A DNA stretch of 64,000 nucleotides, taken from contig CADCJQ010000003.1 in assembly GCA_902801795.1 (NCBI GenBank), positions 20,129 to 84,128 on the forward strand, in the 5' to 3' direction. This document shows, piece by piece, positions 1 through 64,000 of this stretch. The notes under the pieces are model-generated. The model saw nothing but the letters and a program-made list of their open reading frames with translations. It did not search any database and was not told the DNA's origin. The stretch is from an uncultured Erysipelotrichaceae bacterium. Its GTDB lineage: Bacteria; Bacillota_I; Bacilli_A; RF39; UBA660. Made by a program: the position numbers and the translations under genes. Numbering within the stretch: the stretch's first letter is position 1; the number at the start of each line of letters is the position of its first letter.

Positions 1-2
1 AT

Positions 3-353
3 TTGGAAGAAATAACCAAAACATCAAGTAAAATAATTAATGCAATTGAGAAAAATAATATGAAAAATAAAACAGTTACAAAATTTTTAGATTATTATTT
101 ACCAATATGTGTTAAAATAGTAGATAGATATGATGACATTGAAAATCAATCGTTAACATCAAAAGATAGTAAAAAATTTATGACTGATAGTAAAAAAATC
201 ATTAGTGATACCAATAATGCTTTTAAGAAAATATTAAATAGTTTATATCAAAGTGATATTTTAAATGCTGATGCAGAAATGAAAGTCTATAATTCTATCT
301 TAAAATCTGATGGTTATGAAGAAAGTTTATTAGAAGGTGATGAAGATGAATAA
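3..353 (+). CDS. 3' end of a hypothetical protein (possibly XpaC-like, since a TelA-like gene lies nearby); partial at window edge
   Basis: Open frame running in from the window edge. Lys/Asp-rich C-terminus. No diagnostic motif recognised. Confidence 0.3.
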   Translation: MEEITKTSSKIINAIEKNNMKNKTVTKFLDYYLPICVKIVDRYDDIENQSLTSKDSKKFMTDSKKIISDTNNAFKKILNSLYQSDILNADAEMKVYNSILKSDGYEESLLEGDEDE

Positions 354-1527
354 GAAACAATTAATAGGGATAATTATTTTTATTGTTTTAATTGTTGGAA
401 TAATAATTTATAAACAATTTGGAAGTGAGATATCGGATGTTGGAATAACAACTATTTATGTTGCAACTGGTGGTGGAAAAGAAGATTTTCTAAAAGATGA
501 AGAAGTATTAAGTATTTTAAGAAAAGAATATAAAATAAATGTTATATTTGATACATGGAGTAATAGTAAAACAGTATCCATGCCATTAATTCGTGAAACT
601 ATTGGACTAGGTAATCAAGATATTATAAGCCGTATGGAAAGTGGCGAAAAATTTACTATTAATTCTCCTGGTGTTACAAAGTATGATGCTTTATTTACAT
701 CTGATATAAGATATTATGATTATTATAAACAAAGACCTGTTGATGATGAAGCCGAAAGATATACTGTTTTAGGTGGAGGATTAACTTTAAATACACCAAT
801 TGTCTTTTATAGTTGGGATAAAATAGTTGATGCTTTAATTAGTAATAATCTAGCGGAAGAACAAAATGGTATTTATTATGTAACTGATATGGATCGCTTA
901 GTAGATTATATTTTAAATGGTAAAACCTGGAAAGAATTAGGGGTATCTGACGATATTTATGGAAATGTTAGTATTTCATCGATTGATCCAGTAAAATCTA
1001 GTCCAGGCGCTACCTATTATGGATTGTTACTTGGAATATTATCTAAAGGTGAAGTGAATGAAGAAAACGTTAAAAAGAATATGCCAAAATTAAAAGAATT
1101 ATATATTAAATCAGGAAATATGCGTTTTACACCTGCGGATTTATTTCAAGAATATTTAAGAGCTGGAATGGGAACACAAAAAATAATTGTTGATTATGAA
1201 AAGAGTATTATAGACTTTTCAAATTCAAATAAAAAAGGTTTTGATCAAGTAAAGGATCGTATAAGAATACTTTATCCAAAACCAACTTCATGGAATAACC
1301 ATTGTTATATGTATTTTACCGAGAATGGTGAAATATTATATAAAGCCTTTGAAGAAAATGAAAGAATTCAACAAATTGCTTGGGAAAAATATGGTTTTAG
1401 AACAGGTATTACTGGTGGTAAATATGATGTATCAAAAATAGGTATTCCTGTACCACAAGAAATTAATAGTACAATATCAGGTTTAAGAATGAATGAATAT
1501 AATGCCTTAATAGATGGGCTTAAATAG
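337..1527 (+). CDS. hypothetical membrane-anchored extracytoplasmic protein
   Basis: 396-aa ORF. N-terminal hydrophobic helix (LIGIIIFIVLIVGIIIY), then a soluble domain. No recognisable catalytic motif. Confidence 0.45.
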   Translation: MMKMNKKQLIGIIIFIVLIVGIIIYKQFGSEISDVGITTIYVATGGGKEDFLKDEEVLSILRKEYKINVIFDTWSNSKTVSMPLIRETIGLGNQDIISRMESGEKFTINSPGVTKYDALFTSDIRYYDYYKQRPVDDEAERYTVLGGGLTLNTPIVFYSWDKIVDALISNNLAEEQNGIYYVTDMDRLVDYILNGKTWKELGVSDDIYGNVSISSIDPVKSSPGATYYGLLLGILSKGEVNEENVKKNMPKLKELYIKSGNMRFTPADLFQEYLRAGMGTQKIIVDYEKSIIDFSNSNKKGFDQVKDRIRILYPKPTSWNNHCYMYFTENGEILYKAFEENERIQQIAWEKYGFRTGITGGKYDVSKIGIPVPQEINSTISGLRMNEYNALIDGLK

Positions 1528-1536
1528 GAGGAGAAT

Positions 1537-2676
1537 ATGGAATTAAAATTAGAAAAAACAAATGTTAAAGAATTAGAAGGGCTTGCTGAAAAAAGTGTTA
1601 GTGAAGCCAAGATAGAAAAATCACTTAATTATGATAATTTGACTGATGAAGAAAAGAAAGCGATTGATAAATTTAATAGTGAAATTGATGTCTTTGATCA
1701 AACACAAATTTTACAATTTGGTAACGCTGCACAGGATAAAATATCGAAGTTTTCAGATACTGTTCTTGAAAATGTTCGTACTAAAGATACTGGTGAAGTA
1801 GGAGATTTACTTGGTAGTTTAGTTGCTGAGATTAAATCATTTGATAAAGCTTTAGATGATAATAGTAAAAGATCATTATTTGAAAAAATATTTTCTACTG
1901 CAAAAAAAGAATTTGATAAATTAGTAGCAAAATATAATACTATTGAAAAAAATATTAGTAATATTGAAGGTGGTCTTGAAAAAGATAAACTTCAAATGTT
2001 AAAAGATATTAATATTTTTGATACGATGTATGAAAAGAACTTAGAGTATTTTAAAGAAATATCACTATATATTATTGCTGGTGAAAAAAAGATTGAAGAA
2101 TTAAAGACAGTGGATTTACCTAAATTAAAAGAAGCTGCTAAAGAATCTGGTGATCATCTTGATATTCAAAAAGTTCAAGATATGGAAGCTATCATAAATC
2201 GATTAGAAAAGAAGATATATGATCTTAAAACAACCAGAATGATTTCTATTCAAATGGCACCACAAATTCGTTTATTACAAAATAATGATGCTGAACTTGT
2301 TGAAAAAATTCAAAGTTCAATAACTAATACCATTCCTTTATGGAAAAATCAAATGGTTTTAGCTTTAGGTATTAATAATGCTAATCGTGCATTAAAGAAT
2401 CAACAAGCTGTATCAAAACTTACCAATGATATGTTAAAGAAAAATAGTGAGACTTTAAAACAAGGTTCTATTAAGATTGCTGAAGAAAGTGAAAAAGCTA
2501 TTGTTGATATTGAAACGATTAGAAAAACTAATCAAGATATTATTGAAACTATTGACAAGGTTATTGAAATTCATGAAAATGGAAGAATTAAACGTCAAGA
2601 ATCTGAAAAAGAACTTGAATCTCTTGAACAAGAACTTAAAGATAAATTATTAGAGATTAATGTAGAAAAGAAATAG
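1537..2676 (+). CDS. TelA-like toxic anion resistance family protein (YaaN/YceH-like)
   Basis: 379-aa, highly charged coiled-coil-rich protein, similar in size and composition to TelA/KlaB family proteins. RBS GGAGGAG 6 nt upstream. Confidence 0.5.
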   Translation: MELKLEKTNVKELEGLAEKSVSEAKIEKSLNYDNLTDEEKKAIDKFNSEIDVFDQTQILQFGNAAQDKISKFSDTVLENVRTKDTGEVGDLLGSLVAEIKSFDKALDDNSKRSLFEKIFSTAKKEFDKLVAKYNTIEKNISNIEGGLEKDKLQMLKDINIFDTMYEKNLEYFKEISLYIIAGEKKIEELKTVDLPKLKEAAKESGDHLDIQKVQDMEAIINRLEKKIYDLKTTRMISIQMAPQIRLLQNNDAELVEKIQSSITNTIPLWKNQMVLALGINNANRALKNQQAVSKLTNDMLKKNSETLKQGSIKIAEESEKAIVDIETIRKTNQDIIETIDKVIEIHENGRIKRQESEKELESLEQELKDKLLEINVEKK

Positions 2677-2822
2677 TCAAAAAGCTATTTCTTTTATTAT
2701 TTAAATCGTTATTTTCTTTAGTATTATATTAAATTTGTGGTATACTTTTATAGAAGATAATAATTATTTAGCATAAAATTATATTTAATAGATTTAGTAA
2801 TTTTATGAGAAAGGAGGATTAT

Positions 2823-3299
2823 ATGAAGAAGTGTACGAAGTTATTAATGATTGCTGTAGTTATGATGATAGGTCTTTTAGTTACTGGATGTGGAAAGAAA
2901 AATTATGAAGAATATATTGGATATCAATTTAGTGGAAAAGATCCATGGGAAAATGAAGTTGCTGTTACTATAAGAAAAATTGAAGACGATAAGGTAACAT
3001 GGACATATACCGATGTTTATGGCGAAGGTGAAGAGGCTATTACTCTATATAATGAACTAACAAGCGATATGAAAGATGATAAAGTAAACTTTACAGTAAA
3101 AGGAGATACTGATAAAGAAGGCATTAGTTTTGAATATAAAGGAACATTAACTCTAAAAGATGGAAAAGTTATTCTTTCTTATGAAGATGGTCAATTAACT
3201 ACTAAGAGTACTGATGGTGATTCTGGTAGTTACCATATTGGTGCTGTTGAAGAAGGAAAGAGAATAATTACTCTTAATAAAGTAGTTGATAATGCGTAA
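2823..3299 (+). CDS. lipoprotein (signal peptide with lipobox LVTGC)
   Basis: AAGGAGG RBS, then ATG at 2823. N-terminus MKKCTKLLMIAVVMMIGLLVTGCGKK is a typical lipoprotein signal. Confidence 0.6.
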   Translation: MKKCTKLLMIAVVMMIGLLVTGCGKKNYEEYIGYQFSGKDPWENEVAVTIRKIEDDKVTWTYTDVYGEGEEAITLYNELTSDMKDDKVNFTVKGDTDKEGISFEYKGTLTLKDGKVILSYEDGQLTTKSTDGDSGSYHIGAVEEGKRIITLNKVVDNA

Positions 3300-3391
3300 T
3301 ATATTTACGTATGTATGAAAGGATTGTGAATGATAAAACAATTCTTTTATTTTAGATAGTTATTCACCATTTATGTGGAAAATAAAAAAAT

Positions 3392-3410
3392 ATCCACAAT
3401 AATTGTGGAT
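3392..3410. terminator. bidirectional hairpin terminator between convergent genes
   Basis: Perfect inverted repeat atccacaat-t-attgtggat with an A/T run, between the + gene ending 3299 and the - gene ending 3414. Confidence 0.5.
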
Positions 3411-3413
3411 AAT

Positions 3414-3914
3414 TTAGACACTTAATAATTTACAATGATATTCTTCTAATAAATCATTTATTTTGTTAATATTATAAACTTTATTAATAAAACAAAATCG
3501 CATAATTAAGTCATAATAATTATTTTTTGGTAATGAATAAGAAGCACTTTCTAATAATTTAAGTATTTCTTTTTCATTTAACTCTAAAGAAATTCCTAAT
3601 AGTAAAACAGTTTCTTTTGATGGATGATATTCTTTATCATTTCTTATTTTGGAAAAGAGTCTTCTATCAAGATGAACTTTATTATAAACATCACTATCTT
3701 TTAGATTTCGTTCGTCTATATAATTAAATAATATGGTTTGGAAATTGCTATTATCATGATTGCTTTCGATAAATTGATTAATGTTACTATCACCATAATT
3801 AATAGCAGTATCTTCTTCAGAGGCACTTCTTGCAAAAGAATATGCTGCTTTTGCAAAAAATGTTTTTTCTATTACCATATTTTCTTTAATATATTTTTTT
3901 AATTCTTCTTTCAT
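3414..3914 (-). CDS. hypothetical protein, possible XRE-like HTH domain
   Basis: 166-aa ORF on the minus strand. Central segment resembles a Cro/C1-type HTH (LLLGISLELNEKEILKLLE). Confidence 0.35.
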   Translation of the reverse strand: MKEELKKYIKENMVIEKTFFAKAAYSFARSASEEDTAINYGDSNINQFIESNHDNSNFQTILFNYIDERNLKDSDVYNKVHLDRRLFSKIRNDKEYHPSKETVLLLGISLELNEKEILKLLESASYSLPKNNYYDLIMRFCFINKVYNINKINDLLEEYHCKLLSV

Positions 3915-4014
3915 AAATCACCTTAATAGTATTATAGCAAGAAAATTGTCTCTTTTAAAGAGACCTATGAATATTATTTTAATTATAAAATGGTAATGAA
4001 AGAAGGGATAAAAG

Positions 4015-4626
4015 ATGAAAAAAGTAAATCAAAAAACAAAAAAGGTAGAAAGGGAAATGGATGTTGTATTCTTACTAGATCGTAGTGGTTCAATGCATGG
4101 AGTAGAAAATGATACTATTGGTGGTTATAATAGTTATCTAAAATCCTTAAAGGGAAGTAATATTAAAGTTACAACTATTCTTTTTGATGATAAGTATGAA
4201 ATAATTACCGATAGATGTCCATTAAGTAAGATGAAAGAGTTAAATAATGACATTTATTATGTTAGAGGATGTACGGCGCTTTTGGATGCTATAGGAAAAA
4301 CAATTATTAAATTAGAAGGAAATAATCCTAAGAAAGTACTATTTGTTATTACAACAGATGGACTTGAAAACGCTTCCCATGAATTTAGTAAAGAGAAAAT
4401 TAAAAAGATGATACAAGAACATCAAGATTGGGAATTTATGTATATTGGAGCTGATATTGATTCTTATAGTGAAGGAGAAAGTATTGGTATAAATCGTCAT
4501 AATATTGCTAATTATGAAAAAAGCTGTGGCGGAGTTTCAAAATTATTTGCATCTGTTGGTAAGGCTTCAAAATGTATGTATGAAAAAAATATGATAAATG
4601 ATGATTGGAAAGAAGAACTTAATTAG
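4015..4626 (+). CDS. von Willebrand factor type A (vWA) domain protein
   Basis: MIDAS-like motif VVFLLDRSGSM, then a TTD-type motif (VITTDGLEN), typical of vWA domains. Confidence 0.65.
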   Translation: MKKVNQKTKKVEREMDVVFLLDRSGSMHGVENDTIGGYNSYLKSLKGSNIKVTTILFDDKYEIITDRCPLSKMKELNNDIYYVRGCTALLDAIGKTIIKLEGNNPKKVLFVITTDGLENASHEFSKEKIKKMIQEHQDWEFMYIGADIDSYSEGESIGINRHNIANYEKSCGGVSKLFASVGKASKCMYEKNMINDDWKEELN

Positions 4627-4919
4627 TTTTTCTTTTTTTGTTTTTTAATAAAAAACCATTAATTATTAATAAAATAATAAATAATGGCTACAATATTTTA
4701 TGATTTTATGATATTATGTATATTGTCATTTAAATATTGTATTTTTATATTATTATAAATGTTAATAATATAAAGTATTCTATTATTAAATATAAAAAGT
4801 TTATGTAATAAAAAGAAAGGAGAGATTGCATATCAATTTAGTTGTTGATTGCACATTATGAAAACAATTTGTTTAACATAATGAAATGATGAATTTAATA
4901 ATTTGTCAAAATAGATAGT

Positions 4920-5462
4920 ATGTATAAATATCAAATTGGTGAAAAGTTTATTATACATAGTTATAAACATGATGGAAGTATTCATCGTTCTTGGGATGAG
5001 GCTATATTATTAGATATTAATGATGAATTTATGGTTTTTGGTAATGATAAAACAAAGGTTGTTGAATCGGATGGTAGATCGTGGCGAACAAAAGAACCAG
5101 CGATTATGTTTTTTTATAAACATAGTTGGTATAATATTATTGGTCAAATAAAAGCAGACGGCGTATATTATTATTGTAATTTAGCAAGTCCATTTGTTAT
5201 TGAGGAAAAAACTATTAAGTATATTGATTATGATTTAGATTTACGTGTTTTTCCTGATGGTGCATTTAAAATATTAGATCGAGGAGAATATCAGTATCAT
5301 AAAAAACTTATGAATTATCCTAATGTAATTGATAATATAATAAAGGATGATTTAAGTAATCTTATTAATATAGTACGTAATAAAAAATATCCTTTTAATA
5401 CTGTGATAATAAATGATTATTATAGAAAATATAATTTAATAAAAAATACTAAAAATATTTAG
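4920..5462 (+). CDS. nucleoside tri/diphosphatase Ntdp (DUF402, YgaC/SA1684 family)
   Basis: N-terminus MYKYQIGEKFIIHSYKHDGSIHRSWDE..DGRSWRTKEPAIMFF..YYYCNLASP closely matches the UPF0374/DUF402 family signature. Length about 180 aa. Confidence 0.7.
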   Translation: MYKYQIGEKFIIHSYKHDGSIHRSWDEAILLDINDEFMVFGNDKTKVVESDGRSWRTKEPAIMFFYKHSWYNIIGQIKADGVYYYCNLASPFVIEEKTIKYIDYDLDLRVFPDGAFKILDRGEYQYHKKLMNYPNVIDNIIKDDLSNLINIVRNKKYPFNTVIINDYYRKYNLIKNTKNI

Positions 5463-5646
5463 TTTTTTTTTATATATTTAATCATATATATAATAAAGAA
5501 TGCAAAAATATTTAGTTTTTATTGGAAAAATGTAAAATAAATGTAAATGCAATTGAATATAAAAAACGAAAATGATATAGTATTTAAGTCAATGCGGAAA
5601 TAGTAATGATTTTTAAAAAAATAATTGAAAAAAATAGAAAAATGTG

Positions 5647-5960
5647 TTGACAAGATAAATGATATTTGATAATATATTTGCTGTTGCTTTGAAGAAGGCA
5701 AAGAAAAAAAGGATACGAAAAAAATATTGAAAAATATTAAAAAAAGATGTTGACATAAAAGAAACATTGTGGTATCATTTAAAACGTTGTCTTCGAAAGA
5801 AAGCAATAAAGATAATTGAAAAAACTTTCAAAAAACTATTGACATAATTAAGTCATAGTGATATAATATCAAACGTTGCCTTGAGAAAGGCGATGAAGAT
5901 AATTTGAATGTTTAAAAAAGCAAAAAAATGCTTGACAAATAAACAATTATCTGATATATT
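5647..5960 (+). promoter_or_regulatory. four tandem sigma-A type promoters upstream of the rRNA operon
   Basis: TTGACA -35 boxes at 5647, 5750, 5839 and 5932. Each has 17-nt spacing to a -10 box (TAATAT, TGgTATCAT, TATAAT, TATATT). The P2/P3 modules look duplicated. Confidence 0.6.
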
Positions 5961-6062
5961 ATTTAAGCACTTGAAAAAGTTGCTGAAATGATCTTTGAAA
6001 ACTGAGCAAAACGTCAATTTTTTGTAGCTAGGATTATTAATTATAAAAAAGACTTTAAATAT

Positions 6063-7593
<1,531 letters not shown>

Positions 7594-7815
7594 ATGGAGT
7601 TAAATATCCGTATCTAGCTATTAAATATTGACTGTATGTTTTGCTTAGTTTTGAGAGATCATTTTTGATTTCTCTAGAAATAGTTCTTTGAAAACTGAAT
7701 AATGTGGTTATATATTCTTAACGAGCGAATATATAACATGCAAATATATTGATTAAGTGTATATTTGTTATAAAATCTCATCAAATTAGGATAGAAATAT
7801 CAAAAAAACAATGGT

Positions 7816-10600
<2,785 letters not shown>

Positions 10601-10676
10601 TGTTTAAATTTGATGAACACATTATTCATGTTTTGAAAGAACTATTTTGAATTTATATTTAATTTGTTAAAAATTT

Positions 10677-10784
10677 CTTAGTGATAATAGCACCAAGGGT
10701 ACACCTGTTCCCATCTCGAACACAGAAGTTAAGCTTGGTTACGCCGAAAATAGTGTATGCAAAAATAGGAAGTCGCTAAGAATT
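10677..10784 (+). rRNA. rrf: 5S ribosomal RNA (boundaries approximate)
   Basis: GTGATAATAGCACCAAGGGTACACCTGTTCCCATCTCGAACACAGAAGTTAAGC is a canonical 5S core. The 3' half is divergent. T-run follows. Confidence 0.75.
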
Positions 10785-10989
10785 TTTTTTATTTCTTGAT
10801 ATATTTATTGTATCAAGTTTTTTATTTTATAAGTAAAATTTCATATTTGCTTTTATTCTTTGTTAGTTATAAATAAACAATATGAAATGTTATGATTTTA
10901 ATTCTAATAAATAATCTAATATTGTATATTATAAAAATTCTAATAATAGTCAGTCTATCTAGTTTAAAGTATTTTTCTAGTTCAGACTA

Positions 10990-11226
10990 ATTGTGTTTAT
11001 CATTTAGATTATTAATACAGAAAGTATCAACACCATTGAAGAACAAGAAAGTATAATTAATGATTTTAACTTTATGTGGATCTACATAAGCTAGATTACT
11101 AGGCTCAAATCTAATTAAATGTCATTTCTCAAGAGTTATTGAAGTAGAAGTATAATTCTTAGCCCAATCAATCTTTTTCTTTAAATCAGGGCTTAAATCA
11201 AGTTTTTCTTTAATAATATTTAACAT
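10990..11226 (-). pseudogene. possible decayed gene remnant (two short in-frame pieces separated by a stop)
   Basis: Minus-strand reading gives MLNIIKEKLDLSPDLKKKIDWAKNYTSTSITLEK, a stop, then HLIRFEPSNLAYVDPHKVKIINYTFLFFNGVDTFCINNLND. No intact ORF of 60 aa or more. Confidence 0.2.
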
Positions 11227-11251
11227 TTCATCACATCTTTCTTAAACAACA

Positions 11252-11332
11252 AAAAAACTCAATTTTTTCGAATTGAGCTTTATCTCACGTCACTTGGTGC
11301 GACGATTTTTACATATGGAGCGATAGATAAGA
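11252..11332 (-). repeat. partial duplicate of the tRNA-Gly 3' end, trailer and terminator, without the tRNA body
   Basis: agctttatctca...cgacgatttttacatatggagcg plus the upstream hairpin ctcaattttttcgaattgag matches the segment 13715-13790 that lies immediately 3' of tRNA-Gly on the minus strand. Confidence 0.5.
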
Positions 11333-11505
11333 TAATTTGAAACAATCACTATATAAGTTAATACAACTAACTTCTACATATAGATTACCATAATTAATAA
11401 AAAAATGTAAATAAAATTAAGAAATTTTTGAGAAATTTACGAATTATTTGATGTAAATTACAAATCATATGTTATAATTATATTTAGAATAAGAGGAGGA
11501 AATTT

Positions 11506-12885
11506 ATGAACGATTCTAATAATGTGTTCGGTAACAATAATGTTACACCTACACCACAACCTATTGATACAAATGGAGTTAATCCAACTCCAAAAACTGA
11601 TAATTCAACTACAAATATGAATTCATCAGTTGATAATAATGCAGTTGGAGTTAATCCAACACAACCACAAGAAAATTTTAACACACAAATGAATAATAAT
11701 ATTTCTAATAATAATATTAATTCAACACCTACACCACAACCTGTAAATAACAATATTCCACCACAACAAAGTTTTTCATCAAGTAATTCATTAAATGACG
11801 ATGACTTATTAAAAGCATTTATAGGTAATAATTATGAAAAAATTACTACAAGACCATTTAATATTGCGGCATTCTTCTTTAATTCATTATATATGTGTTA
11901 TAGAAAAATGTTTGGGTATAGTATATTAACATTTTTAGTATTCCTTGTAGTATATAATGTTGGTAATGCCGTAGCACCTGCCTTATCATTTATATTATCA
12001 GTAGGATTATGGATTGTAATTGGTTTATATGCTAATAAATTATATTTATCTTATGCTAAAAAGAAAATCGCAATAATAAAAGCAACTTATCCACAAAAGA
12101 GTAATGAAGAATTAAAATCAATATGTGCTACAAAAGGTGGAACAAGTGTAGGAAAAATTTTCTTAGGATTACTTGCACAATTTGGTATTGCATTAGTTGT
12201 TTTATTCATAATGGCTTTAATAGGTATTGATAGTTTCATTGGAGATTTCTTTAATCCTAATAATTGGAATATAATAGTAAATGATGGAAGTGGAACAAAT
12301 GAAATTAATGATAATTCAGGAAATAATTCTTCTTCAACTAATGGAACTTTACTAGAAAATGTTAGTGTTAATGGTTATGGTTGCACGGGTTCTAAATGTA
12401 ATGTAACTATTGAAACATCTGACGGAAATTCAGAAGATTATGTATTAGGGATTAGTAATAGTGATTTCTTTAATAAACTAGGAGATTATAAAGACTACAT
12501 TAAATTGGATATATATTATAATAAAAAAGGAAGTAGTAAAACTATTGTTGGCTATAAAATATACTTAAAATCTACTAATGAAGATATAAGTAGTGCTTCA
12601 ACTGAAAGTGAATTAAGAGAAAAAATAGGATTGTATTCATTAGGGACACATACTGAAACTATGACATTAAAAGAAATTGGAACAACAGGCTTTGGTTTTG
12701 TTGATGATGAGTCATATACATATACTGAATACACATTTGTTGATAGCAAGAATATTGAATATGAAATGAAGTATAAAAACGATAATGGTTCATCAAATCT
12801 TACTGAAGGTAAACAATATAGTGTTACTTTTGAAGTAAGTGAAGGAATTTTTGATTATGATTATTATATTCAATCAATAAAATAA
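11506..12885 (+). CDS. membrane protein with N-terminal Asn/Pro/Thr-rich low-complexity region and DUF2628-like hydrophobic core
   Basis: 459 aa. NPTQ-rich N-terminus. Segment FNIAAFFFNSLYMCYRKMFG resembles the DUF2628 signature. Several transmembrane helices, then a C-terminal soluble domain. Confidence 0.4.
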   Translation: MNDSNNVFGNNNVTPTPQPIDTNGVNPTPKTDNSTTNMNSSVDNNAVGVNPTQPQENFNTQMNNNISNNNINSTPTPQPVNNNIPPQQSFSSSNSLNDDDLLKAFIGNNYEKITTRPFNIAAFFFNSLYMCYRKMFGYSILTFLVFLVVYNVGNAVAPALSFILSVGLWIVIGLYANKLYLSYAKKKIAIIKATYPQKSNEELKSICATKGGTSVGKIFLGLLAQFGIALVVLFIMALIGIDSFIGDFFNPNNWNIIVNDGSGTNEINDNSGNNSSSTNGTLLENVSVNGYGCTGSKCNVTIETSDGNSEDYVLGISNSDFFNKLGDYKDYIKLDIYYNKKGSSKTIVGYKIYLKSTNEDISSASTESELREKIGLYSLGTHTETMTLKEIGTTGFGFVDDESYTYTEYTFVDSKNIEYEMKYKNDNGSSNLTEGKQYSVTFEVSEGIFDYDYYIQSIK

Positions 12886-12959
12886 TAAAAAAACTATATG
12901 GAATAATGACATTTCATATAGTTTTTTAAAAAAATAAAAAGCACATAAAGAGTGCAAAG

Positions 12960-13211
12960 TTATTTATTTTTGTTATATTTTAAAAGATCGCATATATCAC
13001 ATTGTAAAACAAAAGCCATACGAGCTAACATATCTAAATGTATTCTTGTTACTTTGTTATTATAATATCTATTAATTAAATCATAATTTGTACCAATTAT
13101 ATTACATAATTTATTTCTACTGATGCCTTTTTTATCCAATATGTTCTTTAACATAATTTTTACTTTACCATAATCTCTTAAAATATAAATACTATCGTTC
13201 ATAACAAGCAC
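12960..13211 (-). CDS. XRE-family (Cro/C1-type) HTH transcriptional regulator
   Basis: 83 aa. LKNILDKKGISRNKLCNIIGTNYDLINRYYNNK is a classic HTH_3 motif. Confidence 0.7.
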   Translation of the reverse strand: MLVMNDSIYILRDYGKVKIMLKNILDKKGISRNKLCNIIGTNYDLINRYYNNKVTRIHLDMLARMAFVLQCDICDLLKYNKNK

Positions 13212-13428
13212 TTCCTTTAAATGAAATATATTAAAGATTCAACATTAAAAATATATATATTATAAGATTTTTTTAATATCATTACATTTCCTTAAAAGTC
13301 TTTCAATATTATTGTTTATATAAAAAAATGTAAATTATTTTGTTATATTATTTACATTTTATAGAAAAATATACAGCAACAATTGTGGGAATGTCCATGT
13401 TATAGTATAATGATAATACAAGGGAATT

Positions 13429-13662
13429 ATGGAAGATAATAATAGTAAATTAGTTAGATTCCTTCTAACACTCTTTTTAGGTTTTATTGGAAGTTTTATT
13501 ATAAACCATACAAGTTTAAAACCAGTGGGATTTAGAAGTAGAACTGCTGCATATTTCTTCTTAACACTAATTACTTTTTGTATTTATGGATTAGTTGCAA
13601 GTATTTGTAATTTAACATTTAATCCATCTGCCGATAAAAATATTGGTTATGTTAAAGAATAA
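13429..13662 (+). CDS. small membrane protein
   Basis: 77 aa with two predicted transmembrane helices. Confidence 0.35.
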   Translation: MEDNNSKLVRFLLTLFLGFIGSFIINHTSLKPVGFRSRTAAYFFLTLITFCIYGLVASICNLTFNPSADKNIGYVKE

Positions 13663-13714
13663 AAGAAGAGAAATCTTCTTTTTTTGAATAAAAAAGATTC
13701 GGTCAATCTATTTA

Positions 13715-13742
13715 CAAAAAAACTTAATTATTTCTAATTAAG
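13715..13742 (-). terminator. rho-independent terminator of tRNA-Gly (minus strand)
   Basis: On the minus strand, hairpin cttaattagaaataattaag followed by TTTTTTT. Confidence 0.55.
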
Positions 13743-13782
13743 CTTTATCTCAACATCGGTTGTTCCGACGATTTTTACATAT

Positions 13783-13855
13783 GGAGCGGATGATGGGAAT
13801 CGAACCCACATGGTCAGCTTGGAAGGCTGAAGTTCTACCACTAAACTACATCCGC
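13783..13855 (-). tRNA. tRNA-Gly (anticodon TCC)
   Basis: Reverse complement GCGGATGTAGTTTAGTGGTAGAACTTCAGCCTTCCAAGCTGACCATGTGGGTTCGATTCCCATCATCCGCTCCA folds as a cloverleaf. Anticodon loop CTTCCAA. Encoded CCA. Confidence 0.9.
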
Positions 13856-13942
13856 GACTAATAAAATAATATCTAATGTCATTTACAAAAGACATTTATT
13901 AGTATATCAAAAATATAATAAAAGTCAATATTTTTCAGTAAA

Positions 13943-15049
13943 TTAATTAAAAAATATTTTTTCATCTTTGGCAATACGTAGTAATATTCCTAAAATGAAC
14001 ATATATGAAAATAAACTGCTACCACCATAACTAATAAAAGGAAGGGTTATTCCTGTAATTGGTAATAGGCCTATTGTCATACTAATATTTTGAATTTGTT
14101 GATAAGTAATCATGGCAAAAATACCAATTAGTAAATATTTATCTATTCTTTTAATTTTATTATTACATAGAGATAATATACTGCTATCAAAAATAATAAA
14201 TATTATTAGTAAAAAAATGTTTCCAATAAATCCAAAAGTTGAACTAAAACTTGTAAAAATAAAATCAGTACTTGCTTCGGGATAATATAAGGGAATATTA
14301 TTAAAACCAAAGCCTAGTGTGCCTGCGGAACCAATAGTAATTAAAGAGTTCTCAAGTTGATAACCATTACCATTTGACCAATTTAAAATACGGTCTATTC
14401 GATAAAAAATATTTTTACCAAGTATGTTTAATAGTAATTCATTTTTAAAAAAATACATATATGAGATAATTGTACTTAAAATAATTAATGTTATTATAAT
14501 AAAATAATACCATTTTTTATTAATACCACGATATAAAATCATACTAATCATAATAATAAAATAAATAATAACAACGCCAGTATCAGGCTCTAAAAAAGTT
14601 AGAATTGTTGGTATTAAAAAGATAATGATAATTTTAGTTAACATCTTAAATTCCGTTTTTATATCTTTTTTATTATTATATATATTTAAGATATTGGCAA
14701 ATACTAATATAAGTGATATTTTCATAAATTCACTAGGTTGAAAACTAAAGGGTCCAAGAATAAGCCAACATCTACTACCATTTATACTAACACCTAAAAA
14801 TAGCAAAATAAATAGTAAAAAATTAAATCCCCAATACCATAAATATGCATATTTTATTATTTCTTTTTTATAGTAATAACTTATTAATAAAATTATAAAT
14901 CCTAATATATAATAAATAATTTGTTTAACAAAAATATTTCCTAAACTATCAAGAGAAATAGTTTTAGCACTATAGATTGATAATAAACTTACAATAAAAA
15001 ATATTGTTAAACATAAATTGAATTTTAAAATATAATTGTTTTTTTTCAT
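13943..15049 (-). CDS. SEDS-family peptidoglycan glycosyltransferase (RodA/FtsW/SpoVE)
   Basis: 368-aa polytopic membrane protein carrying the SEDS motif region ...PEASTDFIFTSF... and GITLPFISYGGSS. Confidence 0.8.
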   Translation of the reverse strand: MKKNNYILKFNLCLTIFFIVSLLSIYSAKTISLDSLGNIFVKQIIYYILGFIILLISYYYKKEIIKYAYLWYWGFNFLLFILLFLGVSINGSRCWLILGPFSFQPSEFMKISLILVFANILNIYNNKKDIKTEFKMLTKIIIIFLIPTILTFLEPDTGVVIIYFIIMISMILYRGINKKWYYFIIITLIILSTIISYMYFFKNELLLNILGKNIFYRIDRILNWSNGNGYQLENSLITIGSAGTLGFGFNNIPLYYPEASTDFIFTSFSSTFGFIGNIFLLIIFIIFDSSILSLCNNKIKRIDKYLLIGIFAMITYQQIQNISMTIGLLPITGITLPFISYGGSSLFSYMFILGILLRIAKDEKIFFN

Positions 15050-15118
15050 ATTATTATTATGAGAAAAATAATTATTATTATACTTTTTAAACTATAACAT
15101 AAAATGAAATAGGAGGAT

Positions 15119-15469
15119 ATGGTGAAAAATAATAAAGTATATGTAAATAAAATAGATAAGAAGATTAATAATAATCAAAGTTATTATGATATATCAGATA
15201 TTAATAATAATTCATATGAAATAAAAGAAAGTAATATTGGTGAAAAAATAAAAAATGGTGTAATAGAAAATGATAACACAAGTGTTCGAGAAAAAATATC
15301 TCAAATATTTAATCGAAATGGTTATATTTTTAATGTTAATGTTAAAATCATTACTAATAAAAAAGAATATAATACTAAAATTGCAGGTAAAGTAAATGAT
15401 CATATTATAACGCTGGATAATAATATTATAAACATTAATGATATAAAAGATATTGTTATACTAAATTAA
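15119..15469 (+). CDS. hypothetical Asn/Ile-rich protein
   Basis: 116-aa ORF with GGAGGA RBS. No domain recognised. Confidence 0.3.
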   Translation: MVKNNKVYVNKIDKKINNNQSYYDISDINNNSYEIKESNIGEKIKNGVIENDNTSVREKISQIFNRNGYIFNVNVKIITNKKEYNTKIAGKVNDHIITLDNNIININDIKDIVILN

Positions 15470-15537
15470 AATTATATATATAAGACAATAAATAGGCTTT
15501 TTTCCTTATCAATATTTTAGCCTAGAATAAAATAGTA

Positions 15538-16095
15538 TTGATAGGAGGAAAGATGAATTACGAATTTTATGATGATGATAATTTCATGAATAATATTATG
15601 CCATTTAATGGACAAAGTATTGATGAAGTAGATATGTTTGAAGCCCAAAATAATTTTAATCCTGTTAATAATTATAATCCCAATTATCATGGATTTGATG
15701 TTTTAGGAGGAAGTACTAATCCTAATTATCAAGAAGGAAAAAATAATTTAAATTTATTTAATCCATATGAAGGTTATTTAAAAGGGAATGCCTTTAAAGA
15801 TGAATATAAACCATATAAAAATTATAAAGTTGCTAAATTAAATATTAATAGTGAAAAAGATGAAATGCTAGTAAATATTGGAGAATATTCATTTATGATG
15901 CATGATATTAACTTATATTTAGATGTTCATCCTAATGATAAAGAAGCTTTAAATAGGTTTTCGGAGTATCGAAATAAAGTTAATGATTTAATTACAAAAT
16001 ATGAAAGGAAATATGGTCCACTTTGTGTAAAAGGAATAATGAGTAATAATACACCTTTTGCTTGGGAAAATGAAAAGTGGCCATGGGGTAATTAA
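15538..16095 (+). CDS. cotJB: CotJB-like spore coat protein with long N-terminal extension
   Basis: C-terminal part MMHDINLYLDVHPNDKEALNRFSEYRNKVNDLITKYERKYGPL matches the CotJB family. Sits immediately upstream of cotJC. Confidence 0.55.
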   Translation: MIGGKMNYEFYDDDNFMNNIMPFNGQSIDEVDMFEAQNNFNPVNNYNPNYHGFDVLGGSTNPNYQEGKNNLNLFNPYEGYLKGNAFKDEYKPYKNYKVAKLNINSEKDEMLVNIGEYSFMMHDINLYLDVHPNDKEALNRFSEYRNKVNDLITKYERKYGPLCVKGIMSNNTPFAWENEKWPWGN

Positions 16096-16096
16096 G

Positions 16097-16654
16097 ATGT
16101 GGGCATATGAAAAGAAATTACAATATCCGATAAATATAAAATCTAAAAATCTTCGAATGGCTAAATTATTAGTAACGCAATATGGAGGAAGTAATGGTGA
16201 ATTAGCAGCGGCTCTTAGGTATTTAAATCAACGTTATACCATGCCAGATGATAAAGGAAGAGCTTTATTAACCGATATTGGTACAGAAGAACTTGCTCAT
16301 GTTGAAATGATTCAAACGATGATAGCACAACTTATGAAAAATGCTACGATTGAAGAAATTAAAAGTGCTGGTCTTGATAGTCATTATGCAGAACATAAAA
16401 AAGGCTTATATCCAACAGATGCCAATGGAGTACCATTTACTGTAGCTTATTTTGCAACAACAGGAGATCCAATATCCGATTTAACAGAAAATATTGCTGC
16501 TGAACAAAAAGCACGAGCGGTTTATGAAAATTTAATTAATTTAACTGATGAACCAGATATTTTAGGTCCATTATTATGGTTAAGGCAAAGAGAAGTTGTT
16601 CATTTTAATAGATTTAGTGAATTATTAGAAGAATATCGTAAGAAAGGATATTAA
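16097..16654 (+). CDS. cotJC: CotJC, manganese catalase-family spore coat protein
   Basis: MWAYEKKLQYPINIKSKNLRMAKLLVTQYGGSNGELAAALRYLNQRYTMPD is near-identical in pattern to the B. subtilis CotJC N-terminus. Confidence 0.8.
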   Translation: MWAYEKKLQYPINIKSKNLRMAKLLVTQYGGSNGELAAALRYLNQRYTMPDDKGRALLTDIGTEELAHVEMIQTMIAQLMKNATIEEIKSAGLDSHYAEHKKGLYPTDANGVPFTVAYFATTGDPISDLTENIAAEQKARAVYENLINLTDEPDILGPLLWLRQREVVHFNRFSELLEEYRKKGY

Positions 16655-16720
16655 TAGTAGGGGAAACTCTACTTTTTTTCTTGTGTTTTTTTGATTTTTA
16701 TACTATGATTAAAATGAGGG

Positions 16721-17476
16721 ATGTATATGAAAAATAAGATTATTATGTTATTAATTGTTTTATTATGTATTGTTAAAGTTGATGCTACAAAAGGAATGAT
16801 TAGACAAGACAGCATAGTAGAATGTAATGGAAAATATTATGGGAGTCATGGGAATCCCTTACATTATCATGAAGTAAAAAAAGAAAATGATGTTTGGGTT
16901 AGTATTGGAAAAGAAGTTGTTCCACCATGTAAAATTGAAAAAGAAAATATTAAAGAAAAAGTTCTCTTTTCTAAATGTATGGATGGTGATACTGCTAAAT
17001 TTATTATTAATAACGAAGAACAAACCGTTCGCTTTTTAGCGGTTAATGCTCCTGAAATCGAACATAAAGATCAAGATATCAAAGAAGAACCATTTGGAAA
17101 AGAAGCTAGTGACTATACATGTAATTTATTAAAAAATGCTAAAGAAATTGTTTTAGAGTATGATACAAATAGTGATAAACAAGATAAATATGGTCGTATT
17201 TTAGCCTTTGTTTATGTTGATAATGAATTGATTGAAGAAAAGTTGATAAATAATGGTTATGCTAAAGTAGCTTATGTTTATGATAATTATGCTCATGTGG
17301 ATAAATTAAAAGAATTAGAAGAAAAAGCTAAAGATGAGAAAGTTGGTATTTGGGGTGAAATGGTATTACCCGATGTTCAAGAGGAAAAGGATGATGAAAG
17401 TAAATTTATTAAAGTTGTTAATACTGTAATTGAATTTCTTGGTAAAATAATTGAAAAAATATTTGCATTGTTTTAA
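16721..17476 (+). CDS. secreted thermonuclease (staphylococcal nuclease/SNase-like)
   Basis: Signal peptide. SNase core DGDTAKFII...VRFLAVNAPE...YGRILAFVYVDNELIEEKLINNGYAKV. Confidence 0.75.
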   Translation: MYMKNKIIMLLIVLLCIVKVDATKGMIRQDSIVECNGKYYGSHGNPLHYHEVKKENDVWVSIGKEVVPPCKIEKENIKEKVLFSKCMDGDTAKFIINNEEQTVRFLAVNAPEIEHKDQDIKEEPFGKEASDYTCNLLKNAKEIVLEYDTNSDKQDKYGRILAFVYVDNELIEEKLINNGYAKVAYVYDNYAHVDKLKELEEKAKDEKVGIWGEMVLPDVQEEKDDESKFIKVVNTVIEFLGKIIEKIFALF

Positions 17477-17497
17477 TATACGTTATATAATAAAGGT

Positions 17498-18025
17498 GTG
17501 AGGAAGGTTATGATGAGTAATAAAAGTTTTGTAAAACATGATGAAGATAAAAAAAAGAATACCTTGATAAATGGTTTAATTATTGTGTGTGCCATAATAT
17601 TAGTAGGAGCTCTAGGTATTGTTGTTTCTAATAATAAAAATGCTGGAGTTGGACGTATTAAGGAAGTATCATATAGTGAGTATCAAGAAAAAATAAAAGA
17701 AAAAGGTGTTACAATTGTTTTGCTTGCTAGTCCAACATGTGGTCATTGTAATAATTATAAACCTTTTGTTAATGCATTAGCAGAAGAAAATAATTTTGAT
17801 GTTTACTATGTTAATGTTAATTCAGAAAAATTAACTAATGAAGAATATGATGAATTACATGATAGTATTTCGGCATTAAAAGAACAATTTAATTCTTCAG
17901 GAGAAAAAGTTATTCCAACCCCAACGACTATTATCTTTAAAGATGGAAAAGAACTTGTATCTGAATTAGGTGATATTGGATATGATGGTTTAAAAAAATT
18001 ATTGAGAAATAATGGGGTGATTTAA
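17498..18025 (+). CDS. membrane-anchored thioredoxin-family protein (CGHC active site)
   Basis: N-terminal TM helix, then LLASPTCGHCNNYKP thioredoxin fold motif. Confidence 0.7.
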   Translation: MRKVMMSNKSFVKHDEDKKKNTLINGLIIVCAIILVGALGIVVSNNKNAGVGRIKEVSYSEYQEKIKEKGVTIVLLASPTCGHCNNYKPFVNALAEENNFDVYYVNVNSEKLTNEEYDELHDSISALKEQFNSSGEKVIPTPTTIIFKDGKELVSELGDIGYDGLKKLLRNNGVI

Positions 18026-18026
18026 T

Positions 18027-18464
18027 ATGAATATTTATAATAATGCTTTAAAGTTTAAAAAGAGATATCCTTGGACAATTGCATTTCGCTTAAAGAAACA
18101 CGCTAAAGTTGTACAAGACGTTATTGACAAAGATGAAAAAGTTTTATATACTTTTTGTGGTCAAAGAAATGATACTCATAGTATGCTTTTTGATAGTTGT
18201 GTTGTAGTAGCAACTAATAAAAGAATTATTGTTGGAGAAAAAAGAGCATTATTTGGATATTACTTGGTAACAATAAGCACGGAATTATTTAATGATTTAA
18301 AAATAAATACCGGATTAATATGGGGAAGAATTGAAATTGATACTGTAAAAGAAAATTTATTTATTTCCAATGTTGATAAGAAGGCCATGGATGAAATTGA
18401 AACTAACATCCATGAAATAATGTTAAAGAATAAAAAAAGATTAAGAGAAAAGAAAGAACTATAA
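18027..18464 (+). CDS. hypothetical protein, possibly bacterial PH (YokE-like) domain
   Basis: 145 aa. Pattern DEKVLYTF....VVVATNKRIIVGEKR resembles bPH domains. Confidence 0.3.
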   Translation: MNIYNNALKFKKRYPWTIAFRLKKHAKVVQDVIDKDEKVLYTFCGQRNDTHSMLFDSCVVVATNKRIIVGEKRALFGYYLVTISTELFNDLKINTGLIWGRIEIDTVKENLFISNVDKKAMDEIETNIHEIMLKNKKRLREKKEL

Positions 18465-18467
18465 TAT

Positions 18468-18491
18468 GTCGAGCTTATAACTCGACTTTTT
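18468..18491 (+). terminator. rho-independent terminator
   Basis: Hairpin gtcgagcttataactcgac followed by TTTTTAT. Confidence 0.6.
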
Positions 18492-18545
18492 ATATATTTA
18501 ATGTTCATTTAATAAAATGATGTTTTAATGTAAATGAGGTGTGAA

Positions 18546-19244
18546 ATGCGTATATTAATTATTGAAGATGAATATTCTCTTGCCGATGTTATTAGTGAGA
18601 GTTTAAAAAAAGAAAAGTATATGGTAGATATAAGATATGATGGAGAAGAAGGTTATTTTGATGCGGCAACGGGAATATATGATTTAATTATTTTAGATGT
18701 TATGTTACCTAGCATGAATGGTTTTGATATTTTAAAAAAATTAAGGGAAGAAGGAATAAATAGTAAAATTATTATGTTGACGGCCAAAGGAACTTTAAAT
18801 GATAAATTAGAAGGATTTAATAAAGGAGCTAATGATTATATTCCTAAACCATTTCATATTGAAGAATTGTTAGCAAGAGTTAATGCCCAATTAAAAAATG
18901 CCAGTAATATTAATAAAAAAGATATATTAGAGTATCATGATTTAGAACTTGATATGATGAAATCTTCTTTAACTTGTAAAACTAATAATGAAACAATTGA
19001 ATTAGTGTGTAAAGAATTTCAATTATTAGAATATTTTATGAATAATAAAGAACAGATTTTATCAAAGGAACAAATATATGATAAAGTTTGGGGTATGGAA
19101 AACGAAATAGAAAGTAATAATTTAGAGGCTTACTTATCATTTATAAGAAAAAAGATAAAAGCAATTGATTCAAAAGTTAATATTAAAGCAGTAAGAGGAC
19201 TTGGTTATAAAATGGAGTATGAAGATGAAAAAGTTAAAAAATAA
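18546..19244 (+). CDS. OmpR-family two-component response regulator
   Basis: REC domain (MRILIIEDE...LILDVMLP...TAKG), then a winged-helix C-terminus (LEAYLSFIRKKI...VRGLGYK). Confidence 0.85.
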   Translation: MRILIIEDEYSLADVISESLKKEKYMVDIRYDGEEGYFDAATGIYDLIILDVMLPSMNGFDILKKLREEGINSKIIMLTAKGTLNDKLEGFNKGANDYIPKPFHIEELLARVNAQLKNASNINKKDILEYHDLELDMMKSSLTCKTNNETIELVCKEFQLLEYFMNNKEQILSKEQIYDKVWGMENEIESNNLEAYLSFIRKKIKAIDSKVNIKAVRGLGYKMEYEDEKVKK

Positions 19245-20359
19245 AGTATTTTATACAATATTTAGTATATTAACAATTTCTTTATTAAGTTTTATTGTTG
19301 TCTTTAATGTTCAAAACTATTTAGAAGAAAAGAAAAATGTGGAACGTAGTCTTAATATGTCATTTGATTATGGATGCAACTATTTATACCATACTACTTG
19401 ATAGTAATGATAATATTATAGATGTTATTAATCATTCAAATAGTGATAATTCTGATATTCAAGAAATTGCTAATAATATCTTAAGTAATGATAAAAAGAA
19501 TAAATATATTGGCTCATTGTACTTTAATCATTATGCTTATTCATATAATAAAGGTAATTCTTTAATTATTGTTGATATAACAAATGTTAATGAGCATTTA
19601 TTAAATGGTTTAAGAACATCTTTAGTTATTTTTGTTATTATTGAGTTAGTGATATTCTTTATTTCTCAAAAAATTACTAATTGGATTATTAAACCAGTGA
19701 ATGAAGCATTTAATAAACAAAAAGAATTTATTGCAGACGCCTCTCATGAATTAAAAACTCCTTTGTCTGTTATTGTAGCAAGCAGTGAAGCGTTAGAAAA
19801 TAATCCCAGTGAGAAAAAGTGGTTAACCAATATAAAAAATGAAGCAGACCGAATGAATAATCTAATTACTGATTTATTAGAACTAGCATCTAGTGAAAAT
19901 GATAATAATCTTACTTATACAGAAGGTAATTTATCAAAAGCAGTTGAATTATCAGTGTTGACGTTTGAAGGAAGAGCGTTTGAAAAAAAGATACAGTTAG
20001 ATTATCATATAGAAAAAAATATTGTTATGAAAATGAATGAAAATAGTATAAGACAAGTAGTTGAAATATTACTTGATAATGCTATTAAGCATACTAAAGA
20101 ACAAGGAGTAGTTAAGGTTAGTTTAAAAAAGAATAATAATATTGAATTAATTGTTTCCAATGAAGGGGAACCTATTCCTAAAGGAGAAGAAGAAAAAATC
20201 TTTGAACGATTCTATAGAGTTGATAAATCGAGAAATCGCAAAGATAATCGTTATGGTTTAGGTCTTGCCATTGCCAAAAATATTGTTCTAAATTATCATG
20301 GAATAATTAAAGCAGAAAGTAGTAATGGTATTACTTCCTTTAAAGTGATTTTAAAATAA
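19225..20359 (+). CDS. sensor histidine kinase, reading frame interrupted near 19340-19400 (two overlapping ORFs)
   Basis: TM1 segment (FYTIFSILTISLLSFIVVF) is in one frame, ending at the TGA at 19399. The sensor, TM2, HisKA (ADASHELKTPLS) and HATPase_c (GLGLAIAKNIV) are in the overlapping frame starting 19337. Poly-A tracts lie in the overlap. Confidence 0.6.
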
Positions 20360-20747
20360 ATGTATTAGAAAATGATACATTTTTTTCATCTTTAATATTC
20401 ATTTAATAATTAGGGGTTATTATTAATATGTTGAAAGGAAAAGGTGATAAATGAAAATAATTTGTTATATTTAATATTCGTTTAATCTTAATAAAATATA
20501 ATTTAAATGTAATAAGGAAGGTGATAAATGATAAAATAAATGTATGATTATTAAGAAATAGTTTTTGATAAAATAGAAGGAAAGGAGTGTTTAAAAAAGA
20601 AACATAAATTTTTAAAATAGTTATGTATTAGTGAAAGGAATGGTGATAAAAAGACAAGCTTTTGTCGAATAAGTAAAATAATGTAAAGAAAGGAAATGAT
20701 TATATAGGAATATAAAAGAAATAAATAATAAAGAGGAGAGTGAATTT

Positions 20748-22592
20748 ATGAAGAGAAGTGTAAAAAATTGTATAATGATTACTATGGTAATTGCCTTAAT
20801 AATAGGTAGTTACCTAGTTATGAATAGTCTAAAAAATAATGCCAGTAATGATATTACCATTAACGAAAGAATAAAAGCCAATGGTGATAGAGAATTTAAG
20901 TTTGATAATAATACTAATATGAAAGGTAAAAATCGAAATAAAGAAACTAAGGATAATAGAATGATGCCACAAAATCATGGAGATGAACAACAAAATGATG
21001 GTAGTAATCTTCCGTTTGATGAAAATAATCGACCATCAAGAGATAATAAAGGAAGTATGCCACCAGAATTTAATGGTGGAAATACACCTCCAGATATTCC
21101 AAGTGGTAATATGGAAGTTTCTACAAGTAATAAAATAGAAACATATCATTATGTTATTTTTGGAATAAATAGTTTAGTTATTTCATGTATTATTGTTTAT
21201 TTAGTTATGTCTAAAATGAATAAAAAAACCTTTAAAGAGAGTTTCCAGGGCTCTCAAGAAGTTGTTATTGCTATTTTATCAGTATTAATATTGACAGTTG
21301 GGTTTACATATTTAGACATTTATCTAACCAACAATTATTTTATTAAAAATAATAATGTTACTAATAATAATGGTATGAAAGAACCTAATAATAATAGTAA
21401 TATTAGTTATTCTGCAAGCACAGAGATTACTAGTAACGAAGATATTACTAGTGGAAGTTATACATCTAATAATAGTGATGAAAATGCAATTAGTGTATCA
21501 GGTAATACTATGGTAAATTTAAGCAATGTTACTATATCTAAAAAAGGTGATAGTGATGGTGGAGATAGTACTAGTTTTTATGGTACGAACTCCGCTTTAA
21601 TTGCTAAAGATGGTGCTAATGTAACAATAGATAATGCAACAATTGAAACTAATGCGAATGGAGCTAATGGAGTATTCTCTTATGGAGGAAGTGCAACAAC
21701 CAATAATTCTAATAGTGATGGAACTATAGTTAATATAAAAAATTCAAAAATAACGACTACGGCTAATAATTCTGGTGGGATTATGACAACTGGTGGTGGG
21801 ATAATGAATGCAACTAATTTATCGATAGTTACTAATGGTATTTCCAGTGCCGCAATACGTAGTGATCGTGGTGGAGGAAAAGTAACTGTTGATGGGGGAA
21901 CTTACGAAACAAATGGTCAAGGCTCACCAAGTATTTATTCAACAGCAGATATAATGGTTTCGAATGCTAAGTTAATATCCAATGCTTCAGAAGGAATTGT
22001 TATTGAAGGAGCTAATAGTGTTACTTTAGATAATTGTGAATTAGTTGATGATAATACAAAACTTAATGGTCAGTCAACAACGTATAAAAATATTTTTCTA
22101 TATCAATCAATGAGTGGTGACGCTAAAAATGTAAATGCTACTTTTACATCAAAAAACTCTACAATAACCACTAATAAAGGAGATAGTATTTATGTAACAA
22201 ATACGGTTGCGACCATCAATTTAGAAAATAATACATTTATTAATAATGATACTTCAGGTAATTTTTTAAGAATTAAAACTGATTCATGGGGAAATAATGG
22301 TAGTAATGGTGGAAATGTTACTTTAAATATGAATAATCAAAAAGTTAATGGTAATATCGTTGTTGATAATATTTCAACTTTAAATATGAATTTAAAAAAT
22401 AATTCTTCTTTTGAAGGAATTATAAATGCAAATAATGAAGCTAAGGAAATAACTTTAGTATTAGATAAATCATCAAAGATTAAGTTAATGAGCGATAGTT
22501 ATATTACTAGTTTATCTAATGATGATAGTACTAATAGTAATATTGATTTTAATGGCTATAAATTATACGTTGGGGAAAAAACAATCAATTAA
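20748..22592 (+). CDS. membrane-anchored protein with right-handed parallel beta-helix (pectate-lyase-like) repeats
   Basis: 614 aa. N-terminal TM, Asn/Pro-rich linker, second TM, then iterated N-x-T/S-rich repeats (NATIETNANGANGVF..., VTIDNATIETN...) typical of beta-helix adhesin-like proteins. Confidence 0.45.
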   Translation: MKRSVKNCIMITMVIALIIGSYLVMNSLKNNASNDITINERIKANGDREFKFDNNTNMKGKNRNKETKDNRMMPQNHGDEQQNDGSNLPFDENNRPSRDNKGSMPPEFNGGNTPPDIPSGNMEVSTSNKIETYHYVIFGINSLVISCIIVYLVMSKMNKKTFKESFQGSQEVVIAILSVLILTVGFTYLDIYLTNNYFIKNNNVTNNNGMKEPNNNSNISYSASTEITSNEDITSGSYTSNNSDENAISVSGNTMVNLSNVTISKKGDSDGGDSTSFYGTNSALIAKDGANVTIDNATIETNANGANGVFSYGGSATTNNSNSDGTIVNIKNSKITTTANNSGGIMTTGGGIMNATNLSIVTNGISSAAIRSDRGGGKVTVDGGTYETNGQGSPSIYSTADIMVSNAKLISNASEGIVIEGANSVTLDNCELVDDNTKLNGQSTTYKNIFLYQSMSGDAKNVNATFTSKNSTITTNKGDSIYVTNTVATINLENNTFINNDTSGNFLRIKTDSWGNNGSNGGNVTLNMNNQKVNGNIVVDNISTLNMNLKNNSSFEGIINANNEAKEITLVLDKSSKIKLMSDSYITSLSNDDSTNSNIDFNGYKLYVGEKTIN

Positions 22593-22718
22593 ATCCAAGA
22601 ATTAACATCTTTTAATTATTACTTGTCACATTGTACAATTTTGTCGAGAAAAACTTTACGGATATACTTGACAAATTACTATAAATACTTTACAATTTAA
22701 TTGAAACTAAAGGAGGAC

Positions 22719-23165
22719 ATGATGGGTATAGGTAAATGGAAAGATAGTATTTTTGGTTCCAATGGCAGTGAAGAAAAAGAAAATGACGATGAAACATATA
22801 GTAGTAATAAAAGCAGTACAAGTGCCCTAAATGAAATATCTGATGATGGAAATAAAATGATATTGTTTGAACCACGTGCATATTCAGAAAGTCAACAAAT
22901 CGCGGATTATTTAAAAAGTAATAATGCCGTTATTGTTAATTTGAAAAGAGTAACTCCAGATCAAGCTAAAAGAATTGTGGATTTCTTATCTGGTACTTTA
23001 TATGCAATCGAAGGTGGACTTCAAAAATTAGGTGGTGGAATTTTCTTATGTACACCAATTAGTGTTCCAGTCGAAGGAAAAATAAGTGATGATAAAGATA
23101 CCAAGCCTTCAACTATGAAAAAACCAAAACAAGAAAAAGATGACGATGATGAATTAGATTGGTAA
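22719..23165 (+). CDS. sepF: cell division protein SepF
   Basis: AAGGAGGA RBS. MILFEPRAYSESQQIADYLKSNNAVIVNLKRV...AKRIVDFLSGTLYAIEGGLQKLGGGIFLCTP matches the DUF552/SepF core. Confidence 0.75.
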   Translation: MMGIGKWKDSIFGSNGSEEKENDDETYSSNKSSTSALNEISDDGNKMILFEPRAYSESQQIADYLKSNNAVIVNLKRVTPDQAKRIVDFLSGTLYAIEGGLQKLGGGIFLCTPISVPVEGKISDDKDTKPSTMKKPKQEKDDDDELDW

Positions 23166-23224
23166 AATATAGTTTATGACTATATTTTTTTCTTAATAAA
23201 ATAATTTAATGAAAGAGTGATATA

Positions 23225-24883
23225 ATGAGTGATGATAATTTTCCTTATGAGAAATATAATAATGTTTTATTTGAAAGTGAAGAAGAATATAATGATATAA
23301 ATCGTTCTAGTGCTATTTATTTACCTGGTAATTTTATATGTAGTGAATTTATAAACCGTATTTTAACTAGAGATAATTATTATCTTTATGCAAAAAGATT
23401 TTTTTGCGGTGAAATAAATGAGTTTAAAGTAGGCTATGTTAAAAATGGTGATATTTGTGGAAATATAAGTTATAGTAAAAATGAAATAATACGTGCAATG
23501 GATGTATATATTAAAGAAAATAATTTACGAGATAAAGAAGTTTTAGAGAGATTTCAACAGTTGAGAGATATTATTTCCGTAAAAACCTTTAAAAATAAAT
23601 TTGAAAATACTAGTTTTACCATAACCATAGATAATAATAAATATGAGATTAAAGTAAAAGATATAATTGAATTATTAAGTAATTCTACTTATGAATTTGA
23701 AAGTATTTGTGATGATAATAATATTAAAGAGTTATATGGTATTCCTAAAAATCATTTTTTATATGCTGTAAAAGAATTTATTGAAAAAGAACAAATTAGT
23801 AGTAATTATGATTTAACTAATAGTATGGAAAGAAATATCAAAGATGTTTTAAAATACTATTATGATATGGAAGCATGTAATAAATATTTAGAGACACCGG
23901 ATACTTTATATCAAAAAATTGAAATAAATCCTGATTTTGAAAAAGATGTATTAAAAGATATGCCAGAAGATTTGTCTTTATTAGAGAAATGTCTTTACAT
24001 TTATGTTAAATTATGTACTTTATTATCCTATGATGAAGAATACTTTGCTCTTAATCAAGAAGGTGAGGTACTAGAAAAACATAAAGATTATAAGAATGTT
24101 GAAAAAATAACTAAAGAGAATAATCGGGTAACTTGTTATGAATTTAATTTATTGTATACTAAATTTTTAAGTAAATTGAAAGTTAATTTTCAAAGTTCAT
24201 ATCGAAATCATCTTGATGAAGAAGGTTATGGTAAAGCACATGTTGAATTAGGATTTCGTGTGGGGAAATATTTAGTTTTTGCAGATTCTGTTGAAAGTAT
24301 TTTAGAAGGAGATATTGCAAATAGTAAAATAAATCAAAGAGTATCAGGACTTCGTGCCCTAAATAAAAATAGTAATACGCAAGAAGAGTTTGATAATGCT
24401 TTAAATAAGGTATATAAAGTTATTTATAAAGGTAATAAAAAAGAAACTTTTGATGATATTGTTAAAGAGTATCAAAAGAAAACTAATAATTATCATGATA
24501 TTGCTTTTGATGATAAAGTTAGGATATTTCTTGATAAATTAAATAGTATTGATTATCAAGGTGTTGATGCCATGTCTTATATTTTGCATCTTAAAAGAAT
24601 TATCTTTAATTACAATGAACTTAATTTTAATATCAAACTTAATATTATTTGTGATACTAATACAAGAAATAATGATTTAGCAAGAGTATCATTGATTATC
24701 CGAACGAATGAAGATGATTTACAAAATGATTCTCTAACTAAATATTATCTTTTTACCCCATTTAAAGGTGTAAAAGAAATCACTTATGATGAAATAAAAG
24801 AATTATTTGATAGTGGAGTTTTCTCGTATTTAGAAAGAGATGATAATTTAATACCAGGGATTAATAGAAGAGGTGCTAAATGA
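23225..24883 (+). CDS. hypothetical protein (552 aa)
   Basis: Long uninterrupted ORF with normal codon usage. No motif recognised. Confidence 0.4.
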   Translation: MSDDNFPYEKYNNVLFESEEEYNDINRSSAIYLPGNFICSEFINRILTRDNYYLYAKRFFCGEINEFKVGYVKNGDICGNISYSKNEIIRAMDVYIKENNLRDKEVLERFQQLRDIISVKTFKNKFENTSFTITIDNNKYEIKVKDIIELLSNSTYEFESICDDNNIKELYGIPKNHFLYAVKEFIEKEQISSNYDLTNSMERNIKDVLKYYYDMEACNKYLETPDTLYQKIEINPDFEKDVLKDMPEDLSLLEKCLYIYVKLCTLLSYDEEYFALNQEGEVLEKHKDYKNVEKITKENNRVTCYEFNLLYTKFLSKLKVNFQSSYRNHLDEEGYGKAHVELGFRVGKYLVFADSVESILEGDIANSKINQRVSGLRALNKNSNTQEEFDNALNKVYKVIYKGNKKETFDDIVKEYQKKTNNYHDIAFDDKVRIFLDKLNSIDYQGVDAMSYILHLKRIIFNYNELNFNIKLNIICDTNTRNNDLARVSLIIRTNEDDLQNDSLTKYYLFTPFKGVKEITYDEIKELFDSGVFSYLERDDNLIPGINRRGAK

Positions 24884-25104
24884 TTGATAAGTTAAGAAAG
24901 ATAAATGAAGGATTACTAATATTAAATAAGAATAATGAACAAAAGGAAAAATATGAATTAATTAAAAAAATCCTTAAAGATGATAAATGTTTTTTTAAGA
25001 TGGATATCGAAACATCGTATGCTTTATTAAGAGATTTAGAAGTTAAAGAAAAGGATTTAGAAAAAATATATAAAGAATTAATAGATGATAAATATTTTTC
25101 TTAA
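24880..25104 (+). CDS. hypothetical small protein (74 aa), translationally coupled (ATGA overlap)
   Basis: Start overlaps the stop of the upstream gene. Confidence 0.3.
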   Translation: MIDKLRKINEGLLILNKNNEQKEKYELIKKILKDDKCFFKMDIETSYALLRDLEVKEKDLEKIYKELIDDKYFS

Positions 25105-25182
25105 ATGTAAAAATAATGTAGAATTATTGTGATAAATATTAGTTTATGTTAAACTTAAATATATTGGAAGACGGGTAGTATA

Positions 25183-26004
25183 ATGGAAAAATTAGATTTA
25201 GAAGGATTAAAGAAAGTACAATTAGAAATATTGGATGTTGTTAATGAATTTTGTCAAAAACATCAAATTAATTATTGGATTGATTGTGGTACTTTAATAG
25301 GGGCTATAAGACATAAAGGGTATATTCCTTGGGATGATGATATTGATATCGGTATGCTTCGAAGTGATTATGATAAATTTATGAAATTATTTAATGAAGA
25401 AAACTCTAGATATCAGTTTTATTCTATTGAAAATAATAAAGATTTTTTAGTAGCCTTTGGAAAAGTTTTAGATACTAAAACTATTCTTTATGAACCAAAT
25501 AAAGAACAAGGAATTAAGTTAAATATTAATATTGATGTTTTTGTATATGATAATGCACCAGATGATGAAATGTTATGTCAAAAGATGTTTAAAAAAAGGG
25601 ATATGTATTTAAAATTACGTTATGCCCAACTTTATCCTAATTTCTATGATAAAACAAGTCTAAAAAAGAAAATTATGCGTTTCTTTTTAAAGATTTATTT
25701 AAAGTTGTTGCCAAAAAACTATTATACTAAAAAAATAATTAAGAATTCTCGTAAATATATAGATTGTGATACTAAAAGAGTAGGGAATTTTACAAGTGTT
25801 TCAAAGTTTGTTGGGGATAAAGAACTTTTTAAAGAGTTTATAAAAGTCGAATTTGAAGGTAGAAAATATCCGGCGCCTATTGGATATGATACATGGCTTC
25901 GTAATATTTATGGCGATTATATGAAGTTACCTCCTGTGGAAAAGCGTGTTAGTCATCATGAATTTGAAGCATATAAACTAGAAGATAGGGAAAATGGTGA
26001 ATAA
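25183..26004 (+). CDS. licD: LicD-family phosphotransferase (phosphocholine/phospho-polyol transferase)
   Basis: YWIDCGTLIGAIRHKGYIPWDDDIDIGM is the LicD (PF04991) signature with a DxD motif. Confidence 0.75.
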   Translation: MEKLDLEGLKKVQLEILDVVNEFCQKHQINYWIDCGTLIGAIRHKGYIPWDDDIDIGMLRSDYDKFMKLFNEENSRYQFYSIENNKDFLVAFGKVLDTKTILYEPNKEQGIKLNINIDVFVYDNAPDDEMLCQKMFKKRDMYLKLRYAQLYPNFYDKTSLKKKIMRFFLKIYLKLLPKNYYTKKIIKNSRKYIDCDTKRVGNFTSVSKFVGDKELFKEFIKVEFEGRKYPAPIGYDTWLRNIYGDYMKLPPVEKRVSHHEFEAYKLEDRENGE

Positions 26005-26704
26005 GATGGAAAAGTTAGTTATTGGTGTTTTAGGTGGTATGGGAACTTATGCTACTATTAATATGTTTAAACAGTATGCTAGAGTTTTCCCTGCTATAAA
26101 AGAGTGGGAAAGACCAAGAATAGTGATTGATAATCGCTGTACGATGCCTAGTCGTGTAAGAGCATATTTATATCATGAGAAAGTTGCTGAATTAATTGAT
26201 GAAATGAGTGAATCAATGAAGTATTTGGTAGATACAGGATGTAATAAAATTATTTTAGCATGTAATACTTCCCACTTATTTTTACCTAAAATATATGAAA
26301 AAGTACCAGAGTTACAAGACAAGATTGTTAATATTATTGATGTAACTGTTAATAAAATAGAAAATGATAATGTTAAAGAAATCTTTTTGATAGGTTCTGA
26401 AGGTACCATTGATTCAAGAATTTATCAAGATGCTTTAGAAAAAAAAGGTATTAAGTGTCTTGTTCCTACAAAAGAAGAATACGGAATGGTTCGTGAACTT
26501 ATTGAAGCGGTTAAACAAGATAATTATACTGATAATACGGAAAAGGAATTTTTAAGATTAATAAATCGCTTTGATAATATAATTTTAGGATGTACAGAAA
26601 TGCCTATTCTATATGAGAAATATCAAGATAAAATAAATAATAAAGGTGTTTATGATCCATGTTTATTAAGTTTAAAAAAAATGAAGGAGGAATATTATGA
26701 CTAA
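25994..26704 (+). CDS. Asp/Glu/hydantoin racemase-family protein (aspartate racemase-like)
   Basis: IGVLGGMGTYATINMFKQ... and LACNTSHLF motifs, characteristic of PF01177 racemases, with two conserved Cys regions. Confidence 0.6.
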   Translation: MVNKMEKLVIGVLGGMGTYATINMFKQYARVFPAIKEWERPRIVIDNRCTMPSRVRAYLYHEKVAELIDEMSESMKYLVDTGCNKIILACNTSHLFLPKIYEKVPELQDKIVNIIDVTVNKIENDNVKEIFLIGSEGTIDSRIYQDALEKKGIKCLVPTKEEYGMVRELIEAVKQDNYTDNTEKEFLRLINRFDNIILGCTEMPILYEKYQDKINNKGVYDPCLLSLKKMKEEYYD

Positions 26705-27107
26705 AATATTAACATTTGGTGTTTATGATTACTTTCATTTAGGCCATTTACGTTTATTTAAACAATGTAAGGAACATGCAGATTATTTAATTGTTGCTGT
26801 TCAAAACGGAGATTATATCTTGAAATATAAGCCGGAAGCTAAAATACTTTATTCAACTGAGGAACGTGTAGAAATACTTAATTCTATTAAAGAAATTGAT
26901 GAAGTCATTGTGTATGATAGTTTATCACCAGAATGTTTAGAGAAAATTGACTTTGATATTTTAGCCCTTGGTGAAGATCATAAAGGTGGCCGTTTTGATA
27001 TTGCGGAAAAATGGTGTATTGACCATGGAAAGAAAGTTGTTAGATTAAAAAGAACAGAAGGTATTTGTTCAAGTGAAATAAAAAGAACTATTAAACGAGA
27101 AGTGTAG
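26697..27107 (+). CDS. cytidylyltransferase, TagD-like (glycerol-3-phosphate/phospho-X cytidylyltransferase family)
   Basis: ILTFGVYDYFHLGHLRLFKQ (HxGH motif) ... RTEGICSSEIKRTI, matching B. subtilis TagD throughout. 136 aa. Confidence 0.75.
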   Translation: MTKILTFGVYDYFHLGHLRLFKQCKEHADYLIVAVQNGDYILKYKPEAKILYSTEERVEILNSIKEIDEVIVYDSLSPECLEKIDFDILALGEDHKGGRFDIAEKWCIDHGKKVVRLKRTEGICSSEIKRTIKREV

Positions 27108-27172
27108 TTAATGTAAATAATAGTTCTTTTTTTGATATTTCCTAATATATTTAATTGAAAGGAAAAATAATT

Positions 27173-27433
27173 ATGGAAATATTAAAAGTAAGTAGTAAAT
27201 CTAATCCCAATAGTGTTGCGGGAGCCTTAACGAATGTATTAAGAGATACTAATGATGTTGAAATACAAGCGGTGGGAGCTGGAGCATTAAATCAAGCGAT
27301 TAAAGCAATTGCGATTGCAAGAGGTTTTGTCGCTCCAAGTGGAAAGAATTTATATTGTATTCCATCTTTTGCGGTTATTTCAATTGATGGAGAAGAACGT
27401 ACCGCCATTAAGTTAGTTGTAGAAGCGAAATAA
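27173..27433 (+). CDS. spoVS: stage V sporulation protein S (SpoVS)
   Basis: MEILKVSSKSNPNSVAGALTNVLRDTNDVEIQAVGAGALNQAIKAIAIARGFVAPSG is nearly identical to the Bacillus/Clostridium SpoVS pattern. RBS AAAGGAAA upstream. Confidence 0.85.
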   Translation: MEILKVSSKSNPNSVAGALTNVLRDTNDVEIQAVGAGALNQAIKAIAIARGFVAPSGKNLYCIPSFAVISIDGEERTAIKLVVEAK

Positions 27434-27536
27434 GCTTCTTTTTCTTTTTGTAAAAATATGTCTAATAATTAATTTTTTGATAATTATTTTCTATTTTATG
27501 ATACAATAATATGGTATTAATGAAGTAGGTGAAGAA

Positions 27537-29453
27537 ATGAAAGAAAATTATATTGATTTGTTTGTTCCAGGAAGATTATGTATTATGGGAGAACATAGTG
27601 ATTGGGCTGGACGTTATCGTAATGTAAATAATAAAATAGAAAAAGGTTATGCTATTGTAACTGGTATTGAAGAAGGTATTTATGCTAAAGCATCTTTAAG
27701 TGATAAATTTGTTGTCAAAAATACTTTTGATAATAACTTTTTTGAATGTGAAATGGATTATGAAAAATTAAAGAAAATAGCGGAAGATGGAGGATACTGG
27801 AGTTATGCAGCAGGTGTGGCTGCTTGTATTAAAGAACAGTATAATATTAATGGTGTTGAAATAATTATTAATAAAGTAACCATTCCCGAGAAAAAAGGTT
27901 TATCTTCTTCTGCAGCGATTTGTGTATTAGTTGCGCGTGCTTTTAATAATTTATATAATTTACATTTAAATATTATTGGAGAGATGAATTTAGCTTATTT
28001 AGGAGAAATTACAACTCCATCTCGTTGTGGAAAATTAGATCAAGCCTGTGCTTTTGGTAAAAAGCCTATTTTAATGGTTTTTGATGGTGATAAAACAGAA
28101 ATTCATAATATTAAAGTACAGAAAGAATTATATTTTGTCTTTGCAGATCTTAATTCTCATAAAGATACTATAAGAATATTAGGTGATTTAAATAGATCAT
28201 ATCCTTTTGGAACAAGTGATATGGATAAGGCAGTACAATTAGCCTTAGGAAAAAAGAATAAAGAAATTGTTTTAGAAAGTATTAAATGTATTGAAAATGG
28301 TGATATTGAGGGATTTGGTAAATTAATGATTAAAGCCCAAGAAAACTTTGATCAAAATGTTGCTCCTGCATGTCCAGTTGAACTTACTTCACCAATTTTA
28401 CATAAAGTATTAAATGATTCATATATCAAAGAATTATCATATGGAAGAAAAGGTGTAGGATCTCAAGGAGATGGCACGGTTCAAGTTCTTGCTAAAGATG
28501 CTGATTCTCAAAAATTATTACAAGAATATTTTGAAAATAAATTAGGAATGAAAGCATATACGCTAACTTTACCAGCTACAAAACCGGTTAAAAAAGCGAT
28601 TATTCCAGTTGCAGGTAATGGAACAAGAATGTTTCCCATAACTAAATGTATTAAAAAGGCTTTCTTACCAGTAGTTGATAAAGGTATAATTAAACCTGTA
28701 ATATTGTGTTTAATTGAAGAAATTGTTAAAGCAGGTATTGAAGAAGTATGCTTAATAATTGATGCTGGTGATAAAAAAGAATATGATAAATTATTTAATG
28801 AAAAAATATCAAATGAAGTAGTATCTAAACTTTCACCAGAATTATTAGAATATGAAAGTTTTATTCAACAAATAGGTAAAAAAATAACGTATATCTGTCA
28901 AGAAGAAAAACTTGGATTAGGTCATGCCGTATCTTTATGTGAAGATTTTGCAGGAGGAGATCCAGTACTTCTTGTCTTAGGAGATCAATTATATAAATCA
29001 TTTTCTAATAAATCATGTACAGAACAATTTTTAAATTCTTTTGCTAAAAATAATAAACTATCAATATCTGTTTGTGAAGTACCACAAGAAGATGTTTCTA
29101 AGTATGGTATTTTATGTGGTAAGATAGAAAAAAATAATGATAGTTTTGATGTTGATAAGATGGTTGAAAAACCAAATCCTATTATTGCAGAAGAAAAATA
29201 TTATACTAAATATCAAAATAAGAAAAAGTATTATGCTGTTTTTGGAGAATATATTTTAACAGATGATGTTTTTAAGGTATTAAGAAAAAATATTGACAAT
29301 AAAAAATTAGAAAATGGAGAATATCAAATAACTAGTGCACTTGATGAGGTAAGAGAGAAAAAAGGTATGGTAGCCTTTATTCCTAAAGGTGAAATGCTTG
29401 ATGTAGGTAATGTCAAAGCATATCAAAATACTTTTATTGAAATGACAAAATAA
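27537..29453 (+). CDS. bifunctional sugar-1-kinase (GHMP/galactokinase-like) / sugar-1-phosphate nucleotidyltransferase
   Basis: N-terminus GEHSDWAG (galactokinase-family signature) and PEKKGLSSSAAICV (GHMP ATP-binding motif). C-terminal half AIIPVAGNGTRMFPITK (GxGTR NTP-transferase motif) plus a glycosyltransferase-A-like fold. Confidence 0.6.
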   Translation: MKENYIDLFVPGRLCIMGEHSDWAGRYRNVNNKIEKGYAIVTGIEEGIYAKASLSDKFVVKNTFDNNFFECEMDYEKLKKIAEDGGYWSYAAGVAACIKEQYNINGVEIIINKVTIPEKKGLSSSAAICVLVARAFNNLYNLHLNIIGEMNLAYLGEITTPSRCGKLDQACAFGKKPILMVFDGDKTEIHNIKVQKELYFVFADLNSHKDTIRILGDLNRSYPFGTSDMDKAVQLALGKKNKEIVLESIKCIENGDIEGFGKLMIKAQENFDQNVAPACPVELTSPILHKVLNDSYIKELSYGRKGVGSQGDGTVQVLAKDADSQKLLQEYFENKLGMKAYTLTLPATKPVKKAIIPVAGNGTRMFPITKCIKKAFLPVVDKGIIKPVILCLIEEIVKAGIEEVCLIIDAGDKKEYDKLFNEKISNEVVSKLSPELLEYESFIQQIGKKITYICQEEKLGLGHAVSLCEDFAGGDPVLLVLGDQLYKSFSNKSCTEQFLNSFAKNNKLSISVCEVPQEDVSKYGILCGKIEKNNDSFDVDKMVEKPNPIIAEEKYYTKYQNKKKYYAVFGEYILTDDVFKVLRKNIDNKKLENGEYQITSALDEVREKKGMVAFIPKGEMLDVGNVKAYQNTFIEMTK

Positions 29454-29525
29454 TTAAAGAACGATAATTTTGTCTTGTTAACTATTCTTTAGTGTGTTAT
29501 AATTAATTTTGTTAGAAAAGTAGGT

Positions 29526-30014
29526 GTGAAAATGAAGAAAAAAGTATTGTTTATTGCAAGTACCGGTGGTCATCTTGATGAATTAATGCAATTAAAAGGG
29601 ATGTTTAATGATTATGATTATCATCTAATAACGGAAAAAACTAAATCAACTTTATCACTTAGAGATATCCACAAAGGAAGAGTTAATTATTTAGTTTATG
29701 GGACATATACAACATTTTTAAATCGTCTAAAATATCCTTTTAAATTAATATATAATACTTTTAAATCGTTAATTTTATATTTTAAAATTAAACCACAGTA
29801 TATTGTAACAACAGGAACACATACTGCTGGACCAATGTGTTTAATAGGACATATCTTTAAAAGTAAAGTAATATATATTGAAACATTCGCTAATAGTAGG
29901 ACAAAGTCGAAAACAGGAAGACTTGTATATAAGTTTGCTGATTTCTTTGTAATTCAGTGGCCAAGTTTACAAGAACTTTATCCGAAAGCGACTTATGGAG
30001 GTTGGATTTTCTAA
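29526..30014 (+). CDS. Alg14-like glycosyltransferase accessory subunit (membrane-anchoring partner)
   Basis: VLFIASTGGHLDELMQL matches the Alg14/Cps14F-type motif. Overlaps the downstream gene (TAATG). Confidence 0.6.
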   Translation: MKMKKKVLFIASTGGHLDELMQLKGMFNDYDYHLITEKTKSTLSLRDIHKGRVNYLVYGTYTTFLNRLKYPFKLIYNTFKSLILYFKIKPQYIVTTGTHTAGPMCLIGHIFKSKVIYIETFANSRTKSKTGRLVYKFADFFVIQWPSLQELYPKATYGGWIF

Positions 30015-30499
30015 TGATTTTAGTTACTCTAGGAACACAAGATAAACAATTTTTTAGGTTGTTAAAAGCCATAGATGAACAAATAGAAAAAGGAAATATT
30101 AAAGATAAGGTAATTGTTCAAGCAGGTTATAATGCATCACGTTATGAAACCAAAAATATGAAAATGTTTGATTTGATAGATCGCGAAGAATTTGGAAAAC
30201 TTGTTGATGAATGTGATTTTCTTATCACTCATGGCGGAGAGGGTTCTATCTTAAATGGTGTAAGATTAGGTAAAAAAATAATTGCTTGTCCAAGACTTGC
30301 TAAATATGGAGAACACCTTAATGATCATCAAGTACAAATTGTTACTGAGTTTTCAAATCTAGGTTATATTTTACCATTTAATGAAGATGATGATTTGGGT
30401 GACGTTATTAATAAATTAAAAACTTTTAAACCTAAAAAGTTTGTTAGTAATACGGAAAACTTTATTAAAGTTATTAAAAATTATATTGATAATAATTAA
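30014..30499 (+). CDS. Alg13-like glycosyltransferase (GT28 C-terminal domain, Cps14G/EpsF-like catalytic subunit)
   Basis: MILVTLGTQDKQFFRLLKAIDE matches the N-terminus of Alg13/MurG C-domain-like transferases. GGAGG RBS inside the upstream gene's end. Confidence 0.6.
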   Translation: MILVTLGTQDKQFFRLLKAIDEQIEKGNIKDKVIVQAGYNASRYETKNMKMFDLIDREEFGKLVDECDFLITHGGEGSILNGVRLGKKIIACPRLAKYGEHLNDHQVQIVTEFSNLGYILPFNEDDDLGDVINKLKTFKPKKFVSNTENFIKVIKNYIDNN

Positions 30500-30639
30500 T
30501 ATTAAAAAAATAAATAGTGTCTTTTAGAGCACTATTTTTATATATAAAAAAATGTGGATTTTTGAGTTTTTTTGTCAAAAGACTAGATAAAAAGTTATAA
30601 ATATGATATATTAAATATGTCTAGAAGATATGAAAGTTA

Positions 30640-30772
30640 GTAGTTTAAAACCGACTAAATATACATTACGGGAGTTCGGAGCATTAATCGGTGTTGAACA
30701 CTTAGTGGAGTTCCTAAGGATCCTAAAGGTTAATTATGAACACCCACCTCGTGACGACCGCGCGGGTTTTAG
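30640..30772 (+). promoter_or_regulatory. structured, GC-enriched 5' leader of the lysozyme gene; candidate riboswitch/attenuator (family unassigned)
   Basis: About 130 nt, markedly more GC-rich than the flanks. Complementary segments ACGGGAGTTCGGAGCA / GTGGAGTTCCTAAGGATCC and a terminator-like GACGACCGCGCGGGTTTT sit just before the RBS of the 30816 gene. Confidence 0.3.
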
Positions 30773-30815
30773 TATATGGCTTTCTATTTTCTAGATTTTA
30801 TTATTTAGGAGAGAT

Positions 30816-32027
30816 ATGAAAAATATTATAAAACTATTAGGCATTGTTTTATTTATTGGCTTATTAATAACTATTGTTTTATTTGCTTATCAAAAATACC
30901 GTGATTATGTGGAACAAGAAAGAATCAAAAATGCTATTATTAAAGTTGATTTAATAGAAAATTTGGAATTAGAGTTTAATAGTGAAGTTAAACTTAGTGA
31001 CTTGATTAAAAGTATAAATGGTGAATTAATTGATAATCCAATAATTGATACTAGTAAAGTTGGTAGTTTTGATGTTAATTTTAAATACATTAATGAAGAA
31101 GATATTAAAGTACCATATAGTTTTAAAGTACAAATTGTTGATAAAGTACCACCAGTTATTTGGTTAAGTGATGCTTATTCGGTTAATGTTGGCTATAATA
31201 AAAGTTTAGAAGAAGCCATTATGTGTGGTGATAACTATGATGATAATCCAAAATGTTATATAACTGGATCTTATGATACTAATAAAATAGGTAGTTATAA
31301 ACTTACTTATAATGCCGTTGATAATAGTGGAAATACTACTAAAAAAGATTTTGTTTTAAAGGTTACTAATCCTACAAAGACAAGCAGTAATACATCAACC
31401 ATTCCTTTTAAGAGTTTATATAATGAATACAAAAAAGATAATACTAAAATAGGTATTGATGTTTCTAAATGGCAAGGGGATATTGATTTTCAAAAAGTTA
31501 AGGATGAAGGTGTGGAATTTGTCTTTATAAAATTAGGTGGACAAAATGGTATTGGGGGAGATTATTATTTAGATCCTAAGTTTGAAAGAAATATTGAAGG
31601 ATTTAAAAGTGTTGATATTCCAGTTGGTTTATATTTTTATAGTTATGCCAATAATCCGGAACAAGCAATGAAAGATGCATTATGGGTAATAAAAAACATT
31701 AAAGGTAAAAAGATTGATTTACCAATTGCCTTTGATTGGGAAAACTGGGGAAGTTATAATAAATTTCATATGAGTTTTAATACATTAACTAAATCAGCAG
31801 AAAGCTTTATTAATACTTTAGGAATGTATGGCTATAAGGGAATGCTTTATGGAAGTAAAAATTATTTAGAGAAAATATGGTTAAAAAATAATTTAACAAC
31901 ATGGGTTGCGCATTATACTACAAAAACTGATTATCAAAAAGAATATAAGTGTTGGCAAAGAACAAGTTCTGCTAAAATATCAGGAATAACTGTTAATACG
32001 GTTGATGTTGATATTTGTTATAATTAA
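30816..32027 (+). CDS. membrane-anchored GH25 lysozyme (N-acetylmuramidase) with Ig-like domain
   Basis: N-terminal TM. Middle Ig-like/DUF5011-like segment. C-terminal GIDVSKWQGDIDFQKVK...FVFIKLG is the GH25 (LysM-less) muramidase signature. Confidence 0.7.
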   Translation: MKNIIKLLGIVLFIGLLITIVLFAYQKYRDYVEQERIKNAIIKVDLIENLELEFNSEVKLSDLIKSINGELIDNPIIDTSKVGSFDVNFKYINEEDIKVPYSFKVQIVDKVPPVIWLSDAYSVNVGYNKSLEEAIMCGDNYDDNPKCYITGSYDTNKIGSYKLTYNAVDNSGNTTKKDFVLKVTNPTKTSSNTSTIPFKSLYNEYKKDNTKIGIDVSKWQGDIDFQKVKDEGVEFVFIKLGGQNGIGGDYYLDPKFERNIEGFKSVDIPVGLYFYSYANNPEQAMKDALWVIKNIKGKKIDLPIAFDWENWGSYNKFHMSFNTLTKSAESFINTLGMYGYKGMLYGSKNYLEKIWLKNNLTTWVAHYTTKTDYQKEYKCWQRTSSAKISGITVNTVDVDICYN

Positions 32028-32089
32028 TTAATAGTAAAATATATTATTTTGATGTATAATATTTAGTGTGAAGAAAGGTAGGAAATAAT

Positions 32090-34189
32090 ATGTACGATAA
32101 TTATATTGAGTATGAAGAAGATTATGAAGCAAATAATTACCAAGTAAGAAATTTTAATATAAAAAAATATCTTAAGTATATTATTATTTTCTTTGTTATT
32201 TTAATAGGCTTTTTTGTCTATCGCTATTTTACATCATATAGATTATATGAAAATAAAATGGTTAGTGAAGCGAAAAAGTATGTTAAGAATAACCATATTA
32301 CTGCTAATCAAGAAATATATTTAGATGTTATGAAGTTAAATGTAGAAGTACCAAGTAATTGTAGTTTAGCATCAGGTGTTATTTATGATGGTTTTAATTA
32401 TAAACCACTTCTTTCGTGTAATGATTATGAAAGTAATATAACCTTTAATAGTATGGATGGAATAACTCTATTAGGAAATCCTGTTATGATTCTTTTAAAA
32501 GGAATGGAATTTAATGATCCCGGATATATTAGTAATCAAGAAATTGTTACTAGTGGTAATGTTGGTACGGAAGCTGGTGTATATAATATAAATTATTTTA
32601 TTGATAATAAAAATATTACAAGAAAAGTAATTATTGTTGATAATAGTATTTTATTAAGGGAATTTCCTACGTTAACATTAAATGGTGAGAAAGAAATAGT
32701 TCTTGATATAAATAGTATTTATCAAGATGCAGGAGTTCGTGCTCTTGATAATGTTGATGGTGATATTACAAGAAATGTTAAAGTAACAAGCTTTGTTGAT
32801 ACTAAAAATATAGGAGAATATAATGTATTATATGAGATAACTAATAGTAGGGGATATAAAAGAAGTATTATAAGAAAAGTTGTTGTTGCAGGAGATGATG
32901 CATCAAGTGTCATTAGTGGCTTAAATACATATGGAATGACCAATAAGAATGTAAAAATTATTTTTAACATTTTAGGTAATAATTATTCAAATACATTGCT
33001 TCCTAATAATGAAAAAACAACGCAAAAGAATTTTGAATATGAAGTATCGGAAAATGGAACTTATGATTTTAAAATAAATGATGTTTTTGGTAACACTATT
33101 CTTCGAAAGGTTGATGTAACGAATATTGATAAAGAAAATCCTAATGGAAGTTGTCATGCTTTATTATATAATAACCATACAGATATTACGACAACAACAC
33201 CAAGTGATAAAATAATATCTAAGTATTATTATATTGTTGATGGTGTTAGTAATGAATCAATAAGTAATACTTTTAGAACAGATAAAGTAAATCCTAGAGT
33301 CATTTCTGTTAAAATAAAAGATAGTGTTGGTAATGAGAATATCTTTGTTTGTAAAAAAGAAGAAAAGAAATCAAATATTCCGGAGACAGGTATTACTAGA
33401 ATAATTGAAGCAGAGGCTTTAACAAAACCTATTGGTGATACTCTTGCTAAAAAAAGTTTAACAATTAATGATCTTAACGCATGTATTTATAATAAGGTTC
33501 AAGAAGCAGGTCCTGGTACTAGATATGGTGTTGTTGCTGCTGCCATTGGACTTTTGGATTGTACGAAAGAAATGACAGGGTATACGATTTCTTATGATCA
33601 TACCGCTGGAAAAGTTGAAACAGAAAAAGATGGTATAAATTACTGTACTTTTAATTCGGATATCTGTGGTAAATTAGGTGTTAATTCTCGTTGGGGAAAA
33701 CCTGGTGGTTCGTGTACAAATGGAGAAGATTCTAGCAATAAGCAATGTTATTATGGACTTAATTGTGCTAATTTTGTTCATTGGGCATTATGTAATGGTG
33801 GTATGGATATGTGTACTAAAGGATCACCTGGTGCAACAACAATGGCTAGTAAAAAGTATTTTCCGGAAGCAGATTCCTTTAGAATTTTTAAAAGAAGAGT
33901 TACTTATCTATATGGAACGGATTTAACAGCCTATGGTGCTGATGCACTTGTAAGAATGATGAAACCTGGTGATTTGATTCACTCTTATGAAGAAGATAAT
34001 TATGTTAAAACTGATCACATTATGATTGTAACAGGTGTTGATGATAGTGGTGTATATATTGCCGAAAATGGAAGGAAAACACGTAAGATAGCATATTCAT
34101 CATTTGTTGATGGTAGAAAAACCTATCAAATTGTCTTACTAGAAAATTATTATAACAATCCTAATAATCAAAACAACTTATATAATTAG
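32090..34189 (+). CDS. membrane-anchored multi-Ig-domain protein with C-terminal NlpC/P60-superfamily (Cys/His) peptidoglycan hydrolase-like domain
   Basis: 699 aa. N-terminal TM. Repeated Ig-like/DUF5011-type segments (ITR.V.V.D...). C-terminus YYGLNCANFVHWAL...DHIMIVTG resembles the Cys...His catalytic pair of NlpC/P60 or Amidase_5 hydrolases. Confidence 0.45.
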   Translation: MYDNYIEYEEDYEANNYQVRNFNIKKYLKYIIIFFVILIGFFVYRYFTSYRLYENKMVSEAKKYVKNNHITANQEIYLDVMKLNVEVPSNCSLASGVIYDGFNYKPLLSCNDYESNITFNSMDGITLLGNPVMILLKGMEFNDPGYISNQEIVTSGNVGTEAGVYNINYFIDNKNITRKVIIVDNSILLREFPTLTLNGEKEIVLDINSIYQDAGVRALDNVDGDITRNVKVTSFVDTKNIGEYNVLYEITNSRGYKRSIIRKVVVAGDDASSVISGLNTYGMTNKNVKIIFNILGNNYSNTLLPNNEKTTQKNFEYEVSENGTYDFKINDVFGNTILRKVDVTNIDKENPNGSCHALLYNNHTDITTTTPSDKIISKYYYIVDGVSNESISNTFRTDKVNPRVISVKIKDSVGNENIFVCKKEEKKSNIPETGITRIIEAEALTKPIGDTLAKKSLTINDLNACIYNKVQEAGPGTRYGVVAAAIGLLDCTKEMTGYTISYDHTAGKVETEKDGINYCTFNSDICGKLGVNSRWGKPGGSCTNGEDSSNKQCYYGLNCANFVHWALCNGGMDMCTKGSPGATTMASKKYFPEADSFRIFKRRVTYLYGTDLTAYGADALVRMMKPGDLIHSYEEDNYVKTDHIMIVTGVDDSGVYIAENGRKTRKIAYSSFVDGRKTYQIVLLENYYNNPNNQNNLYN

Positions 34190-34288
34190 TTGACACATTT
34201 GTGTCAACTTTTTTTGCAATAAATGTAAAGGCCTGTCGAATCATTTTTCAATAAATAAATAATATAGTATGCTTATTCTGGTGATGCG

Positions 34289-34930
34289 ATGAAAGGAAAT
34301 TTAAAAGAATTAATACTTGATAACCGAAATCTTATTTATAGTGTTATCCACCGGTTTCGAGGAAGTGATTATGATGATTTATTTCAAGTAGGGTGTGTTG
34401 GTTTAATTAAGGCTTATCATCATTATAATGATGAATATAATGTTAAGTTTACTACTTATGCTTATCAATATATTGTTGGTGAAATATATAATTATCTAAA
34501 TAATAATCGAAATATCCACATGAGTCCAGAGAATATTCGATTATTAAAATCAATTAAAAAAGCTGAGGATGTTTTAACCAATCACTTAGGTAGGAGTCCA
34601 ACTGATAGTGAGTTATCTTCTTTTTTAGAAATAGATTTATATAAATTATCAGAAATAAGAAATATGAGCATAGTAGATAGTCTTGATTATCAATATGAAA
34701 ATAATGATATGTATGATTTTATTAAAAGGGATAATATCTCAAAAGATGAATTAATAGATTTAAGAGATGCTCTTAATAGTTTAAGTAATGAGGAAAAAAA
34801 ATTTATTAAAGCCCGGTATTATGATGATATAACACAAAGTGAACTTGCTAAAATATATAATACCAATCAGGTAAAAATATCACGTGATGAAAAAAAGATT
34901 TTATGTAAATTAAAGGCGCGAATGTGTTAG
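34289..34930 (+). CDS. sigma-70 family sigma factor, group 3 (SigF/SigG-like)
   Basis: GLIKAYHHYNDEYNVKFTTYAYQYIVGEIYNYL (region 2.x pattern of SigF/G) plus a C-terminal region 4 HTH (ITQSELAKIYNTNQVKISRDEKKIL). Confidence 0.7.
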   Translation: MKGNLKELILDNRNLIYSVIHRFRGSDYDDLFQVGCVGLIKAYHHYNDEYNVKFTTYAYQYIVGEIYNYLNNNRNIHMSPENIRLLKSIKKAEDVLTNHLGRSPTDSELSSFLEIDLYKLSEIRNMSIVDSLDYQYENNDMYDFIKRDNISKDELIDLRDALNSLSNEEKKFIKARYYDDITQSELAKIYNTNQVKISRDEKKILCKLKARMC

Positions 34931-35391
34931 CCTTTTTTTCTTTTTACCATAAAATATTATTGATTAATATGAAAATAGAATGTATAAATAATAAAATAAT
35001 TGTTTATGTTTACCAATATTTATTAAATATTAATGAAATTAAAGAATTACATAATGAAATTAAAAGAATATTTCTTAAATTAATTAATTCATATCATTTT
35101 AATTTTTTTGGATACAATATTGTTAATGTTTATCAAAATGATAATTATGGATGTATTATGGAAATAGAAAATATATATCATGATTCTTTTAATAATGATA
35201 TTATTGATTTAAAATTAATTGTTCATCAAAAACAAGATTTTTATTTAGAATTTAATGATTATCTATTTAATGAATATATAAAAGATATTATTTATTATAA
35301 TAATAAGTATTACCTGAATATTAATAAAATAAAAAATATATATAAGTATTTAGAGTTAGGGAAAATAGTGCATAAACTTGATTTTAAATGA
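34924..35391 (+). CDS. hypothetical protein (overlaps the sigma factor stop; possible partner or anti-sigma-like)
   Basis: 155-aa Asn/Ile-rich ORF overlapping the upstream gene's stop. No TM, no motif. Confidence 0.3.
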   Translation: MLAFFSFYHKILLINMKIECINNKIIVYVYQYLLNINEIKELHNEIKRIFLKLINSYHFNFFGYNIVNVYQNDNYGCIMEIENIYHDSFNNDIIDLKLIVHQKQDFYLEFNDYLFNEYIKDIIYYNNKYYLNINKIKNIYKYLELGKIVHKLDFK

Positions 35392-35432
35392 AAAAATGAT
35401 ATAATAAACTCTCGTTATTAATGGGGGATATT

Positions 35433-36884
35433 ATGGTTAAAGAAAAGATTAATGATATTGAGATAATATATGATGAAGGTAGTAATGAAATAGAGAAATT
35501 TAAAATCATTTTAAAAAATAATTATGCATTAATTAAGAAAAAAATTGGTGATATTAAAGTTATTAGTTTTATTAAATGTGAAGATGAAAAAGTATTGTAT
35601 TTAGAAAAACTTTTAGATTATATTAATAATATTATAAAGGAATTTTTAGAAAATGATAATATTATTTTATCTTTTGAAAATACATCACTAGAAGAAATGT
35701 ATATTAATTTTTTAACAAGAAAATTAGATGTTAAAGAAGATAAAAGAATTATTAATATTAATCCTTATATATCTAATGAATTTTTCTATCAATTATTTTA
35801 TTATTTTATAGGTTATCATTATTATAAAGAAAAGAATGATATGAATAGTTACCTTGATTATGTTAAATATCATAATAATTTTAATGAAGTTATAGATTGG
35901 TTTGTAAATAAAGTTCGTTTTAGTACTAGTAATATTCTTTTAGGAGAATTAATTAGTTATTTTGATGGTACTTTTATGGATAATATTGATGAAATTACTA
36001 ATCTATTAAATAATGAATTAACTAAAGAAAATATTAATAATGCTATAACGAGTAGAAAAAAATTAGAACCAATTACTAGAAGGGAACTAGATTATCTTTT
36101 TATTAAATTTTTAGATTATATTAAAGCACCAGGTTCGTGGTATAAATTATATAATAATTTAAAAATAAATAAAAATATTATTTATACTAAAACGAATCAA
36201 GATATCGATAAATCACAATGTTTTGTTGATAATGGTGTATTAAAAATATTAATAGATAGTGATGATTCTGTAAGAGGATTAATATCATTAGTTCATGAAT
36301 TTATGCATTACGTATCTAGTGTTGATAAATCTACCCTTGGAAATTATGCTATTTTAGAAATTCCTAGTATCTTTTTTGAAAGATTATGTGCGGCATTTTT
36401 AGTAGATAATGGTTATAGTAAAGAAATAATAAATGATATTTTAAAAACACGTAAAGGATGTAATTTATTATTGTGTATGAAAATTGGTGGAATATATAAT
36501 ATAATAAATAAGTATATTAAGAATGGACCAATTAATGAAAATGATGAACTTATGAGTATTGAAAGAAGAATTAATACATTAATGCAAGATAAAAAAACTA
36601 AAGATGCCTTTATAAATATGTATAAAAAAGCAAATCTTACTTATGATGCTAAAGATATAGTTTATCGAAATTATGATTATTTTATTAGAAGTATTACTGA
36701 AAATGGAACATCAGTGGTATTAGGTTATCAATATATTATTGGATACTTACTTACCGAAAAACTATTTGATAATATTGATGATGATATGATTAAAAAAATG
36801 ATTAATGTCACCGATAACTTAAAAAAGATGACTTTACAAGATTTAGAGGATATTTTTAAAGTTAAAGTTTTGAATAAATTATAA
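35433..36884 (+). CDS. putative zinc metallopeptidase (HEXXH...E gluzincin-type motif)
   Basis: LVHEFMHYVSS with a downstream Glu (LEIPS) about 20 aa later. About 480 aa, no TM. Confidence 0.4.
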   Translation: MVKEKINDIEIIYDEGSNEIEKFKIILKNNYALIKKKIGDIKVISFIKCEDEKVLYLEKLLDYINNIIKEFLENDNIILSFENTSLEEMYINFLTRKLDVKEDKRIININPYISNEFFYQLFYYFIGYHYYKEKNDMNSYLDYVKYHNNFNEVIDWFVNKVRFSTSNILLGELISYFDGTFMDNIDEITNLLNNELTKENINNAITSRKKLEPITRRELDYLFIKFLDYIKAPGSWYKLYNNLKINKNIIYTKTNQDIDKSQCFVDNGVLKILIDSDDSVRGLISLVHEFMHYVSSVDKSTLGNYAILEIPSIFFERLCAAFLVDNGYSKEIINDILKTRKGCNLLLCMKIGGIYNIINKYIKNGPINENDELMSIERRINTLMQDKKTKDAFINMYKKANLTYDAKDIVYRNYDYFIRSITENGTSVVLGYQYIIGYLLTEKLFDNIDDDMIKKMINVTDNLKKMTLQDLEDIFKVKVLNKL

Positions 36885-36957
36885 AAAAAACACTATAAAA
36901 GTGTTAAATAATTATTTAGTATATTATCAATACCATTAAGAATTGGATTTTATAATG

Positions 36958-37470
36958 TCATTTACATTTATGCAAAAGGCGTCCGACTTTAAAAATAATT
37001 TTATCTCCTTTATGAACAGCGATGCTTTTTCCAATTGCTTTACCACCAACCATGATACTAGAAATAATAGAGGAAACTATTAAGGCAACTAAAGTGGCAT
37101 TTAAAGAAAATTTATTAGCGATAGTAATGGCAATCATCGCTCCCATACTACCTGATACAATACCACAAATATCTCCAATAATATCATTACAAAAGTTAGC
37201 AATATTGCTAGCGTTTTTTATTAATTTAATACTTTCACGGGAACCTTTAATTTTATTAGATGCCTTAGCATGAAAAGTCGCTTCATCAGCAGTTAATACA
37301 GCTGTACCAATAATATCAAAAATAATTCCAATAAAAATAATAATGATTGTAATGATAAAAAGAATTATCAAATTAGAATTTGCTGCAATAAAGTTTGATA
37401 AACCACTTATCAACATACAAATAATAAAAGTTAAAATAAAAACTTTAACAACCCAAGATTTATTTTGCAT
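36958..37470 (-). CDS. small integral membrane protein
   Basis: Three to four hydrophobic helices. Start likely MQNKSWVV. Confidence 0.4.
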   Translation of the reverse strand: MQNKSWVVKVFILTFIICMLISGLSNFIAANSNLIILFIITIIIIFIGIIFDIIGTAVLTADEATFHAKASNKIKGSRESIKLIKNASNIANFCNDIIGDICGIVSGSMGAMIAITIANKFSLNATLVALIVSSIISSIMVGGKAIGKSIAVHKGDKIIFKVGRLLHKCK

Positions 37471-37539
37471 ATACACGTCCTTCAATACAATATTAAAAAA
37501 TCATAGTTTTCTATGATTTATTTTTTGTGTTTTGTATGG

Positions 37540-37900
37540 TCTACCATAAATTAATTTTACGGCTTAGGTCGAGTAGAGTTTCTCTGAATTCTACCTTAAG
37601 TTACCTATGGGCCATTTCTGTTTAAAGAATTCAATTACCTTGGTAATAACTCGATCACCACTTAGTCCGCACTACAATCTTTATAGTAGAAACATTCTAG
37701 AGGTTTTCCCTGACAAACAGTCATATCCTTATTCGCTTTTGCAAGATTTTTTTCAATAATATCCCAAAATCTCACGCACGACATGTGTTTTATTTACTAC
37801 GACGTGATGAAAGGATACCAATATATGCCATTATATTTTTTCCTTAAATCTAAAATTATATATTCACCCCTATCTGGGCGATAAAAGCAAACATATAAAG
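37540..37900. other. about 360-nt non-coding, relatively GC-richer segment; candidate structured ncRNA or decayed gene
   Basis: No ORF of 60 aa or more on either strand despite lower AT content. The minus strand has only fragmented short frames, including a 40-codon Cys-rich ORF MSCVRFWDIIEKNLAKANKDMTVCQGKPLECFYYKDCSAD. Confidence 0.2.
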
Positions 37901-38105
37901 TGTCATACACAATTAATGGATTTTTAGCCCCATCTTCCTATATTTTGTTTGACTAGAATAATGCACCACACATATAATATTATACTATATTTTATTATTT
38001 ATGTCAAAAAATTAGTATTAGTCAATAATACTTTTTATAATTTTTTTGTTGAATAATATTCGTTTTATTGATATAATAATTAAGAAGAGTAGAGGAGTTG
38101 ATAAT

Positions 38106-38831
38106 ATGATAAATAAGATTGTTAAAAATAAAGATATTATCTTAATAACAATTGGAACTCTTTTACTGATTCTTTCTTTTTGTTTATTATTTTATGATAG
38201 AATTGAACTAATAAAAAGTAATGTTTTTGATGAAGTTGAATTATTAAAATATCGTGAAAATAGTATTAATGAAGAACCAGAAAATAATAGTGATGTAGAA
38301 GATAAAGAATTAACTATTGATGATGTTGAAGTTCAGGAATTAGAAGAAGATACAAAAGAAGAATCTAAAAAAGAAGAAAAGAAGGAAATAACGAAAACAA
38401 TAACTAAAGAATTTATTGGTTATTTGGAAATAAATAAAGTTAACTTAAAACAAGGATTAGTTTCTAAAAATTCTTATTACAATAATGTAAACCGAAATAT
38501 CCAAATTTTAAAAGAATCAGATTATCCTGATAAAGAAAATGGTAATGTTATTTTAGCGGCTCATTCTGGAAGAGGATATTTATCATTTTTTAAGAATTTA
38601 TATCAATTATCTCTTGGCGATACTGCTAAAATATATTATAAAAATATGATTTACAATTATGAAATAGTTAATATTTATAATGTACCTAAAGTAGGAACTA
38701 TTATGATTAATCGTAATTATGATAAATCATGTTTAACATTAATTACATGCACTAAAAATAGTACAACGGAACAAACTGTATATATTTTAGAATTAACTTC
38801 TGTACAAAAAGAAGGTGATAGTAATGCCTAA
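38106..38831 (+). CDS. srt: sortase (cysteine transpeptidase)
   Basis: N-terminal TM. His motif NVILAAHSG and catalytic Cys in LTLITCT. Confidence 0.75.
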   Translation: MINKIVKNKDIILITIGTLLLILSFCLLFYDRIELIKSNVFDEVELLKYRENSINEEPENNSDVEDKELTIDDVEVQELEEDTKEESKKEEKKEITKTITKEFIGYLEINKVNLKQGLVSKNSYYNNVNRNIQILKESDYPDKENGNVILAAHSGRGYLSFFKNLYQLSLGDTAKIYYKNMIYNYEIVNIYNVPKVGTIMINRNYDKSCLTLITCTKNSTTEQTVYILELTSVQKEGDSNA

Positions 38832-39318
38832 TGTGATTTTAATAAGTTCTATTATGGTTTACTTTACTTTGTTAATAATTTTAGTATTAAATATAGAAGA
38901 TAAAAGTAAAATAATTAAATATAGTTTTTTACTATTATTAATATCTTTATTAGTTGCTTTTTTTATAGCAAATGAACTAGTAATGGATTATTTGATATCG
39001 ATTATTGTAAGATTTTGGTATTATCCAACTTTCTCTACTATTATTGCAATTGTTTTTGTAACGATGATTTTATATATTTATAATATATTTAATGATAATA
39101 TTCCTGAAAAAAGAAGAATAATTAATTATACATTTGGAAGTTTTATATTTATTGGATATATTATGTTTATGTTATTAGATGTTGATATTAATTCATATAA
39201 TTCTTTGTATGAAAGCGATAGTTTATTTTGGATAAGATATATTGCGAGAACTTTTATGCTTTGGTTAATTACTGATTTATCAATGAGATATTTTCATTAT
39301 ATAAAGGGAGGTAAATAA
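38815..39318 (+). CDS. integral membrane protein (4-5 TM)
   Basis: Hydrophobic throughout. Overlaps the sortase stop. Confidence 0.4.
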   Translation: MIVMPNVILISSIMVYFTLLIILVLNIEDKSKIIKYSFLLLLISLLVAFFIANELVMDYLISIIVRFWYYPTFSTIIAIVFVTMILYIYNIFNDNIPEKRRIINYTFGSFIFIGYIMFMLLDVDINSYNSLYESDSLFWIRYIARTFMLWLITDLSMRYFHYIKGGK

Positions 39319-39319
39319 A

Positions 39320-39706
39320 ATGACAAAATTTCTTTATATGAAAATTCTAGGATTATTTATGGTAATTATAGGTTTTAGTTATTGTCTAACTTCTTTTCAT
39401 AATTTTTATGCTTATATCTTTGGAGATTTATTAATTGCTAATGCCAATATTTATCTTATGACATGTGGATTAGTTATCCCTCTTTATCTCTTTATTTTTG
39501 GAATATATTTTTACTTTTATAGTGATAGATTTTTCGCAAAAATAAATCCCTTTATTTTTATAACAGGTGTATGGATGTTTGTTATTGGTGTTTTTCGAAT
39601 CTTTATTGGTACTGGATTATTGCAATTTCTTCATTTTACCTTTGCATATGCTTCGATTATTTTAGCGATATTTCTTGTTTATGGATGTTTACATTTTAAA
39701 TATTAA
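39320..39706 (+). CDS. integral membrane protein (4 TM)
   Basis: Starts 2 nt after the upstream stop. Hydrophobic. Confidence 0.4.
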   Translation: MTKFLYMKILGLFMVIIGFSYCLTSFHNFYAYIFGDLLIANANIYLMTCGLVIPLYLFIFGIYFYFYSDRFFAKINPFIFITGVWMFVIGVFRIFIGTGLLQFLHFTFAYASIILAIFLVYGCLHFKY

Positions 39707-39817
39707 AAAGTCAATTTTAAATAATTGATTTTTTTTCTTAATGTCTAATTTATGTTTACAATGTTTAAAATATCTAAAAAAATTGTTATAATTAATAACG
39801 TTTAGAAGGTGTAGTAA

Positions 39818-42373
39818 ATGAAATTAAAAGATGTTGATAAAAGTAAATTATCACCAATGATGGCTCATTATTTAGAGATAAAAGAAAAGTATCCTGATAC
39901 AATTATTTTTTATCGTTTAGGTGATTTTTATGAAATGTTTTTTGAAGATGCAGAATTAGTATCTCATGAACTAGAACTTACATTAACAGGACGTAATGCG
40001 GGACTTGATGAGCGAGCGCCAATGTGTGGTGTACCATATCATGCTTATGAAGGATATATGCAAAAGTTAATTGATCGTGGTTATAAAGTAGCAATTTGTG
40101 AACAATTAGAAGATCCTAAACTTGCTAAAGGAATGGTTGATAGGGATGTAGTTCAAGTTATTACGAAAGGTACTATTTTAGATAATATGTTAGATGAAAA
40201 AAGTAATAATTATTTAGCAAGTATCTATGATTTTGAATATTCTTACGCTCTTACATATGCCGATATTTCAACAGGGGAAGTTAGTACTTTATTATTGGAC
40301 AATGAAAATGATTTATTAAAAGAAATAGTTAATCATAATATTAAAGAATTAATTTGTAATGATGTTATTAATCGTGAAATAATTTATACATTAAAAAATA
40401 TTTATCATATAGTAGTTACCATAACTAATGATTTATGTGATGATAAAGATTATCAATATATTTATGAAGATATAAGTGATATAAGATTAATTACGGGAAT
40501 TAAACATTTACTATCATATATTGTAAGTACTAAAAAAGTTACTTTAAGCCATTTAAAGAAAGCTAATTGTTATTCTGAAAATGAATTTTTACAATTTGAT
40601 ATTCATACCAAAAGAAATTTAGAGTTAACAGAAACCATTAGAGATAATAATAGACAATATTCACTTCTTTGGTTATTAGATAAAACGAAAACAGCGATGG
40701 GAAGTCGCTACTTAAAAAGAAATATTGAATCACCTCTAAGAAACAAAAAAGAAATACTACGTCGTTATGAGATGGTAAGTTTATTTTTAACAGAATTTAT
40801 TCATAAAGAGGAATTATGTAATTTATTAAATGAAGTGTATGACTTGGAAAGATTATGTGGACGTGTTAGTTATGGTAATATTAATGCTCGTGATATGTTA
40901 CAGTTATTACGAAGTTTAAAAGTTTTACCAGAAATAAAAAGTATTTTAAATATGATTCATTATGATAAAGATTTTGATACCTTAGATGAGTTACGAGAAT
41001 TGCTTGATAAAAGTATTAATCCTGATGCGCCCATGACATTACATGACGGTGATTTAATTAAAGTAGGTTATAATAGTGAATTGGATGAACTAAAAAGTGT
41101 TCGTAAAAATAGTAAAGATTTTATTGTTAATATTGAAAATACAGAAAAAGAACGTACCGGTATTAAGAATTTAAAAATTGGCTATAATAAAGTATTTGGT
41201 TATTATATAGAAATTAGTAAAGGAAATATTCCATTAATTAAAGATGAATGGGGTTATATAAGAAAGCAAACATTAACAACAGGTGAACGTTATATAACGG
41301 AAGAATTAAAAGAAAAAGAACAAATTATTTTGGGTGCAGAAGAAAAAATAATAAATCTTGAATATAATTTGTTTATGGAAATAAGAGAAATAACGAAAAA
41401 ATATATTCATAGTTTACAAGATATTAGTATGATAATATCCGAACTTGATATGTTACTTTCTTTTGCAACAGTAGCAGAGACTAATCGCTATGTCAAACCA
41501 GAAATAGTTGATGGTAATGAAGTTTTAATTCTTGATGGACGTCATCCTGTTGTGGAAAAAGTTAGTAGTAATGATTATGTTCCTAATGATATTAAAATGG
41601 ATAAAAATACAGATGTTTTATTAATAACAGGTCCTAATATGGCTGGTAAAAGTACTTATATGCGTCAAATGGCTATTATTGTTATTATGGCTCAAATTGG
41701 TTCTTTTGTACCTTGTAGTTCATGTAAACTTCCACTTTTTGATAAAATCTTTACAAGAATTGGTGCTAGTGATGATTTAGTAAATGGTGAAAGTACCTTT
41801 ATGGTAGAGATGAAAGAAGCTAATCGTGCTTTAATGGATGCAACAAGTAATAGTTTGATTTTATTTGATGAATTAGGTCGTGGTACGGCAACATACGATG
41901 GAATGAGTTTAGCAGAGGCAATCTTAGAATATATTCATGACCATATTCATGCTAAAACCTTATTTTCTACCCATTATCATGAGTTAACAACGATGTCTAA
42001 AAAATTAAAGAAATTACGTAATATTCATGTTTCCGCTAGTGAAGAAAATGGTAATATTACTTTCTTACATAAGATTAAAGATGGGGCGATTGATAAAAGT
42101 TATGGAATTAATGTAGCATCTCTTGCACATCTTCCCCAAGAAGTTATCACCAGAGCTAATGAAATATTAGGCATTTATGAAAGTAAAAATAAGAATAATC
42201 AAAGTAATGTTTTACAAACATCTTTTGATTTTCAAGAAGAAAAAGATGATAAGAAAGATGAAGAAATAATTGAAGAATTAAAGAAAATTAATCCACTTAG
42301 TATAACACCAATTGAAGCATTAAATAAATTATATGAATTAACAGAATTAGTTAAAGAAAAGGATAATAAATAA
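39818..42373 (+). CDS. mutS: DNA mismatch repair protein MutS
   Basis: MMAHYLEIKEKYPDTIIFYRLGDFYEMF (mismatch-binding domain) and Walker A TGPNMAGKSTYMRQ. 851 aa. Confidence 0.95.
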   Translation: MKLKDVDKSKLSPMMAHYLEIKEKYPDTIIFYRLGDFYEMFFEDAELVSHELELTLTGRNAGLDERAPMCGVPYHAYEGYMQKLIDRGYKVAICEQLEDPKLAKGMVDRDVVQVITKGTILDNMLDEKSNNYLASIYDFEYSYALTYADISTGEVSTLLLDNENDLLKEIVNHNIKELICNDVINREIIYTLKNIYHIVVTITNDLCDDKDYQYIYEDISDIRLITGIKHLLSYIVSTKKVTLSHLKKANCYSENEFLQFDIHTKRNLELTETIRDNNRQYSLLWLLDKTKTAMGSRYLKRNIESPLRNKKEILRRYEMVSLFLTEFIHKEELCNLLNEVYDLERLCGRVSYGNINARDMLQLLRSLKVLPEIKSILNMIHYDKDFDTLDELRELLDKSINPDAPMTLHDGDLIKVGYNSELDELKSVRKNSKDFIVNIENTEKERTGIKNLKIGYNKVFGYYIEISKGNIPLIKDEWGYIRKQTLTTGERYITEELKEKEQIILGAEEKIINLEYNLFMEIREITKKYIHSLQDISMIISELDMLLSFATVAETNRYVKPEIVDGNEVLILDGRHPVVEKVSSNDYVPNDIKMDKNTDVLLITGPNMAGKSTYMRQMAIIVIMAQIGSFVPCSSCKLPLFDKIFTRIGASDDLVNGESTFMVEMKEANRALMDATSNSLILFDELGRGTATYDGMSLAEAILEYIHDHIHAKTLFSTHYHELTTMSKKLKKLRNIHVSASEENGNITFLHKIKDGAIDKSYGINVASLAHLPQEVITRANEILGIYESKNKNNQSNVLQTSFDFQEEKDDKKDEEIIEELKKINPLSITPIEALNKLYELTELVKEKDNK

Positions 42374-42403
42374 AAAAGAAGATTGCAAGGCAAAATTCTT
42401 TTT

Positions 42404-42655
42404 TTAATATGGTCTATATGGATAATATGGATATGGGCTATAGTATGGCACTGGTGGATATGGTGTATAAATTGGATAATTAGGACGATTATTAGCTATT
42501 AAACCACCAGTTATTCCTCCTAAAACAAAGGGAATAGCAAATCCACCACCAAAGAAACGATCATTGCTATTGTTTGGCCTATTATTATGTCTTATTGGTC
42601 TATTCATTTGCATATTACCATAGTTTCGTGGTATATTATTATTGTTATACATAGA
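42404..42655 (-). CDS. small Asn/Pro/Tyr-rich low-complexity protein
   Basis: MYNNNNIPRNYGNM...PNYPIYTPYPPVPYYSPYPYYPYRPY. Spore-coat-like composition. Function unknown. Confidence 0.35.
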   Translation of the reverse strand, partial: SMYNNNNIPRNYGNMQMNRPIRHNNRPNNSNDRFFGGGFAIPFVLGGITGGLIANNRPNYPIYTPYPPVPYYSPYPYYPYRPY

Positions 42656-42700
42656 ATATACTCCTTTCATTATATTCTATGAGAAAGGAAAATATAAGTT

Positions 42701-43801
42701 ATGGAAAGAATAAAAGAATTGGCTAGAATTATTGTCAATCATAGTTTAAAAGTTAAAGAAAATGAAAAAGTATTGATTTCTTACCAAGGTATTGAAAGTA
42801 TGCCTTTAGTTAAAGAAATTGTAAAAGAAGTAATAAAGGTTAATGGTGTTGTGGAAACAGATTACCAAAATCAAGATATCGATAATTATATAAGAGAGAA
42901 TCTTAATGATAGTATTATTCTTAATAAAGTAAATAAGTTAAAATATGAAGTAGAAAATTATGATTGTTTTGTAAAACTATGTTATCGTAAGAGTGATTAT
43001 TATGATAAAAACATTAATAAAGAAATGCAAAATAAATTAATGGACAGCATGAAAGAATATAAAGAAATGCAAGTTAATAAAAGACGTTGGGTGCTTCTTA
43101 ATTATCCATCAATTGTTGATAGTAATAAAGCCCGTATGACCCCAGAAGAATTTTATGAATTTGCACTTTCAACGATGACAGTTGATTATGATAAAATGTA
43201 TCATGATATGTTACCACTTAAAGAATTAATGGAAAAAACAGATAAAGTAAGAATAGTTGCGCCTAATACGGATATTAGTTTTAGTATTAAAGGACTTCCA
43301 GCAATTATTTGTGCAGGTGAAGCTAATATACCTGATGGTGAATGTTTTACAGCACCTATTAAAAATAGTGTTAATGGAACAATTACTTATAATGTACCAA
43401 GTCCATATCATGGGGAAATCTTTGAAAATGTTAGTCTTACTTTTAAAGATGGACAAATTGTTAAAGCAAGTTCAAATCATAATGACAAATTAAAAGAAAT
43501 CTTTAGTACTGATGAAGGGGCAAGATATGTTGGAGAGTTTTCTTTAGGACTTAATCCTGTAATTATGGAACCAATGGGTGATATTTTATATGATGAAAAA
43601 ATCGCTGGTAGTATTCATTTTACCCCAGGTTGTTGTTATGATGAATGTGATAATGGTAATAAATCTAATATTCATTGGGACATGGTATTAATTCAAAGAC
43701 CAGAATATGGTGGTGGAGAAATATATTTTGATGATGTTTTAATTAGAAAAGATGGATTATTTGTTTTACCGGAACTTGAAGCATTAAACTATAAAAAATA
43801 A
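42701..43801 (+). CDS. M29-family aminopeptidase (AmpS/PepS-like)
   Basis: N-terminus MERIKELARIIVNHSLKVKENEKVLI and overall size (366 aa) match the thermophilic-aminopeptidase M29 family. Confidence 0.55.
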   Translation: MERIKELARIIVNHSLKVKENEKVLISYQGIESMPLVKEIVKEVIKVNGVVETDYQNQDIDNYIRENLNDSIILNKVNKLKYEVENYDCFVKLCYRKSDYYDKNINKEMQNKLMDSMKEYKEMQVNKRRWVLLNYPSIVDSNKARMTPEEFYEFALSTMTVDYDKMYHDMLPLKELMEKTDKVRIVAPNTDISFSIKGLPAIICAGEANIPDGECFTAPIKNSVNGTITYNVPSPYHGEIFENVSLTFKDGQIVKASSNHNDKLKEIFSTDEGARYVGEFSLGLNPVIMEPMGDILYDEKIAGSIHFTPGCCYDECDNGNKSNIHWDMVLIQRPEYGGGEIYFDDVLIRKDGLFVLPELEALNYKK

Positions 43802-43828
43802 AATATTTTGTAAAATAATGTCAAGAGA

Positions 43829-43916
43829 AAAAAATGTTCTTGACATTTTATTGCATTTTTTTAGTAGAAAGATTATAATAAAAACAAGGAGTAGAAAGAA
43901 TGAAAAAGGAAGAAAT
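43829..43916 (+). repeat. duplicated promoter/5' UTR module, copy 1 (TTGCAT-17-TATAAT with overlapping palindrome)
   Basis: aaaaatgttcttgacattttattgcatttttttagtagaaagattataataaaaacaaggagtagaaagaatg is repeated almost identically at 44579-44666. Confidence 0.7.
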
Positions 43917-44538
43917 AAAAATTGATGAAAAAAAGCGTAGTTGTAGCAAAATGCTAATGATATTAATGGTAGTTTGTGTATTATTGTCACTAGCAACGTT
44001 AGGAATTGTTGCTTATGATAAATATATTAGAAGTGATGATTTAGAGCATCCTATTTTAAAACCAATATCAGGTAATAAGGAAGATGCAAAAGATAAATCT
44101 AATAATGATATTACTTACGTTAATAATTTAAGTAATTTTGCTATTACTGATGTAAACCAAAGTGTTAAATTAGGTAATCGTGAATATAAAGTTAAAACTG
44201 GAAGTCAAGACAAGGAAGATTATGTTTTATTTATTAATGATAAAGTAATTTCCAAGGATAATAATTTTGTTCATGCTGATCAAGTTTTTGTAACAGATAA
44301 ATATGCATTATTTACAAGTGCGGGACAATATGGTCTATCCATTGTTTATGCTATTGATAATGAAGGAAATGAACTAACTATTAAAAATGATAATCAAATC
44401 CAAATGAATAGTTTAAAAATAGTTTCAGGTATTTTACATGCTACTGGGAATAAAGTATGTTTTGAAAACTGTGAACCTGAACATGATATTATGGTTTTAT
44501 ATTTTGGTAATAGTTTAATTATTACTTTTGCTAATTAG
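43900..44538 (+). CDS. membrane-anchored protein of unknown function, paralog A
   Basis: N-terminal TM. Conserved block RSDDLEHPILKPISGNKEDA...DITYV...AITDVNQSVKLGNREYKVKTGSQD...YVLFINDK shared with the downstream paralog. Confidence 0.5.
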   Translation: MKKEEIKIDEKKRSCSKMLMILMVVCVLLSLATLGIVAYDKYIRSDDLEHPILKPISGNKEDAKDKSNNDITYVNNLSNFAITDVNQSVKLGNREYKVKTGSQDKEDYVLFINDKVISKDNNFVHADQVFVTDKYALFTSAGQYGLSIVYAIDNEGNELTIKNDNQIQMNSLKIVSGILHATGNKVCFENCEPEHDIMVLYFGNSLIITFAN

Positions 44539-44578
44539 AAGAGGGAAACCTTTTCTTTTTGTAACACTACACAAGATA

Positions 44579-44666
44579 AAAAAATGTTCTTGACATTTTA
44601 TTGTATTTTTTTAGTAGAAAGATTATAATAAAAACAAGGAGTAGAAAGAATGAAAAAGGAAGAAAG
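44579..44666 (+). repeat. duplicated promoter/5' UTR module, copy 2
   Basis: Near-identical to 43829-43916 (one C/T difference in the spacer). Confidence 0.7.
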
Positions 44667-45309
44667 TAAAAGTCGTAGTAAAATATTAGTTATATTGATG
44701 ATTATTTGTGTAGTTTTATCTATTATAACATTAGGAATTGTTGTTTATGATAAGTTTATTCGAAGTGATGATTTAGAACATCCTCTTTTAAAACCAATAT
44801 CAGGTAGTAAGGAAGATGCAAATAATAAATGTGATAATGATATTACATATGTTGAAGAATTAAAAGACATTGCAATTACAGATGTAAACCAAAGTGTTAA
44901 GTTAGGTAATCGTGAATTTAAAGTTAAAACTGGAAGTCAAGATAATCAAGATTATGTTTTATTTATTAATGACAAGTCAGTATCTAAAGATAATAAATTT
45001 ATTTATGCTGATAAAGCATATGTAACAGATAAATATGTACTATTTACAAGTACTATTGCTTATAGTTTTGAACAAAAAATTTCATATGCAATTGATATTG
45101 AAGGAAAAGAAATAAATGTTAAAGGTGTTAATCTTTCTTCTTTTGGGGGATTTGTACTGCAAGAAATTGATACTATTGATGGTATTTTACATGCTTCTAT
45201 AAGAAGTATTCAGGATCCTAATCAATGCGCATCTAAGATAGAATTCGGCGATATTATGTTTTTATATATTGGTAATACTTTATTTATTACATTAGTTGAT
45301 TATCGATAA
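44650..45309 (+). CDS. membrane-anchored protein of unknown function, paralog B (tandem duplicate)
   Basis: About 55-60% identical to 43900..44538 over the whole length, judged by eye. Same signal-anchor. Confidence 0.5.
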   Translation: MKKEESKSRSKILVILMIICVVLSIITLGIVVYDKFIRSDDLEHPLLKPISGSKEDANNKCDNDITYVEELKDIAITDVNQSVKLGNREFKVKTGSQDNQDYVLFINDKSVSKDNKFIYADKAYVTDKYVLFTSTIAYSFEQKISYAIDIEGKEINVKGVNLSSFGGFVLQEIDTIDGILHASIRSIQDPNQCASKIEFGDIMFLYIGNTLFITLVDYR

Positions 45310-45415
45310 TTGGCTGATTAAAAAATAGAAAAGGAAGTCATAAAAGAAAGACCTTTTCTTTTTTTATTGTTTTTTTATAATAATTAGTGTATATTATAAT
45401 TGTAGGAGATGTAAA

Positions 45416-46171
45416 ATGAATAATTGTGAAAAAAGACATCAAGTATTAAATATTATTGTGATAATAATTATTGCATTAGTTAGTTTTAAAATAAACTTTT
45501 TTAAAGATGAAAAAGCATCTATAAAAATAGATAGGGTTATTAAAGCTAGTGGGAAATGTTATATTCCTAATTGTAGAGAGTATAGGTGTCAGTCAGATAC
45601 GTGTTGTCAGTGTCAATATTGTGATATGGGTACAACGTGCTATGCATGTGCAGAAGATTGGGTATTTGGAAGAAATGGCTGTGAGCTTAAAAAGTGTTAC
45701 GTTAAGAGAGGAAATGGCACTGAAAATGAGTATTATTATGGAGTATCTTCCGATGTCTTTCCGGAAGAAGTACCTGTAGATTCTGAAGATAAATGTGATG
45801 AACAAAGATTATGTTATAAGGTATTGAAAGATAATAGATATGTATTTGGAAAATATGCTGGACAGCAAGGATATGAGTATGTTGGTACCGAATGCCCATC
45901 CCCTGCATGTTATAAGGATGTAAATGGAAATTATCGTTGGACAGATACACCTAATCAAGGAGAAACCAAAGTATTTGAAATCATGAATCAAAATGATTGT
46001 GTTACTTCTCAAAAAAGTACTGCTGAAAGTGATGAAAATAATAAAGGTAATAATATTCTTTTATTTGTTATTGGTGCAGTTGTTATAGCGATTGGTGCTA
46101 TATTAATAATCTTTAAATCTAAAGATAGTAATAACAATGATTATAATAATATGAGAAATTATTTTAATTAG
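45416..46171 (+). CDS. cysteine-rich extracytoplasmic protein with N-terminal signal-anchor and C-terminal TM
   Basis: More than 20 Cys in clusters (CYIPNCREYRCQSDTCCQCQYCDMGTTCYACAED...). C-terminal LLFVIGAVVIAIGAILIIF helix. Locally elevated GC. Confidence 0.45.
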   Translation: MNNCEKRHQVLNIIVIIIIALVSFKINFFKDEKASIKIDRVIKASGKCYIPNCREYRCQSDTCCQCQYCDMGTTCYACAEDWVFGRNGCELKKCYVKRGNGTENEYYYGVSSDVFPEEVPVDSEDKCDEQRLCYKVLKDNRYVFGKYAGQQGYEYVGTECPSPACYKDVNGNYRWTDTPNQGETKVFEIMNQNDCVTSQKSTAESDENNKGNNILLFVIGAVVIAIGAILIIFKSKDSNNNDYNNMRNYFN

Positions 46172-46190
46172 AATAATTGAGGTGAATAAT

Positions 46191-47054
46191 ATGAGAAGTA
46201 AATATGCTAGAAGAGTAAAAGAATATAATGGGATGAATCAAATTTCGATTGATTTAAAGCCTAATAGAAGTGTTAGTGATGTTTATATTAATCAAAAAAT
46301 GAATGTTACGAAACTGATGAAATATTTAGAGAAAAAGAAAGAAAAAGGAGAATACGTAACTTTCTTTCATGCTATAGTAGCTGCCGTTGGGAAAGTATTT
46401 TATAATCGACCTTATTTAAATCGTTTTGTGCAAAATAGACATCTATTTGAACATAAGTATGTGGATATTTCTTTTGTTGCTAAAGTTGCTTTTGATGATA
46501 AATCAGAAGAAATGATGATTATCATAAGAATTGATGAAAATGATAATGTTAATACTATTAGTAAAAAAATATATGATAAAGTAAATCGAATAAGAAATAA
46601 TAGTAACGAAGATATTAATAAAAAGGGAGCCAATCATGCTATCGATGTTTTAGGACATCTTCCTAATATAATACGTATACCAATAGTTGGAATACTTAAA
46701 TGGACTGATAAAAAAGGCATTCTTCCAAGTTCTATTTGTGAAGATAATCTATATTATAGTAGTATTATTTTATCCAATTTAGGAACATTTCATTCAAGTG
46801 CTATTTTTCATAATATCAATGATTTTGGTAATGCATCGGCTTTAGCAACCATTGGAGAAGCGAAAGATGAAGAAATAATTGTTAATGGTAAAAAAGAAAT
46901 ACAAAAATTATGTGAGTTTGGGATTAATTTAGATGAGAGAATCGCCGATGGATTTTATTTTGTTAAATCAATTCAATTGTTACAATATGTTTTTGATCAT
47001 CCAGAACTACTTGAAGAAGAAGCATCTAAAAAAATAGAAATTGATAAAATGTAA
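46191..47054 (+). CDS. 2-oxoacid dehydrogenase E2-type acyltransferase catalytic-domain protein (stand-alone; active-site His replaced: DERIADG)
   Basis: Overall pattern of the E2 catalytic (CAT-like) domain, ending with the ...DERIADGFYF motif in place of DHRxxDG. No lipoyl domain. Confidence 0.4.
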   Translation: MRSKYARRVKEYNGMNQISIDLKPNRSVSDVYINQKMNVTKLMKYLEKKKEKGEYVTFFHAIVAAVGKVFYNRPYLNRFVQNRHLFEHKYVDISFVAKVAFDDKSEEMMIIIRIDENDNVNTISKKIYDKVNRIRNNSNEDINKKGANHAIDVLGHLPNIIRIPIVGILKWTDKKGILPSSICEDNLYYSSIILSNLGTFHSSAIFHNINDFGNASALATIGEAKDEEIIVNGKKEIQKLCEFGINLDERIADGFYFVKSIQLLQYVFDHPELLEEEASKKIEIDKM

Positions 47055-47164
47055 ACTAAAGTAAAATTAAAGTGTCAAATATGATGCTTTTTTTTAATAA
47101 AAAATATTGTGATAAAGATTAATGAATGATATAATTAAAGAGAATTAAGTAAGTGAGGCTAAAT

Positions 47165-49318
47165 ATGAAAGAAGAATTATTTAACAATATCATTGATTTA
47201 TTAAAAGAAAACAATTCCTTAGATTTTATTGAAATAACAAATAAATTAGGTTATGGTAAAGACATGGATACTATGATTGCCGAAGTACTTACCGAAATGG
47301 TTAATAAATATGATTTATCATTATCGAAAAAAGGACGTTATATGTTATTTCAAAATAATGAAAAAAATAAAGATGTATATAAAGGAAAATATCTTGATAC
47401 GAAAGGAACCGCCGGTTTTGTAGAAGTTGAAGGAATGGATGATATCTATATTCATGGAAGTAAATCCAAAGGAGCAATGGAAGGAGATACTGTTTTAGTT
47501 CATTTAGTAAAAAGAGCCAAAGATGATCGTAAAGCTGAAGGAGAAATTTTTGAAATAATTAAAAGAGAAGTTAATAATAAAGTAGGTGAAGTATATCATT
47601 TTAAAAAGAAAATCATGGTTTCTTTAGATGATAAAAGATACAAAAAATTAATTTATTTAGATAATACAAATGAAACCAGAAGATTAGTTGATGGTGATAA
47701 AATAGTTATTTCTTTTACTAGTAATGAAAAAGATAAAGATTATGTTAAAGCAAGATTTGTTAAAAGATTAGGTCATATAAATGATCCTGGGATTGATATT
47801 TTATCCATTATTGCGGATCATGAAATTGATGTTGATTTTAGTGAAGAATCAATAAAAGAATTAGAAAATCTTGATACAGAAGTCAAGAAAAAAGATTTAA
47901 CGGGTTTAAAAGACTTAAGAGATAAAATGATTTTTACCATTGATGGTGATGATACCAAAGATATTGATGATGCTATAAGTGTCGATAAATTAGAAAATGG
48001 TAATTATTTATTAGGGGTTCATATTGCCCATGTATCACATTATATTAAAGAAAATTCTAGTTTAGATTTAGATGCTAGAAGTAGAGGAACAAGTGTTTAT
48101 TTAGTTGATCGTGTTATTCCCATGTTTCCTCATCAAATATCCAATGGTATATGTTCCCTAAATCCAGGTGTTGATAGGATAACGATGAGTTGTGAAATGG
48201 AAATTGATGCCAATGGTAAACTTATTAAATATGATATCTTTCCTAGTGTTATAAACTCAAGAATACAAATGACTTATAAAAAAGTTAATGAAATATTAGA
48301 AAATAATAAAATACCAGAAGGATATGAAGAATATGCTGATACTTTAAAATTAATGAACGAACTTGCACATATTATTCGTAAAGAAAGAACTCTTCGAGGA
48401 GCAATTGATTTTGATACGGATGAACCTAAAATTTTAGTAGATGAAAATGGTGTTCCGTATGATATAATATTACATGATCGTGGTGAAGGTGAAAGATTAA
48501 TTGAAGACTTTATGGTAAGAGCGAATGAAACAGTAGCCTCACATTTCTTCTTTATGGAATTACCAAGTATTTACCGTGTTCATGGTGAACCTAAGGAAGA
48601 AAGGTTAATTAAGTTTTTAAATATTATTGGTGCTTTAGGTTTGAATATTAAAGCTGATATTAAAAAAATGAGTCCTAAAGTAATTCAAAAATTAGTTAAT
48701 GAACTAAAAAAACATGATGAATTTAAAGTTCTTGCCACAAAACTATTAAGTTCAATGGATAAAGCTATTTATAGTCCAGATAATATTGGACATTTTGCTT
48801 TAGCTTCTAAAATATATACCCATTTTACATCACCCATAAGAAGATACCCGGATTTAATGATCCATCGTCTTCTTGATGAATATTTTTTCTCTAATGATGG
48901 TGTAACAGATGAAAAGATAAGACATTACATTGAAATACTTCCTGATATTACTGAAAGAAGTAGTGAAAGAGAAAGAAATAGTGAAGATTGTGAACGTGAT
49001 GTTGATGATATGAAAATGGCTGAATATATGGAAAAACATCTAAATGAAGAATTTGAGGGAATGGTTTCTGGTGTTACTAATTTTGGATTATTTGTGCAAC
49101 TTGATAATTTAATTGAAGGATTAGTACCTATGGAAAACTTAGGTGATAACTATGATTATGATAAGAATACAGAAACTTTAAAAGTAGGTAATAAATTATA
49201 TAAATTAGGAGATAAATTAAAAGTTAAAGTAATTCGTGCTGATAAAGATAGTAGTGAAATAGATTTTGATATTGTAGAAAGAGTTGATAGTAGTGAAAAA
49301 AATAAGAAAAAAGACTAA
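47165..49318 (+). CDS. rnr: ribonuclease R (RNB-family 3'-5' exoribonuclease)
   Basis: FTIDGDDTKDIDDAISV and HFALASKIYTHFTSPIRRYPDLMIHR RNB motifs. C-terminal S1 domain and a basic tail. Confidence 0.9.
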   Translation: MKEELFNNIIDLLKENNSLDFIEITNKLGYGKDMDTMIAEVLTEMVNKYDLSLSKKGRYMLFQNNEKNKDVYKGKYLDTKGTAGFVEVEGMDDIYIHGSKSKGAMEGDTVLVHLVKRAKDDRKAEGEIFEIIKREVNNKVGEVYHFKKKIMVSLDDKRYKKLIYLDNTNETRRLVDGDKIVISFTSNEKDKDYVKARFVKRLGHINDPGIDILSIIADHEIDVDFSEESIKELENLDTEVKKKDLTGLKDLRDKMIFTIDGDDTKDIDDAISVDKLENGNYLLGVHIAHVSHYIKENSSLDLDARSRGTSVYLVDRVIPMFPHQISNGICSLNPGVDRITMSCEMEIDANGKLIKYDIFPSVINSRIQMTYKKVNEILENNKIPEGYEEYADTLKLMNELAHIIRKERTLRGAIDFDTDEPKILVDENGVPYDIILHDRGEGERLIEDFMVRANETVASHFFFMELPSIYRVHGEPKEERLIKFLNIIGALGLNIKADIKKMSPKVIQKLVNELKKHDEFKVLATKLLSSMDKAIYSPDNIGHFALASKIYTHFTSPIRRYPDLMIHRLLDEYFFSNDGVTDEKIRHYIEILPDITERSSERERNSEDCERDVDDMKMAEYMEKHLNEEFEGMVSGVTNFGLFVQLDNLIEGLVPMENLGDNYDYDKNTETLKVGNKLYKLGDKLKVKVIRADKDSSEIDFDIVERVDSSEKNKKKD

Positions 49319-50453
49319 GAATTTTTTCGTTATTGTTCTTTTATGTGTATTATCAGGAATAATAGGTTTTTATATTCAAAGAAAACAAAATTATGTTAAT
49401 GAATATGTTGATGTTGCTTATAAAACTATTAATACTGAAGTAGTGGAGAAAGCATCTTTAGTTATGGTAGGCGATGCCTTAATTCATATGCCACTTAATT
49501 ATGCAATGAAAACAAGTAATGGTTATGATTTTAGTCCAATTTTTAAAAAATTAAAAGATAAAATTGGTAGTTATGATTTAGCTTATTATAATCAAGAAAC
49601 GATTCTTGGAGGAACAGAACTAGGGTTATATGGTTATCCTCAATTTAATTCTCCTCAAGAAGTAGGGGATGCATTCTTGGATGTTGGCTTTAATTTAGTT
49701 AGTTTAGCAACTAATCATACAATGGATAACTATTATCGTACTGGTGGAAAAAATATCACGAATTCCGTAAATTATTGGAAAAGTAAAAGTGATAAAGTTA
49801 TTGCCGCCGGTAGTTATTTATCTGAAGAAGATCGTAATGAAGTAATTATTAAAGAGGTTAATGGTATTAAATATGCTTTATTATCTTATACAGAACAAAC
49901 TAATGGTATCTCTGTTCCTAGTGGTAAATCATATTTGTGTAATGTATATAATAAAGATAAGGTTAAAGAAGATGTTTTAAAATATCGTGATAAAGTTGAT
50001 GTTTTAATGGTAGCGATGCATTGGGGAGAAGAATATACGAATACCCCAACAAGTGGAGAACTTGAAAAAGCTAAATATTTAGCAAGTTTAGGTGTTGATA
50101 TTATTATTGGGTGTCATCCTCATGTCATGCAACCAATGGATTATATCGGAGACACATTAGTTATTTATTCCTTAGGTAATTTTGTATCTAATCAAAGTGG
50201 TTATAATAAACAAACAGGTTTAATGGCATCATGTAATATTGTTAAAAGAACTTTTCATGGAAAAACCAAAGTATCGATTGAAGATGCGGAAGCCGAATTT
50301 GTTTATACAAATAAAAATGATAAATATACCGTATATCCATATAGTGAACTAAATAATAATATTTTATATAACTATAAATCATATTTTGAATTTTTTAAAA
50401 AAGTTATCCACAAATATAGTGATAAAGTAATTGTTAAAGAATTATCTAACTAG
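49284..50453 (+). CDS. CapA/PGA_cap-family metallophosphatase-like protein
   Basis: N-terminal TM. LVMVGDALIH...GCHPHVMQP...SLGNFVS motifs typical of CapA. Confidence 0.6.
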   Translation: MIVVKKIRKKTKNFFVIVLLCVLSGIIGFYIQRKQNYVNEYVDVAYKTINTEVVEKASLVMVGDALIHMPLNYAMKTSNGYDFSPIFKKLKDKIGSYDLAYYNQETILGGTELGLYGYPQFNSPQEVGDAFLDVGFNLVSLATNHTMDNYYRTGGKNITNSVNYWKSKSDKVIAAGSYLSEEDRNEVIIKEVNGIKYALLSYTEQTNGISVPSGKSYLCNVYNKDKVKEDVLKYRDKVDVLMVAMHWGEEYTNTPTSGELEKAKYLASLGVDIIIGCHPHVMQPMDYIGDTLVIYSLGNFVSNQSGYNKQTGLMASCNIVKRTFHGKTKVSIEDAEAEFVYTNKNDKYTVYPYSELNNNILYNYKSYFEFFKKVIHKYSDKVIVKELSN

Positions 50454-50528
50454 ATAGTTCTTTATTATTTGACAATCTATTTATCACTTGGTAGAATTAT
50501 TATTGAAAAAACGAAAGAAGATGAGAAA

Positions 50529-50972
50529 ATGGAAATATTAAATAGAGAAGCCAAATATCGATATTTTATTCTTGATGAAATAGAATGTGGTATTGCTCTT
50601 GTGGGAACAGAAATTAAATCAATTAGAGATGGTAAATGTAATATTAAAGATAGTTATGCAATTATAAGAAATAATGAAGTAATGGTTCTTAATATGCATA
50701 TAAATGAATATAAAGAAGGTAATATCTTTAATCATGATCCTAAAAGAACAAGAAAACTTTTATTACACAAAAGTGAAATAAGAAAATTAAAAAATCATGT
50801 TGAACAAGAAGGATGTACTTTAGTACCATTAAAAGTTTATTTTGTAAAGAATAAAGCTAAAGTGTTATTAGGTTTATGTAAAGGTAAGAAAACGTTTGAT
50901 AAAAGAGAAACTATTAAGCAAAGAGAATTAGCAAGAGAAGCAAGTAAATTACATAAATATAATTATAAATAG
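50529..50972 (+). CDS. smpB: SsrA-binding protein SmpB
   Basis: NREAKYRYFILDEIECGIALVGTEIKSIR...RKLLLHKSEIRKL matches the SmpB signature. Confidence 0.85.
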   Translation: MEILNREAKYRYFILDEIECGIALVGTEIKSIRDGKCNIKDSYAIIRNNEVMVLNMHINEYKEGNIFNHDPKRTRKLLLHKSEIRKLKNHVEQEGCTLVPLKVYFVKNKAKVLLGLCKGKKTFDKRETIKQRELAREASKLHKYNYK

Positions 50973-50989
50973 AAAAAAATATCAAAAAA

Positions 50990-51098
50990 ACTTGATTTTT
51001 ATTAAGAATTAGCGTATAGTATTCATGTTACTGATTCGCAGTTAGTGGATTCCTCGTCCTTAACTTCGTTTTGGTGAATAAATAATAAGGAGGAAATT
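50990..51098 (+). promoter_or_regulatory. rpsO 5' leader (likely autoregulatory structure)
   Basis: Promoter CTTGAT...TATAGT followed by paired segments (tcgcagttagtgga / tcctcgtccttaacttcg) before the rpsO RBS AGGAGG. Confidence 0.35.
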
Positions 51099-51368
51099 AT
51101 GGCTTTAACTAAAGATGAAAAAACAAGTATCATTAATGATTTTAGATTAGATGAAAATGATACAGGTTCTGTTGAAGTACAAGTTGCTTTATTAACTAAG
51201 AGAATCAATGATTTAAATGAACATTTAAAAGTTCATCAACATGATTATCATTCAAATCGTGGACTACTTAAAATGGTAGGTCAAAGAAAGAGTTTACTTA
51301 ATTATTTAGCAAAAGAAGATGTACAAAGATACAGAGCATTAGTTCAAAAATTAGGATTAAGAAAATAG
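51099..51368 (+). CDS. rpsO: 30S ribosomal protein S15
   Basis: [44 protein letters not shown]...[10 protein letters not shown] is a canonical S15 sequence. Confidence 0.9.
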
Positions 51369-51478
51369 GCACTTGTATTAAGTGTCTTTATTTTTAGAAA
51401 AAAGACTTTCAAAAATAAAAAAAGTATAGTATAATAATAAACGTTTAGAAAAACTTATAGAATTAAGGATGTGATTTA

Positions 51479-53617
51479 ATGAAAAAAGTATTTGAAAAAG
51501 AATTTCGTGGAAGAAAAATAGTAGTAGAACATGGAGAACTAGCTAAACAAGCTCATGGAGCAGTATTAGTTCGTTATGGAGATACTGTTATTTTATCAAC
51601 GGCTGTTGTTAGTAAAACAGCTAATATTTTATCTGATTTCTTTCCATTAATGGTTTTATATCAAGAGAAATTATATTCTGTTGGTAAGATACCTGGTGGA
51701 TTTATTAAAAGAGAAGGAAGACCAACTGATGCGGCAACACTTGCGGCTCGTATGATTGATAGACCAATGCGTCCAATGTTTCCAGAAAACTTCCGTAATG
51801 AAGTACAAGTTGTTAATACTGTTTTATCTGTTGATACAGATAATTCACCAGAATTAACAGCCATGTTTGGATCAAGTCTTGCAACATGTATTAGTAAAAT
51901 ACCATTTGATGGACCAATCGCTGGTGTTAAAGTAGGACGTGTTAATGGAGAATTTATTATTAATCCTACACCAGATGAATTAGAAAATAGTGATTTAGAT
52001 TTAACAGTAGCAGGTACAAAATATGCTATTAATATGGTAGAAGCTGGTGCTAAAGAAGTATCTGAAAGTGATATGTTAGAGGCTTTAATGTTTGGTCATG
52101 AAGCAGTTAAGGAACTATGTGAATTCCAAGAAGAAATTATTAAGGAAATTGGTCAAGAAAAAATGGAATATGAACATATTGAACTTGATGATGATTTAGT
52201 AAATGAAATAACAGAACTTGCTAGTGATAAATTAGACAAGGCAATGCGTATTCATGAAAAACTTGAAAAGTATGCTGCTATTGATGCTGTTAAAGAAGAA
52301 GTAGTTAAGAAATATGAAGAAGAAAATAAAGATAAATTAACTGATGAAGAATTAACATTACTTTTAACTAAAGTAAAATTAATTCTAGAAAATATTGAAT
52401 ATGATATTTTTAGAAGTATAACAGTTAATGAAAAAACAAGAAGTGATGGAAGAAGTATGACAGAGATTCGTCCTTTGTCAACGGCAATTGATTTATTACC
52501 AAGAACTCATGGATCAGCTCTATTTACAAGAGGTGAAACTCAAGCTCTTGCAGTAACTACATTAGGTGCTATTAATGAAAACCAAATTCTTGATGGATTA
52601 AGCCTTGAAACAGAAAAACGCTTTATGTTACATTACAATTTCCCAGCATTTTCTGTTGGAGAAACGGGTCGTTATGGAAGTCCTGGAAGAAGAGAAATTG
52701 GTCATGGTGCTTTAGGTGAAAGATGTCTAGCTCAAGTTATGCCTAGTGAAGAAGAATTCCCTTATACTGTTCGTGTTGTATCAGAAATTCTTGAAAGTAA
52801 TGGTTCATCATCACAAGCTACTATTTGTGCTGGATGTATGAGTTTAATGGCTGCTGGTGTTCCATTAAAGGCTCCAGTTGCAGGTATTGCCATGGGACTT
52901 ATTACTTCTAAAGATGGTAAAGATTATACAATCCTTACAGATATTCAAGGAATGGAAGATCATTTAGGAGATATGGACTTTAAAGTTGGAGGAACTAGAA
53001 AAGGTATTTGTTCCCTTCAAATGGATATTAAAATTAAAGGAATTACAAAACAAATCTTAAAAGAAGCCTTAGCCCAAGCTCATGATGCTCGTCAAGAAAT
53101 TCTTGATGTTATGGAAAAACAAATTAAGGAACCAAGAAAAGAAGTATCACAATATGCTCCTAAGATGGAAACATTTATGATAAATCCTGATAAAATCAAA
53201 GATGTTATTGGTAAAGGTGGCGATATGATTACTAAAATCATTTGCGAAACAAGTAATGTTGAGACAGTTAATGATGTTCGTGCTGTTAAGATTGAACTTG
53301 AAGATGATGGTCGTGTAATGATTTATCATATGGATAGAGAAGTAATTAATAAAGCTGCAGAATGGATAAAGAATTTAGCAAGAGAAGTTGAAGAAGGTCA
53401 AATCTATCCTGCTAAAGTTGTTAAGATAGAAAACTTTGGATGTTTTGTTGAAGTATGGCCTGGATGTGAAGGCTTAGTACATATTTCTAAACTTGCTAAA
53501 GAACGTGTTGAAAAAGTTGAAGATGTTGTTAAACTAGGGGATGAAATCTTAGTTAAAGCAATTGGTGTCGATAATAAAGGAAGACTTAACTTTTCAAGAC
53601 GTGATGCATTAAAATAA
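51479..53617 (+). CDS. pnp: polynucleotide phosphorylase (PNPase)
   Basis: Two RNase PH domains ([15 protein letters not shown]), then KH and S1 domains. 712 aa. Conserved rpsO-pnp synteny. Confidence 0.95.
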
Positions 53618-53642
53618 TATTTAAGGGATTATTCCCTTTTAT

Positions 53643-53717
53643 GCCGACTTAGCACAGTGGTAGTGCAACGCATTCGTAACGCGTAGGTCACTGGTTCAAA
53701 TCCGGTAGTCGGCACCA
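53643..53717 (+). tRNA. tRNA-Thr (anticodon CGT)
   Basis: GCCGACTTAGCACAGTGGTAGTGCAACGCATTCGTAACGCGTAGGTCACTGGTTCAAATCCGGTAGTCGGCACCA. Cloverleaf with anticodon loop TTCGTAA. Encoded CCA. Confidence 0.85.
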
Positions 53718-53811
53718 TATTAGTGTGAAACTCGGACACTTTCCGAGATGCAATAAATGAACTAACTCTTTAAAGTTAGTTTTTTTGTGTTTCAGAAAGG
53801 AGTGATGAGTA

Positions 53812-54083
53812 TGTTTAAATTAGAAACTAAAAAACTTACAATAAGTGAATCATTAAGAAAGAAGATTGAAATAATATGTAGTTTTGCAAATGTTAAATAT
53901 GAACTTATAGAAGGTAGTATTATATCAGTTAAAGACACTAATTTAGGTTTTGTTAAGCCACATGTATTAAAAGTTAAAGGAAATGATTATCTTCTATTTG
54001 AAGATACTAAAACAGTTTTTATAAATGGTTATAAAGATAAAATTAAATTAACTGAATTAGAAGAATATCTAAAGAATAATTAA
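53812..54083 (+). CDS. small hypothetical protein (90 aa) preceding the serine recombinase
   Basis: GAAAGGAG RBS. Its 5' end (MFKLE) recurs in the deletion scar at 62783. Confidence 0.4.
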
Positions 54084-54180
54084 TATCTATTCCACGAAGT
54101 GGGAATTGACAATGAAATAAAAAATGATAGTATAAATAATCAAGAAATGTTTACTTTTTAACTGAGAAAGGAGAATTTGA

Positions 54181-56061
<1,881 letters not shown>

Positions 56062-56139
56062 TTGAAAAAATGTTTGGTGGTATTTTTACTGAAAATAAAA
56101 TAAAAAAAAATAATATGGTGGTAAAAAAGTGTTCTCCTA

Positions 56140-56340
56140 AAATCATTATATAATAAGGAAATGAGAGAAAAGAGACCACCGAAAGTGGTCCATTTTGCAA
56201 GTGCAAAATAAGTTTGGTCCCATGTAAATACTAGATTTTTCTAGGGTTTGTATGAATTCTAGGACCAATCTCTTATGCTCTTGTTAATTTATAAAAAAAA
56301 TATATTAATTTTGGACCACTAGAAGAACACTGAGTGTTCT
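56140..56340. repeat. cluster of GGACCA/TGGTCC half-sites and short palindromes downstream of the recombinase gene
   Basis: gagaccaccgaaagtggtcc, tttggtccc, ctaggaccaatc, ttggaccactag and the gaacactgagtgttc palindrome lie within 200 nt. Absent from the degraded second cassette. Confidence 0.4.
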
Positions 56341-56377
56341 TAATAAAAACTAGTTTACATACTCGAAAGTGTCAAAT

Positions 56378-56409
56378 ATTATTATTGTTATTATTATTAT
56401 TATTATTAT
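56378..56409. repeat. ATT trinucleotide microsatellite (about 10 units, one interrupted) in the promoter region of the DGR target gene
   Basis: attattattGttattattattattattattatc. The corresponding tract upstream of the second paralog (62936-62961) is shorter. Confidence 0.8.
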
Positions 56410-56422
56410 CACCGCTGGTCAT

Positions 56423-56468
56423 TGTAAAATAATTGGAAATGTAAAATAAATAGTTGAAAAATGTAAAA
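56423..56468 (+). promoter_or_regulatory. tandem direct repeats (TTG-G/A-AAA-n-TGTAAAA) upstream of the target gene; candidate regulator binding sites
   Basis: tgtaaaataattggaaatgtaaaataaatagttgaaaaatgtaaaac. The same architecture is conserved at 62972-63018 before the paralog. Confidence 0.45.
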
Positions 56469-56516
56469 CAATTATTTATAATAATATTGTAAGATTAGAT
56501 GATAGGAGTGACGATT

Positions 56517-58769
56517 ATGATTAAATCAAAAAAACAAATGTTTGTAGTAATTGGAGCATTTGCATTAGTAATGTTATTAGGAAGTATAACATATGCATTT
56601 TTTAATTATACAAGAACTGGAACAGCGAATACAATTAGAGTAGGAAGAATAGCTTTTAATTCATCACAATCAGGAAATATAAATTTAACTAATGCTTTTC
56701 CAATAACAAGTAGTGAAGCAGAAACAGATACAACTAACGCCAAGAGTGTCGCCATAACTGTAACTGGTGATACAGACTATAGTGGTGGAGTAGAATATGT
56801 CGTTACTGCAAGTGATGTTAATATGACAGTAGGAAGTGGAATTAATGCAAAAGAATTGCCACTAGCATTAGAAATATCAGTAACTGGAAATAATAGTAAT
56901 ACATTAGGAACAGAGGAAACAGGTGATTATTATACTAATAGAGATAATTATCAGGTTAGTAAATATAAAATAGAATATGATGGAGAATTAGAAGAAGGAA
57001 GCCATTTATTAGTAGGCTATATTGCGCCAAATACCACAAGTGGAACGGCTGAAGGAGTAGATGGAGTTATTAATATTAAAGCATATATTGATGCAAGTAA
57101 AGTATTAATAAGTGATACCTATGATGGAACAGAGTCAGATAATATGGGAACACCTAATTCATTAGCAGAAGGGAAAACTGTATTTACTACAACTGAATGG
57201 AATAGTATTCAAAGTTCACCATTATCATTTAAATTAAAAGTAGAAGCTAATGAAGGAATATGGGTAGAAGAACCATTAACTTTAAGTCAATCTATAGCAA
57301 GACAAGTAAGTACCGCAAGTTATATAGCAAGTTACGACGATATCATCTCATCAAATCCAACATTTACAACCCAAGATCAAGTATCAACAAGTGCAACAAA
57401 ACAAACTGTTTATTATTATACTGGAAATGAAGCAGCAGCAAATGCTAATGTTTTATTTGCCGGATATTGTTGGCAGGTCATCAGAACTACCGATAATGGT
57501 GGAGTAAGAATGATTTATAATGGAGTAGCCGTAAATAATAAATGTGAAACAACAAGGACAGCTACAAAAGGAATAAATGCAGTCGGTAATGGGACATTGC
57601 AAAGTATGAGTGCAGCTACTCTTTATGGAAGAAGTTATGATTATGACCTAACGACAGGAGAGTTTACTATCGAAAATAGTACTGGTTTGCCAACAAGTTG
57701 GACAACAAATGATAATAATAGTAATGGAACAGAAGATTATAAAGAATTAATAGGAACATATACATGCTTATCAAATTTAGATACATGTAGCACACTTTAT
57801 TATGTAGGAAGTATAAATCAGTCAAATTCTGCTCAAGCTTATGTAGCAAAATACACAATAGGAGATGTAGCACGTTATAGTCAATTAGGAACAAGTGCAT
57901 TTAATTCAAATTATTATAGTCCAGCATTAGTAGGATATATGTTTAACAAAGAATATGACTATAAATCAGGTAGTAAATCTGGGGAATATTATACTAGTGC
58001 AGCATGGGAAAATGGAGCATATGTATTATCAAATGGAAATGGAGGAACAGCCCCTGATGTGACACATCACTATATCTGTGATAGTGATTGTGCAAAAGTA
58101 AGATATTATTATTATGTAAGTGGAAGTAGTCATTACTATATATTACTAGAAAATGGAAAAACAGTAGAAGATGCATTAAAAGAGATGATTAATTATAAAA
58201 CAAATGCAAATGAAATAGATGAAAATATAAATGTATATAATTCGGCAATGAAAGGATATCTAGATAACTGGTATAAAAAGAATTTAACAGCTTATACTAG
58301 TTATCTAGATCAATCATCAGTATATTGTAATGATAGAAGTATAAGAGAATTAGGAGGATGGAATCCAACAAATTCTCCAAGTCTAACAACAACATTACAA
58401 TTCTATCAATATAGTGCAAATAGAGATTTAAACTGTGTAAATGAGTGGGATAGATTTGCTGTGACAAATACTAAAGCAAAATTAACATATCCAATAGGTT
58501 TATTAACTGAACCAGAAAGAAATTTAATGACTGCTAATTTTGCTAAAACAGGACAATATTACTGGGGGGCTTCGCCTAGCAGTTTCAGCGACAACCGTGC
58601 TCGTGTTCGTAGTGTCGATGCTACGGGTGGCCGTAGCGACCCTTCTGTGAGCAATAGTTATGGGGCGCGTGGCGTCGTTTCACTTCGACCTGGCACGAAG
58701 TTAGAAAATGGTACTGGAACATATAATGACCCATATATTGTAGGACCAATAGTTGCAAGAACAAGTTAG
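56517..58769 (+). CDS. DGR target (variable) protein with SipW/TasA-class signal peptide and C-terminal variable region
   Basis: N-terminus MIKSKKQMFVVIGAFALVMLLGSITYAFFNYT resembles TasA/camelysin SipW-cognate signals. The C-terminal 40 codons (WGASPSSFSDNRARVRSVDATGGRSDPSVSNSYGARGVVS) are encoded by the VR, which matches the TR at non-adenine positions. Confidence 0.8.
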   Translation: MIKSKKQMFVVIGAFALVMLLGSITYAFFNYTRTGTANTIRVGRIAFNSSQSGNINLTNAFPITSSEAETDTTNAKSVAITVTGDTDYSGGVEYVVTASDVNMTVGSGINAKELPLALEISVTGNNSNTLGTEETGDYYTNRDNYQVSKYKIEYDGELEEGSHLLVGYIAPNTTSGTAEGVDGVINIKAYIDASKVLISDTYDGTESDNMGTPNSLAEGKTVFTTTEWNSIQSSPLSFKLKVEANEGIWVEEPLTLSQSIARQVSTASYIASYDDIISSNPTFTTQDQVSTSATKQTVYYYTGNEAAANANVLFAGYCWQVIRTTDNGGVRMIYNGVAVNNKCETTRTATKGINAVGNGTLQSMSAATLYGRSYDYDLTTGEFTIENSTGLPTSWTTNDNNSNGTEDYKELIGTYTCLSNLDTCSTLYYVGSINQSNSAQAYVAKYTIGDVARYSQLGTSAFNSNYYSPALVGYMFNKEYDYKSGSKSGEYYTSAAWENGAYVLSNGNGGTAPDVTHHYICDSDCAKVRYYYYVSGSSHYYILLENGKTVEDALKEMINYKTNANEIDENINVYNSAMKGYLDNWYKKNLTAYTSYLDQSSVYCNDRSIRELGGWNPTNSPSLTTTLQFYQYSANRDLNCVNEWDRFAVTNTKAKLTYPIGLLTEPERNLMTANFAKTGQYYWGASPSSFSDNRARVRSVDATGGRSDPSVSNSYGARGVVSLRPGTKLENGTGTYNDPYIVGPIVARTS
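58562..58681 (+). repeat. DGR variable repeat (VR), in frame at the 3' end of the target gene
   Basis: 120 bp aligned gap-free to TR 59039-59158. Of 25 mismatches, 24 fall where TR has A. VR codons are diversified where TR has AAC/AAT. Confidence 0.85.
58682..58701 (+). other. hairpin immediately 3' of VR (IMH-associated stem-loop candidate)
   Basis: acttcg-acctggca-cgaagt directly after the GC-rich block GGGGCGCGTGGCG shared by VR and TR. Confidence 0.4.
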
Positions 58770-59038
58770 TGCCATTACTAATACACTGTTATATAAGTGC
58801 GAAAAACCTTTCGCACTTTAAAAATAAACCATTATCATGCATAATTCATTTAGGAATTATGCATGATTTATTATATAAATAAATATATAAAATATTGAAA
58901 TTAGTTGACACAAAAGAATTGACTTGAATTATGAGATTTGATTAAATATAATTTGTAATTTTGGGTTAAACATCTGTTTAACTTAGGGTTGTGTCATAAA
59001 TTCGTGCTTGTAGGAGCCCTGGGGGGCTTCGCCTAACA

Positions 59039-59158
59039 ATTTCAACAACAACAATGCTAATGTTCGTAATGTCAATACTACAGGTGACAATAACAACAAT
59101 AATGTGAACAATAGTAATGGGGCGCGTGGCGTATTTTCCAAATATAGAATAATATACT
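59039..59158 (+). repeat. DGR template repeat (TR)
   Basis: Intergenic, non-coding 120-bp copy of VR, rich in AAC/AAT triplets. Would read WGASPNNFNNNNANVRNVNTTGDNNNNNVNNSNGARGVFS in the VR frame. All but one difference from VR sit at its adenines. Confidence 0.85.
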
Positions 59159-59314
59159 AGTTTTTATAATGCATGCGTTATGGGTAAAAAGCTAGTTTTC
59201 TTAATTTTTGTGAAACAGATGCAACTCTATGGACAAATGTTCAAAATATATAAACAGTGTAGACTATGCTAACTATTTTTAGTTAGCATAGAAGCTGCTG
59301 TTTTGGGGTGAGAT

Positions 59315-59680
59315 ATGAGGCTAAACAGTGAATTTAAAATATATAATAAAGTAGCTGAATTTAATCGCTATGTAAGAAATACTATTACAAATTTTATACC
59401 AAGTGTTCATCGTGATATCAGAATACATTTACTTGATGAAAATTATTCACTATTACATAATCTTTTATCAGCCAGTTACAATAAAGGAAATATTAGAATT
59501 AAATATATTAGTGAAATGATAGTAAATATATCAATGATTGATTATTTATTAGGTGAGGTATCGGAATTATCAGAAAATAATTCTAAGAAAATTCTTCGAG
59601 CAATAAGAATGCTATCTGAAATAAAGAATATGATATATTCATGGAAAAATAATATCGATAATGGCAAAGAAGAAAATTAG
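59315..59680 (+). CDS. avd: DGR accessory variability determinant (Avd-like small basic helical protein)
   Basis: 121-aa helical, basic protein immediately upstream of, and overlapping, the RT gene. Size and position fit Avd. Sequence similarity to known Avd is not verifiable by eye. Confidence 0.55.
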   Translation: MRLNSEFKIYNKVAEFNRYVRNTITNFIPSVHRDIRIHLLDENYSLLHNLLSASYNKGNIRIKYISEMIVNISMIDYLLGEVSELSENNSKKILRAIRMLSEIKNMIYSWKNNIDNGKEEN

Positions 59681-61136
59681 CAATATATATAATGCACCAA
59701 TAACATTTACTAACATAAATAAGATGTGGAATATTGTCAGGAAGTCATGCAAAAATAAAAGAGGAATTTATGATTTTTCATTAAATAAAAACGCAAATAT
59801 ATATAATATTGGAAAGATATTAAAAGAAAAGAGTTATAAACCATATCCATATCGCTTATTTATGATATTTGAACCAAAACCAAGACTTGTAATGAGTCAG
59901 TGTGTTTATGACAAGATAATAAATCATTTTGTAGCCAATTATTATTTGCTTCCTTATTTAGAGAAAAAATTACTTAACTGTAATGTAGCAACAAGAAAGA
60001 ATATGGGCAGTGATTATGCTATAAAATTGACTAAAAAATATATTAATGAGATTAGAATAAAAAATCCTAATAAAGAGATATATGTCTTGAAAATGGATAT
60101 TAGTAAATATTTTTATACTATTAATCATGAGATACTTCTTAATATGTTAAAACGTGATATTAATGATTTTGATGTAATTAAATTAATAGAAAGTATTATA
60201 AGTGAAACCGATAAATCATATATTAATGACATGGTAGATAAATTAAATAAGCATAATAAAACGGATATTCCACATTATGAAAATAACGTTGGTTTATCTA
60301 TAGGAGCAATGACTAGCCAATTTTTAGCTATTTATTATTTAAATGATTTAGATCATTATATTAAAGAACAATTAAAATGCAAATATTTCATCCGATATAT
60401 GGATGATATTTTAATATTCGATGTTAATTTTGATAAATTAAAAAAATTATGGAAATTAATAGAAAATAAAGTAAATGATTTAAAACTCAATGTAAATCCT
60501 AAAAGTAATATTTTTAGATTAAGTAATGGTGTAATATTTGTAGGTTATAGGTTTAAAATAGATAATTGTGGTTTTAAAATGAAATTTAATAAGAAAACTA
60601 TTAAAAGAATTAATCACAAATTAAAATATTTACAAGAGAATAATATAGTTAAATATTATCGTTCATATGCTAGTTATTATGGTTATTACAAGAGGGTAAG
60701 AAGATATAGTGAGAGGAATTTTAAGATGAAATCTATTGAAAAATATAAAGCTTATAAAGAAAAGTATATGAATTGTATTGTTTTTATTAGAGAAGGAAAG
60801 TTTTATTGCACATTTGTTGATGATGCAATTTTTATATGGAATTTATTTGATTATAAATGGAATAAAAATTCTATTTCTTTTGGAGAATCTGCTTGTAGTA
60901 AAGTATTTGATTATTTGAAGAATAAAAGTATAGGTTATGTAATAGTAAGTAATGATGATATATTTGTTAAAGGTGATAATAAAATATATGAATTATATCT
61001 TGAGGCAGCAAAAATAAATTATGATAGATATTGTAAGAAAAAAGAGATATCATCATTAATTGATAGTATATTAGTAGAAAATATTAATTATTGTGATGAT
61101 ATTATCGATTATTTGAATAAATATAAAAGTAAATAA
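59661..61136 (+). CDS. diversity-generating retroelement reverse transcriptase
   Basis: RT motifs: YVLKMDISKYFYTINHEIL (motif 2), GLSIGAMTSQFLAIYYLNDLD (motif 4 with the DGR-specific [I/L]GxxxSQ in place of QGxxxSP), FIRYMDDILIF (motif 5, YMDD). Confidence 0.9.
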   Translation: MAKKKISNIYNAPITFTNINKMWNIVRKSCKNKRGIYDFSLNKNANIYNIGKILKEKSYKPYPYRLFMIFEPKPRLVMSQCVYDKIINHFVANYYLLPYLEKKLLNCNVATRKNMGSDYAIKLTKKYINEIRIKNPNKEIYVLKMDISKYFYTINHEILLNMLKRDINDFDVIKLIESIISETDKSYINDMVDKLNKHNKTDIPHYENNVGLSIGAMTSQFLAIYYLNDLDHYIKEQLKCKYFIRYMDDILIFDVNFDKLKKLWKLIENKVNDLKLNVNPKSNIFRLSNGVIFVGYRFKIDNCGFKMKFNKKTIKRINHKLKYLQENNIVKYYRSYASYYGYYKRVRRYSERNFKMKSIEKYKAYKEKYMNCIVFIREGKFYCTFVDDAIFIWNLFDYKWNKNSISFGESACSKVFDYLKNKSIGYVIVSNDDIFVKGDNKIYELYLEAAKINYDRYCKKKEISSLIDSILVENINYCDDIIDYLNKYKSK

Positions 61137-61443
61137 TTGATTATAATAATATGTATTATAAATGATTATTTGACTAATTCAGAATTATAGGTTGACTTTT
61201 TCGGAATAGTAGTTTGATAATGCTTCTTTTAAAAAAATATATAATATATTCTTCATTTATTTAGATGCATAGAACATTATTGAGTATTATAATGTTTGTG
61301 ATATGAATATTTATATATATTTTACTCAAAATAATAATGTATAATTGTTCAAAAATGCGAGTGAACAAAAAAATAATTCCCTAAAAATAAAAAAAATTGA
61401 CTTTTAGGGAATTGAATGATATATTTATATTGGGTGATAAAAG

Positions 61444-62637
61444 ATGAAGATAATTCCTAGAGATGAATATTTAAGCAAAATGATTAGGGTAATAAATACA
61501 CCAGATATTAAAGTGTTGACTGGTGTTAGAAGATGTGGTAAGTCAAAATTATTAGAATTGTTTATAGAGTATATTGATAAAAATATTAAAAACAACAATA
61601 TTATTCACATTAATTTTAATGAGAGAAAATATGACGGATTATTAACTGGTGACAAATTATATGATTATATTTCTAATAAATATGTTAAAAATAAAATCAA
61701 TTTTGTTTTAATTGATGAAATTCAAAAATGTGATGGTTTTGAAGATACAATTAATAGTATTCATTCTGAAGAAAAATATAAAATATATATAACTGGTTCA
61801 AATGCATTTTTACTTTCTAGTGATCTAGCTACATTATTTACTGGTAGAACTTTTGAAATTAATATCTATCCTTTTTCATTTGAAGAATACAATAGATATT
61901 TTAATAATCAAAATCATTATTTATCTTTTAATTCATTTATGAATGATGGTGGAATGTCAGGATCATATTTGTACGATAATGTAGAGGATAAAAATCAGTA
62001 TTTAAAGAGCATATATAATACAATGATTTTGCGTGATATTGTTGGAAAGAATAATATTAAAAATGAATCATTACTTAACAAATTAAGTGATTATTTACTT
62101 GATAATATTTCAAATATTACTTCATCGACTAAAATAGAAAATGTCTTGAAAGGTGAATTAGAAACTGGTGATCATAAAACCATATCAAATTATTTAGATT
62201 ATTTGTGCAATGCTTTTGCTTTTTATAGAGTGAGAAGATTTGATATAAAAGGAAAGAGTTTTCTTAAATCGCAAGATAAATATTATTTAGTAGATACTTC
62301 ATTTAGAAGAGCAATCCATGGAAGAAAAGAAGAAGATTATGGCAGAATATTAGAAAATATTGTTGCAGTTGAATTATTAAGACGTGGATATGATATTTAT
62401 GTTGGTACACTATATGAAAAGGAAATAGATTTTGTTGCTATGAAAAGGGATGAACAAATTTATATTCAAGTAGTAGACAATATTGATAATGAAGCAACAA
62501 TGAAAAGAGAAATAACTCCTTTATTAAGCATAAAAGATGGTTATAAAAAGATGATTATTGCCAGATTAAATCATGAAGGATTTATTAAAGATGGTGTAGA
62601 AATAATTGACATTTCGGACTGGTTATTAAATAAGTAA
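61444..62637 (+). CDS. AAA-family ATPase (AAA_14 + DUF4143 architecture)
   Basis: Walker A GVRRCGKSKL. Walker B VLIDEIQ. C-terminal DUF4143-like region. About 400 aa, typical for this widespread family. Confidence 0.65.
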   Translation: MKIIPRDEYLSKMIRVINTPDIKVLTGVRRCGKSKLLELFIEYIDKNIKNNNIIHINFNERKYDGLLTGDKLYDYISNKYVKNKINFVLIDEIQKCDGFEDTINSIHSEEKYKIYITGSNAFLLSSDLATLFTGRTFEINIYPFSFEEYNRYFNNQNHYLSFNSFMNDGGMSGSYLYDNVEDKNQYLKSIYNTMILRDIVGKNNIKNESLLNKLSDYLLDNISNITSSTKIENVLKGELETGDHKTISNYLDYLCNAFAFYRVRRFDIKGKSFLKSQDKYYLVDTSFRRAIHGRKEEDYGRILENIVAVELLRRGYDIYVGTLYEKEIDFVAMKRDEQIYIQVVDNIDNEATMKREITPLLSIKDGYKKMIIARLNHEGFIKDGVEIIDISDWLLNK

Positions 62638-62739
62638 TATGTTATAATTTTATTAGTTAGTAAATTTATTGCTAACATTAATTTGGCAATTGGTTATGGA
62701 ACCTCCACCCAATTGGCACCATAATGATTTTTACTAACT

Positions 62740-62905
62740 AGAAATAGTTAGTTTTTTTGTGTTTCAGAGAGGAGTGATGAATATGTTTAAATTAGAAAAT
62801 GGAGAATATTTTTCTAATGAAGGAGATATTCCAATTAGAATAATATTAATAGATGCTTGAAAACTTGAACGTGATAATAAAATAAGGTTAAATAATTAAA
62901 AAATA
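62740..62905 (+). pseudogene. deletion scar: 5' end of the small ORF fused to the 3' end of the serine recombinase gene (second, degraded cassette)
   Basis: agttagtttttttgtgtttcagagaggagtgatgaatatgtttaaattagaaa matches 53777-53826. It then joins sequence matching recombinase codons about 570-600 (tctaat..gatattccaattagaataat..ttaatagatg...cttgaac.tgataataaaataag). Fused [28 protein letters not shown] stops at 62860. Confidence 0.65.
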
Positions 62906-62935
62906 AAAAAGATGGTAAAAAAAGTATTCATCTAA

Positions 62936-62961
62936 ATTATTATTATTATAATTATTATTAT
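62936..62961. repeat. ATT microsatellite, shorter and interrupted, upstream of the paralog
   Basis: attattattattataattattattatc, homologous in position to 56378-56409. Confidence 0.7.
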
Positions 62962-62971
62962 CGCTGTCTAT

Positions 62972-63018
62972 TGTAAAATGTTTGAAAATGTAAAAGAAAT
63001 GTTTGAAAACTGTAAGTA
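62972..63018 (+). promoter_or_regulatory. conserved TGTAAAA/TTGAAAA direct-repeat array upstream of the paralog
   Basis: ttgtaaaatgtttgaaaatgtaaaagaaatgtttgaaaactgtaagt parallels 56423-56468. Confidence 0.45.
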
Positions 63019-63072
63019 ATTATTATATAATTACATTATAAGATATTTAATGATAGAAGAGGAGTGGTAATA

Positions 63073-64000
63073 ATGATTAAATCAAGAAAACAAATGCTCA
63101 TTGTAATTGGTGTATTTGCATTAGTAATGCTATTAAGTACTGTAACTTATGCCTTTTTTAACTATACTCGTACAGGTGCAGCCAATACTGTTAGTGTAGG
63201 AAGAATAAGTTTTGTAACAAGACAAACAAAAACAATTAGTTTAAATAATTTATTCCCTATTGATCCAACCGATACAGAAGCAATGGCTGATGAAACAAAA
63301 GTAGGTACAGTAGAAATTGAAATTGAAGGAGATACTGATTATGTAGATGGTGTAGAATATTTAGTTTCTAGTGAAAATACAAATATTTATACAACAACAG
63401 GAAAAGTAGTTCCAATTAGTTTAGATGTAGCAGTAACTAATTTAGGAACATCTAGCAACAACTATTTTACAGCAAGAGAAGATAAAAATGCTACAATTTA
63501 TAAGAAATTAGTAGGTGATACATTAGTAGGTGACCAAATGCTATTAGTAGGATTTATTAAACCTAATACAACAAGTGGACAAGCCGAAGGAGTTAATGGT
63601 AAATTAACTATTAAGGCATATTTAGATAAAAATAAAATATTAATAAGTGATACCTATGATGGAACAGAATCAGATAATATGGGAACCCCAAACTCTATGG
63701 CAGAAGGTAAAACAGTATTAACAACAACGGATTGGAATGCGCTTCAGGCTTCTCCAATCACCTTCCAAATAAAAGTAGAAGCAAATGAAGGAATCTGGGT
63801 AAAAGGTTCTCTTGAAGAAATAATGAAACAAGAAAACTTTGATACTACTAAAAATAGAGGAATATTAGATAATGAACAAAGTGAATTTGTAAGTGAGCAG
63901 GAACAGAAAATGATGCATATCCAATTGTTTATTATCGAGGAGCAGTAGAAGATAATAATGTTGTATTCAATAATAAATGCTGGAAAGCAGTAAGAACAAC
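63073..64000 (+). CDS. paralog of the DGR target protein (SipW/TasA-type signal), with apparent frameshift near 63900; continues beyond window
   Basis: MIKSRKQMLIVIGVFALVMLLSTVTYAFFNYTRTGAANTVSVGRISF, then blocks shared with 56517..58769 (TVEIEIEGDTDYVDGVEYLVS, LISDTYDGTESDNMGTPNS, KVEANEGIWV). After about 63897 homology continues in another frame (YYRGAVEDNNVVFNNKCWKAVRTT, cf. YYYTGNEAAANANVLFAGYCWQVIRTT). Confidence 0.6.

Follow-up and report, generated by a model that had tools for sequence, protein, structure and literature searches.

A chromosomal diversity-generating retroelement of an uncultured gut bacterium whose reverse transcriptase carries a fused MutS-like module

The prototype of the diversity-generating retroelements (DGRs) is that of the Bordetella phage BPP-1, in which the genes are arranged as mtd-avd-TR-brt, the target is a tail fibre and the reverse transcriptase (RT), bRT, has 328 aa. 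In the Bordetella phage DGR a hairpin after VR is required. Other DGRs combine Avd with an accessory module that resembles domain I of MutS, i.e. those of Architecture D (Wu et al. 2018, PMC5758913), the Legionella DGR, and the Bfr, Bth and Bun DGRs of Bacteroides (10.1101/2024.11.15.621889). The TvpA DGR of Treponema denticola represents an HRDC-containing architecture (PMC5758913).

The stretch of DNA analysed here (64,000 nucleotides, the window) carries a true and complete DGR in the chromosome of an uncultured gut bacterium. All features of the cassette given below lie on the + strand, and the target ORF, avd and the RT ORF are all intact. Like BPP-1, the element shows adenine-specific transfer from TR to VR, an RT core homologous to bRT with an IGxxxSQ-type motif and YMDD, a small basic Avd and a GC-rich, IMH-like 3' boundary; the RNA elements are also of the same kinds, namely a duplex that brackets TR, a stem of about 9 bp 3' of TR (9-10 bp in the window) and a stem-loop followed by As. 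The differences are that the order is target-TR-avd-RT instead of target-avd-TR-RT, that the RT has a fused 146-aa module (Msl) which bRT lacks, and that the element is chromosomal and its target is a bacterial secreted protein. There is no HRDC gene as in the TvpA architecture. A preliminary description of the locus had called the order VR-TR-avd-RT non-canonical, but it recurs in the close clade of RT relatives and is the norm there. It had also stressed that a surface protein rather than a tail fibre is targeted; the secreted or surface nature of the protein is upheld, but this is not unusual, as cellular surface targets are common in known DGRs. Adenine-biased TR/VR pairs were found in 46 of 80 related loci. 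Apart from the MutS-like module fused to the RT, nothing sets the element off from the known class to which it belongs.

VR occupies 58562..58681, i.e. codons 683-721 of the 750-aa target protein, and exact alignment confirmed the position given previously. TR is intergenic, 120 nt long with 40 adenines, and lies at 59019..59138. It had been placed 20 nt away, at 59039-59158, where 98 of 120 positions mismatch VR; likewise, the distance from the end of VR to the start of TR is 337 nt (457 nt from start to start) and not 357 bp. The remaining counts agree with the exact ungapped alignment: the repeat has 120 nt and 25 mismatches, 24 of which fall on TR adenines (15 A>G, 7 A>C and 2 A>T), the single other being T>G. 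The adenine bias is thus upheld when mismatches are tallied by TR base (hypergeometric P = 1.2e-13 for 24 of 25 on 40 adenines among 120 positions), and an independent repeat search of the window returned the same pair. The diversified sites span 58579 to 58676. TR is rich in AAC and AAT as described (10 AAT and 7 AAC codons in frame), and adenine substitution cannot turn any of its codons into a stop. By codon position of the VR frame, 20 adenines are at position 1, 18 at position 2 and 2 at position 3. TR has a capacity of about 10^24 DNA and 10^22 protein variants.

The same pattern is conspicuous between strains. The VR alleles of four strains vary at 36 of 40 A columns vs 4 of 80 non-A columns (Fisher P = 1.3e-21). 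TR is identical at 119-120 of 120 positions in the window and the three other strains, and one strain keeps this match though its TR flanks are only 83-89 % identical. Between the window and locus L005, identity is 148/150 upstream of VR, 94/120 within VR and 86/88 downstream. The VR heterogeneity that had been proposed as a check is therefore present: strains differ chiefly at TR-adenine sites, with TR and the immediate flanks nearly identical. The sole non-A polymorphism of TR (T/C, position 100) reappears in each strain's own VR. Among 47 homologues, A-codon columns have an entropy of 3.06 bits vs 1.18 for non-A VR codons (P = 1e-7), so that the variable columns coincide with TR codons containing A. 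We note that the compared target genes are diverged alleles (about 80 % identical over the 600 nt upstream), therefore some of the VR differences may be old. Moreover, two other assemblies match the window sequence at 100 % identity, VR included, and a second strain has one VR common to four samples. No heterogeneity among reads or inside a sample was seen, and activity is therefore evident only on the between-strain time-scale.

The 3' boundary of VR is an IMH-like block (58662..58681). Its GC-rich 14-mer GGGGCGCGTGGCGT is identical in TR and occurs in the window only at 58662 and 59119 (0 expected by chance); it is followed by CGTTTC in VR and ATTTTC in TR. The T in TR (59134) and the G in VR (58677) are a fixed difference in four of four strains, and a G versus A/T discriminator is likewise visible in family loci. 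This block presumably works as the IMH. A small hairpin is found further 3' (58684..58703, ACTTCG-8 nt-CGAAGT), with a DNA fold of -5.5 kcal/mol in the window (z = -2.2). It was not found in L012 or five other family loci (z -0.75 to +1.1), and the VR of L012 is diversified despite the missing hairpin. The shared block had been taken together with the hairpin as fitting an IMH; the block stands, but the hairpin is peculiar to the window strain and, unlike in BPP-1, is not conserved in the family.

The avd gene (59315..59680), whose last 20 nt overlap the RT ORF, encodes, as noted earlier, an Avd-sized basic protein (121 aa, pI 9.15). It matches bAvd (PF22296, E = 6e-4, profile positions 4-106 of 107), NF033474 (E = 1e-4) and phrog_3206 'Avd protein of DGR' (E = 8e-8), every match falling below the curated cut-offs; bAvd is matched by 6 of 17 orthologues in the family (best 4.9e-6). 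The profile returned nothing against PDB by sequence. The consistent match over the full profile length suggests, tentatively and at the sequence level, that the product is Avd. The RT ORF (59661..61136) consists of a DGR RT core (59661..60695, aa 1-345) and a C-terminal module. The reported motifs are present, i.e. SIGAMTSQ at aa 213-220 (GAMTSQ at aa 215) and YMDD at aa 246-249. The core matches RVT_1 (E = 4.7e-15) and phrog_1423 (E = 1.6e-75), and the best PDB sequence match of the RT is Bordetella bRT 8ub7 (E = 2.9e-22, aa 17-339). The RT groups with DGR RTs, in agreement with the adenine-biased pairs of its relatives.

The target gene (56517..58769) encodes an acidic protein (750 aa, pI 4.8), secreted or located at the surface. 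The 756 aa given previously correspond to the longest ORF, from 56499, but the most likely start is the ATG at 56517, with AGGAG 8 nt upstream; the 750-aa form is protein record P0167. The N-terminus is a hydrophobic signal/anchor, for which the proposed TasA/SipW type finds matches, but only sub-threshold ones (E 0.01-0.09). The N-domain (aa 1-255) is also present in the downstream paralogue, and the C-terminal 495 aa are beta-rich and terminate in an enlarged C-type-lectin-fold domain (AF2 pLDDT 94.7). A CLec/FGE-like fold had been expected here, and the C-type-lectin fold obtained matches TvpA and Mtd, which are established variable proteins of DGRs. VR forms its last beta-strands (model residues 428-466). 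Neither a peptidase domain nor an HExxH motif is present in the target, in contrast to the IgAse of Thomasclavelia ramosa, a metzincin peptidase. No sequence-level similarity to the N-terminal domain of IgAse (PDB 9qa6, PMC12237041) was detectable, and that domain, unlike the target, bears no sign of DGR diversification.

A terminator-like 14-bp hairpin downstream of the target stop codon (58834..58867) probably separates the target transcript from that of TR-avd-RT; the consensus scan gave 4 terminator-like sites vs 0.7 expected. Just 5' of the point where conservation of the TR RNA begins there is a promoter-like site (TTGAAT-17-TATAAT, 58924..58952, 10/12 match), and -10-like boxes are at the equivalent place in family loci; the call is weak because the AT-rich sequence shows no enrichment of such sites. 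The RNA has several covarying helices. In hairpin H0 (58965..58982, GTTAAAC-ATCT-GTTTAAC), 86 % of cells are paired over 19 loci, with compensatory changes in 4 of 7 pairs. The 5' arm of a long-range duplex (58986..58995, GGGTTGTGTC) pairs with 59218-59227 and so brackets TR; here 99.5 % are paired (19 loci) and 8 of 10 pairs are compensatory, vs 28-50 % paired in slid controls. In the RNA of the Bordetella DGR, its analogue is the 'cPRT Stop' duplex (10.1101/2023.10.23.563531). Stem P1, just 3' of TR (59157..59195, CTAGTTTTT / AAAAAGCTAG, one bulged G), encloses conserved ATAA and TATGG(T)GA motifs. It is 93.6 % paired with 7 of 9 pairs compensatory (10 of 10 over 55 copies), and a search with covariance model R1 gives one hit per TR across the family. 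P1 is a candidate Avd/RT-binding stem; the region that it closes is conserved and about 20-40 nt long, whereas the Bordetella stem has a tetraloop. The conserved 3' block (59210..59246) comprises the near-invariant GTGAAACAG, the 3' arm of the duplex, TCTATGG, a hairpin and an A-run; for the hairpin (GGAC/GTTC, 59231-59242) covariation was seen by eye only (GAAC/GTTC, AAGC/GCTT, GGAT/ATCC, TGAGT/ACTCA). The helices are of the types known from the Bordetella RNA, which have also been predicted for 207 other DGRs (10.1101/2023.10.23.563531), and the window copy keeps them intact.

We regard it as highly probable that this is a chromosomal DGR acting by mutagenic retrohoming, a reading directly supported by the adenine-specific relation of TR and VR, its recurrence in strains and relatives, the protein folds and the RNA covariation. 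In the mechanism that we infer, including transcript ends, RNP contacts, priming and present activity, a transcript would begin near 58960 and hold TR within the structured RNA scaffold, to which RT and Avd would bind. TR would be copied to cDNA with misincorporation opposite adenines only, and the cDNA would replace VR at the 3' end of the target gene, with the GC-rich IMH as 3' limit. Such replacement would recode at most 21 Asn/Asp/Thr/Ser codons in the last strands of the lectin fold and thereby might alter the specificity for a putative ligand.

A dormant or decayed DGR, once active and with recognisable parts, whose VR is no longer diversified in this strain, would agree with the identical VR in three assemblies of the window strain and the common VR of four sister-strain samples, but assemblies are consensus sequences and would mask minority variants. 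Moreover, every ORF is intact, the catalytic YMDD and the scaffold helices are retained, TR is strongly conserved even beside diverged flanks, and a TR polymorphism that arose after divergence has already been transferred to VR. We consider dormancy improbable.

It is still less probable, indeed very unlikely, that the DGR belongs to a phage or mobile element and diversifies a receptor-binding protein as in BPP-1. Directly upstream, next to tRNA-Thr (53643-53717), there is a large serine recombinase (54181-56061, phrog_95 'integrase', E = 1.7e-114), and the genes 3' of the cassette vary by strain. Against this, there are no phage structural genes close by, the loci of the window (rRNA operon, 6S RNA, OLE RNA, MutS, RNase R, PNPase) mark it as housekeeping chromosome, and the target has an N-terminal signal/anchor and shares its N-domain with the neighbouring paralogue. 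The phage collection contained no RT spanning at least 80 % of the query, and phage DGR RTs match nothing but the core (about 30 % identity). An ENA contig 100 % identical to the window (L003) has the same PNPase-tRNA-recombinase-target synteny, and the recombinase-target-DGR order is found again in a second strain (L006). A defence-associated, retron or group II intron RT beside an ordinary partial gene duplication has a negligible probability. NCBIfam and PADLOC gave generic or sub-threshold matches of this kind (group II intron RT, Drt3a, UG classes), but SIGAMTSQ is present, bRT is the top structural-database match, an Avd-like gene adjoins the RT, and Rfam finds neither intron RNA domains nor retron ncRNA. 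Ordinary divergence cannot yield adenine-specific mismatches (P = 1e-13) that recur in 46 related loci, and together with the VR alleles of the strains these effectively refute this reading.

The C-terminal extension of the RT (60696..61136, aa 346-491) has about 146 aa, rather than the 130 or so given earlier. This extension is a MutS-like (Msl) accessory module joined to the RT, in which domain I of MutS is present in diverged form. It consists of the MutS domain I fold (about aa 358-439) and a long helical hairpin. When its GKFYCTF is aligned to GDFYELF of MutS, the equivalent of Phe36 is kept (F381) and that of Glu38 is Cys. Since the Glu of the MutS Phe-X-Glu is missing, MutS-like mismatch recognition is not assured. 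In a DGR acting by retrohoming, Msl, keeping the mismatch-intercalating Phe, would most likely bind the densely mismatched heteroduplex of cDNA and VR; it may shield the heteroduplex from the full-length host MutS, encoded in the window at 39818-42373, or bias resolution to the new strand. In Bacteroides, deletion of mutS raises retrohoming 5-10-fold (10.1101/2024.11.15.621889).

Along its entire length, with E down to 1e-39, the module has homologues among stand-alone proteins of some 135 aa that are located in DGR cassettes of sister lineages, e.g. VR-msl-TR-avd-RT in L093. Likened by description to the Msl of Legionella and Bacteroides, it differs in being fused to the RT C-terminus instead of encoded by a separate gene. 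Wu et al. (2018, PMC5758913, 'RT genes') had earlier pointed out a weak MutS_I motif in three DGR RTs whose C-terminal extension, compared by description, is of about 150 aa as in the window. In comparison with these three, the RT-Msl fusion clade is large: it includes 893 clusters at E <= 1e-5, and among the best 120 nearly all have 485-515 aa.

The variable region (VR) and the template region (TR) of this diversity-generating retroelement (DGR) are two copies of a 120-nt sequence. The VR (58562-58681) spans codons 683-721 of the 750 codons of the target gene and thus lies at the 3' end of the target ORF (56499/56517-58769). The TR (59019-59138) is non-coding and is found in the 545-nt intergenic stretch between the target ORF and an ORF of 121 amino acids, the putative avd (59315-59680), which is overlapped by the reverse transcriptase (RT) ORF of 491 amino acids (59661-61136). 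All these features are co-directional. The preliminary description had placed the TR at 59039-59158, where the two 120-mers are unalignable (98 mismatches in 120 positions); when the copies are anchored on their common 15-mer GGGGGGCTTCGCCTA, the offset between VR and TR is 457 nt. Once the coordinates are corrected the earlier tally is exact, i.e. there are 120 aligned nucleotides, no gaps and 25 mismatches, 24 of which fall on TR adenines. As 40 of the 120 TR positions are adenines, the hypergeometric probability is P = 1.2e-13. The changes from TR to VR are 15 A>G, 7 A>C and 2 A>T, plus one T>G at 59134. The same pair was also recovered by an independent repeat search of the window. When the TR is read in the VR frame, AAT is used as a codon 10 times and AAC 7 times, and codon positions 1 and 2 together take up 38 of the 40 adenines. 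The previous statement that no stop codon can be reached by adenine substitution is borne out, and the theoretical repertoire of the TR is approximately 10^24 DNA and 10^22 protein sequences.

The diversification of the VR was investigated by comparing strains, using consensus assemblies, so the results refer to the between-strain scale. Four contigs with identical RT and Avd (L001-L004) are either 100 % identical to the window or lack the VR, and are uninformative in this respect. Three further strains were found in other metagenomes via their near-identical RTs, one in four samples (L005-L008), the second as L010/L011 and the third as L012. Their TRs are identical to that of the window at 119-120 of 120 positions, and TR adenines account for 27/28, 20/22 and 14/17 of their VR/TR mismatches. 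In L010 the TR is conserved in this way although the VR-TR spacer is only 83 %, and the avd/RT region 89 %, identical to the window. The VRs of the four strains, in turn, share only 75-80 % pairwise identity. Forty VR columns vary among the strains, and it is conspicuous that 36 of the 40 TR-adenine columns are variable, as opposed to 4 of the 80 others (Fisher P = 1.3e-21). The variability is sharply confined: between the window and L005, 148 of 150 nt are identical before the VR, 94 of 120 within it and 86 of 88 after it. The sole TR polymorphism at a non-adenine is at TR position 100 (T in the window, C in the other strains), and the base at this position is reproduced in each strain's own VR, which is a signature of information flow from TR to VR after the strains diverged. 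The same tendency is seen on a larger scale: in 47 distant homologues of the target, the columns that correspond to A-containing TR codons have an entropy of 3.06 bits, as compared to 1.18 bits for the non-A codons of the VR and 1.54 bits for the remaining columns of the lectin domain (P = 1e-7). We conclude that the locus is a genuine DGR and a complete one, and that it was active at least over the period in which the strains diverged.

The candidate IMH, i.e. the GC-rich 3' boundary of the VR, consists of the 14-mer GGGGCGCGTGGCGT, which occurs in the window only in the VR and TR copies, followed by a VR-specific G where the TR has T. This difference, at TR position 116 (59134), is fixed in all strains, and the VR-specific G is seen across the family too; the position would mark the 3' limit of transfer. 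A hairpin directly after the VR had also been regarded as part of the IMH. It folds modestly in the window strain (z = -2.2), is destroyed in L012 and is absent from other members of the family, which rules it out as a conserved IMH feature.

The target protein has no family in Pfam, NCBIfam or PHROG, even at E <= 10, and its N-terminal 60-90 residues give only sub-threshold matches to TasA/camelysin. Variable residues of DGRs are typically shown on a C-type-lectin (or Ig) fold. Such a fold was predicted for this protein from the outset, and the AF2 model of residues 256-750 (pLDDT 94.7, pTM 0.93) agrees with that expectation: the VR forms the last strands of the modelled fold, in which the target is like Mtd and TvpA. 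The lectin fold of the target is enlarged and has a structural match in the IgA peptidase of T. ramosa (N-terminal domain), which hints at possible ligands of such diversified gut surface proteins.

The RT matches RVT_1 (E = 4.7e-15) and phrog_1423 (E = 1.6e-75), and carries the motifs SIGAMTSQ (aa 213-220) and YMDD (aa 246-249), corresponding to the DGR-type motif 4 [ILV]GxxxSQ and YxDD. Its best match among PDB sequences is the RT of the Bordetella phage DGR, bRT (8ub7, E = 2.9e-22, aa 17-339). In other words, a DGR-type RT does accompany the TR, as had been recognized earlier from the sequence. Avd proteins are small, basic accessory proteins that form a four-helix bundle, and the putative Avd (121 aa, pI 9.15) is matched over the full profile length but below threshold by PF22296 (bAvd; 20.7 bits, cut-off 40), by NF033474 (22.6 bits, cut-off 80) and by phrog_3206 'Avd protein of DGR' (E = 8e-8). 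The bAvd match is also present in 6 of 17 putative Avd orthologues from related loci; a search of PDB sequences with the Avd profile gave no match.

The flanks of the TR are strongly conserved in related loci, and contain helices that were evaluated over 19 loci, with slid controls giving 28-50 % paired cells. An upstream hairpin, H0 (58965-58982), is paired in 86 % of cells with compensatory changes in 4 of 7 pairs; a long-range duplex (58986-58995 with 59218-59227) is 99.5 % paired with 8 of 10 compensatory pairs; and a third helix, P1 (59157-59195), is 93.6 % paired with 7 of 9. In a covariance-model search, P1 showed compensatory changes in 10 of 10 pairs over 55 copies. On the 3' side of P1 there are a near-invariant GUGAAACAG and UCUAUGG, followed by a small hairpin and a run of A. 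A pairing of the upstream CTGTTTAAC with the downstream GTGAAACAG was considered as the TR-bracketing element and rejected, as the upstream segment forms the local H0 instead. A search of Rfam found no family at this scaffold. It is similar in kind to the Bordetella DGR RNA, where the cPRT-Stop duplex pairs sequences upstream and downstream of the TR, a stem-loop of about 9 bp 3' of the TR is proposed to bind Avd, and a stem-loop is followed by adenosines. Such RNA elements have been reported for Bordetella and predicted in 207 other DGRs (10.1101/2023.10.23.563531); backed by strong covariation, the RNA described here carries the Bordetella cryo-EM model over to Bacillota and another gene order. 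A separate TR-avd-RT transcript is weakly suggested by terminator-like hairpins that follow the target gene, together with a site resembling a promoter (58924-58952). We also note a perfect 10-bp hairpin, ATGCTAACTA-TTTT-TAGTTAGCAT (59266-59289), between the TR RNA element and the start codon of avd, which might act as an attenuator or a processing site, or might form the 3' end of the TR RNA.

To our knowledge, prokaryotes have no natural system of targeted protein hypermutation other than DGRs, which are under development as tools of continuous evolution. Although the present locus reveals no new principle, it offers a clean and complete example of a DGR from a clade of uncultured gut Bacilli that is large and unstudied. 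The RT family comprises 893 clusters, and among the best 120 nearly all RTs are 485-515 aa long. Within species-representative genomes the hosts are uncultured gut Bacilli (MAGs labelled Erysipelotrichaceae, 'Tenericutes' or 'Mycoplasma'), the closest RT is 58 % identical, and shorter relatives without the C-terminal extension occur in Saccharibacteria and Clostridia. The phage collection contained no record of an RT carrying the extension. Self-comparison revealed an A-biased TR/VR pair in 46 of 80 RT-related loci. Throughout the close clade the elements follow one another as VR, 300-450 nt, TR, avd and RT; the gene order, previously called non-canonical, is therefore a trait of the clade. 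In some relatives a single avd-RT pair is preceded by 3-5 TR units in tandem, and the conserved RNA element comes after every one of these units. Three of these arrays include one unit that is nearly free of adenine (2-5 % A versus 24-29 % in its sisters; L029:820-953, L031:1750-1882 and L021:795-925) and keeps the TR-type 5' and 3' ends as well as the downstream RNA element. Such a unit is possibly a former TR copy that turned into a homing target, with irreversible loss of its adenines, or possibly a deliberately non-mutable template.

The C-terminal extension of the RT (residues 346-491), which had been called non-canonical, is a MutS-like (Msl) module. Residues 359-404 pass the Pfam MutS_I threshold, and in phmmer and BLASTP alignments the RT sequence GKFYCTF corresponds to GDFYE[LM]F of MutS. 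The module has the fold of the MutS mismatch-recognition domain I. It is not a bona fide MutS, since it contains domain I only, out of domains I-V with the ATPase. Of the Phe-X-Glu mismatch motif, the module retains the intercalating Phe, which is conserved to at least 90 % in the family, and the next Tyr is invariant, whereas the Glu is replaced (GKFYCTF versus GDFYEMF in the MutS of the host). When 1.84 billion representatives were searched exhaustively, 166 relatives of the module were obtained, none of them a genuine MutS; they comprise fusions to an RT (about 470-515 aa) and many proteins of 130-140 aa that stand alone. One of the stand-alone relatives, P0294 (E = 8e-23), is located between target and TR in a cassette of a sister lineage with the order VR, msl, TR, RNA element, avd and short RT; in the window the module shares its cassette with avd as well, adjoining it as a fusion to the RT. 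The MutS_I match, the retained Phe and the stand-alone relatives in cassettes indicate that the extension is the Msl of Wu et al. 2018 in fused form. The Msl of that study is a separate small gene of 112-283 aa, whereas here it is part of the RT polypeptide; the same authors mentioned a weak MutS_I motif in three DGR RT extensions (PMC5758913), and the literature that we searched contained no mention of such a motif in RT extensions beyond theirs. This kind of DGR is already known and the RT-Msl fusion was briefly noted before; the window DGR is a member of a large clade, so far uncharacterised, with Msl-RT fusions.

The fusion bears on the question of how mismatch-rich retrohoming intermediates escape the host MutS, and the interest of the locus lies mainly in this testable link. 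The gene for a full-length MutS with domains I-V and GDFYEMF is found 17 kb before the DGR, on its upstream side (39818-42373); the protein is only 30 % identical to the Msl module over 53 aa. Its presence means that the host probably has a mismatch repair system which the DGR heteroduplex must escape. In Bacteroides, MutS limits retrohoming 5-10-fold (10.1101/2024.11.15.621889). We tentatively propose, with more doubt than confidence, that the RT-tethered Msl is a built-in anti-mismatch-repair device. It would enter the target together with the cDNA, and its intercalating Phe would occupy the A-site mismatches that are densely spaced along the cDNA:VR heteroduplex. Having neither the Glu, the clamp nor the ATPase of MutS, it would block the host MutS, which would thereby be kept from restoring the parental VR. 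If true, this would account for the ability of DGRs to evade the 'all-or-nothing' reversal by MutS that is known from Bacteroides, and the fusion clade would be the simplest system for testing the idea of an Msl shield. As Msl and RT form one polypeptide, a simple truncation or an F381A mutation can be used to test the role of Msl.

The surroundings of the cassette are ordinary chromosome, with a complete rRNA operon (6064-10781, + strand), 6S RNA (30615-30801, + strand), OLE (ornate large extremophilic) RNA (37520-37985, - strand, 228 bits), MutS, RNase R and PNPase. Closer to the DGR, a tRNA-Thr(CGT) gene (53643-53717) is followed by an ORF of 98 aa and then, directly upstream of the target, by a large serine recombinase (54181-56061; Resolvase, Recombinase and Zn ribbon; phrog_95 'integrase'). 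The recombinase may mark an integrated island or act on repeated surface-protein cassettes. Directly downstream of the RT there is an AAA_14/DUF4143 ATPase (61444-62637), which matches PDC-S01, a candidate defence family of PADLOC (E = 6.9e-144). The ATPase gene comes after the DGR in L001-L008, and other genes take its place in L010 and L012. The stretch 62733-63948 is a decayed direct duplicate of a small ORF, the 3' end of the recombinase, the promoter and the N-domain of the surface protein. Its segments 62733-62798, 62790-62890 and 62937-63805 match 53761-53826 (89 %), 55835-55935 inside the recombinase gene (82 %) and 56388-57270 (68 %), respectively. The paralogue encoded here (63073-63948) is 55 % identical to the first 255 aa of the target, diverges after the N-domain and ends at 291 aa, and the region as a whole resembles an array of variable cassettes for surface proteins. 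Both the target gene and the paralogue have an (ATT)n tract upstream of their promoter region (56371-56412 and 62923-62964), and these tracts could support slipped-strand phase variation of expression. Finally, the presence of OLE RNA in a gut-associated Bacilli-like genome of 27 % GC may be of separate interest.

Follow-up and report, generated by a model that had tools for sequence, protein, structure and literature searches.

A DGR-carrying integrative element at a tRNA-Thr gene and the frameshifted paralog of its target: a probable case of tandem insertion and decay

Background

In Bacillus, TasA and camelysin (Peptidase_M73, PF12389) are processed by the signal peptidase SipW. The 3' ends of tRNA genes are classic targets of tyrosine integrases, not of serine recombinases, and in genomic islands integrative elements are known to accumulate in tandem at such genes. 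DGR targets of the DUF6273/C-lectin-like type have been described in Firmicutes phages (Faecalibacterium prophages, 'tentaclins'; PMC11792537, PMC10743442), and DGRs with several or remote targets in Treponema denticola, Legionella and Stenotrophomonas (PMC5758913). The latter comparison of multi-target DGRs also noted a MutS_I-like extension for three reverse transcriptases (RTs) (PMC5758913). Here we analysed a DGR and two related surface-protein genes, copy 1 and copy 2, in a 64-kb stretch of DNA, referred to below as the window. Among the papers searched, none mentioned both a TasA/camelysin-type leader and a DGR target.

Results

The DGR and its target gene

The DGR cassette comprises the following features.

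56517..58769, + strand: copy 1, the DGR target gene (750 aa)
58562..58681, + strand: variable region (VR), from the VR/TR comparison
58795..58818, + strand: hairpin with a 10-bp stem and a 4-nt loop, 26 nt past the copy 1 stop codon (dG -10.1 kcal/mol, z -6.3)
59019..59138, + strand: template repeat (TR), encoding an AAY-rich stretch in the VR frame
59315..59680, + strand: putative Avd accessory gene (121 aa; bAvd E=6e-4, NF033474 E=1e-4)
59661..61136, + strand: DGR reverse transcriptase gene (491 aa; RVT_1 4.7e-15)

As an earlier note on this DNA had claimed, copy 1 is a DGR target, and the DGR is of the canonical kind. Over 120 nt, the VR and the TR differ at 24 of the 40 TR adenines and at 1 of the 80 non-A positions, and genes for an RT and a putative Avd are present. 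The RT gene lies 520 nt downstream of the TR; it was identified by RVT_1, a general RT model that is not specific for the DGR clade, and its product carries a C-terminal MutS_I-like extension (aa 359-404, MutS_I 1.1e-6). The Avd profile scores were below the curated cut-offs (20.7 bits vs 40 for bAvd and 22.6 vs 80 for NF033474), but the size and position of the gene fit Avd. The hairpin at 58795-58818 may serve as a terminator or as the target hairpin of the DGR.

Diversification by this DGR is ongoing, as judged from the pairing of different VRs with a near-constant TR. The same TR with 1 nt different was found in L006, L007, L008 and L020, where the VRs differ, and different VRs going with a TR identical or 1 nt different were seen across L006/L007/L008, L020, L017, L019 and L018. 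Within the strain of the window the VR was identical in L001, L002 and L004. L018 holds a cassette-less (orphan) VR of this TR lineage, which differs at 5/80 non-A and 23/40 A positions, and no TR was found within 4.8 kb downstream of it.

The copy 1 protein, present in exactly this form on three contigs, begins with a TasA/camelysin-like leader and a beta-sandwich N-module (together aa 1-~255), followed by a central region that is conserved. The VR lies in a putative DUF6273/C-lectin-like domain at the C-terminus, a type of domain already known from DGR targets. The copy 1 protein itself gave no match to DUF6273 in Pfam, whereas its homologs P0212 (1.6e-7, 31.8 bits vs the Pfam cut-off of 23.5) and P0144 (5e-4) did. 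Among the structure matches in BFVD, DUF6273 phage proteins held ranks 1, 2, 4, 8 and 9, with a best E of 7.7e-4 and a probability of up to 0.96. Comparison of a 489-aa region with the PDB gave no significant match, the C-lectin matches being weak (E~2).

The DGR lies on an integrative element

The element that carries the cassette, element 1, is delimited by the features below.

53643..53717, + strand: tRNA-Thr(CGT), the integration target (ARAGORN), its 3' end overlapping the left att core
53711..53719, + strand: GGCACCATA, 9-nt direct repeat, left copy (att core)
53718..62721, + strand: the DGR-bearing integrative element 1 (9.0 kb), sharing 91-95% identity with L006 and L007
53787..54083, + strand: 98-aa ORF at the left end of element 1 with no family match; its conserved counterpart in L001 and L006 is 90 aa long
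54181..56061, + strand: large serine recombinase gene (626 aa; Resolvase 6e-35, Recombinase 8.5e-18, Zn_ribbon_recom 6e-6)
61444..62637, + strand: AAA_14/DUF4143 ATPase gene (2.2e-32 and 3.2e-18), the last gene of element 1
62715..62723, + strand: GGCACCATA, right copy, after a degenerate tRNA-3'-end-like stretch, at the junction of elements 1 and 2

The repeat GGCACCATA has only two matches in 64 kb, at the two element ends, where 0.15 would be expected. Homology to L006 starts at 53711 and is limited to 53711-62740, with different flanks: the copies of element 1 in L006 and L007 follow a tRNA-Thr(GGT) located after sigE/spoIIGA and have an unrelated gene downstream. Both in the window and in L006, a tRNA-Thr marks the left end of the element. 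The element in L020 is followed by an IS110-like transposase, and the ATPase gene travels with the element in L006-L012 and L020. A recombinase gene, terminal direct repeats and the occurrence of the same element in different genomic contexts identify element 1 as a mobile serine-recombinase integrative element. The large serine recombinase, whose activity is predicted, is the sole recombinase on the element, with no tyrosine integrase present, and it presumably catalysed the insertion.

The second surface-protein gene and its leader

The earlier note had regarded the genes at 56517-58769 and from 63073 onwards as paralogs with near-identical leaders, and the comparison agreed. Copy 1 and the reconstructed copy 2 shared 47% identity over 330 aa (E=4e-94, BLASTP). 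Two DNA repeats link them (56504-56704 with 63060-63260, 75%; 57007-57270 with 63542-63805, 78%), their upstream regions are also alike (56388-56495 vs 62937-63044, 79%), and the leaders read ..LLGSITYAFFNYTRTG.. in copy 1 and ..LLSTVTYAFFNYTRTG.. in copy 2. Upstream of both genes there is a short repeat tract.

56378..56407, + strand: (ATT)n tract, ~110-140 nt upstream of copy 1, 10 units

The unit count was 6 in L006/L007 and 8 before copy 2 (62936-62959). The description of a local paralog family was correct in that the DGR target belongs to a large gene family, with 406 matches to the N-terminal module and 705 to the C-terminal region. The note overlooked that the pair did not arise by plain duplication on the spot: each gene lies on its own mobile element, the two elements being in tandem at tRNA-Thr.

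The TasA/camelysin-like character of the leader was also supported. PF12389 was the top Pfam match for all of the 11 natural N-termini with the module (the two window copies and nine relatives), with E from 1e-5 to 6e-3. The scores of copy 1 (16.8 bits) and copy 2 (19.1 bits) were below the curated cut-off of 22.5, which among the relatives tested was passed by P0005 only (25.7 bits); a typed family consensus reached 26.2 bits. The alignment covers only profile positions 2-81 of 196, i.e. the N-terminal ~60-80 residues (leader and first strands), and the whole proteins gave no PF12389 match. The aligned residues comprise a K-rich start, a hydrophobic helix and T-x-A-F-F-N, then ..N..x.G.I.F., and the motif F28 F29 N30 Y31 was invariant in 100 sequences. 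Foldseek against the PDB did not return TasA for the mature domain. The SipW-class signal peptide model TIGR04088 gave no match at E<=10 and the TasA equivalog model a weak one (E=0.086); no SipW-like ORF (S[GSAD]SMxP) was found in the window or the 22 fetched loci. The SipW dependence and possible fibre formation raised by the earlier note are speculative for these proteins.

Element 2 and the frame change in copy 2

Directly after the right repeat, the window continues as follows.

62733..62798, + strand: left inner end in element 2, 89% identical to that of element 1 (53761-53826), start of the small ORF included
62790..62898, + strand: serine recombinase 3'-end remnant, 81% identical to 55835-55945, fused to the small-ORF start
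63073..63948, + strand: copy 2, frame 1, with 274 homologous codons, 17 out-of-frame codons and a TAG stop
63894..63895, + strand: junction of a 64-nt deletion
63897..64000, + strand: copy 2 in the +1 frame (AGTENDAYPIVYYRGAVEDNNVVFNNKCWKAVRT), running off the window; matches P0003 and P0272

The recombinase remnant (110 nt) contains an in-frame TGA at 62858-62860, with ~2 kb missing, and 62937-63249 matches the copy 1 upstream region and the copy 1 5' end. Element 2 (from 62722) would be an older, diverged (76-89% nucleotide identity) and decayed relative of element 1, the order of insertion being deduced.

As the earlier note had stated, copy 2 changes frame near 63897 and homology continues in another frame. 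Frame 1 reads ..EFVS|EQEQKMMHIQLFIIEEQ* with its stop at 63946-63948, and the homologous AGTENDAYPIVYYRGAVEDNNVVFNNKCWKAVRT is picked up again from 63897 in the +1 frame, with a TGA just before it (63894-63896). A change in the length of the A-rich tract is not the cause. L001 and L003 equal the window up to 63894 and then continue with GCCAGTACAGGAATTGATTTTGGCGCTATTTCAAGTGATACCAATGGAAAAGGTGT, encoding ASTGIDFGAISSDTNGKGV in frame, and L021 shows the whole missing piece of 64 nt; the homologs P0001, P0003, P0005 and P0272 read straight through the site. The junction has <=1 nt microhomology and no repeat tract. The out-of-frame deletion affects the linker that joins the N-module to the conserved core.

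The 291-aa product of the deleted allele was recorded on one contig only, and two other assemblies of the same strain (L001, L003) are undeleted, and both break off 57 nt further on, at an identical base. A minority variant or a fault of the assembly could therefore account for the deletion. The L021 copy-2-type gene has an independent 1-nt frameshift, and in L022 another frameshift splits P0003 from P0270. Decay is common in copy-2-type genes.

The copy 2 3' end lies beyond the window and was judged through the relatives L021 and L022, of which L021 is 86-92% identical to copy 2. Their 3' ends form a GC-rich, VR-like patch (57-58% GC), one codon shorter, with 42-43/80 non-A mismatches to the TR in the best gapless match, whereas the real VR has 1 such mismatch and the L018 orphan VR has 5. 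Downstream of the gene in L021 come ABC-F and DnaD genes, and neither a TR nor an RT was present there. The copy 2 3' end itself would probably be VR-like as well.

Discussion

The locus is probably best explained by two related integrative elements inserted in tandem at the 3' end of tRNA-Thr, an intact DGR element 1 and a decayed element 2. Element 1 is intact, with a large serine recombinase, copy 1, TR, putative Avd, RT and AAA ATPase. The TR transcript would be reverse-transcribed with adenine errors and the cDNA would replace the VR at the copy 1 3' end, changing the ligand-binding face of the putative DUF6273/C-lectin-like tip domain, which would stand on a beta-sandwich stalk behind the TasA/camelysin-type N-terminal leader. 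Because of this leader the copy 1 protein is predicted to be exported, after which the leader helix may hold it on the cell or cleavage may set it free. In element 2, ~2 kb over the recombinase has been lost, and copy 2 has the 64-nt out-of-frame deletion. Copy 2 is most likely a pseudogene from an earlier insertion, neither a second substrate of the TR nor phase-variable; of the options offered by the earlier note, a decaying copy fits best. Three points stand against this reading: the 3' end of copy 2 was judged from relatives, with L021 only 86-92% identical to it; the deleted allele is recorded on a single contig; and the insertion site, a tRNA 3' end, is typical of tyrosine integrases, which element 1 lacks.

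That note had also considered copy 2 as a second DGR target. A live target with its VR just past 64000, rewritten from the TR at 59019-59138, is very improbable. Cassette-less VRs do exist in this TR lineage (L018) and copy-2-type genes do end in a VR-like patch, but this patch mismatches the TR at more than half of the non-A positions in two relatives and is one codon shorter, in the window assembly the reading frame is lost before any VR would be reached, no cassette follows the gene in L021, and the orphan VRs matching the TR sit on copy-1-type and not copy-2-type genes. Copy 2 might instead be, or have been, the target of a different DGR whose TR is beyond the window or at another place in the genome, with an intact allele also present in the population and functional in some cells. 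The VR-like regions of L021 and L022 share the invariant blocks TGGTCTTTGTCGCCT.. and ..AGTGGTCTTCG and differ between them (92/135 identical), as expected for VRs from one TR; precomputed DUF6273 assignments exist for the related fragments P0276-P0278 and P0280, and L001 and L003 hold the undeleted sequence. We nevertheless consider this unlikely, as no matching TR was present in the window or any fetched locus, the L021 gene lacks a cassette after it, and 3/3 copy-2-type genes read at the DNA level are frameshifted, at different sites.

An assembly artefact or rare variant, with the real gene of the strain intact, is a possible but doubtful source of the frame change. The 291-aa product is known from a single recorded contig, the otherwise identical L001 and L003 disagree with the window from 63895 on and both end 57 nt later, as at an unstable assembly spot, and every copy-2-type match is a fragment on a short contig. 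Against this, a 64-nt deletion with <=1 nt of junction homology appears incompatible with a k-mer mis-join, L021 and L022 have frameshifts of their own, suggesting that the decay is genuine, and the neighbouring recombinase remnant is independently degraded. The least probable reading, and a very improbable one, is a switch, by tract-length phase variation or by programmed ribosomal frameshifting restoring the protein. An A-rich stretch, CAGAAAATGATG, does lie 8 nt past the junction and both frames overlap for 50 nt (63897-63945). However, there is no homopolymer or short tandem repeat at 63894/63895, and phase variation by tract length is ruled out because the frame change lies outside the A tract; a 64-nt deletion is not reversible by slippage, no X-XXY-YYZ or prfB-like +1 site was seen by eye in the overlap, and a rescued product would lack 22 conserved-linker residues. 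Decay of copy 2 after an earlier insertion remains our preferred explanation, and the frameshifted paralog, as a decay product, cautions against treating each adjacent paralog as another target of a DGR.

Minimal self-mobile units of a DGR and its target that settle at tRNA-Thr genes could account for the build-up of DGR-type surface-protein families and orphan VRs in gut Firmicutes. A leader of TasA/camelysin type on a DGR target suggests that the protein takes a particular route of export or processing. We tentatively propose, as a possibility only, that rumen Bacilli carry a stand-alone, non-phage 9-kb element which uses a serine recombinase to enter tRNA-Thr, with a DGR and a TasA/camelysin-leader target as cargo, and that repeated insertion and decay seeds orphan variable surface or fibre proteins, some of them rewritten in trans by a resident cassette.

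Compared with TasA/camelysin, the proteins studied here are alike in the N-terminal ~60-80 residues that align to profile positions 2-81. They differ in being multi-domain proteins of 400-890 aa and not ~260-aa fibre subunits, and in that no sipW gene, the partner of TasA/camelysin, was seen nearby (window and 22 loci). The locus resembles tandem accretion in genomic islands in its intact tRNA at one end, short direct repeat at both and degraded second element directly after the repeat; tRNA-targeting islands usually have tyrosine integrases, whereas element 1 has a large serine recombinase and a complete DGR as cargo.

With the DUF6273-type targets of phages (PMC11792537, PMC10743442), copy 1 shares a VR at the C-terminal end of a putative DUF6273-like domain; in contrast to these, element 1 has no phage genes, a structural module being absent from its six genes, and IMG/VR did not contain it. 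Like the multi-target DGRs (PMC5758913), the locus combines one RT/TR cassette with paralogous target genes of putative C-lectin type, and a cassette-less VR exists in its TR lineage (L018). Unlike in those DGRs, the neighbouring paralog mismatches the TR, as judged by proxy, and is broken, and the paralogs appear to have spread as cargo of small integrative elements and not by duplication in place.

Paralogous genes in two tandem elements

The leaders of copy 1 (56517-58769, target gene of the diversity-generating retroelement, DGR) and copy 2 (from 63073, running off the window end) were nearly identical. The two genes shared DNA repeats at 75% (56504-56704 and 63060-63260) and 78% identity (57007-57270 and 63542-63805), and their promoter-side DNA was also alike (56388-56495 vs 62937-63044, 79%). 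The copy 1 protein was 47% identical to that of copy 2, reconstructed across its frame change, over 330 residues (E=4e-94), confirming the earlier note's view of the two genes as paralogs. The target genes were preceded, at a distance of 110-140 nt, by an (ATT)n tract (window 56378-56407 and 62936-62959; related locus L006 ~4547-4564), with 10 units at copy 1, 8 at copy 2 and 6 in L006 and L007, and was followed by three TGTAAAA-containing repeats. The length of this tract could tune promoter activity.

Homology of the window to L006 and L007 was confined to 53711-62740 (91-95%), with different flanks. A tRNA-Thr(CGT) gene ended at 53717 in the window, and the equivalent place in L006 was a tRNA-Thr(GGT). 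The 64 kb contained just two copies of GGCACCATA, one at 53711-53719 and the other at 62715-62723 (chance expectation 0.15); the right copy was preceded by a degenerate stretch resembling a tRNA 3' end. Judged from the homology limits, the tRNA-Thr end and these repeats, element 1 is a mobile element of ~9.0 kb that carries a small ORF, a large serine recombinase, the target gene, the template repeat (TR), the accessory gene Avd, a reverse transcriptase (RT) and an ATPase. A prophage identity was rejected because structural genes and an IMG/VR match were both absent. In all contexts observed, the gene for the AAA_14/DUF4143 ATPase (61444-62637) came last in the element; it may have an accessory or maintenance function. 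Elsewhere in the window, ~6000-10000 had a GC content of 43-46% vs ~26% for the window as a whole, presumably reflecting an rRNA operon.

A diverged second element started directly after the right GGCACCATA repeat. Its recognizable parts, all on the forward strand, were:

62733-62798, left-end homolog in element 2, an 89% match to element 1 at its left inner end
62790-62898, recombinase remnant, matching the recombinase 3' end (81%), with an in-frame TGA and fused to the small-ORF start
62937-63249, copy 2 upstream region and 5' end, matching copy 1 at its 5' end and in the DNA preceding it

Since the recombinase 3' end was fused to the small-ORF start, about 2 kb was missing from element 2 at this remnant. 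A simple local gene duplication was rejected because the element end and recombinase remnants upstream were duplicated as well. The locus is best described, from these matches, as two mobile elements in tandem, copy 2 being the target-type gene of the degraded one. Locus L016 had a copy-1-type gene (P0123) that lacked a cassette. The stretch before it (~4430-4530) showed homology to the small-ORF start at the left inner end of the element and had no recombinase; this region looks like another orphaned element remnant.

The DGR and its variable domain

The paired repeats of the DGR, on the forward strand, were:

58562-58681, variable region (VR)
59019-59138, TR

Of the 40 adenines in the TR, 24 differed in the VR, compared with a single difference among the 80 remaining positions. 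Downstream followed Avd (weak profile matches), the RT (RVT_1, 4.7e-15) and the AAA_14/DUF4143 ATPase. The RT (59661-61136) also had a C-terminal MutS_I-like stretch at aa 359-404 (PF01624, E=1.1e-6) that was kept in all related elements; such an extension was reported for only three RTs in a 2018 survey (PMC5758913). A hairpin at 58795-58818 (perfect 10-bp stem, 4-nt loop, z -6.3), 26 nt 3' of the copy-1 stop, could be a terminator or a DGR target-recognition hairpin.

The window TR, identical or with 1 nt different, was paired with different VRs in L006-L008, L017, L019 and L020; the DGR lineage therefore diversifies. In L018, a copy-1-type gene carried a VR matching the window TR, with differences at 5/80 non-A and 23/40 A positions, and no TR was found in the 4.8 kb downstream of this gene. 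Its neighbours were pilB-like and prepilin-like genes, and it is an orphan or remote target. At L018 1380-3396 the VR gene stood tail-to-tail with the PilB/GspE-like ATPase, adjoining the prepilin-like gene (MMKNKKGFVLTETLVV..).

The C-terminal 489 aa of copy 1 had a confident predicted fold (pLDDT 96). No significant match was found in PDB, where C-lectin matches were weak; the top matches in BFVD were DUF6273 phage proteins, and Pfam DUF6273 was matched by homologs P0212 and P0144. In Faecalibacterium prophages and 'tentaclins', DUF6273 has been described as a C-lectin-like domain targeted by DGRs (PMC11792537, PMC10743442). In an alignment of 14 homologs, variation was concentrated at AAY-templated positions.

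N-terminal module and leader

The N-terminal module comprised the leader and a beta-sandwich of ~230 aa (model pLDDT 88). It had 406 matches, joined to C-termini as varied as DUF285, Flg_new, LRR_5, Big_2 and the DGR-type region, and F28-F29-N30-Y31 was invariant in 100 sequences. When N-terminal pieces of ~96-103 aa were used as queries, PF12389 (camelysin/TasA) was the top Pfam match for both window copies and nine natural relatives with the module (E values 1.2e-5 to 6.4e-3, profile positions 2-81); P0005 and a typed consensus exceeded the cut-off. The TasA/camelysin-like signal proposed earlier is therefore supported as leader homology. A TasA-like mature domain was not: in a Foldseek search of the module against PDB, TasA was not among the matches, the best of which had E=0.02. 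Nor was a role for SipW supported: TIGR04088 had no match. The earlier note had also suggested looking for sipW near the locus, and no SipW-like ORF was detected in the window or in 22 loci.

The frame change in copy 2

Frame 1 of copy 2 terminated ..EFVSEQEQKMMHIQLFIIEEQ* with a stop at 63946-63948, and family homology (AGTENDAYPIVYYRGAVEDNNVVFNNKCWKAVRT) picked up at 63897 in the +1 frame after a TGA, so that the frame change noticed near 63897 is real in the window. Metagenome contigs L001 and L003 were identical to the window up to 63894 and then had 57 nt absent from it, which encoded ASTGIDFGAISSDTNGKGV in frame, a reading shared by homologs P0001, P0003 and P0005. The related contig L021, carrying P0272, had the complete missing piece of 64 nt, ending ..GGTGTTTACATGA, beyond which it read GAGCAGGAACAGAAAATGAT.. 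like the window. This comparison shows a 64-nt deletion in the window, whose junction has no more than 1 nt of homology, and on the same grounds a 1-nt slip or length change of the A-rich tract was rejected. A phase-variable copy acting through that tract, as once considered, is thus untenable, such a deletion being irreversible by slippage.

The truncated 291-aa product was encoded on just one contig on record (134 kb). JGI metagenomes and IMG/VR contained no exact match to a 35-mer taken from the end of the window, and the sole relative found in a GTDB scan was L005 (56% identical). The deletion allele could be fixed, a minority variant or an artefact. L001 and L003, which are independent assemblies, shared one exact end point 57 nt beyond the deletion junction (L001 end listed at window 63950, L003 identical); mosaicism among paralogs or a mixture of strains may be the cause. 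Copy-2-type genes in databases were all fragments on short contigs.

Relation of copy 2 to the window TR

The 3' end of copy 2 lay beyond the window and two copy-2-type genes were read as stand-ins, those of L021 (86-92% identity with copy 2 where they overlap) and L022 (82%). Both ended in DUF6273-like sequence (YYWSLSP...GLRP.VSLKPG) and had a 3' patch of 57-58% GC inside a gene of ~30% GC. The patches had fixed blocks in common with differences between the blocks, the pattern expected of VRs derived from a single TR. The best alignment of these 3' ends with the window TR had mismatches at 42-43 of 80 non-A positions, which argues against the suggestion that copy 2 is a second target of this TR. 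No TR for a copy-2-type VR was found in the window or any of the loci compared. L021 and L022 each had their own frameshift, at sites differing from that of copy 2; in L021, ABC-F and DnaD genes followed the gene. A long (GACA)n microsatellite was present at L022 17-78, ~140 nt upstream of the copy-2-type gene. Copy-2-type genes appear to have once been targets of another DGR and are often decaying. For the frameshifted paralog beside copy 1, the best reading is that an older tandem insertion has decayed in the ordinary way; decay was among the readings first offered.

Comparison with known systems

Multi-target and remote-target DGRs (PMC5758913) and membrane-anchored or secreted cellular DGR targets (PMC8144416) have already been described. 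In the literature searched, no report combined the terms DGR target and TasA/camelysin-type leader. The way these parts are packaged is less common: a complete DGR and its target, which bears a TasA/camelysin-type leader, are carried as cargo by a minimal serine-recombinase element at tRNA-Thr.
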